Shown here: positions 1 through 64,000 of the stretch, piece after piece
Layout: each line of letters starts with the position of its first letter
How positions within the stretch are numbered: the first letter of the stretch is position 1
Assembly: GCA_964270895.1 (NCBI GenBank)
Contig: OZ185453.1
From: Podarcis filfolensis
Taxonomy: Eukaryota
Length of the DNA: 64,000 nt
Direction: 5' to 3' (one strand)
The notes under the pieces: model-generated
The model's input: the letters and a program-made list of their open reading frames with translations, nothing else
What the model was told of the DNA's origin: nothing
The model's database searches: none
Program-made: the position numbers and the translations under genes

Positions 1-1897
1 GTGCAATGCCGTAGGGAGGTTAGGCTTATTCCAGAAGTAATCAGAGGATCCATAATCCTGTCTCATTCACTTAGAAGTCTCTCTGCCTCTGCAAATGTGG
101 CAGGTTGCTTGCAGGCAGTTCTTAAGGTTTTCCCCCATGCTCCAAACTGGTGACTTAGCAAAGGCAGTTCAGTTAACAGCAAAAAAGAAGACTGGAAGGG
201 GCAAAGGTGCCTGAGCACTGCCCAACAAAATCAGAACTTGCATATAGGTTTATTTAAAATTGTATTCATCAGATTTGATGCACCAATTGGTGTGGCACAG
301 AAAAGCTTTGAAGTCTTGTATGTTTTGGTCTCCTGGACAAACTCACACAGGATTATCTGTCATTTATAAAAATGCTTGGGTTTAAAGAGACTCTGCATAA
401 AGGGATGGAAGAATTATTGGGAAGCAAAACTTCGTATGTGTCGGTGCATGTTCTTGCATAGTCAGATAAGTCTGCATTTTGTGTTCGTTTTACTTCTCAT
501 TATTGAAAGCAGAATGGCACAAGACACAGCAAGCTTAAAAGTATGGCGACATGCCTGAAGTTGTTTCCTGTCCCTTTAGTAAAATGATTGAGCTAAATCA
601 AAATCACTCATATTTATTGAAACACAAGTGCTGTTAAATCTTCCCTTTGTAATCGTTTGTTTTCTGTCTAAAGTGGCTGCTGCGTGTCATGTTTCTAATT
701 ATTATTACAATTGTTTTATGTATTGCCTTTTGAACCACTGAATCAAGACAATTTGCACATAGGATAATTAAATACAGTTAAAAACACAAAAAGAACAGAT
801 GCCTTTAAAACAGAACTAAAACTTTTAACAAATGGACACTCGTAAACACCCATCTATCCATCTGGGAAATGTTGCATCTGCTTTGTGGTTTTGTTTGTTT
901 TTTGCACAAGTCCTACTTTCAGTACTTTTATCTGGCTTGAAAGTAACCTCTTGGCTGGGGTAATAATTGTTTTCAGACAAGACAGCCCTGTGTTTAGTAT
1001 TGTCCTGTAATACTAGTACAAGTGGTACGTGATCTGCTTTTACCCTCATCTTCTGGAAAGGAGAAACAGCTTCTGTGTGCTGCCTCCAGAATGAGGATCC
1101 TCTGCTTTCAAGGCTGCTTGCTAGGCTTTCTGTTTCTCTGCCTTTCTAGAGGGGGGGGGGGGCAGGCGAGTGCAAACCTCCAGAATGAAGCTCTCTCATA
1201 CAGAATTCTGTTTGGAAGGATGTGCCCCAGTTGCCTGGACTGACCCTATATTTCTTTCCTTCCCTTTCTCGGTAGCAGAGTTTTAGGGACAAAAAGTAGT
1301 TCTGTTAGGGAGAGATGGCTAGAAAATCAGTTCAAGCAAGCCCCCTCCCCTGGAGTTTGCCAGGATAAACTAGGTGGAGCTGATGAACTAGTTCCTCTCT
1401 AGCAAGGAAGAATATACCAGCCCACACTCTGTCTCCATAGCAGTGCCATGGAAGCTCCCTGCTCTTTTGCCTTCTTTTAGACACAAAGTGCTCCATGTTA
1501 CGTCTGGAGGAGTCAGAAAATGAGCAGTTGCTTTAAGAGCCGTGGTTTGTGAAGAAACTATGAAGTACCAAGGACAGTTGCTCATCTTGGCTCTTCCCTG
1601 TCCAGGAGCATGAAAGGCACAGGGCTGTACCTCTTTGTATGATAGCAGCTCCTTCCTGTTTGTACTGGCAGCAAGGAGGGGAGCAGTGCTCAGGCAACAA
1701 TCAGGTGAATGAATGGGGGCTTTCCCTGACTTCCTGATTATTTGGAAGGCTGGTCTTGAGAATCGTTATGAACTGGAGGGTGAGTTGTATGAGGGCTGCT
1801 ATTTTCTCAGCATGTAGTAGCTTCTGTTCAGCGTGTTGGTCATTTTTTTTTGGCCTTGAAGACACTTGCTCATATGGCCTTTCTTCTGTCATTACAG

Positions 1898-1999
1898 ATT
1901 TGTCCGATATGTGCAGCATTACCAGGAGGAGATCCCAATCATGTTACGGATGACTTTGCAGCTCATCTTACACTGGAACATAGAGCTCCAAGAGATTTA
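1898..1999 (+). CDS. KCMF1: KCMF1 coding exon (human exon 4 equivalent), end of C2H2/Di19-type zinc finger
   Basis: ttacag|ATT...; 102 nt = ICPICAALPGGDPNHVTDDFAAHLTLEHRAPRDL; followed by U12 donor ATATCCTTG. Confidence 0.96.
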
Positions 2000-3690
2000 A
2001 TATCCTTGCCTAAGTCAGGAAGAAGCAACTGAAGAATTTTTGCCTTCTATACTAATAGCCACCCATGTTGATTCTGAAATAGCTGCTTTTGTTAGCGTGT
2101 TACATAGTTTTCTTTGAATAGCTAGATAAGCAAGAGAAACTCTGCTTGGAGCACTTCATGTTAATTGTACCACTATTGGCTAGTATAAACTGATAGGATT
2201 TATTTTCCTTTCTTTTGAGGAAAGATTTGAAAGAAATACTTTCTCTCTGAGCAAGTAACCTCTCCTCAAGCTATGGGAATGTTCCAAGAAAGAGTTCAGA
2301 AGAATACATTCCTGTAGCTTGTAATTCCATTGGCATGTTGCCTCTGAGACTGTATTTTCTTGATTTGCTTTATTATAGTTCTATGCCGCTTTTCATTCAG
2401 ATATATCCCAAAGTGGCTTACAAACAATAATTGACAATAACATGACAGAACATCACAAATACAGCACAAATTATATAGAATAATTTACAAATCCTCAGTG
2501 AACCAATTACAATCTATAAAATACTATTAACAAAGCAACAACTAAAAAACAAAGGTAAACATCACAATTAATGCAAAAATATATGATTTAACAAATACAC
2601 ACTCCCCACCCCCATGACTGATAATCTTTTACTGTATTCAGCTCATTAAAATACACATACCCATAATGCCCAGGGGAGCAACTCCCTTCTGAAGGTTCCT
2701 TGGGCTGGAACTGGGGCAACGCGGGTGAAACTAGCCACCCCCTGATAGCAAACAAAGTCTCTCTCCCCTCACAGTTCTTCCTCTGGATTTGGCATTTGCT
2801 GCGCATTGCCCTGCTCTTTGCATCTATAATGCTAATATTGTGCAAAATTGTTTTTAATACACCCAGTGTGATTTTTTTAGATAAGGGGATCTGAAGATAG
2901 AAATGTAACTGCTTTTTATGACCTTGCTAGTTACTGGGGTTGTGCTTGGTTCACACCAAGCTAAGCTTGAGAAGACACAAAATAGCAGTGGTTCCCAATT
3001 GGGAATTGCCTAACCCACCCAGGGGGTCAGTGCCACCATTCACATAACAAAAACTACATTGGAGATAATCAAAATTTTAGGGGGTGTCCAAGGCTTGACT
3101 TTTAAATAACAAGAAATCCACAATACTTAGCTAATTGGGAACCACTGTATTATAGCATTGGGGGCAGGCAAGCTGGAGCATGCCTCTAACTCTAGCAGAG
3201 CAGCGCACCCCAAACTCAACACGTTTTGGATGCCAGCATCACACTAAGCAGAGTCTGCATACTCGGTGCATCTGCTTTATGTGGCCATAATTGTGTCAAA
3301 TAATCGGGCCCTTTCACCAAGTCTGGTGTTCCATTCCTCCCACGCAAGTAATGCAATGGGGAGGGAAATTGCTGCGTCTGCTCTTCAGATGCCATTATTG
3401 CAGCACTAGGCTGGGAGGAGAGATTTAAGCCTCTCAGCCCAGCGCTGGCCACGAGAGTGGTGTGTTCCAATTAACAAGAGCTGGGGCGGGGAGGTGTGTT
3501 TGCATACAGTATGGATGCCTGGTGAGTGTAGTGCCCTGGCCTTGGAGGGCTGGCTAGCCTTGAATGTGGCCATTTCTCCTCTAAACTACGAAGGAAGCTT
3601 TGCTCCTGTTCTTTACAAGTCCATTGTCTTAGTGGCTAAGGCGTTCCTGTTTGCGTGTTGACACTTTCCTTCCCTTAACTCATTGCTTAC
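2000..3690 (+). other. KCMF1: U12-type (minor spliceosome) AT-AC intron
   Basis: 5' end ATATCCTTG; branch sequence TTCCCTTAAC at 3670-3679; terminal AC at 3689-3690; removal joins ...PRDL to DESSGVRH in frame. Confidence 0.95.
2986..3147. mobile_element. hAT-type MITE inside the U12 intron
   Basis: 15-bp perfect TIR CAGTGGTTCCCAATT/AATTGGGAACCACTG; 8-bp flanks caaaatag/tattatag match at only 5 of 8 positions. Confidence 0.75.
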
Positions 3691-3865
3691 GACGAATCCA
3701 GTGGTGTTCGGCATGTACGTAGAATGTTTCACCCAGGCCGGGGTTTGGGTGGCCCTCGGGCACGTAGATCCAACATGCACTTTACTAGCAGTTCCACTGG
3801 TGGTTTTTCATCTTCGCAGAGTTCATATTCTCCAAGCAATAGGGAAGCCATGGATCCTATAGCTG
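3691..3865 (+). CDS. KCMF1: KCMF1 coding exon (exon 5 equivalent)
   Basis: 175 nt: DESSGVRHVRRMFHPGRGLGGPRARRSNMHFTSSSTGGFSSSQSSYSPSNREAMDPIA; donor G|gtaag. Confidence 0.96.
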
Positions 3866-4378
3866 GTAAGATTTGTGAATATTTACATATCCCTTTGTAT
3901 TTTTGTGCACTTGCATGATTTAAATTCTTCCACCTCGCCCCCCCCCAAAAGCAGGAATATCTGTTGTTAGATTTTATCTCTGTTCCCTCTAGAATAGTCT
4001 TCAGTGAATCAGAGCTTTAAACATTCCACATGGATGTTTATATTTTTAAGAAGTTGGTGCAATGATGAACTATTTGAGCTGGCTGAGAGAGTTTTAAGGA
4101 ACTGCTCTGAGCAATAATTCCAGCCACTTCAAAGTATCTTCACAGCTTGTTGAATGTACTACTGTGTTGTTAAAACACTAATGATGTGTCAGGGTAGGAG
4201 ATCATTGGGGCTGCATTTTAGGGACTATGAGTATACCTTCGTCCGTTTTACCCTGTAGTAGCAAAATGGGAAGCTTATGGAATAGATACTGTGGGAGAGT
4301 GAGGTGGTAGTGGCAGAGGACTGTGTGGTTACGTTAGAGTCCACTCTTAATTCCCGAATCCTTTTTTTATATTGGCAG

Positions 4379-4661
4379 AGCTTTTATCTCAGTTGTCCGG
4401 CGTGAGGCGTTCTGCAGGGGGACAGCTCAATTCCTCTGGCCCTTCCGCGTCTCAGTTGCAGCAACTGCAGATGCAACTGCAGTTAGAACGGCAGCATGCA
4501 CAGGCGGCACGACAACAACTGGAGACTGCACGTAACGCGACAAGGCGCGCCAACACTAGCGGCGTCACCACCACTATTACACAATCCACAGCAACAACCA
4601 ACACATCCAACACAGAAAACAGTCAGCAGGCTATCCAGAACTCTCAGTTCCTCCTTACAAG
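4379..4661 (+). CDS. KCMF1: KCMF1 coding exon (exon 6 equivalent), coiled-coil
   Basis: ttggcag|AG; 283 nt: ELLSQLSGVRRSAGGQLNSSGPSASQLQQLQMQLQLERQ...QFLLTR; donor AG|gtaac; phases match neighbours. Confidence 0.97.
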
Positions 4662-5147
4662 GTAACTCGTTCTAGAGGGTCGGAATTGCAATTATTGGTT
4701 CTGAATCACTCCAGGAATTCAGCCCCGCTTTTGAAATTTGTGTATTTTGATGGCATGTTCCTCCTTCCCACAAACTGCTTTTTAGCCACCTCCTTCAGCA
4801 GTCATTATCTGCAGCCAAGCACACGTAAACTTTTGTGCCTTTTCTGTTACCGCTTGTATCTACTAAAACGAAATTGTTGGCTTAAGTGGCAAAGGACAGA
4901 GAGGGGATAAGAGTTTTAAAGTGGCTCAAACTGCAATTTAGAAGTAGGCTTTGAATACAGGTTTTTCTTCCAATTCGCATTCCTGGAAAAATCAAGAAAA
5001 TGACTGAGCAATCTGAGGGCTGTTTAATACAGTGCTGTTATGTGTAGATGCACTTCATTATGTTTAACTCTCAATTCCAACATGCTGGCATATTTTAAAA
5101 AATATTATGAATCAAAATATATTACAACAAATTAAATCCTTCATATA

Positions 5148-5263
5148 AAGGTAAAGGTACCCCTGCCCGTACGGGCCAGTCGTGTCTGACTCTAGGGTTG
5201 TGCGCCCATCTCACTTGAGAGGCCGGGGGCCAGCGCTGTCCGAAGACACTTCCGGGTCACGTG
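5148..5263 (-). mobile_element. 5'-truncated Sauria-type SINE
   Basis: aaggtaaaggtacccc = reverse complement of the (ACCTTT)n tail; 14-bp TSD aaatccttcatata at 5134-5147 and 5264-5277. Confidence 0.85.
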
Positions 5264-6747
5264 AAATCCTTCATATACATATGTATAAAATCCTTCATAT
5301 ACATATTCTCAAATCTACGCATTACAAAAATTGTATCTATTGTAAAGTAGAAATACCGAGATAGTAATGGATTAATCAATTATTTCTCTTTAATTCCTCT
5401 TTAAACAAAATCTCTATGAGAACTCATAATATAGAACAAAAGGGGACCAATTAATAATGGTACTCCACTGTAGACTGATTATCATATTTTAAATATTATG
5501 TTATTTTTAAATCATTTTCATTTCTTCTGACACCTCCCAAAGACATTATTTTACTGAAGGAGACTGTGTTGTCAGTATCAAGCTATGGCCAACTTTGCCT
5601 TCACAATTTACATTATATGCTAACTTTGAAATTGTTTATAAAGCCTAAAAGGAAAGTTAGATCCTGTAGAACTGAGACTAATAATCATCTGCTTCCCACG
5701 TGTGCCCACTACATATGATTAGCAGCTTCCACTGTCTCCCTACAGCCTGCTTTTGTACCATTAGAAGTCTTAGGTAACCCCAGTGGAGTAAAATACCACA
5801 TATGGAGTACCATGGCATGGGCCTCTCAAATCTACACAGATATACACAATTGCCATATTTTGAAAAACTTAGCCACATTTTTGAAAAGAGAATTCTTAAG
5901 CCACTTTCCCACTTACTCATACTGGCCTCAGTAACTTTGGCCCCTTCAGTTTGGCCCTTCAACTTTGCCTTGCTTACTTCCTCTGTAAGATTACTCTTCC
6001 TTCCTCAATTTTATCTTAAGGGAATGCCTTCTTTAAAAAAACAGAGAAGGAACCTTGTTTTAAACATCTCGTTTGTTGTGATTCCTTCATTAAAAAAGGT
6101 CTTCTCCTTCTTTGCTTACATCTCGGCAACTTTTATACTTTTGATCAGATAAATTCTAAAAGATACCCAATACCATCTTTGGGTCAGAATAATCCCTGAG
6201 TGAAGATTCCTGGGAAATAGATTTTAATCTCAGCTCCTGAATAGGTTCCTGGGGTCCTCCCTTTGTAGCAGAATGTCACAGCGACCCTCCATTTTGTTCC
6301 ATTTTCACACAAAAAGTACCAAGGTGGCAAACTATGTGATAGCAGAAGATGGGAAAGTTGAATGGTGTGTGCAGCATACATTCAGCTATCAGAGCAGTAA
6401 TCCCTCCAGTTACTATGCAGGTTTGCTAAAGTTGTATTACCCTGCGGTAAACCGAGAATTTTTCAGGAGAACTGAATGGGTTCCATAGAAGCAGCACTGG
6501 AGCAGTTAAGGTCTCAGAGTGCTGGCGCTAGGGACTCAGCGTATTGGATATAAGCCAGGAGTGATCACTGGCAGTCTCTGATCATCTCTTTCCTAGTGTA
6601 GAAATAAATCAGATGCATCTTTTCTGAACCCAAGACATCCACAGGTCTTTTCATGATCTTGTAGATTATTAGACACTTGGTGTGTACAGTGTTCCCACGC
6701 CTCAGAATTTTCAGCTATATCCTGTTTTGTCTTCCCTTCTTGTGCAG

Positions 6748-7009
6748 GTTGAACGATCCCAAGATGTCTGAAGTAGAGCGTCAGTCAATGGAGAGTGAGC
6801 GAGCTGACCGCAGCCTGTTTGTTCAAGAGCTTCTGCTGTCCACTTTAATGCGGGAAGAAAGCTCCTCCTCTGATGAGGATGAGCGTGGGGAGGTTGCCGA
6901 TTTTGGTGCTATGGGCTGTGTAGATATTATGCCTTTAGATGTTGCTTTAGAAAATCTAAATTTAAAAGAGAGTAATAAAGGAAACGAGCCTCCTCCACCT
7001 CCTCTTTGA
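6748..7009 (+). CDS. KCMF1: KCMF1 terminal coding exon (exon 7 equivalent)
   Basis: tgtgcag|G; LNDPKMSEVERQSMESERADRSLFVQELLLSTL...KGNEPPPPPL, TGA at 7007-7009. Confidence 0.97.
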
Positions 7010-7010
7010 T

Positions 7011-7440
7011 NNNNNNNNNNNNNNNNNNNNNNNNNNNNNNNNNNNNNNNNNNNNNNNNNNNNNNNNNNNNNNNNNNNNNNNNNNNNNNNNNNNNNNNNNN
7101 NNNNNNNNNNNNNNNNNNNNNNNNNNNNNNNNNNNNNNNNNNNNNNNNNNNNNNNNNNNNNNNNNNNNNNNNNNNNNNNNNNNNNNNNNNNNNNNNNNNN
7201 NNNNNNNNNNNNNNNNNNNNNNNNNGGGGAAATCCTCTGTGCCCTGTACTTTTTGACATNNNNNNNNNNNNNNNNNNNNNNNNNNNNNNNNNNNNNNNNN
7301 NNNNNNNNNNNNNNNNNNNNNNNNNNNNNNNNNNNNNNNNNNNNNNNNNNNNNNNNNNNNNNNNNNNNNNNNNNNNNNNNNNNNNNNNNNNNNNNNNNNN
7401 NNNNNNNNNNNNNNNNNNNNNNNNNNNNNNNNNNNNNNNN
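7011..7440. other. Two N blocks (7011-7225, 215 nt; 7260-7440, 181 nt) around a 34-nt called island in the proximal KCMF1 3'UTR
   Basis: Directly visible; first block starts 2 nt after the stop codon. Confidence 0.95.
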
Positions 7441-10400
7441 AATTTAAATACAAGGAGTAAAACTATAAACGACTCCCTCCCCCTCCCCCAAAAGCTTTCC
7501 CATTATTCAAAGGTTACAAGGCAAAGAAGTTAATGCTCACTTAGCATTGTGTGGCCATCAAGTAGCTTTTGAATAATGTACGTCTGAACCACTTTTATTA
7601 CATGTGCCGTTTGCACATCATGCAAGCTCTGCAGTGGGACAGCTTGTTTCCAGGGTGTGACGTTTTGCTCGGTGTGACCCTTGTGTTGCTCTCTTTAACC
7701 ACCACACATCCACGTGGAGTTTCAGCCTGCTTTTTATGCATCTCTAGGAGACACAAAAGTAAGGCCACTGCCAAAATCTTCTGGCAAAGGGGGCTTTTTG
7801 TGTGCCCTATAATCAAAATACTTGTTCAACTTTGTTTAAAAGTTTTTTTTCCTTTTTGTGGTTGTTAAAAGAAAACCATTTTCAAACTGTTAAAACATGT
7901 TTTATTCAGGTGTAGATTATTCATTTGCTCATTGTCTTAAAAGAAAACAAAAGTTAACCTGGATTATGTTGTCTTAGTTTTAAAAACCTTCACAGTCTCA
8001 AATCATATGTTTTTGAGTTATTTATGTATTTGCTACCTAGTTTGCAGAGACTTGTCAGCAACAGGAGAGCTTGAGGAGGTTGACTTCCCAAACTTTTGTC
8101 AATATATTACAACTGCATTCTTAATGCTAATTCTAGCACCTTTTTATTTATTATTTCTTGATTTTTTTTCCTGGTATAAAAAAAGTAAAAAGCCTTTTTA
8201 ATTGAATCATGCCACCTACATGCCTATACTATTAATCCTGTATGTATAAAAATGTACAGTGTTTTTGTGCATAGACTTTCATAATAGCCCCAAGGCAGGG
8301 ACAGGAGGGTTTTTTTGTTTTGGGGGGGTTGGGGTGGTGGGGAAGGGAATGTAAAGTTAGACTATAAAGACAAAATTGCACACAGCTTCTGATTAAATCT
8401 AAACTAGGCTTAGACAATAATCATGTTTATCTCTGGTTCTCTCACTTTCTTCATCTCTATCTCCCCTCTCTACCCTTTCCACCTCTGCTACATAGCAAGC
8501 ATCTTAGAATTAAATTGCAGACTTGAGCAGGATGGTGGGGTTTTAAAAGGACAGATTCTCATCGAAAATGGGAAAAAGCCCCACCCACTGGTTTTTAGTT
8601 TCTGACTCCAGTTATTTCTATATAAAATACAGTACTAGATTTGGTTCTTCTTTTTTTTAGTCTCTGCAACAGAATGTTCTAAGGGGGAATTTTACAGCAG
8701 CCCTCTGGTTACCTTGGGAGTTTAACCCAGCTAGGGATTTTTTTTTTTAATTGTTGAGGATTTTCAAAACCAGTTTTCAAGCTGTAGTCTTTTCAAACAC
8801 ACCTGCACATTACAATAAGACACGCAGTTCAATAAAGCATTTTCAAGACTGTTGTTCAGTTGGTTCTTCTTTGGTGTTGGCGTGTTATCCAGACACATTG
8901 ATGCCAGGCGTTCTTTTTTTCAGTGATATTTTAATAAGACCCACACTGGAGAAGTTCTTGGCTCATAAGATGACATTGCTGTTTTTTTGAGTTTGTTTTG
9001 TTGTAAAATGTAAATCTCCAGTATCTGTATGTGTTGGGGCATCTGCGGCAGAAGTACGGGTTTGAGACTGTGCCGAACTTGGGCACCCACAGCATGCCCT
9101 CACCAGCTGATAAAGACAGATCCAGTCTCTAAAGCCTCAACTACTGTGAACTCCCCAGAGTGCAAAGGTGTGTTACATTTCAGTTTTTCTAGGCTTTGTT
9201 AGATGTTTGCTGGCATCCTGCTCTTCAATTATGCTGGCAGTGTCACTACCAATCAACACAATTCAGCACATCAAAGCAGATGGCTATCACAGAAGTAGAC
9301 TAAAATTAGATTCAGTTAATGGTTATCAGTGACTGACAATTTTGTTCTTAAACATTTTTGGCAGGAAAAGGACAGAAGTGTGGGCACCAACCCAAGCATT
9401 TCTGGGGACAGCAGTCCAGAGATGGACAGCTGTATCCACAAAGGCCTTTACCGCTCACCTAACTGAACAGGTTTGTGGGGGAACCAAGGCACTTTCAACA
9501 CCTCGGTGAAACTTGCAAGTAGGTGTATAGATTCTGATGCTGAGAATACAATTGTGACACTGCACTTCTCAGTAATGCATTTCAGGCATTGTATGTGAAC
9601 AGTTTTGGGGACCTTCCAACCTACCTTCAAAATTGGGATTAGCTCCACATTTCTGAGAGGTTCTTGGTGAATGGGTCACGTGCCATTTTTTGCTTGGATG
9701 CACTGCTAAGTGCTGCTTGTTCCTGGTGCTAAGCTTCGTTCACGGTACAGGACAGTGGCCAAAATAATGTGCTAAAGTTGTCCATTGGGTGCTGATTCCC
9801 TTCCAATGTTTTATGTACTGTTTTGAGATCTTTAAAAAGATACAAAAGTCACGTCACAGGTTCACCAGCGGCAGTGCCTAGACGGTGAAATGTATATATA
9901 CCTTTCTGAGCTGGCTGCAGGTAGGGGGCCTTTTTGCCAGCACAACAGCATCACATTTTTGCTTCCCCTGATTGCATCCAAGAAAAAACACCTGGCCAGA
10001 CTCTTCCAGGTACTGTAGTTGACAGCCCATCTGTTTCAACCTGCTACTGTCCTGGGTATAATACTGTAATCAGGTTATTTGGAGAAACATGGCCAGAAGG
10101 GCTATGTATTGTTTATGGAAAGTGATTTTATCTACTTTTATCAGAAGTAATCTATATTAGCACGAGAGGCAACTTAGCATCTCCAGCGAGTAGTCACAAT
10201 GTGCTATTTATTGGTGAATGCTTGCTTAGTGTTTTGACATACACCATACTTCTCTTTCAACACCAACTAAGTTCAAGCCCATCTGGCACGTTGCTAACTT
10301 TTGGTTAGGCTTGTTTGAGAATGAGATAGTAGAAGTCTATAATCTTACCTATTTTATGAAGTTTATCACTGCCTTTGAGGATGTCTTCACACAATGCAAA

Positions 10401-11105
10401 TTACAAGCACCTTCACCATCTGCATAGATGAAAATTATCCATAGCCTGCTTGCTCAAAGCAACATAAAGCTGTTACCACCCAACCCAGCTCCATCTCTTC
10501 ACTCATCCCAAGACAGCTCTTGGGACAGTGCTAATAGACTATTTGTGGTGGTGGTGAAGAGTTCTGCAAAACCTGTATTAGAGGAAGTTGGTAACCAAAC
10601 CAAGATAACGAAACTTTTGCTATAAAAGGCATTTTCAAAACGGGGGTGAAAAAATCAGCAGGAAAATAAATGAGTTAACGTAAATAAGTGTGATGTTGCA
10701 ACTTCCTCAGACAAATCCCCCCCTTCCAAACTGGGGGTTTGATGCATTTTGGGGCTAGGATAGCATGTTGGTTGACATTTGGTTCTCTTTCCTTTGGAAT
10801 ACATTTCTTCTGTGCAATAAGATTTTCTCCCCTCTATCAAGGTTCTAGGTTGATAACTTTGTCCCACTGTTACCTATAATTACACTGCCTTAAAAACTGA
10901 GTGTGCAGCACTATTAAACATGTTCAAACTCCAATTTTCAACATGGATACATCATATCAAATAGCCCCTCTTTTCTTAGCGGTGAATTGTCTTGACCCTC
11001 CCTCACAGGACTAGTTTGAGGATAAAATGGGAAAGACTGTGCGCAACAACCTGAGTTTTCCAGAGAAATGCCGGGATATGTGTATGATAAATAACAATTG
11101 CTTCA

Positions 11106-11150
11106 TGTAATAAAAAGCAGCGCCAAGTTTTATATAAGCCTTTATTTACA
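11106..11150. terminator. Candidate back-to-back polyadenylation signals (KCMF1 on +, HOOK3 on -)
   Basis: + strand TGTAATAAA (AATAAA 11109-11114); - strand TGTAAATAAA (AATAAA 11146-11141); U-rich sequence downstream in both directions. Confidence 0.4.
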
Positions 11151-14100
11151 ACTTGTTTAACAACTGTACACTGGTTTTGTAGCCTTGGAAGCATTATTAT
11201 TTGAATGGGGAAGGGGAGGGTGCTTTGAACACCTGACCATATTACCTTGTCTTTACACACATTCATACTAAAACCTCTACCATGGCAAGATGGTAGATAC
11301 AGGGTAAGATTCATAGGTGGGGGGAGAATTAATATTTGGTGATTGGAGGAGTTTACACTCTCACGGGGGGGGGGGGGGGGGAAATATCATCGGCAGTTTC
11401 ATAAACAGTAATTTTGGTAACCAGTCAACATCTAGGTCAGGACAGTCAAGTTGCTATTGAAAAATGGGCAAGGGTAGGGGGGAGAGAGACAACGCGAAAA
11501 CTACATAACGCACAGTAACCGATATGTTTAAAACATGCTTAGGATCTTAAAGTTGCAGTTGCACAAACCCAAACCGTTTCAAATAGACAGCCAAAAGTGC
11601 CTATTGGAGTTTTTACTTTAATCTCACATTCCTCTACGACTCCAGCTAGTGGTCTGACATATTTTAGTAGGCAAAGGGAAAAAAGACACAAGATACAAAA
11701 AAGCCCCTGACCTCAAGCCATGTATGCTAAGAGCAGCAGCAAACACAAAACAAGAAGACTCCAAAAGCGACCACACCAGACCAACTACAAGGCAATTCCT
11801 TGCAAACCAGTTAACTCAAAAGTTTGTGCAAGAGAAGAAAAGGTAGGAGAGGATATTGATGTCTCATGATTAGGTATTGGAATAATGAAGGCAGCAGACA
11901 TCTCCCCCTCAAACTGCAAGGAGTTTGGAACTTAAATAGTACTTGTCTATCCAAGTATCCGGCAAGTCTTGCATTCAAATGTTGAACATTAAATTCCTAC
12001 TACCGGGTCCTACACATCTGCCTAATTCAATCCTAAGCCAACAGCAACCCAGCTTCTCGATGCCAGAGATCCCCACATCCAAGTGGGCAATGGTGAGTGA
12101 CATACAGGCCTCATCATCCTTGACATTCGATCTGAGCCTGCAAGGGAACCCAGGATCCAAACTGGACCTCAATCTTCCCCCTCCCCTTGCGCACACATTC
12201 CTTACTCAAGTTGGGGAGAGAACTTTTGCCACCACACCTATCTTGGAGGCAGCTTGGGAGAGCTGCACATTTTCACTGAACTGCTCTGCTACTTTGGAAC
12301 TGATCAATTAGTTTATTTCCACCTAAACTACGTCCTTGAATCATCAAATTCAGAGCACAACCAACATTCGGGGGGGGGGGGGGGGAAGACTACATTTAGA
12401 AGTTGCTGGTGCTCAGCAAAAGTCTTGGATCAAATAACTTGTCCTCAATTTAATCCCCCTCTGCATGCTCACAACAGAGAGAGAGAGGCTTTGGTTCTGC
12501 AGAATACAGTCTTCCTCTCTGTTTAAGCAGGCGACACCAGGGCTAAAAGTGTAAGGCTGTGCTAGAAAAGGCCTGCTAATCAAACCATACAGCGCTTAGT
12601 AAGAGTTTCTTTTTTCACTTGACTGTGTAGACAATTCCTATGGCTTAAAAGCAGAGACCAGCAGCTGCACGCCTTGAGGCCAAGTCTGTCCCCTTGAGCA
12701 GTCCCAGGATGAAGGCCAGCTGTCAACCGAGAGGCATGCAGAGTGGATGTGATAGCCCTGCCAATGGGACTCGCTGGCATTTTGGAAGCACAGGGATTGA
12801 GAGCTGGCCTGCCAATTTCTATTCCATCCTCAAAGCAGCCCTCCTATAAAAATGGTTGCTGACCAGAGGCTTGGAAGGATCATTCACCATCCCGCAGGAC
12901 GGCTAATGTAACAGTAAGATACTAATGCAGCCACAAAGCAATCTTTCCTCGGGCTGCCGCATTTCCTAGGTCTGCTTCAATGCAAAACAGAATCCAGAGC
13001 AGCACAAGCGTGTGCTTAAAAGAGTATAACCTTTTTCTTTTTTTAAAAAAAGCAGCTTTAAAAATAGTTTAAAGGCAGCACAAAGCATTCCAAGTTACAC
13101 TGTCAACATAATGTACATGTATCGCATGGATGATAGCAATAATTCATAACGTAAAGAAATACATTAGTGCAATCTGAAAGGAAGTTAACGCGGGGATGAG
13201 GAAGAGAGAACATAAGATAAATACAGACAACCCTAAATGTAATCCAGAAAGGCCATGTCACATATAATACTGAAACCAAGGAAGAGTATGCTTCTTTGAT
13301 ATTTGTGATCTCCACTGATGTTCCTTTCTGGAGCTGCTTGTACACATCTGCACAGATGGGAAAAGAAGCCTTTAAAAGGAAATGTACAAGTCCGCAGTGG
13401 GCGAGGGGGGAAAGCAAGAAAGGATATATACACATTAAGACAGGATGCAACATCAATAAATAAAATATTGCATATATGTCAAGCCTCGGAGTTTCAAATA
13501 AAAAACCTGGAAGAGGTCAGGCACCACTTCCTATCTGCTTTCTCCAAGGAAACGTCTTTCTGGACTTTGCTGGTATTAAAAAAAAAAGTATATATATATA
13601 TATAATATCTATATGTATGTATATAGTATTGAACAACATGGCTCCTTTAGTGCACTTTTAAAATAATAGCAGTAAACAAAGGTGCATTTATAAAATACAT
13701 TTAAGATTAAATGGTAGCTTAGTAAATGGAAGAAGTTGCAAGAGACTTGCATGTTAATACTGTTAATAGGAAGAATTAAGTAGCAGCGGCAATGGATGTT
13801 AGCATTCTAAGTGCTACAGGAGCTCAACAACCTACCCAACACCCATTTTTAGAACTTATGAATACTGTATCAAGTTTCACTCTCTTGGTGGCTGAGAAGA
13901 ATTGGGGGATTTATAATGTTGGATGGGAAAGTGGTAAAATTGTACGCACACATGGAGATAAGCATCTTTGCAAGCAAATTTTTGCTTTGGAGAAAAAGGT
14001 GCCAAGACCTTTAAAATGAGAGGTTTTGCTTATGTTGACTGAACATGAGATAAAAAGAGAGATGGCGTAGACCAAAGAGCCCTTGTTTGATAAACAGTGC

Positions 14101-14739
14101 AGCAGGTTAAGCAGCCACATATCATCGCATATATCCAAAATAAAAAGGGAGGCGTAGAAGCAGCAAATATTTAATTGCTGTCAAAATGTATTCTTTTAAA
14201 AGACATAAAAAACGATGACTACCCTGTTTAGAGACATTTCAAGAAGTTTAGCAAATATGTATAGTTTATGGACTTACACACTGCAACTTTGCTATGACAA
14301 GGAAATGGTTCATAAAACATAAGCTACAGTATTAAGCGTTGAAAGCTCATTTGCTAATAAATCCACATAAGATTTTACCAGCTGACTACCTATGTACCCC
14401 TATATTAGATAGGATGTCAATGTGCTGAAAAAAAGAAAGAAAATAAATTGCTCTTGCAATTTAAAACTTTCCTGACTGGTTGACTGGAGGAGATCCTGAC
14501 CATATGCTCCCCCCCCCCCAAAAAAAAACCATTGTTGAGAGCATGTAGAAGTTGGTTTTTAATATACTAAAAGATATTTTGTACATCTTAAAAACTCAGA
14601 ATTGCTTCCAATGCAGAAACGTCAAGGCTTCTCTGACATGGGGGTCGACGTCTTTTCTCCTAACTCTGGCTGGGGTTCTATCCACGTAGTTTTATAAAAA
14701 ATTCAACCCAAACTGACAGTGTTTTGAAAAGAGCAATCA

Positions 14740-14850
14740 GTGTCAGTCTGCTGGCAGTAAACACAACTAAGTGTCTTGTAGCACCTTAAATATTAAGAGA
14801 TATATTACGGCATAAGCTTTCGTAGATGAGTGTCCATTTCAGATGATGCT
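14740..14850. mobile_element. Degenerate Penelope-like retroelement remnant
   Basis: gtagcaccttaaatattaagagatatattacggcataagctttcgtagatgagtgtccatttcagatg resembles reptile Penelope terminal sequence as recalled. Confidence 0.45.
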
Positions 14851-17744
14851 TTTTTTTTTTTATTGGTTCAGCCTGAACCATTCTCCAACCCAGACTTCCA
14901 GCATCCAACACAGAACTAGTATGGGAGGATAGTTCTAGTCTGTCTTCAAGCCACAAACACATCTTCAGACTTCCCCTGTATGTGGAAGTGGACTGGGGCT
15001 ATTGTGTTAAGTGACCTGTAACCTGAAGTTCATTACAGGATACAGGCAGGTTCAAATGTGTATCAGTCTGAAAATGAGCACTCCCATTCAGGAATAATGT
15101 CCCTTTCTTTTTTCTCTAAAAAAGGTGTCCCAGGGATGAGTTCCACATTCACCTGTCTCTTTGCAAGGTGGAGGTGCAGCTCCTGATCCTGCTTGCATGC
15201 AGTGATTCACACAAAGAACTTTGTCAGACATTACCCTATGGGTGGGGTGTGTGCACACAGCTAACCCAAATTATGTCCCTCCAGTGCCATCTATTTTAAT
15301 GGCTAGGAGACTGAAGGTTTTTCTCTCTTTAAATCTCCCAGTTAAGACTTACTAGGTGACACTGTCAGAAATCCCGCATATCTGATCTGTTTGCAAGCCA
15401 TAAAAATAATCTGATACACCTTTCAGAGGGTCCCTTCAGTTTCCAGTATTCAACTGCAACTGAATATTGTAACTGATGAAAGACCTAATTCGACAGGAAG
15501 AACGTAAGAGACAGATAAAATCTACCAATGTCCTAAATTTGGAGAAAAATACAAACATGAAAAGGAAATTTTTGGAATACAAGAGGGAACATTGCCTAAT
15601 TTTTAAGTTAAAAATCATACAAGCAAAAGCTACAACCCACACAGCTGTAGGGTGTGTTTTTTCTTGCATCAAGCCAACATCTTACAGCAGCCCCCTCCGC
15701 CTCCCTAGCCTTCACTGCCTGAAGACAACTTAGTTGGAGGGATACATTTAAATACAAGCCTGGTAATGCCCACACAACTTGCTGCTAAATGTTTCTTTTA
15801 GAAAAATATGAACTCCATTCCATTTGCCTAGCCCAAATTTTATCCATCGTTAGAACACATCTCGAATAAGGAAGTACAAGCCAACATTACTGCTGCTCTA
15901 TCCGAGGAAAATTCAGTGAACATGTTTATAAAAAATTAACAGACTTGCTTGGTTTATGAATTGTTTCCATTCCACCCAATATAAATATTTTAGAAACAAG
16001 CCTTTTATTTCTGTCTCTGCCACAAAATCTGCATACAGCAGCAAGACACAATGACCTTGATATATAGAAAGTCAGTTGCACTTAACTCCTCTAGAAATTA
16101 GAGACACTTAATTTAACCACAACTGTCTTTATTCATTTCAAAAGGAATTAAGTGCAACTGTCGTTCTGGGAATTTCGTCCTTGACTGTTGCTTTCCTTGG
16201 TTTTTAATGATCAACAAGAATGTATATTCGGTTCTCAATGCATCAAAGTAAAATTTAATTGTGTTTTTAATGAAGGGTTCTTGACATTTCAGAATACTGA
16301 TAATAAGCCTGCCTCCCACTTCAATGCAAACAAGAAATATGGCAGCCAAAGTGGAGAAAGAAGTTGTTTTTGCTTTCATGCTAGATGAAAAACGAAACAA
16401 AAATATGCTGTGGAAGACAGGCAAAACCCCAGCGCCAGCTAAGAGAGAAAGGAAAGCAAGAACGGAAATCAAAAGCAGAAAAAGAAAAAGATGCGGGTTG
16501 AATTGTAAAATTAAAGTTGTCTTCAAGTTTCTTTCAGGCACAGAACAAACAGGAATAGTTCTGTAAGATGCACAACAGCCTGTGGAAAAGAAAAAACACT
16601 CTCCTGCCACTCCCAACAGAATAAGAAGTTTTTGCCTACAGAAGCATTCAGCTGGCAAAATTAAGACTCCTGGAGATGTTATCTGACCCGGAATAGCAAG
16701 TGTAATAATATGCATTACTCTAAAACTGGTTAACTCAATACTAATCACTGCTCTTTTGCTTCCAGTACACTACTTGCCACCAGCAAAAAAAGACAGGATG
16801 CCAATCTAACACGTTTGCTTGTAAGTGCAATTGAAAACTATGCATAGATACCTCCCATATTTTGTCTCCAGCTTCAAATGCACCATTGCAGAAAAAGGCA
16901 GATTACCAAGTGAATGATCCTGTGAATGATTTTTTTATTTACTTTTATGCCTACTGAGGGAAATACCTGACTTCCTTCACCTAACATTGAAACCATACTA
17001 CAAAGGGCTAACAACCACACCCTGCCTTTTAATTACTATTCTACACATTACTGAACTTTAAGAACTCCTTTTATGTACTAGGGTGGTGCTGAATAAAGGC
17101 AATATTCCTTTTTAAAAATTAAGATGTGCTGTGCATTCTCGCACAAAATGAGGATGAGAAGAAAAACATTTTATACTGAAAATGTGACCATAAAAACCAG
17201 GTGGACTTCCAAGTTAAAGCCATCTCTGATTCCTTTCCCCTCCTCGAAAGGAAAAGGTCACTATGATCTACATTTGGAAGGATACACAACAAAAGCTGTT
17301 CTCTGCTGAACGTTAGACACACTGAATTTTTATTTTAAGGTGAAGTTTTCCAACAAAACCTCTAAACTACTTCCATGGCGGATCCATATGGAACTACTCG
17401 TCTTGAGCAACCCCAAACTTCTCACACATTAATTTGAAAAGGGTGCAAGTGGCTCAACATCTAGAACGCAATACTTGGAAGGATCAGAATCTGAAGGGGA
17501 ATTGCTAGCCTTCCTTCATGACAAAGACCCATTAACAGTACAGGCATGTATGGAGATTTGGCACAAAAGGACAGCGAGTTTTCATGTCAGAATCACCAAG
17601 CCTGAAGGCAATGGTACCATCTGTAAGGCAATGAATGGACTCTCCCTCCTTATTGACCTATTAAAAATAGTCCTCAGTGGTAGATGACAATTTGAGCACA
17701 GCATCCACCAAAGACATCCAATCAAAATCAACCCTGATACACCA

Positions 17745-17860
17745 GGGGTGGGGAAGTTTTGGAACTACAATTTCCATCATGCCTGATCATGTTGCCTGGG
17801 ACTCAGAGGAGTTTGAGTCAAATGATATCTGGGGGACCAGGAGGGCACTGTTCTACACAG
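17745..17860. mobile_element. Degenerate short palindromic hAT-like MITE (same family as 42462-42589)
   Basis: caggggtggggaag...ggaactacaatttccatcatg...atctgggggacc; similar to other copies in the window. Confidence 0.5.
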
Positions 17861-18812
17861 TTCACTGCTTCATAAAATTTCTCCATGATGGTTTAACCAT
17901 GTAGAATACTAGGCATCTGTAGGATCAAGGCACACAGTAAGTAGAATACTACTATGGTCCCATCTCCTAGGATTTCCAAGCAGGTGGAGAACTGCGATAA
18001 CATGGCAATGAAAAGGATGGGTGCTCCACTTGGTTAGAGTGCAGAGAGGGAAGCTTTAAAGCAATTGGCCATGCAATGAATGGTTGCCATATTCCACTGT
18101 GACTGAACTAAACAAGAATGGAACAGGAACATCAAATCATTTTTAACCTTAGTGATGCTAAAAGGAAAAAAAAGAACATGGGCAAATAAGGACAAAAATC
18201 AGCTTGCCTCTCCAAATTAAAGCCAAGAGAAGGATAAATAGAAGGACATGAACACACGCGATCAGGTACTTGCAGCCAGGTTACAGCTTCTGCCAGCATC
18301 TGACTATTGCTGCTAACACATTTCATAACAATTCTATGCAACACCATTGCAAATTCCATCACATAATTTAAACAGATCAGACTGGATTGAGAAAGAAAAG
18401 GTAATTCCCTTTATACAATGGTAGCCTTGGAAAGGATGGCAACATCATTTGCCAATGGGACATTTTCGGTTTGCTACTTAGCCATCATCAGCTTTCAGGT
18501 GAGACAGGACAATTCCATATAAACAAGGGGAAGAGAGGGGGAGATTCCATTATTACATTCCACTAGGTGTTTTCCAACATTTTGGCACATCAAAAGACAA
18601 AGGGAAGGCTCCAGAAAGTAAGACTAAAAACATTGAGAAAGTGTTTTCTTAAAAAAGAAAAAAACAACCACCTTCCTGAAATGGTTAACAGCAACCGCAA
18701 GGAACAAAGATACAGAAAGGATGCTGGCTAAAGTTTCCTGAAATGCTGTCACTCGTAACAGAAGTAGGCCTTGATCCCAGGATGGCTTCCATTCAAAAGG
18801 CAGGGCCTTCTT

Positions 18813-18953
18813 CTACCTTGCTGTCGCTGGCTGGACATGGCCAGGATAGGCTCTTCTTGTGCTGGTGGCTTGCCTCTGTCTAGCCAGGAAGGACTGTCCT
18901 GAACCTGTGGTAGCAAGTCTGTCTTCTGCTGCTTTTTTATGAAGAGCCATACC
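18813..18953 (-). CDS. HOOK3: HOOK3 exon 22 (terminal coding exon)
   Basis: tttctag|GGT; GMALHKKAAEDRLATTGSGQSFLARQRQATSTRRAYPGHVQPATAR*, TAG at 18815-18813. Confidence 0.96.
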   Translation of the reverse strand, partial: GMALHKKAAEDRLATTGSGQSFLARQRQATSTRRAYPGHVQPATAR

Positions 18954-18976
18954 CTAGAAAGACAAAAGGCAGGTAG

Positions 18977-19580
18977 ATATAAAAGCAGCCTTGCTGGATA
19001 ATATCAAAGGCCCCTCCTGTCCAGTACAGTGGTACCTCGGGTTAAGTACTTAATTCATTATGGAGGTCCGTTCTTAACCTGAAACTGTTCTTAACCCGAA
19101 GCACCACTTTAGCCTATGGGGCCTCCTGCTGCCGCCGGGCTGCTGGAGCACGATTTCTGTTCTCATCCTGAAGCAAAGTTCTTAACCTGAGGTACTATTT
19201 CTGGGTTAGCAGAGTCTGTAACCTGAAGAGTATATAACCCGAGGTACCAGCCAGATGCCCATGGGAAGCCCACTATGAGGACATGAGTGTAACAGCAAAC
19301 TCCCATTCATGCTCCTCATCAACCAGTACTCAGGGAGACAGCGCTTCTGATACTGGAACTAATGCAACTAACATGACTGGTAGTTATTGATAGCTTTATC
19401 CTTCATGAATTTGTCGAATCCCCTTTTAAAGGTGTCCATGTTGGTGGCCATCACTATAAATTGTGGTAGCAAGTTCCATAATCGAACCATGTGCTGTGCA
19501 AAGCAGTAATTCCTTGGTCTGTCCGGGTTCTGCCATGGATCAGCTTCATCGATAACCCTGGGTTCCAATATTATGAAAGA
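18977..19580 (-). mobile_element. CR1 LINE 3' end, interrupted by a MITE
   Basis: Degenerate squamate CR1 3'UTR/ORF2 end (RPRNYCFAQHMVRLWNLLPQFIVMATNMDTFKRGFDKFM on the - strand). Confidence 0.8.
19027..19249. mobile_element. Tc1/mariner (Tigger-like) MITE
   Basis: ta|CAGTGGTACCTCGGGTTA ... TAACCCGAGGTACCA; right TIR lacks its last bases. Confidence 0.8.
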
Positions 19581-20941
19581 GGTAGTAACTAAAACATGCA
19601 TTAAGTTTGCTCTACTACGGTGCGTTGGCTGCTCTGGACTGTCCCTTTCCCAAACAGAGCCACCCAGATTTGGGGCAGGGAGCCAAGAGTCTATAGTAAA
19701 ACCCAAATGTTCATCATCAAATTTAGCATTTCCATTGCACGTTTTGAGAGTTCTGGCTAAAGCTAAGAGAGAGTAGTTTGCTTAAGGCCATCTAATAAAT
19801 TCATGGCAGGCATGAGATGAACTTGGCAACTTCCCAGGTGACAATCTTAGCCACACTGCACCAGCATGCATGACCTCTATCAATTCTCCAGCGGCAGTAG
19901 TGAACAACTAAACTTCAGAGGTATGGCAACTATAGTGGCATGTCTGTGACGAGGTTGCTTCCTGTGTACAGGTGCAAAGCTTCCACAGATGAGCTGACGC
20001 TTGCTGACCAACCCCTACGTATGGGTAACTCCTGGAGGAAGACGAAAACATGCCAATAGACCCAGCTTTAAGGTTATCAAAACCTTTCCTTTCACACTGC
20101 TTGATGGATGGATGGATCATGATTCTTGAATTATGGAGGCTAAGACAGTAGGAACCTGCCACCCTTTATTTCCACGATAGCTTTCTGATTAGGGTAGGAA
20201 TACTTGCAAGCCTCACTTCCTGGCCTGTAGGCTCATAGCTGACATACTTTCAGGTGCATCTTCAGAGCCAAGAAATATAGAAAAAAAGCTCTTTTAAAAA
20301 AATGAAAGCCGAGATTCTCAGGAAGCTAGATTATGTACCCTGCTGTTTCAGGCAAAATCAGCCAGCCATTTAGAAGGGTTTTTTAACTATGTTTGACAAT
20401 TATAACGAGACAGCTGAAAGAAATAGGCCTGGATACAGAAGCCACAGAAGGATGAGTCATGTTACGGAAAGAATTTTAAAAATTCCTCTAGCTTACACCT
20501 GCAACTGATCTACTAATCAGAAGGAGGGGTGAAAAGTAGTATTTAGGTGCATTTTAAAAATCAAATATGGGTTCAAAAAAAACCTGAAAGAAGGTAGGCT
20601 TTTCGTGTGAAAAGTGACTTTAGCCACAGTAGACTAACTCATGTACCTCCATTATGGAGTTTCCAGGAACGTTTGGGGCTTAGGACCAATGCTGTGCTCT
20701 CCCACCCCTCTCCCACCTATTTCCTGCAGCATCACAGCATACACACTTCCTCCTGAAGCCTGGAGCAGAGATCCTGAAGCAGCAAAGAGTAAAAACATAC
20801 CACAAACTACAAATCTCTATGGTAATCAAATTGACGCCCCTGCACTCAACACTCTCAAGTTTGAGAGTCATCCTTGTTCAGGAAAACCTATTACAAACAC
20901 AAGTCATATCTGAGTGTTTACTTTCACTTTGGACTACTTAC

Positions 20942-21013
20942 CATATTGTACCAGGCACTGACAAGGTATTTCTCCTCCATATCTCTTTGAGTTTTCGTTT
21001 TCTCGTATTCTTT
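20942..21013 (-). CDS. HOOK3: HOOK3 exon 21
   Basis: 72 nt KEYEKTKTQRDMEEKYLVSAWYNM; ag/gtaagt boundaries. Confidence 0.96.
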
Positions 21014-21215
21014 CTAGTTAAGAAAAGCATTATCAAGAGTTTTTGATTATTTGGCATTTGTGCTAAAGGTATTTATGCAGCATTGCAGGTCCAAGTGCAT
21101 GAATTTTACTCCCCATTAGTTGTAGCAGCATGTGCTGCAGGCCACAGACACCCAGCTCCTCTCGTCATTAGAGCCATAATAAAAGAGCATTTTCAATTAG
21201 TGGCCACATGGTGCA

Positions 21216-21519
21216 ACAGGGTGAGCTCCCGTTACTCTGTCCCAGCTCCTGCCTACCTAGCAGTTCGAAAGCATGCCAGTGCAAGTAAAAAAACAGGTAC
21301 CACTGTGGCGGGAAGGTAAACACCGTTTCCATGTGCTCTGGTTTCCGTCACGGTGTCCCGTTGCACCAGAAGCGGTTTAGTCATGCTGGACACATGACCC
21401 AGAAAGCTGTCTGTGGACAAACTCTGGCTCCCTCGGCCTGAAAGCGGGATGAGCACCGCAACCCCATAGTCGCCTTTGACCGGACTTAACCATCCAGGGG
21501 TCCTTTACCTTTTACCTTT
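21216..21519 (+). mobile_element. Sauria-type SINE (tRNA head missing)
   Basis: Body ggtgagctcccg...ctagcagttcgaaagc...gggaaggtaaac...; tail cctttaccttttacctt; TSD acatggtgca at 21206-21215 and 21520-21529. Confidence 0.88.
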
Positions 21520-22117
21520 ACATGGTGCACGGCTGCCTGTTTTGACATTCAGGCTGCTCCTTCAAATCAGGAGCCCAGGATGAAAACTTAAGCTAACAGT
21601 GAACATTCAGGAGCACAATATAACTGCCAACAGTGCAGCAATTCTATGCACAAGGATAGAGCAATCCTAACTTGGGGCCAGGAAAGAGTGACGTGGCAGA
21701 TCTCCTGCTGCATCTGGAGCTCTGGCACTCACACCAACCAGGGCAAAAGGTTTGTGAGTGGAGGTGGGTGTGTGAGGAAGCAGTTTCTTGTAATTGTTCA
21801 TTATGCCAGATCCAGAGCTACAGGCATTAAACCCTGGGTTTTTTGGCACTCCAATTGCTACCACTGGAAGATCTGCTAGTGGTGGCTTTCTGCCTGCCTG
21901 GGCAAAGCTGGGACCTCTGACACAGAGGAGAAGTCTGACTGGCAATATTCCTCTCTGTGATGAAGGGGCAGCTGCTCACAATGCAAATCTCGCCCTTATC
22001 CATCAGCATCAGGGGAGGGACAGGATTGCTTTCTTGCCAGAGGATTAGCCAGCTGGAAAATCAGTGGAACTTGCTTCTGAGAAAACACACATAGAACTGA
22101 TCTGCAAGTTACTACTA

Positions 22118-22327
22118 CAGTGGAACCTCGGTTCTCGAACGTCTCCATTGACGAACGATTTGGAACCCAAACGGCGAAAACCTGGAAGTAATTGCTTCTG
22201 TTTTTGAATAGCTTCCGCTGCGTGTTTTTCCATTTTTTCAATGGTCCATTGATCCTCAGTTTTCGAACGTTTCGGAAGTGGAATGGTCTTCCGGAATGGA
22301 TTACATTCGAAAAGCGAGGTTCCATTG
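22118..22327. mobile_element. Tc1/mariner (Tigger-like) MITE
   Basis: ta|CAGTGGAACCTCG ... CGAGGTTCCATTG|ta; TA target duplication. Confidence 0.82.
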
Positions 22328-22614
22328 TACTGCTATTTATTACAGATGTCTTACCCACCCTTGGCAATAAAGTCTCAGGGTAGGATACAACCAAGTAAAA
22401 ATACAGTGGGGAAAATTCAATGCAGCCCCATGGCAATCGTTCCATCGGTGCAAGCTTTTCAGCTTCCGAAACAAGTCAATTTTGAAGGGCATAGTGGCAG
22501 GGGGAGAAGCCCCACTGCGCACGTACAGGCTTCCATTGGCGGGACTTGTTGGTTGAATCCTGCCCAAGGTTAAACTCAAGTTAAAACAATTTAGGCTAAC
22601 CCAGCCTAAGTTAC

Positions 22615-22719
22615 CTCTAAAGAATGGAACATCCTGTCACGTTCTTGCAGCTGATTCTTCAGTGCCTGAATCTCAGGTGCTGACCCTTGGTTCTGTTTGG
22701 GATCTAAAGTACGGATCAC
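22615..22719 (-). CDS. HOOK3: HOOK3 exon 20
   Basis: 105 nt VIRTLDPKQNQGSAPEIQALKNQLQERDRMFHSLE; cag/gtaac. Confidence 0.96.
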
Positions 22720-22825
22720 CTGCAAGGGGCAAGAACCATATAGCACAAAGTAAGAACGCAGGAAAATGCCTTCTCCTGGGTCACACTATTTCCCCATCTA
22801 TCCTAGCATTGTCTGTTGTCCTTGG

Positions 22826-22965
22826 AAGTGACTCTGCAGGGTTTCAAGACAGACAGGTGTCTTTCCCATCACCTACGTCCCAAATCCTTTAGGCTGAGAT
22901 GCTAGAGAACCTGGGAACCTTCCAAATGCAAAGTATGCATTCTACCAACTGCGCTATGGATCCTT
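22826..22965 (-). mobile_element. Old tRNA-Ala-like SINE fragment
   Basis: Degenerate match to the 62841-63037 copy (ttggtagaatgcatactttgcatttggaagg...). Confidence 0.55.
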
Positions 22966-23138
22966 AACAAGATACACAGAGCTGGCAGAGTTTAAAAAAA
23001 TAAAAAATCTTAAAACACAATCTAACTCATTCTTGGTATTGGCATATTGTTAATTCCTATTGATAATTTTGTGAGGCTACAGAGGGAGAACAAGTCTCAG
23101 CCCTCCAAGGAACGTGGTGGAGAACAGAAGATACTCAC

Positions 23139-23239
23139 ACTTTTAGCCTTTTCCAAGTATTTCTTGTATCTTTCCTCCATTTGCTTCATTTCTTCTTCTT
23201 TTTTACGCAAAGCTTCTTGCAACTCTTCTATTTTGAGAG
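23139..23239 (-). CDS. HOOK3: HOOK3 exon 19
   Basis: 101 nt (S)LKIEELQEALRKKEEEMKQMEERYKKYLEKAKS; aataaag/gtgagt. Confidence 0.95.
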
Positions 23240-23471
23240 CTTTATTGGGAGAAGATGTCACATTTCAGATATTGCTGACAGCTTATAGAAACACTTTTTA
23301 AAGTAAGTTTGAAAAGACAGATGTGTTTATGGGGCTATTAAGAATATTTGAAAATGGAAATCCAATCCCTTTGACAGGGAAGATTGCTGGCTTGTAAACA
23401 CCCTCCCCCAAGAACACCCCCCATTGCACATAAACATGATGTTCAAGTCAGACAGCTCTCTCTCTATATAC

Positions 23472-23473
<2 letters not shown>

Positions 23474-23513
<40 letters not shown>
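23474..23513. repeat. (AC)20 microsatellite
   Basis: Directly visible. Confidence 0.95.
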
Positions 23514-23515
<2 letters not shown>

Positions 23516-24344
23516 GGTGGGGAGGTTGAAACCCCTCCATCCAGCGTAACAATGGCGATGCAGAGGAAAACTTGGCAGCAGAGTACACCAAACCTTGTGT
23601 CTTCCTCTTCCTTTGGGTTTCATTTGTGTGGACGTTTTTTATTGCGAGTTCTTCAAGGAACATGAACCCATATGCAATTAAACTGCTGTTAGGGAGTTTA
23701 GTACACTATTTAAATGATGTTGTGCAAATGGATCTCCGAGGCTGGACAGGGTACTCAAAACTAAAATGTTGACAAGCCTAATTCTGGCATATGTATTGGG
23801 GATGTTCATGGCAAGGAGAATGCAGTGTTCTTTATTTATTTATACTCCCAGGGAGAGGTGTTTGTGGGATTTTTTGCCTCAAGTGCCAAAATGATATGGG
23901 CAATCTTACATACCATGATCCTTGACTCAATTTCTTTTGGGAGGTGGGGGAGTAAGGGGATATCATCTGCTGTTTTGCTAAGGCAGCAAAATGTCTTGGG
24001 ACAGCCTTGCAACCTGTTTTTTGTTTTTTTTTTAAAGATTACCTGTCTTCACATAGTGGTGGTATATAATACAAATGGAGGCTACCTATGCCAGACAATT
24101 CAATGCCATTTAGAGTGAGTGCCATTTAGAGTGAGTGCCAGTTACAAACATACAACACTGTGTGTTATCTAAATGAAGAAAAGAGCCAATTATCATGATT
24201 TAGCTGATTTAAAGGAAAACAACTAAATGCTGTGTTGTAAATAAACCAAATGCAGAGTCCTAAATTTATTTGTGTTTTGAAAGAAGTGTTTTTACGATTA
24301 TAACAATAAAATTCAGTTACGAGGCAAAATATAAAACTACTTAC

Positions 24345-24427
24345 AACTGTTGTTATATCGAGGCTCTAACTCTTCAATGATAGCTCGCTTCTTCTGAAGC
24401 TCATTATTAGCTTCATGCAGCTTTTCA
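24345..24427 (-). CDS. HOOK3: HOOK3 exon 18
   Basis: 83 nt EKLHEANNELQKKRAIIEELEPRYNNS; tag/gtaagt. Confidence 0.95.
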
Positions 24428-24774
24428 CTATTAAAAAAGATAGAGCCAGAGTATGACAGGTTGTTGAACTACTTTTCCCTGGAAAATTCCTATTTCAGAA
24501 TAACACTCTAAAACTTATGTCAAATTTAACAAAATATATGCCACCTGATCCCTATCGGTAAAATTCATTAAGCTAACAATACAGTCCCAAGATACCCTGA
24601 ACTGGTGGTACTAACTTTTCAATAAAAATATTTAGGGTTAGGATCTAAAAATAGCTTTTAAATGCTCAATGTATAAACCATCTTCAGCTGGTTCACTCCT
24701 TACTGTGCTGCCTGGGATAAGAATAATTGTTTTACTATTCTTACATAAGTAGCAGAAAACATTTTACTACTTAC

Positions 24775-24809
24775 AGATGTTCATCAAGCTTCTTTTTCAG
24801 AATGACTGA
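24775..24809 (-). CDS. HOOK3: HOOK3 exon 17
   Basis: 35 nt SVILKKKLDEH(L); ttttag/gtaagt. Confidence 0.94.
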
Positions 24810-24895
24810 CTAAAAACAAAAGAAAAAAAAGTGTTATTTGAAGCATTCATTGTGGCATAGATTTGAAAACTGAGGGTAGAACAAAAAGTTAAAGC

Positions 24896-25745
24896 AGATT
24901 GAGGTTGAATCCTGACAAGACAGAAGTACTGTTTTTGGGGGACAGGAGGCGGGCAGGTGTGGAGGATTCCCTGGTCCTGAATGGGGTAACTGTGCCCCTG
25001 AAGGACCAGGTGCGCAGCCTGGGAGTCATTTTGGACTCACAGCTGTCCATGGAGGCACAGGTCAAATCTGTGTCCAGGACAGCTGTTTACCAGCTCCATC
25101 TGGTACGTAGGCTGAGACCCTATCTGCCTGCGGACTCTCTCGCCAGAGTGGTGCATGCTCTGGTTATCTCCCGCTTGGACTACTGCAATGCACTCTACGT
25201 GGGGCTACCTTTGAAGGTGACTCGGAAACTACAACTAATCCAGAATGCGGCAGCTAGACTGGTGACTGGGGGCGGCCGCCGAGACCATATAACACCGGTC
25301 TTGAAAGACCTACATTGGCTCCCAGTACGTTTCCGAGCACAATTCAAAGTGTTGGTGCTGACCTTTAAAGCCCTAAACGGCCTCGGTCCAGTATACCTGA
25401 AGGAGCGTCTCCACCCCCATCATTCTGCCCGGACGCTGAGGTCCAGCGCCGAGGGCCTTCTGGCGGTTCCCTCATTGCGAGAAGCAAAGCTACAGGGAAC
25501 CAGGCAGAGGGCCTTCTCGATAGTGGCGCCCGCCCTGTGGAACGCCCTTCCAGCAGATGTCAAAGCGATAAACAACTACCTGACATTCAGAAGACATCTT
25601 AAGGCAGCCCTGTTCAGGGAAGTTTTTAACATGTGATATTTTATTGTATTTTTGGTTTTTATGGAAGCCGCCCAGAGTGGCTGGGGAGGCCCAGCCAGAT
25701 GGGCGGGGTATAAATAATAAATTATTATTATATTATTATTATTAT
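24896..25745 (+). mobile_element. Young 5'-truncated L2 (CR1-group) LINE, C-terminal ORF2 plus 3'UTR and (ATT)n tail
   Basis: Uninterrupted 245-aa ORF LNPDKTEVL...RSLGVILDSQLSM...ISRLDYCNALYVGLP...LHWLPVRFRAQFK, typical of the L2 post-RT region; CpG-rich. Confidence 0.92.
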
Positions 25746-25981
25746 GTGTGCAACAAAGCCTAAATGGGCAGCCTCAGGTACTTAATACTTTTCAGCTGGA
25801 CCCTCAAGTTTATTTCTTCTCACAGTGCAAGACATGTGAAAGCAAGGAAAAACAAATATAAACCTGGAATCCCACCAGGGGAGGGGTGAGAATTGGAGCA
25901 GGGAAAGGTTAAGGACCTCCTGCTCTTATACCAAATATCACCCCCCCCCAAAAGTAGCTTTTCTCTGACAAAAGTGCACCA

Positions 25982-26369
25982 CGAGCACAATTCAAAGTGT
26001 TGGTGCTGACCTGTAAAGCCCTAAACGGCCTCAGTCCTGTATACCTGAAGGAGCGTCTCCACCTCCATCGTTCTGCCTGGACACTGAGGTCCAGAACCGA
26101 GGGCCTTCTGGCGGTTCCCTCACTGCGAGAAGCCAAGTTACAGGGAACCAGGCAGAGGGCCTTCTCGGTAGTGGCGCCTGCCCTGTGGAACGCCCTCCCA
26201 GCAGATGTCAAGGCAATAAACAGCTATTTTACTTTTAAAAGACATCTGAAGGCAGCCCTGTTTAGGGAAGCTTTTAATGTTCAATAGGTTATTGTATTTT
26301 AGTGTTTTGTTGGAAGCCGCCCAGAGTGGCTGGGGAAACCCAGCCAGATGGGCGGGGTATAAATAATAA

Positions 26370-26412
<43 letters not shown>
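25982..26412 (+). mobile_element. Second, shorter L2 copy of the same family with (ATT)n tail
   Basis: Closely similar to 25333-25745; ends gggcggggtataaataataaattattattatt... Confidence 0.92.
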
Positions 26413-26415
<3 letters not shown>

Positions 26416-27781
26416 CCACCACTGGGTTTTGTTGCCAACATTAGCATACAGATGAATTGTAAAAATGTTAGTTCCGCCCATAAAATATAACAAAATGCTT
26501 TTTAAAGAAAGATTAAGGTTGTTCTGCTTTGTACCGCTCATGTACAATGTAATGTGTATCGATAAATTAATTTCAAGTCCAGTTCACACAGCAGCCCCTA
26601 AGCAAGGTCCTACGTGACCCATTCCATCTGTAGCAGCTACCTGTTCACTCACCCACCTCGAAAGATGAAGGAATCCTTGAAGCTGTCAGAAGGTTAGTGA
26701 AAAGTAGAGGTACCCTCCAAACCATATGCATGGCCAGGCAGAATGGTCTCATTTAGTGCCTGCTGCATGAACTGACCCACAGCTGCATTGGGCATGCTAT
26801 GTTACAGGCTGGGTATGTGGCTGCTCTGTTCTGGCAGCAATTTTGTCAACTGTCACGCAGCTATTACCCTCAATGACTTTGTAAAAAAAATGAGATAAGG
26901 TCGAGGGAGTTAACCGGTGCCACACAAGCCAAAAACATAGCTGCTACATACATGCAATGTAGCCCTATTCAGACAAGGTTCATAGCATATGTGCACCGTT
27001 GATCTAAATGCACTAACTTGACCAAGTATGGATTTTTTTTGCTTTCTAAATATATAAGAATGCATAGTACATAAATTTGTTAAACCCACTTCCAAATTGT
27101 TCAAAAAGGTATAGCTAGGTTTTGATGAGCATATTGCAAGTCTCATGTAAAAATCTTGTATATGCAATTGACATGTACATTGCCATGTGCAACATTTGCA
27201 AAGGAGCGGTGATGATCTCCAATGCCCTCCCCTTCAGAAGGTGCAGTTGAGTCATACATGGGTTTCATGCCAATTCCTACACAGAAGTGTGTTCATTTAG
27301 GAATGTTATAAAATATTAAGGCACCCCTATTTAAGAAACAAGGGATTTACAGCCCATGTCATGATTTCTGTCATAAGAACAATGCGAGAACACCGCAATA
27401 AATGTAAATTTTAATGTGGCTCAGTCCTGTATGGAAACGCCTACATAAAAATAGTGTAAAAGCATTAACTACAAATTAAATAACTGAAATTGTGGTTGAT
27501 TGCAGTATTTGTAAACTTCTTCACCTGTGTCTAAGGAAGCATGCAACAAACACAGCTGAAGCATTGCCATGATAACAACACACATAAAAATATTTGGGAG
27601 ATGTACGCCCCCTAAGGTTCTGCTAAGCCACAGGTGCACAACACGTAGAAAGTGTGAAACATAACATGAATAAGAACGGAAACTTTATCCATTTAAGTTT
27701 CTCTTAAAAAGAAAAAACAGAGCCACAAATCGGCATTGACTGATTAAGAGCAGATTGAAGTAAATAGGAAGCCATACTCAC

Positions 27782-27787
27782 AATAGC
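27782..27787 (-). CDS. HOOK3: Candidate 6-nt HOOK3 microexon (GCT ATT = Ala-Ile) between exons 16 and 17
   Basis: tactaat branch motif, pyrimidine tract, tttctgctgaag|GCTATT|gtgagtat; phase 0 on both sides. Confidence 0.75.
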
Positions 27788-28302
27788 CTTCAGCAGAAAC
27801 CCGTGCCGAGAGACAGAGGCAACAGATTAGTACGAAGCAAACAGCAGCCAACAGAATAAACTACATAGTATCTTTCTGAAGAGAACACATTTAAAGCAAG
27901 GCATTCTCAGAGCATGCACATTTTCTTCTCTCTCTGCTCTCTAAGGTCTCTTCCTCCTGTCTCATCCTCTAGAGAGCTGTGGAAAGCTAGCACAAACCCG
28001 TTTCAAGTATATGAATAAGTGCTCTAATTAAAACACAAATGCTGCAACAAGACATCTTTCAATAAAGCACATACACGAATATCAACTCGACCTAAGCTTT
28101 CAAAAGATGGTGGCTGAGGTCACTGTAAGGACTACATGCGAAAGCAACCAGAAGTAATTAGATGAGGTGAATGGCAGCCCACCTAACAATGATACAAAAT
28201 GCAAATCTCCCCCCACCCCATTCAAAAGTGGCTGGGGCTGTACAGCATATACACCCAAGGAAAAGTAAAAAACTGACACACTTTGCTGAATGCTTTTAAG
28301 AG

Positions 28303-28553
28303 CATGGGCTGCTAATCTGTGGGCCTCCAGCTACTGCTGAATCACAACTTCAAAGACTCAGAGCGGGAAGGGACCCCGAGGGTCATCTAGTCCAACCCCC
28401 TGCAATGAAGGAATATCCTGCCCACAACCATCCCTGGGTGGGCTCGAACCAACAAACTTCTTGTCAACAGCCAGACACGCTGACTCATTGTGCCACAGAT
28501 GACGCAAACTGTAGTTCTACAATGCCTGGAGGTCCACAAGTTAGCCACCTATG
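28303..28553. mobile_element. Old palindromic hAT-like MITE split by a SINE
   Basis: Imperfect TIRs catgggctgctaatctgtggg / tccacaagttagccacctatg. Confidence 0.55.
28352..28503 (-). mobile_element. tRNA-Asn-headed SINE with CR1-like tail
   Basis: Head ctgtggcacaatgagtcagcgtgtctggctgttgac...ggttcgagcccacccaggga resembles tRNA-Asn(GTT); tail ggttggactagatgaccctcggggtcccttcc. Confidence 0.8.
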
Positions 28554-28844
28554 ATTTAGTGTTTACGTGGTGGTCCTGTACAGTGAACACACCAAACAGA
28601 TGATCAACTCAGTTGCTCCACATTGACTAGACTTGCTAGCAGGAAGCTTCTTATCTGAAACTGGGAACTCTGATCCCATTTAAAAATAGTTAGAACCAGG
28701 GAATCACATTATTTTATTTTTACATGTGAAAGCAAATGAAGCTTTGCAGAAAATTTAAAGTCGATTGAGTTAGAATACCAGGTGCTGGAAAAGTCAGCAT
28801 TATTATAAACTGATTGCAAGAAGTTTTTGTCTTTTTCCACTTAC

Positions 28845-28932
28845 ATCTTCTGTTTTTAAACCTTGCTCCTGTAAGGATTTCTGCAGTTCTTCAACCTGAG
28901 ATTGTACTTCAAGCAGTCTCTGATTTACAAGC
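28845..28932 (-). CDS. HOOK3: HOOK3 exon 16
   Basis: 88 nt LVNQRLLEVQSQVEELQKSLQEQGLKTED; tag/gtaagt. Confidence 0.96.
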
Positions 28933-30231
28933 CTAGAAATAATGAGAAAAAAATCACTTTCTTCTCAGACACAACTATTAAGACTTATTTATTCTCCTTA
29001 AAACAATAAATCATAGTCACCCAATTTTGTTTACAATTCAGTGTGCAATTCATACAGCATTTGAACAAGTGGCACAAAGTATTATTTTTAAACACATTGA
29101 TAGCCTCACCTTTCCTTGTGCATTTCAAGGTGGCCAATAGAACTCATAAAACATGTGAAAAATAGCAAGGTAGCAATTGAAGAAGTTAAACATAACAATA
29201 AAAATCTAATAGACAAGGAATTATAACAAGGCCAAAGGCCTTAACGCTAAGGTGGCAGGCCAAAAAGGAGGCAGCAAAACAAAACTCTGTCAGCAGGGAA
29301 TTCCAAAGTCAGGGCATGGCAACAGAAAAGACCTACTCTGTCATTCCTACCAAATGGGGAACTGACAATAATAGGGCCTTTCTAAACAAACTTTATAGTG
29401 TGATGAATTAAAGGGCAGCTAAAAGAACAATATTGATTGCCATCTCTTGCTGAATATAGCACCTTGCAAGCTGCTTCCAAAGGAAAATTACTAAGAAAAT
29501 ATCAATACAGTATAAGAAAATCTCTCTGACATTAAAACTTTTCCAGAATCCCATTGTCTCAGACTGCAAGAAAGCAGAGCTCGGCAGGGCATGCCTTTGA
29601 ACCACCAGGGATAAAGCTTGTGGCTAGAAGACTTCCTAGAGCCCCAGTTTAGAAGCATAATTTCACCAGAGAGTATGATCTTTTGTGGAATGGAGAAAAG
29701 AAAGGAGAAACTGGGTCTTCAAGCCTGAAGAATCTTAGAGCTACCTTTAAAATCATACAGCATGTGTCATAAGACTTTCCTAAGACCTACACTTCAAACA
29801 TGGGTTTTTTTTGCATTTTGTACAGATTTAGGAATGCATTACACAGTACAAACATAGGTGTATGCGATAAGTGTCTCCCATGATGAACACAGCAGCATAT
29901 GAAGGGGGCACACAAAGATCTTCAAACATGCAATAAATATATCCCGGGGTCAGCTGTGGCTTGTGAGTGTGTTTACCAAATATCTGCAGACACAATGGCC
30001 TTCTTCAAAAAGTACAGTCTTATTCCTTTCAAATATTATCATGTTTACCTTGGGTACATGCATCTCCCCTTAAAATACTGTGGAATTCATTGCAGAAACA
30101 GAACTTTTGTTATGTTGTATGATCAGTGAAAGATAAAGCTATTAGAGCCCATAACCTTTGTCACAGGGCAAGTAGAACTGAAGAAAAGAGGAACACGGCC
30201 CCATTTTGAAGGAAAAACAGCCCTTTCTTAC

Positions 30232-30372
30232 CTGTTCTCAGTCTCCAATTCATTCTTTCGGAGATTAGCATCATCCAGAAGACTCTGTAACAAGGCAATT
30301 TTTTCATTATCAGATCCTTCTTGGTTCAACTTTAGTATCTTGTTTTCATGTTGAAGGCGAATGAGTTTTTCC
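30232..30372 (-). CDS. HOOK3: HOOK3 exon 15
   Basis: 141 nt EKLIRLQHENKILKLNQEGSDNEKIALLQSLLDDANLRKNELETEN(R). Confidence 0.96.
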
Positions 30373-30607
30373 CTTGAATAAACAAGATGAGAGCCAGGAT
30401 TAGAAATTCAGCAATGGGACTCAGAAGAACACATCAGTAACATTAACACAGAAAGAACAGTATTTTAAGAACTGCCTCACCAAACATTGGGGGGAGGGAA
30501 CATTATAAACGGAGTGGAGACTGATAACAACAGCTTCTCTTACTACTAATGAAAATATTAATGAAATACAATGCTGACATAAAGAGGACCATATAATTCA
30601 GACTTAC

Positions 30608-30677
30608 TTGATTTCAGGGGTACTAATTTCAGCTGCTAAACTGTCAGAAGATTCCTGACCTCCCAGGGGCAACAATC
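30608..30677 (-). CDS. HOOK3: HOOK3 exon 14
   Basis: 70 nt (G)LLPLGGQESSDSLAAEISTPEI(K); tag/gtaagt. Confidence 0.94.
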
Positions 30678-31441
30678 CTATTTTAAAGAGTGAAAAAGAA
30701 AATGCTTAGATCATGTAGGGCTAATCTGGGATGTGACCAGAAATAAATTATTTCAAATATATATCAATGCATATTTCAACTTTCATGCTACAATAGAAAG
30801 ACTTAAAATGTAACTGATATAATCTTAAACTTAATTTTGATTAATGAAACACAGGTGCTTGACAAAAATTCTGAATTAAGGCATTTTGAGCTCAAATTGC
30901 TGAATCTGCATGCACCCTTGCAGGATTGCTCCAGGTGAACAGGCAAATGAACTATATTTCAATAGACTGTTACACCTTTTATGACCCCTGAAGCAAACCA
31001 CTGTGAGATTTTTATGATATTGTGAGAAACAACAGCCTGATTTTCCAATTCTCTAGAATTCAAGTGCTCTGAAAAAAAGCAGTTTATTTATAACATCTGA
31101 AGTCTCTCCCTCCCTCCCTGCATGTTTTATCTTCCATATGGAAGGAATCTACTCTTACACCCTAGGACCATAAAGCAAATGACCCTCTTCTCTGGTAACG
31201 TCAACCAATTTATTTATTCCATGCAATATAAACCAAAATCTGGGAAGAGCAATAAAGAAATATTAATGGAAAAGAGACCCAGCAAAGGATACTAACTTGG
31301 GGCACACAGATTATTAAAATATACTCATGAATAACAGCACCAACCTACTCCCTGAAATGCCACAACAAAATCTTGTATTTCACACACCACACTCTCTACA
31401 TGATGTTTTAGGTGAAATCTCATAATCTTGATTTTCTTTAC

Positions 31442-31529
31442 CTGAAGTAGTAAGCTGCCCCTCTTGTGCTTGTACACATCGAATCTCTTCAATGGTTTCT
31501 TTCAGGGAATCTCTCTCCGTTCTTAACCG
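31442..31529 (-). CDS. HOOK3: HOOK3 exon 13
   Basis: 88 nt RLRTERDSLKETIEEIRCVQAQEGQLTTS. Confidence 0.96.
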
Positions 31530-34187
31530 CTACATAGAAAGGAAAACATAGATAAATATGTGACAATTCTACAAGCCAACTCATGAAGCACTGCTAAAAT
31601 GGCTACCATTGCATGTCAGGATTTTAATCATCTATGTATCCAAAAAAAGTCTTCCATGTGAAGAACTTCAAAGCAAAACTAAAAGAAATGAAATGAAATA
31701 TCTGCTAGTTTGTCTTCTGAAAGGGCCTATTATGCAGTAGGTAAATATATCCAGACTCCACAGACTTGTGGAATCTCAAACCCATCAACATCATGCAGGG
31801 CTTTGAACAGCAGAGGAAAAATGCCAGTGCCAACTGTCAAATAGTTCCTTGCACTAACTGGAAAATTGTATTAGCAATTCCAGAAAGTTATGGGGAAGGA
31901 AAACAGGCAAGGTAATGCAGTGAAGAAGTATCTGATATATTCCCCATGCCACTTTTGGGGGGACTTTTTGGGGGAAATCAGCAGCATTGCTTTAAAGCAG
32001 AAAGGCATTAACTCCTTGTGACCCCCCAGAGCAATAATGCCTGTGTGCCTAGCAGTTTAGAGCTGGCCGTATCCATCTACTAAACAGAAAGAAGACAAAG
32101 ACCTCCCCCTGCTATATATTAATTGAATGTTTGCACACACTGTCCCAACAGTCCGCCACCTCCAGTCAAACCCTCTTTTACATTGAACGAGGGGTTGTTG
32201 CCAAAACCAAGAGTTCTATAGCAACTAGTTCAATTTTTGTCGGTGTTCCAACATCATTACAATGTGCATTTCCTTGCCCGCTGTCAACCTATGAAATGGA
32301 GGGATGCAGCAAAATGCACAACATAACAGCGTCAGGGCCAGACAAGTTGAACTAATTGTTAGTGGAGGGAGGGTTGAAGGGCTGGGGAAGAGACTTGGCA
32401 AGGGGCTGCCATTTTCAGCCACATCTCAGTGTTCTAACATGTACTTCATAATGTATTTGAATGTAAAAAGCTAGACAGCCACTGCTCTAGAATGCTTGGC
32501 CCTTTAGAACCTGAAATTAATATACGTTTTATGTTTTCAATGTATGAATGGTATGTAGGTTCAGAAATGGCCCAGTCAGGCCTACACTATGGTGGCAGCA
32601 GGGCCCTCAACAATAAACAACAAAAAAGGAATCATGCTGAAATACGTTGAAAAGAGATTTAATTTCTACCTAGGAAGCAGACAACGATGAAGCAAGAACC
32701 AAGATAAGGCTTTGACACAGCAGTTGCAATTGTGGGAGGAAGGAGAGACAGCATTAGGCTGGAGAGACAGAGGTGTGCCTCCAAGCACAGGGAAGGCAAG
32801 GACGAGACAGACAATAGCAGGGAGGAAAAGCAACAAACACAGATGTTGGGAGAAAATATGTGCAGCAGGAAAGGGTAAACTTGTGCCAAGCCAAAGAGAT
32901 GAAGATGGAAAGTGACCCAGGTTTTTAACGAGTAGACCAAGAGCAAGATGTTGATGTACAGACAAACCTCCCTTTCTCCACAGAGCCTGCTCTAGTTAAT
33001 GAAATAAGGGCTTTTCTACCTAAAGTTGTGCAACTACTCATGTATATCAACTGAAGAAGGGAAAAGTAGTGTTGATGACAGCTGAGCTGGCTCTGGTGTT
33101 ACAGCCAAATCCATTTTCTCCCTGCACACTGAAAGCTTTTTCAAGTTTATTTTATGCACTTTGTCGACAGAGAATCGAAGTATAGAAGCAGATTTAAATA
33201 GAAGAGTACAATGACCTTAGTGATAGGATGTTTTGTGAAAGGTATTCTGAAGTTTTTAAAGGATAGTGAAAGTGGCAGGAGAAAATGTCAGCTCTGGGGC
33301 ATTGCCTGAAAGTGTGTCAAAAAGAATGCAGAGATGAGCTAACTAACTATAGTTCTGGTAAACAAGAAAGATAAATGCATCACAAACAGTGATGGAAAAG
33401 CATAGGATAGGGAAAGATTAAGGTAGACAGTGAACATTTCAATTTTCACCACATTAAATCTGAGATGGGAGATACCCACATCCAGAAGGAAACATCATAG
33501 GTCAAACAATCACATGGAAGACAAAAAGACAGGTACGAGAAAGTAGATCTGGGAATTATTTGCATAAACCTAAAACCACAGATGAAAATGCAAGCACCAA
33601 CAGACACCATGGGTTGGTTGACATGTAACTCCAAGCTATGGTTTTATGCCAACAAGAAAGAGCCCTGTGCTCACAATGCTCTTTCGTCCCAATCCCTGTC
33701 TGAACTGCTAAGTTATTTGGTTTATGGCAAACCATGGCTTCCACAGGCTCTCTAAACACACAAATAAACTGTGGAGTGAGAGAGGGAACAGCATGCAAGC
33801 TCAACCCATAGACAGGGTAAACCATGGTTTGGCATTACATATGAACTGACATGTGAAACAGCGATGGAGCCTTGTAGAAAACCACGCAGAAAGTGAGACA
33901 ACATGATCAGTTGCAGTAGTTAAAAGAAGTTACTAGGAACTGTCATGGAGACTTAGAGTGGGAGAGGAGGTCAAAGAAGGTAGACAAAGATAAAGAAGCG
34001 GGAAACCAATAGAAGAGCTGGAAGAGGCTTTTAGAAGCACTCCGGAAATCTACTACATTACAGCACAGAAAAAGACATTTAACCTAGGATTTATAAGGGG
34101 ACAACATCAAAAACCAACTCTTTTAAGAGATAAGAGTTAATAAAGTTGCTTCTATCAAGGATGAAAAAGCAACATTTAGATACATAC

Positions 34188-34298
34188 ATCTTTTTCTTTT
34201 TGCAGACTGTCTACTTTTTCTTTCAGCATCTTGTACTCAAATTCTAATTTGTCTGCTTTCTTGGATTCTTCAGACAATCTATTCTGGAGTTCAACTAC
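34188..34298 (-). CDS. HOOK3: HOOK3 exon 12
   Basis: 111 nt VVELQNRLSEESKKADKLEFEYKMLKEKVDSLQKEKD. Confidence 0.96.
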
Positions 34299-35713
34299 CT
34301 GTAAGAGCAAGAAGGGATCACATCACCAATAACACAAAAATGTATGAATCATCGTAAGAGCCAATGGCACGTTCATTTGCAACAATAAAAAAATGTTTAT
34401 TGTTACAAGAATGAGCCCAGGTGAGTCTTGGACTTGTGCACTCCCCGCTGCAATCTTCCTCGGGTGCAGTAACGACAAGTTCAGAAATTTTTGCTTCTGA
34501 TTTCAGTTAAGTGCAGATTAGCTTTATATCACACCCTAAACTGGTAAACTTTAGAATGATTCATTGAAACGAACCAGCTGATAAGGGAGCTGTATCAATG
34601 GTCGATTTTCACTCAATGGCAATCATAGCTGCCTTCCATTTTCAAATACTGAAATTGCTAAACTGAGATAAATACAATTAGTACTCAATCTGTTGTTTTA
34701 CTGGTGGTAATATCAGTAGATATGGAGAAGCAAGTATTCATGGAAATGAAACTGGTGTCCAGCTGCTGTCTCCTGCAGAATGAATTACCCAAAGATGTAA
34801 GCAGACCTGCTACTGATATCTCACAACTTACTCCATAACACAGCTACGTTAATGCAGCTGAATCTCAATACACTCTCTTTAACACACTGTCTCAGAGTAT
34901 GACTTGCTTTTCTGGTTATTATACCAGATATATAAAATAAATGCAATATTTGTTCTGCCCTATCAGGGACTCTTACGAAAGACAAAGCTGTTGTTTCCTC
35001 AGATACATGGAGAAATATCAGGTGGATGATTTTGCAACGAAGGATAAAACTAAACCAAAATGTGGCAAATTGGAAGCCTTTTTTTGGACCATGGGCCCCA
35101 AGTGCCCTATAAATAACCCATTCTAACTCCCTTCCCCATTTTACTTTTAAAACAATTAAAATATTGATTCAACTGAAAACGTTTGTACAAAAGAATATAA
35201 TTACAACAAAAGGCATTATATTTTATATTTATAATTTCAAAACATTATAAATAATGACCGTCGTTTGAAAAACTATTGGCTGTTCATTACACACTCATCT
35301 AAAATGTGCCATTTTAATCATAATTATAGTTGACCAGATTCTATCAAACACATGTTTAATGACAGGGATTGCTTTTCTTCTAGTTTTTACTTGTTAACAA
35401 ATTCACCACTATTTCTAAGTTCACTTCTAAGACTTGATCCTTTAAAAATAGCAGTCGCCAAGTGAGTTTTGTAGCTGTGGGAATATAAACCTAATCATCC
35501 CTAGTCCAAGTCCAACTCTCAATCCAAAATATCATATGGATTTTATGGAATTTGGAATAGTGTTTCAAAGCATTTCTGTGAAAAACTGCATGAGGGATTT
35601 TTTGGTCACTAGCTTGGCTGAGGAACAGAAGAAATTGTAAGGTGACTGGCATAAAGCGATTTACAAGTAATAGGAAATGTAGTAGCTCCAATTTCAGTCC
35701 CTCCTGTGCTCAC

Positions 35714-35915
35714 CTGTCTCTTGTACGTTTCCAGCTGACTGCGGGCTGCATTGGCTTTCCTCAACTCTTCTTCTAAGCTGACAGTGTTTTGCATGTACAT
35801 TGTGTTCTTCTCTTCCAAGAGCTTCACTTGCCGCCGTAGATCTCCAAGATCTTCCAACTTCTTTTTGTATGATTCCACCTGGCCTTCTAACTTGTCCACT
35901 TTGTCAGATGAATGC
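35714..35915 (-). CDS. HOOK3: HOOK3 exon 11
   Basis: 202 nt HSSDKVDKLEGQVESYKKKLEDLGDLRRQVKLLEEKNTMYMQNTVSLEEELRKANAARSQLETYKRQ. Confidence 0.97.
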
Positions 35916-36199
35916 CTGGAGGGAGGGATGTTGCACAGATTCCATAGGTGGAAAACCTTTACTGCATGTGTTTTAATGTAAGCGTTTATTAGCTGCTACT
36001 CGGCCGAAGCTCTTAGAAAGCATTATTAATAAAATAAGCATACTACAAAATAACAACAGAATTCCAGCATAATATAAAATCAAGAAATCAAAAAGAAAGG
36101 GGCAAACAGAGATATTTTCACCTGGCAGAAAAGGAAGGCAATGATTGCACCAGGCAATCTCTCTGGGAATTCTAGAAGCAAAAGACACATCTGAATATG

Positions 36200-36420
36200 C
36201 CCTGTCTCAGTTATCACACCAGCAGCCTTAGTTCAGATGCTGGGAGGACATTGAGGCAGATCTTAAATGTTGAGGGAGTCATACAGACAGAGGCAAGCTG
36301 TTAGGTAGGCTGTTCCTAAGCCATTTAGGGCTTTAAAGTTTAAAACCAGCACACTGAATTGTCTCAGTAACGGACAGGAAGCCAGTGTAGCTTATTCAGA
36401 ACCGGCAACGTACATCCATT
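36200..36420 (-). mobile_element. Old L2 fragment
   Basis: ccatttagggctttaaagtttaaaaccagcacactgaattgtctcag is a degenerate reverse complement of the young L2 at 25330-25385. Confidence 0.6.
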
Positions 36421-36514
36421 AGAAAACTGTGTATAGAATGTATCACTGAACTTTGTTCTAGAGAATCAGCCCCATGAAGAAATACACATTCTTATGGGCA
36501 GAGAACTGGCTTAC

Positions 36515-36655
36515 CTTAATACATCCATTTCGTCCTTCAGAGACTGAGCTTCTTCAGCCAGGTTTGTTAATTCTTCATTTTGTTGCCGCAAGTCTACAAT
36601 TTCCTTTTCCAACTCTTCACAACGAATTCGATAATCATCCTTTGCTGCTTCTAAT
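36515..36655 (-). CDS. HOOK3: HOOK3 exon 10
   Basis: 141 nt LEAAKDDYRIRCEELEKEIVDLRQQNEELTNLAEEAQSLKDEMDVL(R). Confidence 0.96.
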
Positions 36656-38204
36656 CTGTAAACCACAACAGATTTCATTTCAATAAACAAATAAACAAGG
36701 CAACACACACAAAATGCTTAGCAGCTCCTAGGCAGGATTCAAATTTTCCTCTTTTGCAACCTGAAAACAAAGAAACATAGATAGGACACAACTGAGTTGT
36801 TTGTTTCTTTAAAAAAAGAAGCTTAGATTACGGTGGCTGAAAATCCAAAAATAGTGTGCCAGAGTTGCCTCATTCAAGCTCTATCCTCCAGTGACCCCGA
36901 AACCCAAAATATATTTTGCCATATAAATTGATCTATTTGCATCAGGAACTGCCATCTTGTAGTAAAAACCTCACAGTTACACAGCATATTCGGCCAAGCT
37001 GCACACAAAACTGAAACAGAGCAGCATAACATGAAAATGTGGAATTTCTTTCTCTCACATGCAGGCATTTAAAATAGTTTTCTTTCTTTAAAGTGAGGAA
37101 AGAGATACTGGGGTCTTGCTCTGTGGCCCACATCCAGCTGATAAACTTCCATCTAGCACAGGAGTAGGGAACTGTAGCTGGTCAGCAGGCCAGATCCTTG
37201 CCTCCCCCTTCACCCTGCCAGAGAACAGATGAGAGGTGGGTGGGGCACTCCTTGCAAAGAGCCCTGCACGGTGCTTTGAAATGCCACTGATTACTGGGGC
37301 TTCAAAGAGCTGAGCAGGACTCTTTGCAAGGAGCAAGGGGCTTTCAAAGTGTCCTGCTCATGTCTTTGCAAGGCCCTTTAAGAATCGGTCCCATGGGGAA
37401 TTCAGTAGTGCAGCCAAGCCCAAAAAACTTTTCTGCTGCAATCAACTGGCTACAGAATTTTGCACAGGGAGATCAGTGGTGGTCTATCCCAGCTCTCTTG
37501 CTCTCAGCAAGATTCCCCTGCCAAGGTACAATCAGAAGTGTATTTTACGGCTCCCCACTATGCACTGGAAGCTGTGCCCCCTCCACCTTTCAACAAATTA
37601 CATAATAATGGCAGGTCTGAGACAGGTGGGTATGGTTTGGAGAAGGTTGCAGGAGAAATCAGGACTGCGCTGGACCTAATTAGGCCTGTAGTCTGAAAGT
37701 TGCCCAGCCTAATTTAACAAATGGGAGGGAATACAAGTGAATTTCTGATCAACTTTAATTTCTTCAGTTTAGAAAGTGAAATTGTGCTAGTTCTCAATGC
37801 AACATTCATAGTAAGCTTTCAGTGAACATTTCAATTGCTTTCGTTGTCAAAATTATGTGCCACTATGTGCCACTGTGGAAGTTTTCATGATCTGTGATCT
37901 AAAACAAATGAAAGGAAAAAAAAACCATTGTGTTCCCTATTTCATAAGTCCCTTGTGCAGAGGACTTTAGGTGGTGGGATATCAGATGGTTCAAAGGTGG
38001 ATCATCCCACCCACCTGTCAAAGCTGGTGAATGGGAGGTGAGGACAGATAGGGATCTGGCTTGCCAGGCCAAAAACATTCCCCACTCATGACCTAATGTG
38101 AAGTTATTAAAATATAACTGAACAAGTTAATATAGTTGGACTGAATTCATTATCTTCCAATACATGGTGGCTGCTGGGACTTTGCACCACCATGCAATTC
38201 TCAC

Positions 38205-38368
38205 CTGAAAGTTTCCTCTTGGAGTTGCTCTAACTGTGTCTGTAGCTGCAGATGTCTACGGCCTGCTGGGCTGTTGGGATCTTCTATGGAATCAGACTGA
38301 TTTAGGCGTTCCATCAAGACCTGGTTCTCTGCTAGCAAACTACTCTTCTCTTCTTGCAGTGTAGCAAC
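38205..38368 (-). CDS. HOOK3: HOOK3 exon 9
   Basis: 164 nt VATLQEEKSSLLAENQVLMERLNQSDSIEDPNSPAGRRHLQLQTQLEQLQEETF(R). Confidence 0.96.
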
Positions 38369-39310
38369 CTATTACCAAAACACAACAACAGACAAATGTA
38401 CAGCTAAAAGCAAATGATGGTGCCACTAGTAAGTCTTAAAAACTAACGTAGAGGTGCAGGGTCAAACTACATATTTAACAATAAAATCAGGTGGAAATCG
38501 TTTCAGGGTACATGTGTGTAATTCTCATAGCATACACCAAAGATAACTCTATGCCCACTTAGCAACTCAAACAGGGGTTGAAACAGTTCAACTATGGGAC
38601 AACCAATTGAGTACGAAGGAAGAAAAATAATAATAGTGCCTTACAAAGGCAGGAAGAGGATAGATAAATTCTTTTATCAATAAGGAAAGTAAATGCAACT
38701 TCAAATACAAGTGAACCAACAATATATATGGTTGTATCCAATGTTAGTCATACTCTGAGTAGATGCACTGAAAATAATGAACATAACTAGCATAGGTCCA
38801 TTGTTTTAAGTGTGTCTACTCTGAACAAAACTTAGTTGGCTAAAATATATTCACTGGTATGGACTGTAAGCTACTAGTAATGGGTGGACAGATGGGAACA
38901 CCACAGACATGGTTCAGATCACATATTCCCTCCTCCCCAACTTCTTCTTTTGCAACAGAGAATGATTTGCTGCAATACCTAAACTGAGCAGACTGGTTTG
39001 CTATGAAAGGAGAAGTCAGGGAGAGCACAAGGGAAGTGGGATGTGAGCACACAAGCTTGAGTCTGCTTCATGTAAAGCCAACAATAATAATTTTATTATT
39101 TATATGCCACCCATTTGACAGGGTTGCCCCAGTCACTCCATGTCAAATCATAGTTGACAATGCTCAAATCAAGACACACAATCATGAAATGCACTTTAAA
39201 TATACAATTATATCTGTAATATGTTATACAAAAATATTTTATTTCCTACAGGTTGAGATTTATAATGCCGAAAATCTTATTTTACATTTACTGTGCAATA
39301 GTCTGCTTAC

Positions 39311-39394
39311 CTGCATATCAAGTTCATGGCATCTCTGGGAAATTTCTTCTTTGGTTGCTAAGGCTTCATTTAGTTCTTCTGTTGTTTTCTTCAA
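39311..39394 (-). CDS. HOOK3: HOOK3 exon 8
   Basis: 84 nt LKKTTEELNEALATKEEISQRCHELDMQ. Confidence 0.96.
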
Positions 39395-40039
39395 CTGTAT
39401 TTTTTAAAACACAATATATTTCCATTTGCTAAAAAGATTACGATGCAATAATTTTCTAAGGCTGTGATCCAAAGAAGTCATTCATGTACAGTAAAAGAAA
39501 CTAGGCATGCAAGGCACAGCTTAGTTTTATTTTTTAATCATTTCTCTGCAAAATCTCCCACAGAAAGGCAAAAAACTGACAAAGCCTTGCTTCTTTTGGG
39601 CTATGAGATGCTGCAGAGAAATGTCTGAAAGCACCAGACGTATACACAAACGATTTTTTGGAATTACAATGCACCACTGTAACAACTTGCATAGTTACAG
39701 CATCTTAAAAGGGCAACTACTATCATGGTTAGACCACTAATTATATGTAAACAAGAAATAGAAGTATTTTACATATTCACACTGAGCCCTACAATCTGTA
39801 CATTAAGAACGCTACAGAAAAACATTACCACGCAAAGTTAATAAAGCTTTTAAAAAACCACTTTTCTTTATAGTTGCATGAAATGAATATTGTTTGCTTT
39901 AACTTTTTTTCACACAACACAAAAGACTGGGAAACAAAACACAAGGAATAGACATTAAAGGTAAAACCTGCATAGACCCCTATCCTTACTAGGAGATATT
40001 CTATCCTTACTAGGAGAGACAGTGTGCTGGGTTATTTAG

Positions 40040-40214
40040 GAACATACCAAGCCACTTTACATCAGGTCACACAACTTGTCTATCTAGTCCAAAACTGTAT
40101 CAGGCAGAGGCCTTTCTTTTTACCTGATACTCGATCCTCTTTAAAGTAGAATCATCCCAGATTGAATCTGGGACATTCTGCCAGCGAAGGATGTGCTCTA
40201 CTAACTGAGCTACC
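40040..40214 (-). mobile_element. Old tRNA-Ala-like SINE copy
   Basis: ggtagctcagttagtagagcacatccttcgc...gtcccagattcaatc head; degenerate ctagatagac tail. Confidence 0.55.
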
Positions 40215-40475
40215 AATTCCTTCTAAAATTGTTGCAGCGTTCACCCATATTCTATAAATAAAATGGCTCACATCCAGGTTTCTACACATAATGCTTATAT
40301 ACAATTAGATTCAGATTTGTTGTGTGCTGCTAACTTTGATTTTTTTTAAAAGATACAAATTCAAAAAAGCAAAACAAAAAACCCCCAAGCTGTACCCATT
40401 TACAATATGCCAAGAAAATTGCATACTGAGTTCCACTAATAAAAAGAAAGAAAGAAAACATCTGGCATTAGGTAC

Positions 40476-40538
40476 CTGACGGTCAAGATCAACGTAAGCA
40501 TCATTTCCAGCAGAGACTGGAGATTCTTTACTCATCAA
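40476..40538 (-). CDS. HOOK3: HOOK3 exon 7
   Basis: 63 nt LMSKESPVSAGNDAYVDLDRQ. Confidence 0.96.
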
Positions 40539-42461
40539 CTGCAATTAGATTACACTGGATTAGAAAAAGCAAAAGATTTATTTTTATTCGTTTAATAAAC
40601 AGGGCAGTCTAAAATGTTCAGAAACTTTGGAGTTTGTAGATATATACCCAAAAAAGAAAGCCAGAAGCAAGCAATCAGGAAAATAACTTACTTTTACTAG
40701 TTGATTTCACAAGAATAAATACGCTTTTGCATCATTGCTTGGAGAGCGGGTTTGGGTATGGGGAAGAGACCTTTTTGTTAGGCTGTGTCTATGTGTCTAA
40801 GGCTGTCACATTCCTTGTTACTTTATAGTCCCTTGCTATTCCAAAGTTATCTTTGTTCTGTACATTTACCAGACAGAACACTTCTCACTCCTAGAACGGA
40901 ATGGGCAAGGAGTTTTTTTTTGTTCTATTATCAACACCGAGATTTCCTAACTGGGCCTGCAACTGTATGCCCTTATTCACGTTCTTAGTTTTATGCTGTG
41001 TCGTGATCAAAAGCAGAGATTATCTTGAGGCGTGATCATAAATCAGACCATATCCAAGGTTGTGGAAGAGCCAGGTTGTCAGCTTCTGCTAGCAGGTGCA
41101 GCTGGACAACTCAGTATGTGAATGGGTATGTGTAAAAGCGCCCACACACAAAAATGACCAGCTCCAATGGTAAAGGATAAAGGGGAAACGGAAGGCTAGG
41201 ATGCTTGGATGTCTTTCCCCCCTTTGATCTTGCAAAATGAGCACCTGGGCCACAGCTCATACAGTGCCAGTTCATGGGATATAATGAACATTAGGACCGG
41301 GTTGTATGAAAAACTGCAGAAGCAAACAGAACCTTAGTGTTTATGATCAGGACAGGTCTGTAACAGATGAAAATGTATATAAGACATTGTTATTGTTGGA
41401 GATCATGTGCATTTTAAACTAAGCTGAGGTCACCACGTGAATGAAGTGTGCCAATGGCAGAAAATTCACTTCTCTGAGCAGTATTGTAGTTTTAATATTA
41501 ATATTAATTGTGTGCCATGAAGGGGAAGAACCACAATACACCATCTTGGAATAAAAACAGGACACAACTTAATTGACTATAGATGTGAGATGTCAGGCAT
41601 TGGGTACTTCCTAAACCAGCCAGCCCACCTGCTGGCTGCTCAACGGGGGTCGCTCCTGAGTAAAGGATAGCCCCTATGACAAACATCAAATAGGGGCAAC
41701 TTATCAAGAACACCACCTTTTGAGTGTGCCATGGCCCTCAGCCCCTATCTAGATGTTCGAACAAAAGCACCTCCCCAAGGTTCAGGATACTCTGTTACCA
41801 TAGAGGGTGAAGGAAAAGACTTATAACCCCATCAACAGACCAAGGATCCTACCCAATGCCTTACAAATGGCATGAAAGTTCACTTCTTTGAGGAGTAGTA
41901 TATTCAGTAGTTTATTTTTAATATAAATATTATACTTTACTATATACAGTACCATCAAGGATATTACTTGGCATTTTGTGCAATATTCAAATAAGTGGCT
42001 GAATTACACCTAGATTTCTAGTCTAGACACTTACAAATTTTGTCTGAGGGACTCACGCATGATCCATTGTTAGTTTGCCATTTGTTGCTTGTCATTTATT
42101 GAAGCAATCTAAAAAATGTGATGCCTGATGAGTTTCAGGTATGGTATAAAGCTTTCCATCACAGCAATGGTCTCTGCTTTTCCTGCTCAATGTACTTTCA
42201 AGTGTGTGTTTTAATAATAATAATAATTCTTCTTCAGTAGTTTTCAGAATTGTGTCTGCCTTCTTTCTTTACCTTAAGGCTTTCCCTAGATTTCCTGGAT
42301 CCCAGAAAGTTCCAAACATTTTAAATTCTGGGGTCTAGAGGAATGAGCATCTTAAAGAACAATTTAAAAACACAATGTTGGAAAGTAAGCATACTGTTCT
42401 ACACCAGAATGGTTTTAGTACCTTCCCTGTTGACTGCAGAAGAACCTCAAGTGCTATAAAG

Positions 42462-42589
42462 AAGAGATGGGGAACCTGTGACCCTCCAGACATTGTTGGA
42501 CAAAAGCCATCAGCCCTAGACAGCATAGCCAATAGGGATTATGGGCAACACAGTCCAACATCTAGAGAATCACAGATTCCCCACTCCTG
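42462..42589. mobile_element. Short palindromic hAT MITE
   Basis: 8-bp TSD ctataaag at 42454-42461 and 42590-42597; degenerate TIRs gatggggaacctgtg / cacagattccccact. Confidence 0.8.
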
Positions 42590-44604
42590 CTATAAAGGGT
42601 CCAACACTGAAAGTGCAGTGCACTGACTTTCCCTCACCTGTTATGCATGTGCTTGTTATCAACATTGCACTCATGCTGGACAAAAGCCAGAGCCAGTAAA
42701 AGTAGTTACTGTATAATTAGTGAATGCTCTCTTCAGGGCCAAGGTGACTTAGCTTCATAGTACCTAGACTGCTTCCATGCTGTTTTCTTTACAATTGCCA
42801 TCCTTTGCAAGAGACTTAGTGCTACAATGAATCCCACCGTTCTTCTTTGCAATTTTCCTCTTTTATACTATTCCATGCTCTGGGCTTGGAGATTAATGAT
42901 GAAAACCCTCTTGAAATTACTCCAATGATGGTTTTTTTCCTTGTGAAAAGGTAGAAGGTTTTAATTACTGATTTGATTTATATTCTTGTTTTACTGTTTC
43001 CTCTCACAATTTATTATATTTTTAGGGGCAAAACAGTACGAAGAAAAATGTTAGGAAATCAATAAATAAAGCCACACAAACCCTGACAGGGGAAACTGAC
43101 ACTGGAGCAATTGAGAGAGACTATTCAAGGTGCAAATCAAAGTCTACTCATAACTAATTCCCAGATGCGATCAAGAGGAAGTGAAAAACAAAGGCTGAAA
43201 CTTGCAAACAGGAAACTTTTCAACTGGCATTTGAAAGGACCTTTGTTGAATGGAGCCTGCAAGCAGACATTTCAGAAGGATAGGGAAGGGCACTGCTGGA
43301 ATATACAGTGGAATATTAATTTTTATGTCAAACCTTTGCTGAAATTCTACTTCCAGCTAATTGCAGAAAAGCAGTGCACTAGAGTAGAGCCCTTTTCTGC
43401 AAGTGTGGAAGCACTCCTAGAGTCCGTCTTTTGTCTCCAGGAGTCACAGGGCAGCTTACTAAGCTGTTCATTTTCTCTAAGAATGTCGGATGATGTTTTA
43501 GTAGGAATGTAGCTGTTTCATATGGATTAATTTGCTTTAAGGCTGGTAAGACATTCAATAAAATTACCTGCCTCGCCCAGAAAAACCTGCTCAGTGTTGA
43601 CCAACCAGCTATGAATCCTGTTTCATGCCATATACAGAGCTACCAATACGCAGCAGTGGTTGAAAAAATAACTCCACTTAAATTCATAAATCGAATGATC
43701 TTTCAGAAGCAGCAGGGTTCAAAGAAAACATTGCCTAACACACCGCCCTATGAAGTATCCAAATCAACATTTACATCATTCTCAATTGCACCACTTGCAA
43801 CATTAAAACAGAAAGCTGAAATGACTTCCCTTCACTTCCCTTCAATTAGAGCATATCAGTTTCTAGCATTCCTTAAGCTGCTAAACTGAAATCTGGGACA
43901 CAATCCAACCTACATCAAAACACTTTTCATCCCTATTAATTTAAACAATTTTTTAAACATGCTCTCTTAAATTAAGGGGACTTAAAAGTGCTTAACTTTG
44001 GTTCAAGTGGATCATTGGTTTTCTAATTTATTCCAATACTACTTAATTCACCTTTATGCTAGCATACTGCAAATAGTGCTATCAAATCCAATTACAATTA
44101 ACCTGAAAACTAGTCATCCAGTTTTAAAAACAATGTTCAAATAACATTTAATGATTACCGCAGCATAATCCTATGCATACCTACTCAGAAGAAAGTCCCA
44201 TAGAATTCAGTGGGATTTACTTCCAGGTATGTGTGCACTGAATTACAGACTCAGTGAGCCTAGTTACCCTTACTGGAAATGAAGTTCAATCGCCAAATCT
44301 TCTACTGCAAACTAAACTAGTAGTTCTAAATTGTTGTGGGAACCACAGGGAAGGAAAGACAAGAAGGGAACCTAGTATTGGTATCCAGAAGGTTATATCT
44401 TCTAGATTTAAAGAAAAGTGGAATAGTTTATTAAATATTCAATATACATTAGAAATTTTATTTTGCTATCAGAGGGTGACAATATTTCTCATTTTTACAT
44501 ACCATGCCCTTTTCTGTTAAATTACTTCGTTCTGCTAAACTGAAAGAAGCAGTTATAAGAAACTGCTGTCTCAGCCTTCCATTTACCATCATCCAACTCC
44601 TTAC

Positions 44605-44672
44605 CTCCTGAATGGCTGTCATGACAACATGTTGAACAGACTCCTCCATCATCATGATGGTCTGGATATACT
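44605..44672 (-). CDS. HOOK3: HOOK3 exon 6
   Basis: 68 nt (E)YIQTIMMMEESVQHVVMTAIQE. Confidence 0.96.
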
Positions 44673-45143
44673 CTGTAAGAGAGAAATTTGAGCACGTAAT
44701 CATCCATACTTACAACAATCAAAAGGATAAATAGCTCTGTGCTTTTGCAGTATTCAAAGCTTCCATCTATCATATTGTAAAGATAAGTTTTTTGTTTATA
44801 AACATAAATGAGGCAGGAGAATGGTTTTCAATGCTTGCTGAAAACCTTGCTGCTTAGGCAAGCCTACTCAAACATGAAGTTTTATTATGCATTTTTTTAT
44901 AAAAAAAAAACACAACCTGTTGATTTTATCTATATTTTGATCATTTTATTATGTCTACATATGTTTGAAGTCTGTTAATTTTATTGATATTTTCTAACAG
45001 GTATTTTATGTTACTTTATGTAAACCACTTAAAAGGGTTTTTGTTTTTATTAGATAATGTATAAATATTGTTAAACAAAACAAGAAAAGTTGTTTGTGTG
45101 TCCACTTTGAATGATGCACCCTTCCCACCAAAGTTTAACTGAC

Positions 45144-45276
45144 CTTGTTTTTGTTCACAGTTTACAGCACAGCCCAAAATAAGTTGAAGCATCCTTCCAA
45201 GCTCAGCAACTTCCGAATGCTCCCCAATCAAGTTGACATCAGGAAGGATAAAATCATTGATCTGTTGCCCCAAAAT
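45144..45276 (-). CDS. HOOK3: HOOK3 exon 5
   Basis: 133 nt ILGQQINDFILPDVNLIGEHSEVAELGRMLQLILGCAVNCEQKQ. Confidence 0.96.
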
Positions 45277-45844
45277 CTGTGAAAATACAAAGATGCAGAC
45301 ATGGTGAACAGTATAGGGAGAGGGCACATCTCTTGAACTTGGCAAGCCTCCATATCTCAAGGACACCAGAGCTTCAGATGCAGGTCTGAGCCAAAAAGGT
45401 ACTAACCAACAGTACAGAAGGGGTTTATCTATAGTGGAGAAAAACTGAAGGCAGGAACAAGAAAACCCTTCCCTTGCCTGCTAATTTCATTCAGCAACCC
45501 ATTCTGCCAAGATGCTGGGGAAAATTTAATTTTAGTCATGCTGTGGTATATGACCCATGACGTGGGCGGCTCATTTGGTCTAGACGCACATGCACATTGA
45601 ACCAACTAGTCCACTCTTTCCGTGAGAACAGTCTTCTCTTATTTAAACAGCACAGTATCTCTTCTAAGCTACAGCTGACTTTTAACAAGTCTCTTGAGCC
45701 ACCAACGTTCAAACACTTTGCTCCATAAATATTTGTTGTTGTTGTTGTTGTTGTTTACATTTACTGGTTGCTTTTTTGTCATGGCAACTCAAAGCAACCT
45801 ACATGGGTAATTATTATTATTTGTCCAAAATAGTGGCATACTTA

Positions 45845-46440
45845 CCGTATTTTTCGCCCCATAGGATGCACTTTTTCCCCTCCAAAAATGAAGGGGAAAT
45901 GTGTGTGTGTCCTATGGGCGAATGCAGGCTTTCGCTGAAGCCTGGAGAGCGAGAGGCATCGGTGCGCACCGACCCCTCTCGCTCTCCAGGCTTCAGGAAG
46001 CTATCCGCAAGCCTTGCAAGCCTGTAGCAGCCTGCAGCCCGAAGCACGGGGCGCCCTCCGGAGGGCTCCCCGTGCTTCGGGCGGGTGTCCGCAAGCCTCG
46101 CGCGCCCGCGGGAACTCCCTACGGGCTTGCAAGGCTTGCGGATAGCTTCCTGAAGCCTGGAGAGCGAGAGGGGTCAGTGCGCACCGATGCCTCTCGCTCT
46201 CCAGGCTTCAGCGAAAGCCTGCATTCGCCCCATAGGCTCACAAGGCTTGCGGGCAGCAGCCTGCAGCCCGAATCACGGAGCGCCCTCCGGAGGGCTCCCC
46301 GTGCTTCGGGCAGGTGTGCGCAAGGCTTGGGGCGGCAGCCGCAGCTGGGGGGGAGGGAATATATATATATTTTTTTATTCCCCCCCCCAAAAGGAGGTGC
46401 GTCCTATGGGCCGGTGCGCCCTATAGGACGAAAAATACGG
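45845..46440. mobile_element. Young GC-rich Tc1/mariner-superfamily (Tc2/pogo-like) MITE with nested internal inverted repeats
   Basis: ta|CCGTATTTTTCG...CGAAAAATACGG|ta; TA TSD; CpG retained; about 112-bp internal inverted repeat. Confidence 0.88.
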
Positions 46441-47023
46441 TAAATGTTCTTAAATTTATTTGTTGTAGATTGTTTCTCTTTGTGAAAATAGAAAGCAGAA
46501 AGAAATTTTCTGAAGTGAGAGGCTCTCCTAGAATTGCATTAAGGACTTTTTTTTTATTAATACTACAAAGCTGTCTACAAAATCAATTAATGCCAAACAC
46601 TTAATGTTCCCTATCTTTCCAAAATAAATTTGAATTTTGCTACTGATGGGAAGGCATAGCTATTGCTGAGATAATAAAGCTTAGCCTTTGTGGTTTTATC
46701 GACAGATTTCCTAAAGTATCTATTTTAATTGCTCTAAGAAAAAGAGGAAGCACTCATCAGCTTAATAGGAGGTACTTAAACAATGGACAGCATACGGGGG
46801 GGAGTGAGTGTGTGCAATTCCTTTTCTGTAAATTACAAATTTAGGGAAAGATTGCCTAAAATATTTATAAAGGATCAGTTTTCTGAATTAAAGAGCTATA
46901 CTTTTATCTTTAGTAATCCTTATTTACCTGTTACACAAACAGAATAATGAAAATGAAGCACAACAAGTTGAAAGGAGAATGAAGTGCAAAAATCAGTTTG
47001 TATAAGCAAACAAAAGACCTTAC

Positions 47024-47074
47024 CTCATGATTGTAATCCAAAATTCCTTTTAAAATTTTCTTCAGATTGCTCAC
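47024..47074 (-). CDS. HOOK3: HOOK3 exon 4
   Basis: 51 nt VSNLKKILKGILDYNHE. Confidence 0.96.
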
Positions 47075-48130
47075 CTTTTAAAAAAAGGAAGAAAAAAATT
47101 GCATACTAAGAAACTGTGAGAGTAGGCCACACCGAAGCACAATCTTACGTTGCTGTCTACAAGAATTAATCTTTCTAGCCAAAAGCCATTTCTGCCTAAA
47201 ACAGCCAATCGTTAAGATTTTTTTCGGCCTAAAGCAGCCAATCATCAAATCAAGATTTTGCAATTAATTTTATTTCTCATTTATAGATTTTCTCTGCCCA
47301 TATTCAAAGGGACGGGAAAGCAAATAGATATAGCAACTACCTACACCAAAGAGTTTGGGGGCTCAGCCTTATACCCCCATGGTGCTTCGCAAATATAATG
47401 ATTTCTTTTTGGGCCACACTGGGAACACTGTGCACACAGCAGGGTTTCTGAGCCCTTTCTTGGCAGTATCTGCTTGTCCAAATTGGCAGAGTTTCAAAAG
47501 CAGCATCAACGCAACAGGAGTTGGGGGTTGGGAGGACAGAAACAAGTTCTTACACACAACAGAGCCATTAGACAGGCTTGAAACAAGTATGTTCATTCTT
47601 CTACCCCACTTCTGAAACTCTTTGGACCGTGCGGTCCTTTTAAGTTGATAGCAAGATGTCAAAATGCCATTAAATTTTAAAAGCTGGATGGCATTTTGAC
47701 ATCTTGTTTTCAGGTTATCAAGACCACAAGCTCCCAAATAATTTAGATTTCCTCATTAGGCAATAAAAATCAATACTTAGGCTTGCTCTCGTTCTCAAAT
47801 TCTTTAAATGGGCAATGCCAAAAATTATACCCTAGGCAAGAATCAGGACCCACGAGAATGGATTCAATACCATGTGCCAGTACTATAATAAAATGCTTGA
47901 AATGATTGTGCAAATCAGCATAATACTTGAAGTGAAAAACTTTATTGGGCAGATAAATTATAGCGTAAACAGAAGAAGTTAAGATTCATTACCAAACTTT
48001 TTGAATTAGACAGAATTTAAGGAGCGCAGTTCAATGGGAAGAAATAATTAACTGAGAAAATTATATAAACTGATTATCAGAAATGTATATCTGGATCATG
48101 CACAATGCTTGCTTTGTCAGATGATAGATA

Positions 48131-48276
48131 ATAGAATCACAGAATTGTAGAGTTGGAAGGGGCCATGATTGTCATCTAGTCCAACCTCCTGCAATACAGG
48201 AATCTGTTGCCCAATGTGGGGCTCAAACCCACGACTCTGAGATTAAGAGTCTCATGCTCTACCGACGGAGCTATCC
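48131..48276 (-). mobile_element. tRNA-Lys(CTT)-headed SINE with CR1-like tail
   Basis: ggatagctccgtcggtagagcatgagactcttaatctcagagtcgtgggtttgagccccacattgggc + ggttggactagatgac...ccttccaactctacaattctgtgattctat. Confidence 0.85.
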
Positions 48277-49919
48277 TTCTTTAAAAGGAGCTATGCTTCT
48301 TTAAAAAAAAACACCTCAATTATCTAGACAAGTTATTTCTAAATGGAACACAAGGGGTTGGGGAGTAAATGGTACCAACATAGGATACAGTCTTGAGTGC
48401 CAGAAGATCATAACAGAATTCCACCCAAGAAGAGCAAAGTATTTAATGTCCCTGATGGTGCACAAAGCAGTCATTGGGGCAGTTTATCTTTTACTCTTCT
48501 GTTGGCATGCTATTGGTTGCTCCATATTACCATCAACCATATCTTATTTTTGAAATACTGAAGTATCATTTCAAATAGTTGCAGGCAGAACATTTTGGCT
48601 GTACTGAAACATCTTAGTTTTTGTTCTCTGCCATTTCCCCCAAAGGGAAAGCCACCCAACCATTCCTTGCAAGCAACTGTGTACATAAGAAATAATGCAG
48701 CTTGGGTTTCAATGCTGCTGCCTAAGCCTGCAGTGTGAATTCCGAGACAGATTTAGACAACCTGGGGTGACCCACTGACAATACTGCTTCCATGATTCTA
48801 CTGTGTATCCTACTGTTAAGAAATATGGAAGGCTGTAAGACCCCCGGCTGAATGCAAATCTTTGATATGTCTTCCTGAGAACACTGGCCACATATGGAGC
48901 GGCTGCTAATGCATGGAGAAGTGTTCAAGTTGCCTCAACCCTGAAATCATTGCAGATATTTTGGCTATGGGTCTCAACGGCTCTTGTTTTCAAATATCTT
49001 TCAGGAATCAAAATGCAGCAGCAGCACCTTAACTGTTTAGAAAATTTATTCATGTGTTGAAAATTCCATACAATTCTCTTGAACTTTCCTGTGAAATTTC
49101 CCATCTTCTACCTCCTCAGATATGTAAGAGGGGCAAGTTTTTAATCTTCGGTATACATAAGGAATGCATGCATCTATGTGTACTAGAACATTTTCATTTG
49201 GGAACAGATGGGTAGAAAAAAGTATTTCCACCATCAATGCAATTGTTTCTCAACTTTTTACATTCATAAGTCTTACAAGGACAAAGCCATTTGTGCAAGT
49301 AAATAAGAACTGTCAAGGATTCTGTTTTTCTCATCCATGAATCACCACAAGGCCAGATTATACTCAATCAAATTTAAAAAGGTAATTCGTAATATTTCAT
49401 TTCCCCCTGACAACAGTACCACCAAGAAGCAAAGATTTCAGCAAAAGCTCTTGAGACTTGAAAATCAACAAATGTGGAATAATGAGAGTAAGGTGTAGCA
49501 GTTCCTCCCCTCTGATTTTTACTAGCCAAGAGGAATCTGGGATTCAAGGCAAAAGCTCCCATTTTACCTCCAGATCAGCAGGTTAGACTGAAAAAGACTC
49601 CAATGGAAAGAATTTTAAGCCTTTGCCTTCTGCAAACATGAACTGCAAACATAAAGAGGATTAATTCAGTCTTTTGGCCTGTAGTGTAGACTCCTCATCA
49701 GCAACTGGTATGATGAATATGGCACGTGGAAGAAGGAGTGGAGAGCAGTGGGACAGGCCACCCCACCAAGCAAGTCATGAAACCACAACCTCCACTTCCT
49801 CCATGCATGTTCCTGCCTCCAGGCTGGCAATTTGGGGCCAGCTGTACATTTTGGGGTAGTAAGAGAAGAGAGTTTTGGCTGTTGAACTGACTGGGAGCCG
49901 TGACCACAGTGCTATCAAA

Positions 49920-50170
49920 TTTAACATATATGTAAGTGGACAATTGTCAAGAAAGTTCACACAATCACATTTTATTTCCAAAATGGAAACTTCCTGAAAA
50001 TGAAGGATTGGTAAAAAGGAAGCTGAAAAGAAAAGTCAAGAGGGTCAAATCTCTCCAGAATCCTTGGGGGTTATTCAAAACCACAATTACAAAAACTTCG
50101 CTAGAATGTATACTATAAGGAAAGGTACCCCAGGGCCAATATGATGCCAGCATGGTTGATGAGCAAAGTC
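49920..50170 (+). mobile_element. Degenerate CR1 ORF2 fragment (endonuclease-RT linker)
   Basis: GLVKRKLKRKVKRVKSLQNPWGLFKTTITKTSLECI resembles squamate CR1 ORF2 as recalled; frameshifted. Confidence 0.6.
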
Positions 50171-50809
50171 AATAAAGCTATTAGGCATGAAAGTCTCTGA
50201 TTTCATGCAAACATTGAAAGTTCAGAGGCATATGGCATACAGGGATATTAGCTGAGGGTCTCTTAGTTTCCATGTGGTCCAACAGAACTCCCTTTACCGT
50301 GCTACTTTCCTCTCAACTCATGATCTCCCAAAAGAATTCAGAATTTTTGTTCCATTAACACTTCACTTCTGAATCAGCATAGAGTAGGTAGGGGTACACT
50401 GGGATTAAAAAAACCCCACACCTATACATAAGAAGAAAGATTTCGGTATTATGGATGATATTGAACAAATTTTTACTCAAAGCGGGCCTACTGAAATTAA
50501 TGGACCTAGCCCAATCCTTTTCATTAATTTCAAGGGGTTTACACTGCATAAAACGTCTCTGAATACTACCCTATATATTTATTTTGGCTTGATCTCATGT
50601 CAGTTGGGTGCAGAGGGTCCCATTGTGCAAGCAGAAGTCCTTCAGCAAGGCTTTTGCTGACGGGACCCGTTAGGTAAAATCAGTATTATTCCATAACCTA
50701 CTCTGAAACTCTGGAAAAGGCAACATAAAATTCATAAAATGCACACACACGTATAACTGCAATACTTTGTATACTGAAAGTTAAAATCAGAGTTAAACTA
50801 TGAAAATAC

Positions 50810-50882
50810 CTTCAGTCTCCAGTTGTCCCCTACTTCAGTTTTGATTCTGTTTAACCAGTTTTCATCAAAGTACGTTGGATCA
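50810..50882 (-). CDS. HOOK3: HOOK3 exon 3
   Basis: 73 nt DPTYFDENWLNRIKTEVGDNWRLK. Confidence 0.96.
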
Positions 50883-52110
50883 CTGAAAAAACAAAAGCAG
50901 AATAATAGTTAGCAATGTCTCTTACCATCATCTATAGTTTTTAAATAAAATATTACGCTATTACTTAATAATATTATTCATTTCATTTCTATTTGGCTGT
51001 CTGGAATAGATATCACGATTGTCAACTCCAACAAAGCTTTCATAAGTTTATTATTATTATTGACATTTATGAGTTGTATGTCTCAATTATATGTTATATA
51101 TTTACTTTCATCCAAAAGTTCTAGAACATTAATTTATGTCTTATGGTTCCTATATTACTTATCACAATGTTTTTGCAGCCCCTCTTTTTTAAAAAAGCTA
51201 CTTTATTTGAAGATTTTCTTGCTTTCATTAACCACCATTAAGCCCTCTCATGTTTCTATGAAGTCCTAGAATTTCTCAATTACAAGATCCTTGCCCACAA
51301 TTACCAATGCACAGTTGAAGGGAAATATTGGGTGTGTTCTAGCACACACCATTTCATCGGAGGAAAGCCAAACTGACACGAATGACAACTTATATAACTG
51401 AATGAATGGAACATTTCCTAAAGTCCTCTACTGCAGTTTTCTGAAATACTTGCATCACAAAGTTTTCTGGTGCCCTAGGGTGCTTTAACTGAGCATATTT
51501 ATTTTACTTGTATTTACTGACTTGTGGGGTTTGTTTCATTCTTGTTTTTGTAACTAAGTCTCATTTTATTTGAAAGTCCACACACTGGCTGACTAGATCT
51601 GCTACGGAATTACAACTTAAAAACATTTTTGGTTCCTTTGCCTGTTCATACTTAATGCTAGATAACTCACCTTCACTTTCTTTATTAAGGTTTATAACAG
51701 TGCATTTCCTGAGCTTTTGGAAGTAGAGGCATCCTTTTTCAGACATAAAAATCAGTCCTACACTTCACTCACACCTGCAAAATTTACTTTCAGTGTGTAT
51801 AACACCACTAAGAACTACTTACCCACAGAGGAGCCTACTCACAGTTTTTTCTGCACAAGTCATTGATCAGAGTGTGGCTCCTATCTAGAAAGAGCTAAGA
51901 GATGAAGCCGGAAGCCCTTGCTGCAGCTGGGTACTTTGGGTTACAGGCCCTTAAAATATTTAGGGTGGAATTCAACTGGATACTTTGTGCTCACAGAAGA
52001 ATATTTCATCTAGAGGACAGTTCTCCTAATGGAAGAGGAGGGGAGGTGAATTTGCTGATTTACCTTCATGCCTGAATTCCCTCCTCTTCCATCAGAGGCG
52101 GCATCCACCA

Positions 52111-52447
52111 GGATAGCTCGGCTGGATAGAGTGTGGTGCTGATAATGCCAAGGTTGCAAGTTTGATTCCCATATGGGACAACTGCATATTCCTGCATTGC
52201 AGGGGGTTAGACTAGATCAGAGCTTTCCAAACTGTGTGTCGGCTGCAGTGTGTAGGTGTGTCGTGCAAACGTTCCCTACACTCCTCCCGAGGCTGATAAG
52301 GGGTTAGTTTAACCTCCAGTTTGCTAGTAAAACTGAATTACTGTGTCGCAAAATGATACATGTCCAAAAAGTGTGTCCCCAGCATGAAAATTTTGGAAAG
52401 CTCTGGACTAGATGATTCCCAGGGTCCCTTCCAACCAGATTCTATGA
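52111..52447 (+). mobile_element. tRNA-Ile-headed SINE with CR1-like tail, split by a hAT MITE
   Basis: ggatagctcggctggatagagtgtggtgctgataatgccaaggttgcaagtttgattccc head; tail ttcctgcattgcagggggttagactagat//gattcccagggtcccttccaacc. Confidence 0.82.
52218..52405. mobile_element. hAT MITE, 188 bp
   Basis: 14-bp perfect TIR CAGAGCTTTCCAAA/TTTGGAAAGCTCTG; perfect 8-bp TSD gactagat (52210-52217, 52406-52413). Confidence 0.92.
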
Positions 52448-53519
52448 AAGGCCCTTCTGTGAGTACAACAGCACCAAATGTATTCCACCTTTAATTTCTT
52501 TCTCATAGCGTGATAGTGCACTCCGCCACACGTATTTGGAATTTAGTCTAACACCTACCTTCCTGCTGTCATGCCTTTTTACGCTTGCAGGTTCCCCCCC
52601 AGTACTGCTTGATTTTGAAATAGCAAATTATGCTACTGATCTAGAAGCATGTCAATCCCTTGGACACTCTCCTTCACTTGAACAGTCTCACCTGCCTCTT
52701 GACTAAGTTTTTTCTGTGGCACCTGTTTGGAGGAGCAGAAGGAAGAATAATTTGGATATAGTGTAACAGTTCATAATGCTTTTAAATCACAACTTTTTAA
52801 ATCATTGTTGGGAGGGGATCTTTTTTGCTTACATTTTTTACAATGCTCTGAAAACATGTTCTGTATTTTTCTGTTTCATTATGCTGTGGAAGGATTCAAA
52901 TTCAGTTTTTGCTGTTTGTTTTCTTTGTTCTAAAAACATCTATTCTTCAAAGTTATGGAAGTTCCTACTATGAGATTAATGTAACTCACAATGAATGAAT
53001 TATTGTATCAAGTATAGCTTTGTGCCAGGCTGCAATTAAGAATAACTAAGAAATACAAAATCCATTGTATAGAGACCAAATAATCTGTTATGAAGCATTT
53101 CTGGTAAAAGATTCATCCAGAATATTCTCTATGCCTAGAAGTCTCTTAGAAATTGGTTTGGCAGATCCATCTTCAAAAATGAATTTAGTATATACTCTTA
53201 TTATCTGAAAGGAAAACTTCTGACATTACAGTACTCTCAAATTACACAAATTGGAACACTCACAGTTAAATATAATGCCTCTGATAACTGACTTTCCCTA
53301 AGTACATAGCTTGTAATGATAATTAATTAATGTTAAAATCTATATTAAAGGCTTATGGTCTCACATCTACTGCAACTTCTTAAGAATTGTGTTGCAGGAC
53401 AAACAAGGAATTGGGAGCCAATGATGTTAGCAGTGTCAAAAGAACTGATGAGTACTCATTTGTACACTCCTATTTAAGTCAGTCGCATGGGAATATAAAG
53501 AGCTGCCATATATGTCAAG

Positions 53520-53610
53520 GGTGGGGAACCAGCCAGCATGGCACCAGTCAGGGATAACAGGAGCTCTTGCTCAACAACATCTGGAAGGCCAAAGGTTCCC
53601 CACCCTGATA
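53520..53610. mobile_element. Internally deleted copy of the short palindromic hAT MITE
   Basis: ggtggggaacc...caacaacatctggaaggccaaaggttccccaccctg. Confidence 0.6.
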
Positions 53611-56364
53611 TCAGTGCTACAGCTCTGTCTGTCACTCTCATTTCTAGAATAGATGAATGTAGATCCATTAGGAGCTTATACCTGCAGTTTATATGGAATG
53701 TACATGAGAAAAGTACAACCTTAAATCTGCAGATATGTTTGTATACTGTAGCAGCGTGCAGGTCAGAGTTGTACTGACCTCATTGCCCTGTGTACTCTTT
53801 TCTGGTTCAGACTGCACACATCACTCTTCAAACATAGATCACCATCTTTCTGCTCTAGAGCATGAGATCCAAAGTGTGATATGCAAAAATGTGATTAGCC
53901 AATGATATGTTGGGACAGCTCTACAGTTGTCATGGCAGTCATAAAACTCTGAATTGCCTCAAAAAGGCTCCTCATGGACCACAACCATCCTTTTGAGAAC
54001 ATCTAGAACAAGTCAGGTAGGAGAATGGCGGGAAGCAGGAAAGGCTTGCTTTGGGTGAGGGGGATAAGATTTAACTTTCGAAATTGGAGTTCAACAGGAC
54101 AGGAAGCCTGGTGAGTGTGATGGAATCCTCAGAGACTATGATCCTCCCTCCACCCCCACCCCCCATCATTAAGCCAAGGCTCTATGGCTCGTTTATCTCA
54201 TAATTCAATATTCTTAACTTGTTTCCGCTGAAGAGGAAGTTCATCTCATTTCACACGCCACTCTTTAATTTGTAGGAATTTGAGAGTTAAGATATTAGTA
54301 GCACAAAATCTTTGAAGATGCAAGTTAAACCTGCTGAAGTACAGCTTGCTTCTCAGTGGTGAATAACAGGATGGTTGAAATAGAGAGTACAGATGAAGTG
54401 CTGGTAACAAAGCCCCAACAAACTGGTTTGCTTAGTTCAAGCAGTAAATGAGCTAGCTTCCATTCCATTTCAGGCATGTTGTGGACAAAGCATATTCACA
54501 ATTTCTGTGAATAAGTTCTCTGCATTTTTGACGTAAAAGTGACACAAAATGAGCACAAATGTTTTATGCCATATATTAACTAGCAAGATGTCTACCAAAT
54601 GGTGGGAATGCCTATGGAAATGTAGATCCAACTTGGGATATAGCCAAAAGAATGGGTAAAGGAACAAATCAACTTCTTTTCCTTGATAGCTTTGATCTGT
54701 CTTTATTTGGCATACCCCCACGTCATTTCACTCTCTGGGTCAATTTCTTCTGCTTCATCTTTGCTTTACTGCAGCTGCATACCCCTTTTTTCAGTCCCAT
54801 TAAACTGTAGTCCACCCACACTGTCACATTATTCAGAGAAAAGCCCAGTACAACCAATCCCCACCAGGAAGTCAATGTCTCTTTCTTTTTCAAAATAATT
54901 TTTTATGAATGATTTTCTTTCTTTACTTATGTTGATTGCTAAATACAGATCCACACCGAAAGTAGAGATTAATGTAGCAACTGCTGACGTCACAAAGAAA
55001 GTTCTTCATCCTTAATGCGAGAGAAATCTGTGCTGTTTCCCTTCACAGTTCAAGGGAAAGGGTCTTTTTGTAGGCCTCTCTTGCAGATGAAAGGTTGTAG
55101 GCCCACCAAACATAAGCTGTTACTTTTCTCTCCCTCTGGTTTCAGACTATACCTCTCCCAGATAAAGGGAGAGCTGTTTGGGAGGAAAAGGTGGAACAGT
55201 GACAGAGAGGTATAGGACATTATTATATTCTAAATGCTTTTCATGAATATTACCCTCAACAGAAAACCAAGTACTGGGGGCAGGGGGGGGGGGATTAGTC
55301 ATCTTCAAGCACATTTAATGTCCTTGAAAGACGCTAGATGTAGAAGTGCAAGAAACAGAGCCACTCTGTTTCTAGCAGAGTGCATCTTATGTAAGCAACA
55401 GCACTTCCCCCAGCACTGCCTTGACAGAGTCATGACACTGAAAGGCTAACACAGAGTGGGGGGTGAAAGGGTAATTTAGACAGTTTTCAATAAACAAGGT
55501 CATTAACAATGCTACTTATGAAGAATAGCAATATGGAGACGTCATTAACTGAACTCTTAGTCACACCAGCTCTGCTATTTCTTTCACTACAGTGCAATTT
55601 ACTGAACAAGCAGTTTTATTTTTTATTGTGTATGCTCTATATAAAAGCCCACCAAATACATTAAACATCCATTCCCCCTATTCCTTCCTCTATTGCCAAC
55701 ACGACTGTCAAAATATGCTCTTCTGGGTGGAGATCCTTATTCTTTAGTTAAATATGCTATCTTGCAAGACATCATATGCAGTACATTAGTCACAGTCTAT
55801 AAATAAATTTTTTTTAATTTAAAAAACTACTACTAAGAACTGGCCATGTTTGCACATAATGCTAAACCATAAAAGCCTGGGTTATGAAACTATACTGTGC
55901 AGAAATGCCTCCCTTTATGAGAGTGGATAAACAAATCTCAATAAAGATAGCCTAACATACCAGATCAATCTGGCATTGTGGTTTGTTTCACTTTAACCGC
56001 CTTGAACTACAGTTTTCTATTGGATTGGCAATTGTGGTTTCCTGGGTCAAGGAAAACCAGGTTTGGATGTTACATTAAGCTATGGTTTACTTGCTCATGC
56101 AAAGCGAAGCACGCAGCTCATGCACAAATTGTTTTCTGTGTTTGAAAACAAAAGCTTGATTCACCCAAAAATACATTCATTAATAAAAGTCATTAATGTT
56201 TTATTGTTAAACAAAACTTATTGTTGAGCAGTAAAAACACTTAAGATCAGAGTATAACATAGTAAGTTCATATTAGGTGGATACTTGTCGGGGCAAGGGG
56301 GAAGTTACTTACTTACTGAGTAAGTAAACACATTCACAGTGATTTTTTAAAAGTGTTCTCTTAC

Positions 56365-56450
56365 ATCTTTTGCAGGACTTGGGCCATCACGACTCCATTG
56401 GTTAAATCATCCACAGTCTGGCATGGTGCTTCAACATTAAATGTCTGGAT
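56365..56450 (-). CDS. HOOK3: HOOK3 exon 2 (N-terminal Hook/calponin-homology domain)
   Basis: 86 nt IQTFNVEAPCQTVDDLTNGVVMAQVLQK(I); cag/gtaag. Confidence 0.96.
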
Positions 56451-56700
56451 CTGAGGAGGAAAAGGTACATTTAGTCAAGTTACACTGTATTGCATCACAC
56501 CAGCACATCAAGAGATTTCAAAAGCACTGCAGCTCTTACTAGCTGACTACAATACATTATATTATTTATACAATGCAGAGAAAAGTAACAAACGAAAACA
56601 ATTTAGCCCAAAAGGATAAATACACTGTCCCTACTGGTAATCAAAATTGTAAATAAAAAACTAATGACTTCCTCCGCAAGGCAGTAACTCTCTCAGCCCC

Positions 56701-56862
56701 TTTATTTATTTTACAATTTATTGATTATATCTCACCTTTCCTTCAATAAGCTCAAAGTGGCACACACAATTCTCCTCCCTCTCCATTTTATCCTCACAAC
56801 AAATCTGTGAGGTAGGTTAGGCTGAGAGACCATGACTGGTCGAAGGTCACCCAGCAAGCTTT
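56701..56862 (-). mobile_element. MIR/CORE-like SINE with L2-type tail
   Basis: ttatcctcacaacaaatctgtgaggtaggttaggctgagag...aaggtcacccagc; reverse complement resembles 60180-60378. Confidence 0.65.
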
Positions 56863-59764
56863 AGGGGTGAACAATCATGAACAGTCCTCATAAAGTGATG
56901 GATCCTTTAACAGGGTATCTACATTAGATTTCCCCAGCCCTCCAGTCACTATGAAATTTACTTTCCGTAGGTGGTATGGTAGCTGAGCCAATGACATCTT
57001 GGCCCTTTTAATAAAACTTCTGCTATGAAGATGCCCTCAGAAGGTGACTGTTAAAAATCACTGTAGGTTAAATGTGTCAACTGAACTTAACTCAAGAGAA
57101 AATAAATTATATGATCTGCACAGATCATATAATGGCACATTAGGTTAAAGTTTCTTTTTATGTCACTTTTCAATCAAACATGACTCACAAGAATAAAATA
57201 CAAAAATGCAAACTAAAAAGCAAAAGCAAAATAAAGTTAGTATCAATCAAATCCAACAACAGTGACAAAGGGCACAGTATCTCACACAAGAACCAATGTA
57301 TCTATGTGTGAATTTGAGCAAGAGTATCCATGGATAAGAAGCCCTTATCGGGATATTTCTGCATGCTGTGTCTTGGCTCTTTCCCTCAATTAATACTTCC
57401 AAACTTCCACACAGTCCATCATATTTTCTTATCTGGAGATGCACAGGTATTTCTATACCTGAAGGCGCACACCTTTAGAAGCAATTTCCACAGGGTGGAA
57501 GTGTGCATAACAGAAGATTGCATCATAAATTTGTTAAGCATTTTGCGTACTTTCCCCTAAAAGTGAATGTTGTTTTTCTCTGCACATTGACATGCTATAA
57601 ATAACCACTCTAAGCTTCTTTGACTTTGAAATTACACCCCTTTCCACCTTTAAAATACATATTTTGGCCTTCCTGACATGCTGTGATGGAAATGCAATTC
57701 ACCTCTTCCCTGTCTGCAGCAGCCACCTTCCCTGCCTTCTAGCCAAGTGTGCAACACCAACTCTGTAATATTTGATAATAGTGGTGATTGCAACATTAAG
57801 ACAATGTCTGCCCATTATCTCCTCCTTTTAGTGTGTGAATGTCTTCTCAAAACTAAGTCTCTGCATTCCCAGTATATGATATTCAGGAGTAAGTGGCCTC
57901 TAAACTTGAAACTTTTAGCTAGAATTTATTTAAAAAGTGACCTTTCTCCCACAGCGCAAAAAAAGATAACCTCAAAACAAAACATTAACAATAATCAATG
58001 ATGCTGTTACATGCCACCCCCGTCTCGAAACATGGTATCTGTATGATATATAGTTTATTTACACACATATACAACCTGCAGCTATGATAGAGGGGCTCAC
58101 ACCATTATCACTCCAGCAAAGTTCTGTTTTTCCCACTGCTACAGCCTTGGATTAAAAAAGAAACCAACCTTTCAACATATGGAAGTCCTACTCCCAACAT
58201 TAGAGAACTCCTTGTTCCACAAAGTTTTGAGTCAGTGGACTTAGCTGTGGGCACAAGCTCACTTCCACATTTAAGCTCATCATCTTCTTGCACTCTGGGA
58301 AGGACTAAACATTCCAAAATACTTGTGCATTATGTTAAAAATGGTGATTAAAAACACAGCTGCCTCCTCCCCTTTCATAATAGGTGTTGGCATTGCTAAT
58401 ACCTGCCTTGGTTCCTCCTTTTTAAAACTTTCAGTTTTCTGGTCACTATGTGTTTTTGCAGTGGCAGCCATGTTATTAACATACATTATCTGGGGGGGGG
58501 GAATGGGGGCTAGGACTTGGGGTAGGGGGAGAAATAAAAATGGAAGCTGGAAGACACTTGACAGTGATCAGTACTGCCTACAAGGTACTTTGGCTGAGAG
58601 CCCGTACAACCTTGACCCCATCCCTGGTTTTACTAGACGTTATGGCAAGGGATGTTCCTTGGCAGCAGCTGATCTTTTATTTTATTTTTATTGTTGCAAA
58701 GTTCCAGTTGCAAAGAGGCCAGTTTTGGCCTCATCAGATTGCAAATGAATGGGAAGCACCTGGAATAGCTGAGGGATGCCTACTTCCTGCTTCAGAGAGG
58801 GAGAATATTTTGGAAACTTACAACTGAGAAATCATAAAACCCAAGGCATGCTGGCATGTGTTATACTGCAAACAAAGTGGCTGCTCTGAAAACAAACACT
58901 CTCAACACACAAACTACTTTAGGAACTTAAGTCCTTCTGTAGAATGCAGTATTCTACAGTGCATGAACAACAATTTTCAAACCTATTTCCTAACCCTGGA
59001 GAGTAGAAATATCCAACCAGTTCTTCATAATAAAACAGGAAGTTAACACCCTGGAAAAAGAATGGGAACACATTTCACCCTGCCCATCTTCACCCAGCTG
59101 CTATTTTTTATATATATGTAGAGTTTCAGCTAAACAAGCTTGTCGACCTACCGATCATTTAATCTACCCTAACCAGTTCTTAAAATGTTCACAAACAGGT
59201 TAGAGTGCTTGGGTGGATGTGGAAAGTTTCACAAGCAGCTCAGGGACAAGTTTAACTCATTTTCTCACCCAAGTTATCAAAAATACATTTTGGAACAGCC
59301 TTCCATCAAATAATTAACATACACGCTTTGGACACAAATGTTAACACTGGAAATTTCCTTTCAGTTGATATCTAAGTGGCTCAAAGCCTTTAACAACAGG
59401 AAAGTCTTCTGTTTGTATGCAGCTTCTTCTTGATTTTGATTGCACATTGTTATTCTTATTATCCATTGTTAGGTGCCCTGAAAGGAAGACTGACAGGTTT
59501 CAGTACATATTTTAAAATAAACTGTGTACTATGACTTATTAATATCTGTTAATCTCAATGTGAACAGATGCCCTGGGCCCAGGAAACACCCTTACGCATG
59601 CCCTTTCCTTTCCAATTTGGTTCAGATGTTACCATCTCAGTCCAATGAACCACAATTTGTGTAATTGGAAACAAGCTTTGTGCTCACATGCTCCCCCTCC
59701 CTTATTTAAATATTTACAGGCTTTATTTAACCATACTCTGTGACTTTGAAACCAAGGAAGCTAT

Positions 59765-59875
59765 TGCTGCCTTCCAGATGTTTGGACTACAATTCCCATC
59801 ATCCAATGACCATTGGCCTTGCTTCCTGGGGCTAATGGAGTTTTAATTCCCAACCAACTAGAGGGGTACCACGCA
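59765..59875. mobile_element. Degenerate short palindromic hAT MITE
   Basis: ccttccagatgtttggactacaattcccatcatcc...; same family as 42462-42589. Confidence 0.6.
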
Positions 59876-60179
59876 ATGTTAGAAACTCAGATATATAACC
59901 TAATTGCCAAATGGCACCTTAAAACTACAGCAGAATGTCTAGGCACCATCCACCCCCCAAATAAGATTTATTGTTATTATTATTTTTCATTTCATTTCAA
60001 GACTGCTTTATATTTTAAAGGGGAAAAACTCAGTGCTTTACAACACATTAAAACATTAAATAAAGCAATCCAAATAAAACAAATTCATTCTGCAAGTGAC
60101 ATTTTGCTTTCTCCATATTTATTTACCTACTTAATTTATATAGCTGCCCCATAGCAGAAGTACTCTAGGAAGCCACTAT

Positions 60180-60378
60180 GGTATTGTGGTGAGAGTGTTG
60201 GACAAGCACCTTGAAGATCAGGGTTCAAATCCCCACTCAGTCATAAAGCTCACTGGGTGACCTTGGGCCAGTCACAGCCTCTTAACCTACATCACGGGGT
60301 CACTGTAGGGAATAACTGAGGAGGGGGTGAACCAAGTACACCTTGGAGAAAAAGGTGGGATATAAATGCAATAAATAA
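60180..60378 (+). mobile_element. MIR/CORE-like tRNA SINE with L2-type tail
   Basis: ggtattgtggtgagagtgttggac...gggttcaaatccccactcag...gggtgaccttgggccagtcac...gggatataaatgcaataaataa. Confidence 0.7.
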
Positions 60379-60785
60379 GCTCTTCTGCTTACCTGCTTAA
60401 GAAAGCTGGGGAGGGGTCAGCCAGGTGGAGATGTCAGCCACCAAACTGGCATCCAGAGATCTCCACATGGTCACAACTGGACCCGCACCAGTCACAAAAC
60501 ACACCTGGCACATGGCTAATTTCAAACACTGACACCACGTTAAGCAAAGCTGGTTTAAGGAATCCCTACTTTGTGATTCCTCCATCATGGTTTGATATCC
60601 TGGGCCATAGGAATCACCTGTACAGACACCACAAGAAACTGTGGTTTCTCCAACCTCTGGAAATCTTGAATTAAGGCACACAAGATAAGTGAACAGACAA
60701 ATGGATTTTTCTCAGTCCAATAAACTATGATTTGTTAAACTGAGATAATTATGTTTCAAGTGTCAAGCCACTCCAACAGCTGACT

Positions 60786-60909
60786 TTCAAAAGCATTTGC
60801 AGGCAGCCCTGTATCAGAAAGTTTTAATGTTGATGTTTTAGTATGTTCCGATATATGCTGTGAGCCACCCAGAGTGGCTGGGGAAACCCAGCCAGATGGG
60901 AGAGGTATA

Positions 60910-60951
<42 letters not shown>
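60786..60951 (+). mobile_element. Short L2 3' end with (AAT)n tail
   Basis: ccacccagagtggctggggaaacccagccagatgggagaggtataaataataa matches the L2 3'UTR at 26315-26370. Confidence 0.85.
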
Positions 60952-60952
<1 letters not shown>

Positions 60953-61851
60953 CCTACAGTGCTACAGACGCACTGTGACTGAATGTGCATGAAAGGGTGC
61001 GTGCAATATTCAGCAGTAACCTCCATTGTACATTCATGGCATTTCTTCTTTGGATCCCAGCCCATAATTCCAACATAGGCATGTCAGTGAAACAAGAAAA
61101 TCTTCTGAACTAGTCAACTCTAAGCAGAATTCAGTGCCACAGCACGGACAGAATGACTCAAGTTTGTGTAACAGACATATGACACAGACTCCTTTTTGTC
61201 AATTTCATTCCTACCAAGCAAATATTCTGATGAAAAATCATTCTCTCTTGCTTACAACTTACTAAATTGTGTGTGCAAATATACCTTCTTCCCATCATTG
61301 ATAGATAAATAAATAAATAGAATAGGAATCTGTTAAATCAGTTGCTTTATAGAACCCTAAAAATTTAAGTTTTTAAAATAAAAAGAACAGCCACCACCTT
61401 ACAGACCATAAGTATAGGACTGCTGCAAATATGTTTGAGAAACATTTCTCAAAGGCTGTGCTGCAGTCCATAGTGCTATAGTTCACAGACATGAAGAATT
61501 CCAAATCTGAACCCAATAACCACATTACTCAAAAAGTCTTCATTGCTGATTGTTGTTAGTTACAAACCACATACTATCCATAATGTAGTAAATTGTCTTC
61601 CTCAGTCTGTACCAATTAGCACACACAGATTTTGCAAATGCTTCTAATATTGGTCTCCATTAGAACTATCAAAACAAAAAGGTCCTGCAAATGCCTTTAT
61701 TTTAAAATGCTTTTGTTCTATTCAATAAAAGCAACCAAGAGAGTTTTCTACATAGGGTTGGATGCAAGTTAACTTTAATTGATGTTTGGGGCAGTCCCTG
61801 ACTCCATCTTCCCTGGAGCTACTTAAGTCTTGAGGGAATTGAGGAAAGGCA

Positions 61852-62158
61852 CAGGGCTGTCTTACCCATAGGCACTAGGGGTGCGGGGCACCCGGGCGCC
61901 AGGCTCTCAGGGGCGCCAGGCCAAGAGCCCAGGGCCCAAGAGTTGAGTCTGGGGAAGAGCCCGACTGTCAGTCAGAGCACTGCAACGGGCTTTTCTGCTG
62001 CGGGCGGCTCTGCACCGCGAGTTTGGGGGCGACTGAGCCAGCAAGATGCTGAGGCAGCCGGGTGGCCCCGCCCTCCTGCGTGCCTGGGACTGGGCAACCA
62101 GGGGCGGCGCCAGGTGGATCTTTGCACCCTGGCGCCGCATATGCTTAAGACAGCCCTG
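61852..62158. mobile_element. Young GC-rich hAT MITE, 307 bp
   Basis: 13-bp perfect TIR CAGGGCTGTCTTA/TAAGACAGCCCTG; perfect 8-bp TSD gaaaggca (61844-61851, 62159-62166). Confidence 0.92.
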
Positions 62159-62840
62159 GAAAGGCAGAAGAAAAAGAGCCCAGGTAAGAGTCCTTGAGTC
62201 ATCCAGTTCTGAAGAGACCACCACTTGGCCTTAGAGGACTCTGTTGCTCTACATTTTATACCATTTATTCTTTCGGTATTTTAAAACTGTATACTACTTC
62301 AGGTGCCTTGCTATAAAAATGGTATATAATAAATGCAACAAGTAAGTATTGCAAGTGCTATGTATTTCACTGGGTTGACTCTTAAGAATAACTAAATATG
62401 CATCCAACCCATAAATGTTTCTCATACTGATGACAAGTCAGTTTAAGGAGAAACACTGTGGTCATGTCAAAACCTGTGAAAGTAGTAGCAGAGTAGTAAT
62501 TTGTAAGATCAACTAACTATAAAGTCCTGGGTATTTACAAGCTTATGAACAAGTACAACTGTGTGACTTGAAGAACACATCATACCAGTGTGTCTGGATT
62601 TAGGTCTCTGCTTCCTTTGGAAGTGCAGAGTATGAGCTACAAAATTAACAGAGAGCGTTCTCTTAAACCTACCAGCTAAACACCAACATAGGATTGCAAA
62701 GGCATTCCTGGTAGCTACCCTCACCTAAATGAAAAATATTCCCCTAGAGACTCACTAAAACCCAAGTTTCTTCCAGAAGCAGCATAAGACATGATGTATC
62801 AAATGATTCCCATTGACAAGAACTAAAGTGCTATTAGGAT

Positions 62841-63037
62841 ATAAGAAGGAACATAGGAAGCTGTCTTATATAGAGTCAGAATACTGGTCCATCTAGCTGA
62901 GTGTTGTCCACAATGACTGTAAGTGGGTCTGCAGGATTACCAAGAGGGTTCTCTCCCAACCCTACCTGCAGATGCCAGAGGACCAACCTGGAACCTTCTA
63001 CATGCAAAGCAGATTATCTACCACTGAGCTACAGCCC
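62841..63037 (-). mobile_element. tRNA-Ala(TGC)-headed SINE with long CR1-like tail
   Basis: gggctgtagctcagtggtagataatctgctttgcatgtagaaggttccagg head; tail ctagatggaccagtattctgactctatataagacagcttcctatgttcc. Confidence 0.8.
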
Positions 63038-63287
63038 TTCTGCAATTTATTCTAGTCACCCATCCATAACTATACATTATAATTTTAAAAACTTATTTGA
63101 ATTAAACTGTAAATGGAATGGGCTTGCTTAATCCCTTTTCTCTCTCCCTTAAAGGTTATGCTGATTTAGGCAACGAGAAAGACAATGCACAAATGGGATA
63201 CATCTGTCTGCACTGTAAATGCAGAAAACAAGGTCACTGAAATAGGGAAAAGAGAATAATTTATTCTGAAATGCATTTTCATAATAT

Positions 63288-63288
<1 letters not shown>

Positions 63289-63330
<42 letters not shown>
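63289..63330. repeat. (AAT)n microsatellite
   Basis: Directly visible, about 14 units. Confidence 0.95.
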
Positions 63331-63331
<1 letters not shown>

Positions 63332-64000
63332 AGTAATAGGATCTGATGTGTATCCCAGGGCCATTTAAAGGTTCCAACATGCAAGAACTTTCTACCAGTT
63401 AAGAATGGTGCAAACACTGCCTGTTATTTACTTCTGTTTCCAGGAAATGTAGAATGCAGTAAGTATTCACTTCCTTATTAATTACTTTTCTAGAGAAAGC
63501 AGAAAGTTGGAGAGAAAAATACCAGCAATTAATAAATATGGACTCAATGCAAAGCAGTGGAACAGAAAGCCTGCCCTCCATATTGTTGTTTACACACAAC
63601 AAGAAGTTTCTCTTTCTCTCTTACGACACTAAAACTTGAGGAACTTCAATAAAGCTGAATTTTGAAAGATTCAGAACAGACAAAGGTGTGCACAATGATT
63701 TTATACAAATCGTTACCCCAAGTTGTAGCTGATGGCTACTAATCTGGATGTTTTTAAAAGGGGTTTAATCAAATTCACAGTGGATAACCAATGTAAAGTC
63801 CCACAGATTTCAATGAGTCTAGTTGAAGCATGGCTTAAGTTTGGAATCAACACATGAAGTCTAAGATGCATATTAACTAAAACAAAAAAAAATCATAAAT
63901 GCAGAATACAGTTGCAGGAAAATGAAACAACCAGTCAAATTAAAGATTACATGGAAAATAAAGGTGTCCAGCTCCCTTTGAAAGTCAGCGTGTATGGACA

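Follow-up and report, generated by a model that had tools for sequence, protein, structure and literature searches.

The window is the whole 64,000-nt stretch of Podarcis filfolensis DNA that was analysed, and the HOOK3 exons for residues 20–720 run along its minus strand from 56450 to 18816, encoding a protein around 92% identical to that of the snake Pseudonaja textilis. Two runs of N (7011–7225 and 7260–7440) together take up 396 bases of the window. The intron considered here is 4035 nt long, separates KTED from SVILKKKL, and is phase 0 on both sides: the upstream exon ends in complete codons (...AAA ACA GAA GAT) at 28845, giving the peptide ...QEQGLKTED, and the downstream exon opens, again on a complete codon, with TCA GTC ATT CTG (SVIL) at 24809. 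Within this intron lies a candidate 6-nt exon, GCTATT, whose surroundings comprise the following features, listed in the direction of transcription.

28845..28932, minus strand: upstream HOOK3 exon, encodes (x)LVNQRLLEVQSQVEELQKSLQEQGLKTED; phase 0 end, donor GTAAGT
27758..27941, minus strand: conserved intronic island, the one stretch of this intron alignable with its bird counterparts; narrower against the elephant shark, wider against the snake
27913..27918, minus strand: upstream TGCATG, within the island; kept in the snake and the elephant shark, GCATG in quail, lost in Parus
27826..27832, minus strand: branch-point-like TACTAAT; branch A at 27827, 39 nt before the 3′ splice-site G
27808..27819, minus strand: pyrimidine element CCTCTGTCTCTC, which includes TCTCTC; the leading half of the bipartite UCUCUC...UGC enhancer
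27793..27795, minus strand: UGC motif at −8 to −6, inside a conserved TCTGC that is present in all four GCTATT-bearing orthologues
27782..27787, minus strand: microexon GCTATT (Ala-Ile), 6 nt, with AG at 27789–27788 just before it
27772..27781, minus strand: 5′ splice site of the microexon, GTGAGTATGG, which follows the donor consensus as far as +8
24775..24809, minus strand: downstream HOOK3 exon, encodes the squamate-type peptide SVILKKKLDEHL; phase 0 start

The original prediction had placed a hidden Ala-Ile microexon at this position, and every detail of the layout it described—TACTAAT, a pyrimidine tract, UGC at −8 to −6, AG, GCTATT, and a strong donor—matches the sequence, as do the phases at 28845 and 24809, between which inclusion would give KTED-AI-SVILKKKL. 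It had also read the arrangement as an SRRM3/4-type signature, and this agrees with the published description of SRRM3/4 targets, whose donor is strong, whose AG is remote from both the branch point and the pyrimidine tract, and which contain the bipartite element UCUCUC[N1-50]UGC (10.1101/2024.09.17.613571). The exon is a frame-preserving one within the 3–27 nt range (6 nt between phase-0 exons), the UGC lies between the branch point and the AG near the 3′ splice site, TCTCTC (27813–27808) stands 12 nt before the UGC, and the branch A is a distant 39 nt from the AG. The donor GTGAGTAT (27781–27774, minus strand) agrees with the consensus at each position from +1 to +8 and does not vary among the orthologues, its strength being judged by that consensus. 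In the window sequence, no AG occurs between the branch site and the microexon acceptor, and the base at −3 of the acceptor is A (AAG).

Across the 64-kb window, each strand has one match to AG-N6-GTRAGT, a density at which around 0.06 matches would be expected in this 4035-nt intron. When open in-frame candidates of 3–30 nt are allowed, the intron holds two of them, GCTATT and a 30-nt one; the motif alone is therefore weak evidence, and the decisive evidence is comparative. Judged by its cross-species conservation and by annotated isoforms, the GCTATT exon is far more than a chance match. The 30-nt candidate (26682–26653, minus strand), which is an in-frame AG...GTGAGT interval encoding LQGFLHLSRW with a CACTAAC-like branch site, falls within no conserved block and was rejected as probably a product of chance.

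HOOK3 loci from quail (L002), the snake Pseudonaja (L003), the elephant shark Callorhinchus (L004), the great tit Parus (L005), and the butterflyfish Chelmon (L001) were compared, with the window intron set against the orthologous introns of the first four by blastn at an E cut-off of 0.001. A single block passes in each of these four comparisons, and the microexon lies inside it every time.

Snake block: window 28050–27738, 81% identity, E 4e-79
Great tit block: window 27941–27758, 77% identity, E 1e-30
Quail block: window 27924–27758, 76% identity, E 6e-27
Elephant shark block: window 27862–27761, 75% identity, E 2e-12

The remainder of the intron has diverged beyond alignment, and the island is thus still under constraint. 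The string AG-GCTATT-GTGAGTATGG is unchanged in all four species, with the microexon itself identical at six of six bases in each. Conservation of the flanking intron is mainly upstream, as in SRRM3/4 microexons: between −72 and −1, 51–62 of 72 positions are identical to the window (62 in the snake, 59 in the tit, 56 in quail, and 51 in the elephant shark), and from +1 to +20 the matches are 20, 19, 18, and 14 of 20, respectively. The branch heptamer reads TACTAAA in the snake, TACTAAT in Parus, TACTGAT in quail, and TACTAAT in the elephant shark, and both the TCTCTC run and TCTGC are kept in all of them. An alignment of the island across vertebrates had been proposed with the original prediction, and AG-GCTATT-GT indeed proves to be conserved from the elephant shark to birds. 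In Chelmon, the DNA at the same junction reads AG-ACTATA-GTAAGTAT, and upstream of it the alignment with the island of tetrapods and sharks is lost (24 of 72 positions identical). The exon and around 100 nt of regulatory intron are conserved from chimaeras to lizards and birds.

Gene models carry the same exon. Protein searches gave several hundred HOOK3 sequences, which were sorted by their insert at the junction: 192 have none, ten have AI, five TI, three TA, and one VS. The AI insert is found in cartilaginous fishes (Callorhinchus milii X1, Amblyraja radiata X1, and the transcript-derived P0316, which has cartilaginous-fish flanks), in reptiles (the turtles Chrysemys picta X5 and Mauremys reevesii X4 and the snake Pseudonaja textilis X1), in a bird (the parrot Nestor notabilis), and in mammals (the bat Pipistrellus kuhlii X4 and the monkeys Trachypithecus francoisi X4 and Rhinopithecus roxellana X3). 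AI is the sole difference between sibling isoforms in Trachypithecus, Pipistrellus, Rhinopithecus, and Amblyraja, and TA is the sole difference in Etheostoma. Because isoforms and DNA are shared across these groups, the exon is no younger than the last common ancestor of jawed vertebrates, and the predicted antiquity of the switch is borne out by AI models that extend from cartilaginous fishes to monkeys and by DNA conserved from the elephant shark to birds. On this comparison of sequences, Ala-Ile is the ancestral product, with Thr-Ile or Thr-Ala at the HOOK3 junction of percomorph fishes. The reading of GCTATT as a real and very old alternative exon of HOOK3, encoding Ala-Ile, is thus supported.

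In mammals, a 6-nt HOOK3 exon is already catalogued, as the original prediction allowed that it might be: HsaEX0030349 (chr8:43000271-43000276, 6 nt) appears in VastDB-based published tables, which also list a 6-nt HOOK2 event. In HEK293 cells, SRRM4 induces 314 exons that include HsaEX0030349 (Head et al. 2021, PMC7935315 S4 Data), whose PSI rises from 35.9 with GFP to 88.8 with SRRM4; in cancer cell lines, wild-type SRRM4 likewise induces both this exon and the 6-nt HOOK2 exon HsaEX0030341 (PMC7935315 S6 Data). Among the non-neural TCGA normal-tissue means, its inclusion is around 7%–21% where it changed significantly (PMC7935315 S3 Data). The HOOK3 and HOOK2 events are both classed as 'PN MIC', that is, microexons enriched in endocrine pancreas and neural tissue (Juan-Mateu et al., 10.1101/2022.04.02.486809 Supp. 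Table 2), and the HOOK3 orthologues MmuEX0023183 and RnoEX0002002 exhibit a delta-PSI of 61 in mouse and 59 in rat, respectively (10.1101/2022.04.02.486809). Supp. Table 3 of that paper gives HOOK3 values of 8.9, 14.7, 36.8, and 70.7, a series which, going by the paper's text, is taken to represent control, low, mid, and high SRRM3 in HeLa cells. Two zebrafish microexon papers list no HOOK3 entry in their supplements. With 36% inclusion in control HEK293 cells, the human HOOK3 exon is enriched rather than strictly neural. The predicted neural or endocrine switch thus accords with the 'PN MIC' class and SRRM4 induction of the mammalian event. We infer that HsaEX0030349 lies at the junction described here, from the same gene, the same length, and monkey isoforms that differ by AI at this point.

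By analogy with the mammalian exon, inclusion of GCTATT in P. filfolensis would be SRRM3/4-dependent and would occur in neural tissue and islets. Default splicing is proposed to skip the exon, joining 28845 to 24809. In neurons and endocrine pancreas, SRRM3 and SRRM4 would act via the UGC upstream of a weak, distant 3′ splice site, and the two proteins and their UGC enhancer would bring about early recognition of that site in an exon too short for exon definition, with the strong donor—complementary to U1 through +8—helping to define GCTATT. Inclusion would place Ala-Ile between ...KTED and SVILKKKL..., and the AI-including isoform of this genome would contain KTEDAISVILKKKL. Taken as a whole, and with these proposals for splicing and those for the protein set out below, the best explanation of the locus is very probably that it holds the orthologue of the known 6-nt microexon of vertebrate HOOK3.

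Other readings of the island can be set against this one. Were it an intronic element conserved for a different role, such as an enhancer or a non-coding RNA, the AG...GT would be incidental and never spliced, and open-frame AG-N(3-30)-GTRAGT alone does arise around 0.2–0.3 times per kb in the window; such a role is, however, scarcely credible given that the very dipeptide encoded here is inserted in gene models from at least 15 species, that the splice signals are the best-conserved bases, and that a 6-nt HOOK3 exon has a measured PSI in human, mouse, and rat. Almost no probability attaches either to the view that the functional unit is a longer exon beginning at an upstream AG, with the upstream conservation being coding. 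At least 14 bird proteins carry a 26-residue insert, FLLLAAVLLYTNVISVSWHGLLLK followed by AI (78 nt), and in Parus the 72 nt upstream of GCTATT are open and begin at an in-frame AG. In the window and the snake, however, the frame is open for 39 nt only and there is no in-frame AG; in quail and the elephant shark, the TAG of the 3′ splice site is an in-frame stop; lineage-specific indels break the frame; and a hydrophobic insert of 24 residues would interrupt the coiled coil. With the frame closed in quail, elephant shark, snake, and window, the bird 78-nt exon was rejected as the source of the upstream conservation, and the 78-nt form can be no more than an alternative acceptor peculiar to birds or an artefact of gene models. 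In the Parus major model, the 78-nt exon (L005:76574-76651), which starts at the AG 72 nt upstream, replaces the 6-nt one, and bird proteins in which FLLLAAVLLYTNVISVSWHGLLLK precedes AI, as a translation of the regulatory intron, include P0208, P0197, P0378, P0221, P0224, and P0212.

It is also conceivable, albeit very unlikely, that this lineage inherited the exon but no longer, or hardly ever, splices it in, as a decaying pseudo-exon. This reading draws on GCACG, which at about −24 to −20 takes the place of a GCATG conserved elsewhere (window 27806–27802, minus strand, around 20 nt upstream of the acceptor; GCATG in snake, tit, quail, and elephant shark). Against it, the core signals are all preserved, the first 20 intron bases after the exon are identical throughout to those of a snake whose annotation has the exon (P0390), and the island is still constrained in an intron that has otherwise diverged beyond alignment. 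Given GCACG in place of GCATG and the A at −3, usage of the exon in this species could differ quantitatively.

That RBFOX, acting on downstream GCAUG, rather than SRRM3/4 is the main regulator has likewise only a slight chance of being correct. TGCATG occurs at 27918, 27545, and 26956 on the minus strand of the intron, as the original prediction stated, and the three occurrences compare with 0.99 expected (P ~0.07); one is upstream and conserved. The downstream pair, at 27545 and 26956, falls in none of the conserved blocks, not even the wide one shared with the snake, and the arrangement of an RBFOX-activated exon is therefore not seen. RBFOX bound upstream of an exon usually represses it, and the conserved motifs are upstream, whereas the SRRM3/4 response of the mammalian exon has been measured. 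Hence, the predicted motif positions stand (all three), but the downstream pair is not conserved, the number is about that of chance, and regulation through the downstream motifs was rejected. The change of GCATG to GCACG alters a conserved upstream RBFOX-type core in this lineage.

If the exon is included as proposed for SRRM3/4, its two residues would fall within a coiled coil. In AlphaFold2 monomer models of around 200 residues, one uninterrupted helix crosses the junction both with and without AI, with a pLDDT at the junction of 95–98 and 85–93, respectively; as both isoforms form one helix and monomers cannot show dimer register, these models were rejected as a means of discriminating between them. 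By a simple heptad count, the downstream L-x6-L-x6-L-x6-I column occupies position d of the upstream register without AI and position f with AI, and AI thus breaks the heptad phase by two residues, although the count is crude and the second downstream core position is ambiguous. The predicted change of coiled-coil register agrees with this shift from d to f.

Residues 553–624 of human HOOK3 form a parallel coiled coil that was crystallised with KIF1C, the binding region being 591–624 (PMC12152161), and residues 451–718 fold back on 1–450 in the autoinhibited FHF complex (PMC11996680). Human residue 553 lies 12 residues past the microexon site, which falls inside the 451–718 arm. PDB entries for the HOOK3 region are 9kns and 8qat; in the PDB search, the solved HOOK3 fragments begin after the microexon site, and HOOK2 was absent. 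In the proposed scheme, AI would move the tail that binds KIF1C, FTS, and FHIP out of heptad phase with the dynein-activating half, and this shift may tune autoinhibition or partner geometry. It is a tentative possibility, and a somewhat doubtful one, that AI acts as a functional switch of HOOK3 fold-back autoinhibition or of the orientation of the dynein half relative to the cargo/KIF1C half. If so, the dynein/kinesin-3 adaptor would be tuned differently in neurons and endocrine cells. No paper on the function of the HOOK3 AI exon was found in the literature searched, and a search with the peptide string also gave no match; the recent structures of the region make the effect of a two-residue insertion on the HOOK3 coiled coil testable.

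Comparison with known systems places the window exon closest to HsaEX0030349 and its orthologues MmuEX0023183 and RnoEX0002002, which it resembles in gene and 6-nt length, with nothing structural to distinguish them. The flanks differ—GLKTED/SVILKKKLDEHL in the window versus GSKAED/SVLLKKKLEEHL for HsaEX0030349—as does one upstream GCATG, which is GCACG in the window, the orthology of the two being inferred rather than aligned. The HOOK3 6-nt exon is thus already known, both from many vertebrate gene models (NCBI) and from published VastDB-based tables of SRRM3/4 targets, and adds little as a discovery; its value is that every structural claim made from the sequence alone was borne out. The teleost HOOK3 variant shares the junction, the 6-nt length, and annotated isoforms, with donor GTAAGTAT, but differs in encoding Thr-Ile (ACTATA, Chelmon) or Thr-Ala and in an upstream intron that matches at 24 of 72 positions.

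The HOOK2 microexon (HsaEX0030341; MmuEX0023175, RnoEX0042364) is likewise a 6-nt exon of a dynein adaptor, paralogous to HOOK3, SRRM4-induced and classed as islet plus neural, but it belongs to a different gene. Its dipeptide is probably likewise AI, at the corresponding junction. If HOOK2 does carry a homologous switch, the origin of that switch would precede the vertebrate genome duplications. The optional two-residue HOOK2 exon of the original prediction is matched by the listed 6-nt HOOK2 event and by mouse Hook2 isoforms, which differ by two coiled-coil residues and arise in brain development (Biology Open, PMC11554263); in rat INS-1E cells, knock-down of Srrm3 lowers the PSI of the Hook2 exon from 65 to 25 (10.1101/2022.04.02.486809).

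With the SRRM3/4 microexon programme at large (CLIP1 6 nt, APBB2 6 nt, DCTN1 15 nt, KIF1C 23 nt), the window exon shares a length of at most 27 nt, preservation of frame, a UGC near a weak 3′ splice site, a distant branch point, a strong donor, and a conserved upstream intron, and there is no difference in kind; set against the programme, the human HOOK3 exon has a relatively high baseline inclusion in non-neural cells. The SRRM4-induced list that holds HOOK3 also contains KIF1C (23 nt), DCTN1 (15 nt), DCTN4 (21 nt), CLIP1 (6 nt), and KIF1B (18 nt) (PMC7935315). The presence in one list of HOOK3 and its partners or relatives in transport hints at a co-ordinated neural retuning of dynein/kinesin-3 adaptors.

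Two further kinds of variant were seen close to the junction. In Cetorhinus (P0318), Dromaius (P0223), and Larus (P0307), annotated variants read the start of the intron as VS or VSRN, so that in these species the KAED exon would use an alternative donor lying 6 or 12 nt further downstream. Mammalian isoforms of 671 or 673 residues (P0264, P0265, P0274, P0275, and others) skip the 47 residues KEKLIRLQHENK...NELETEN, a skipping event that lies just upstream of the junction and is independent of the AI microexon.
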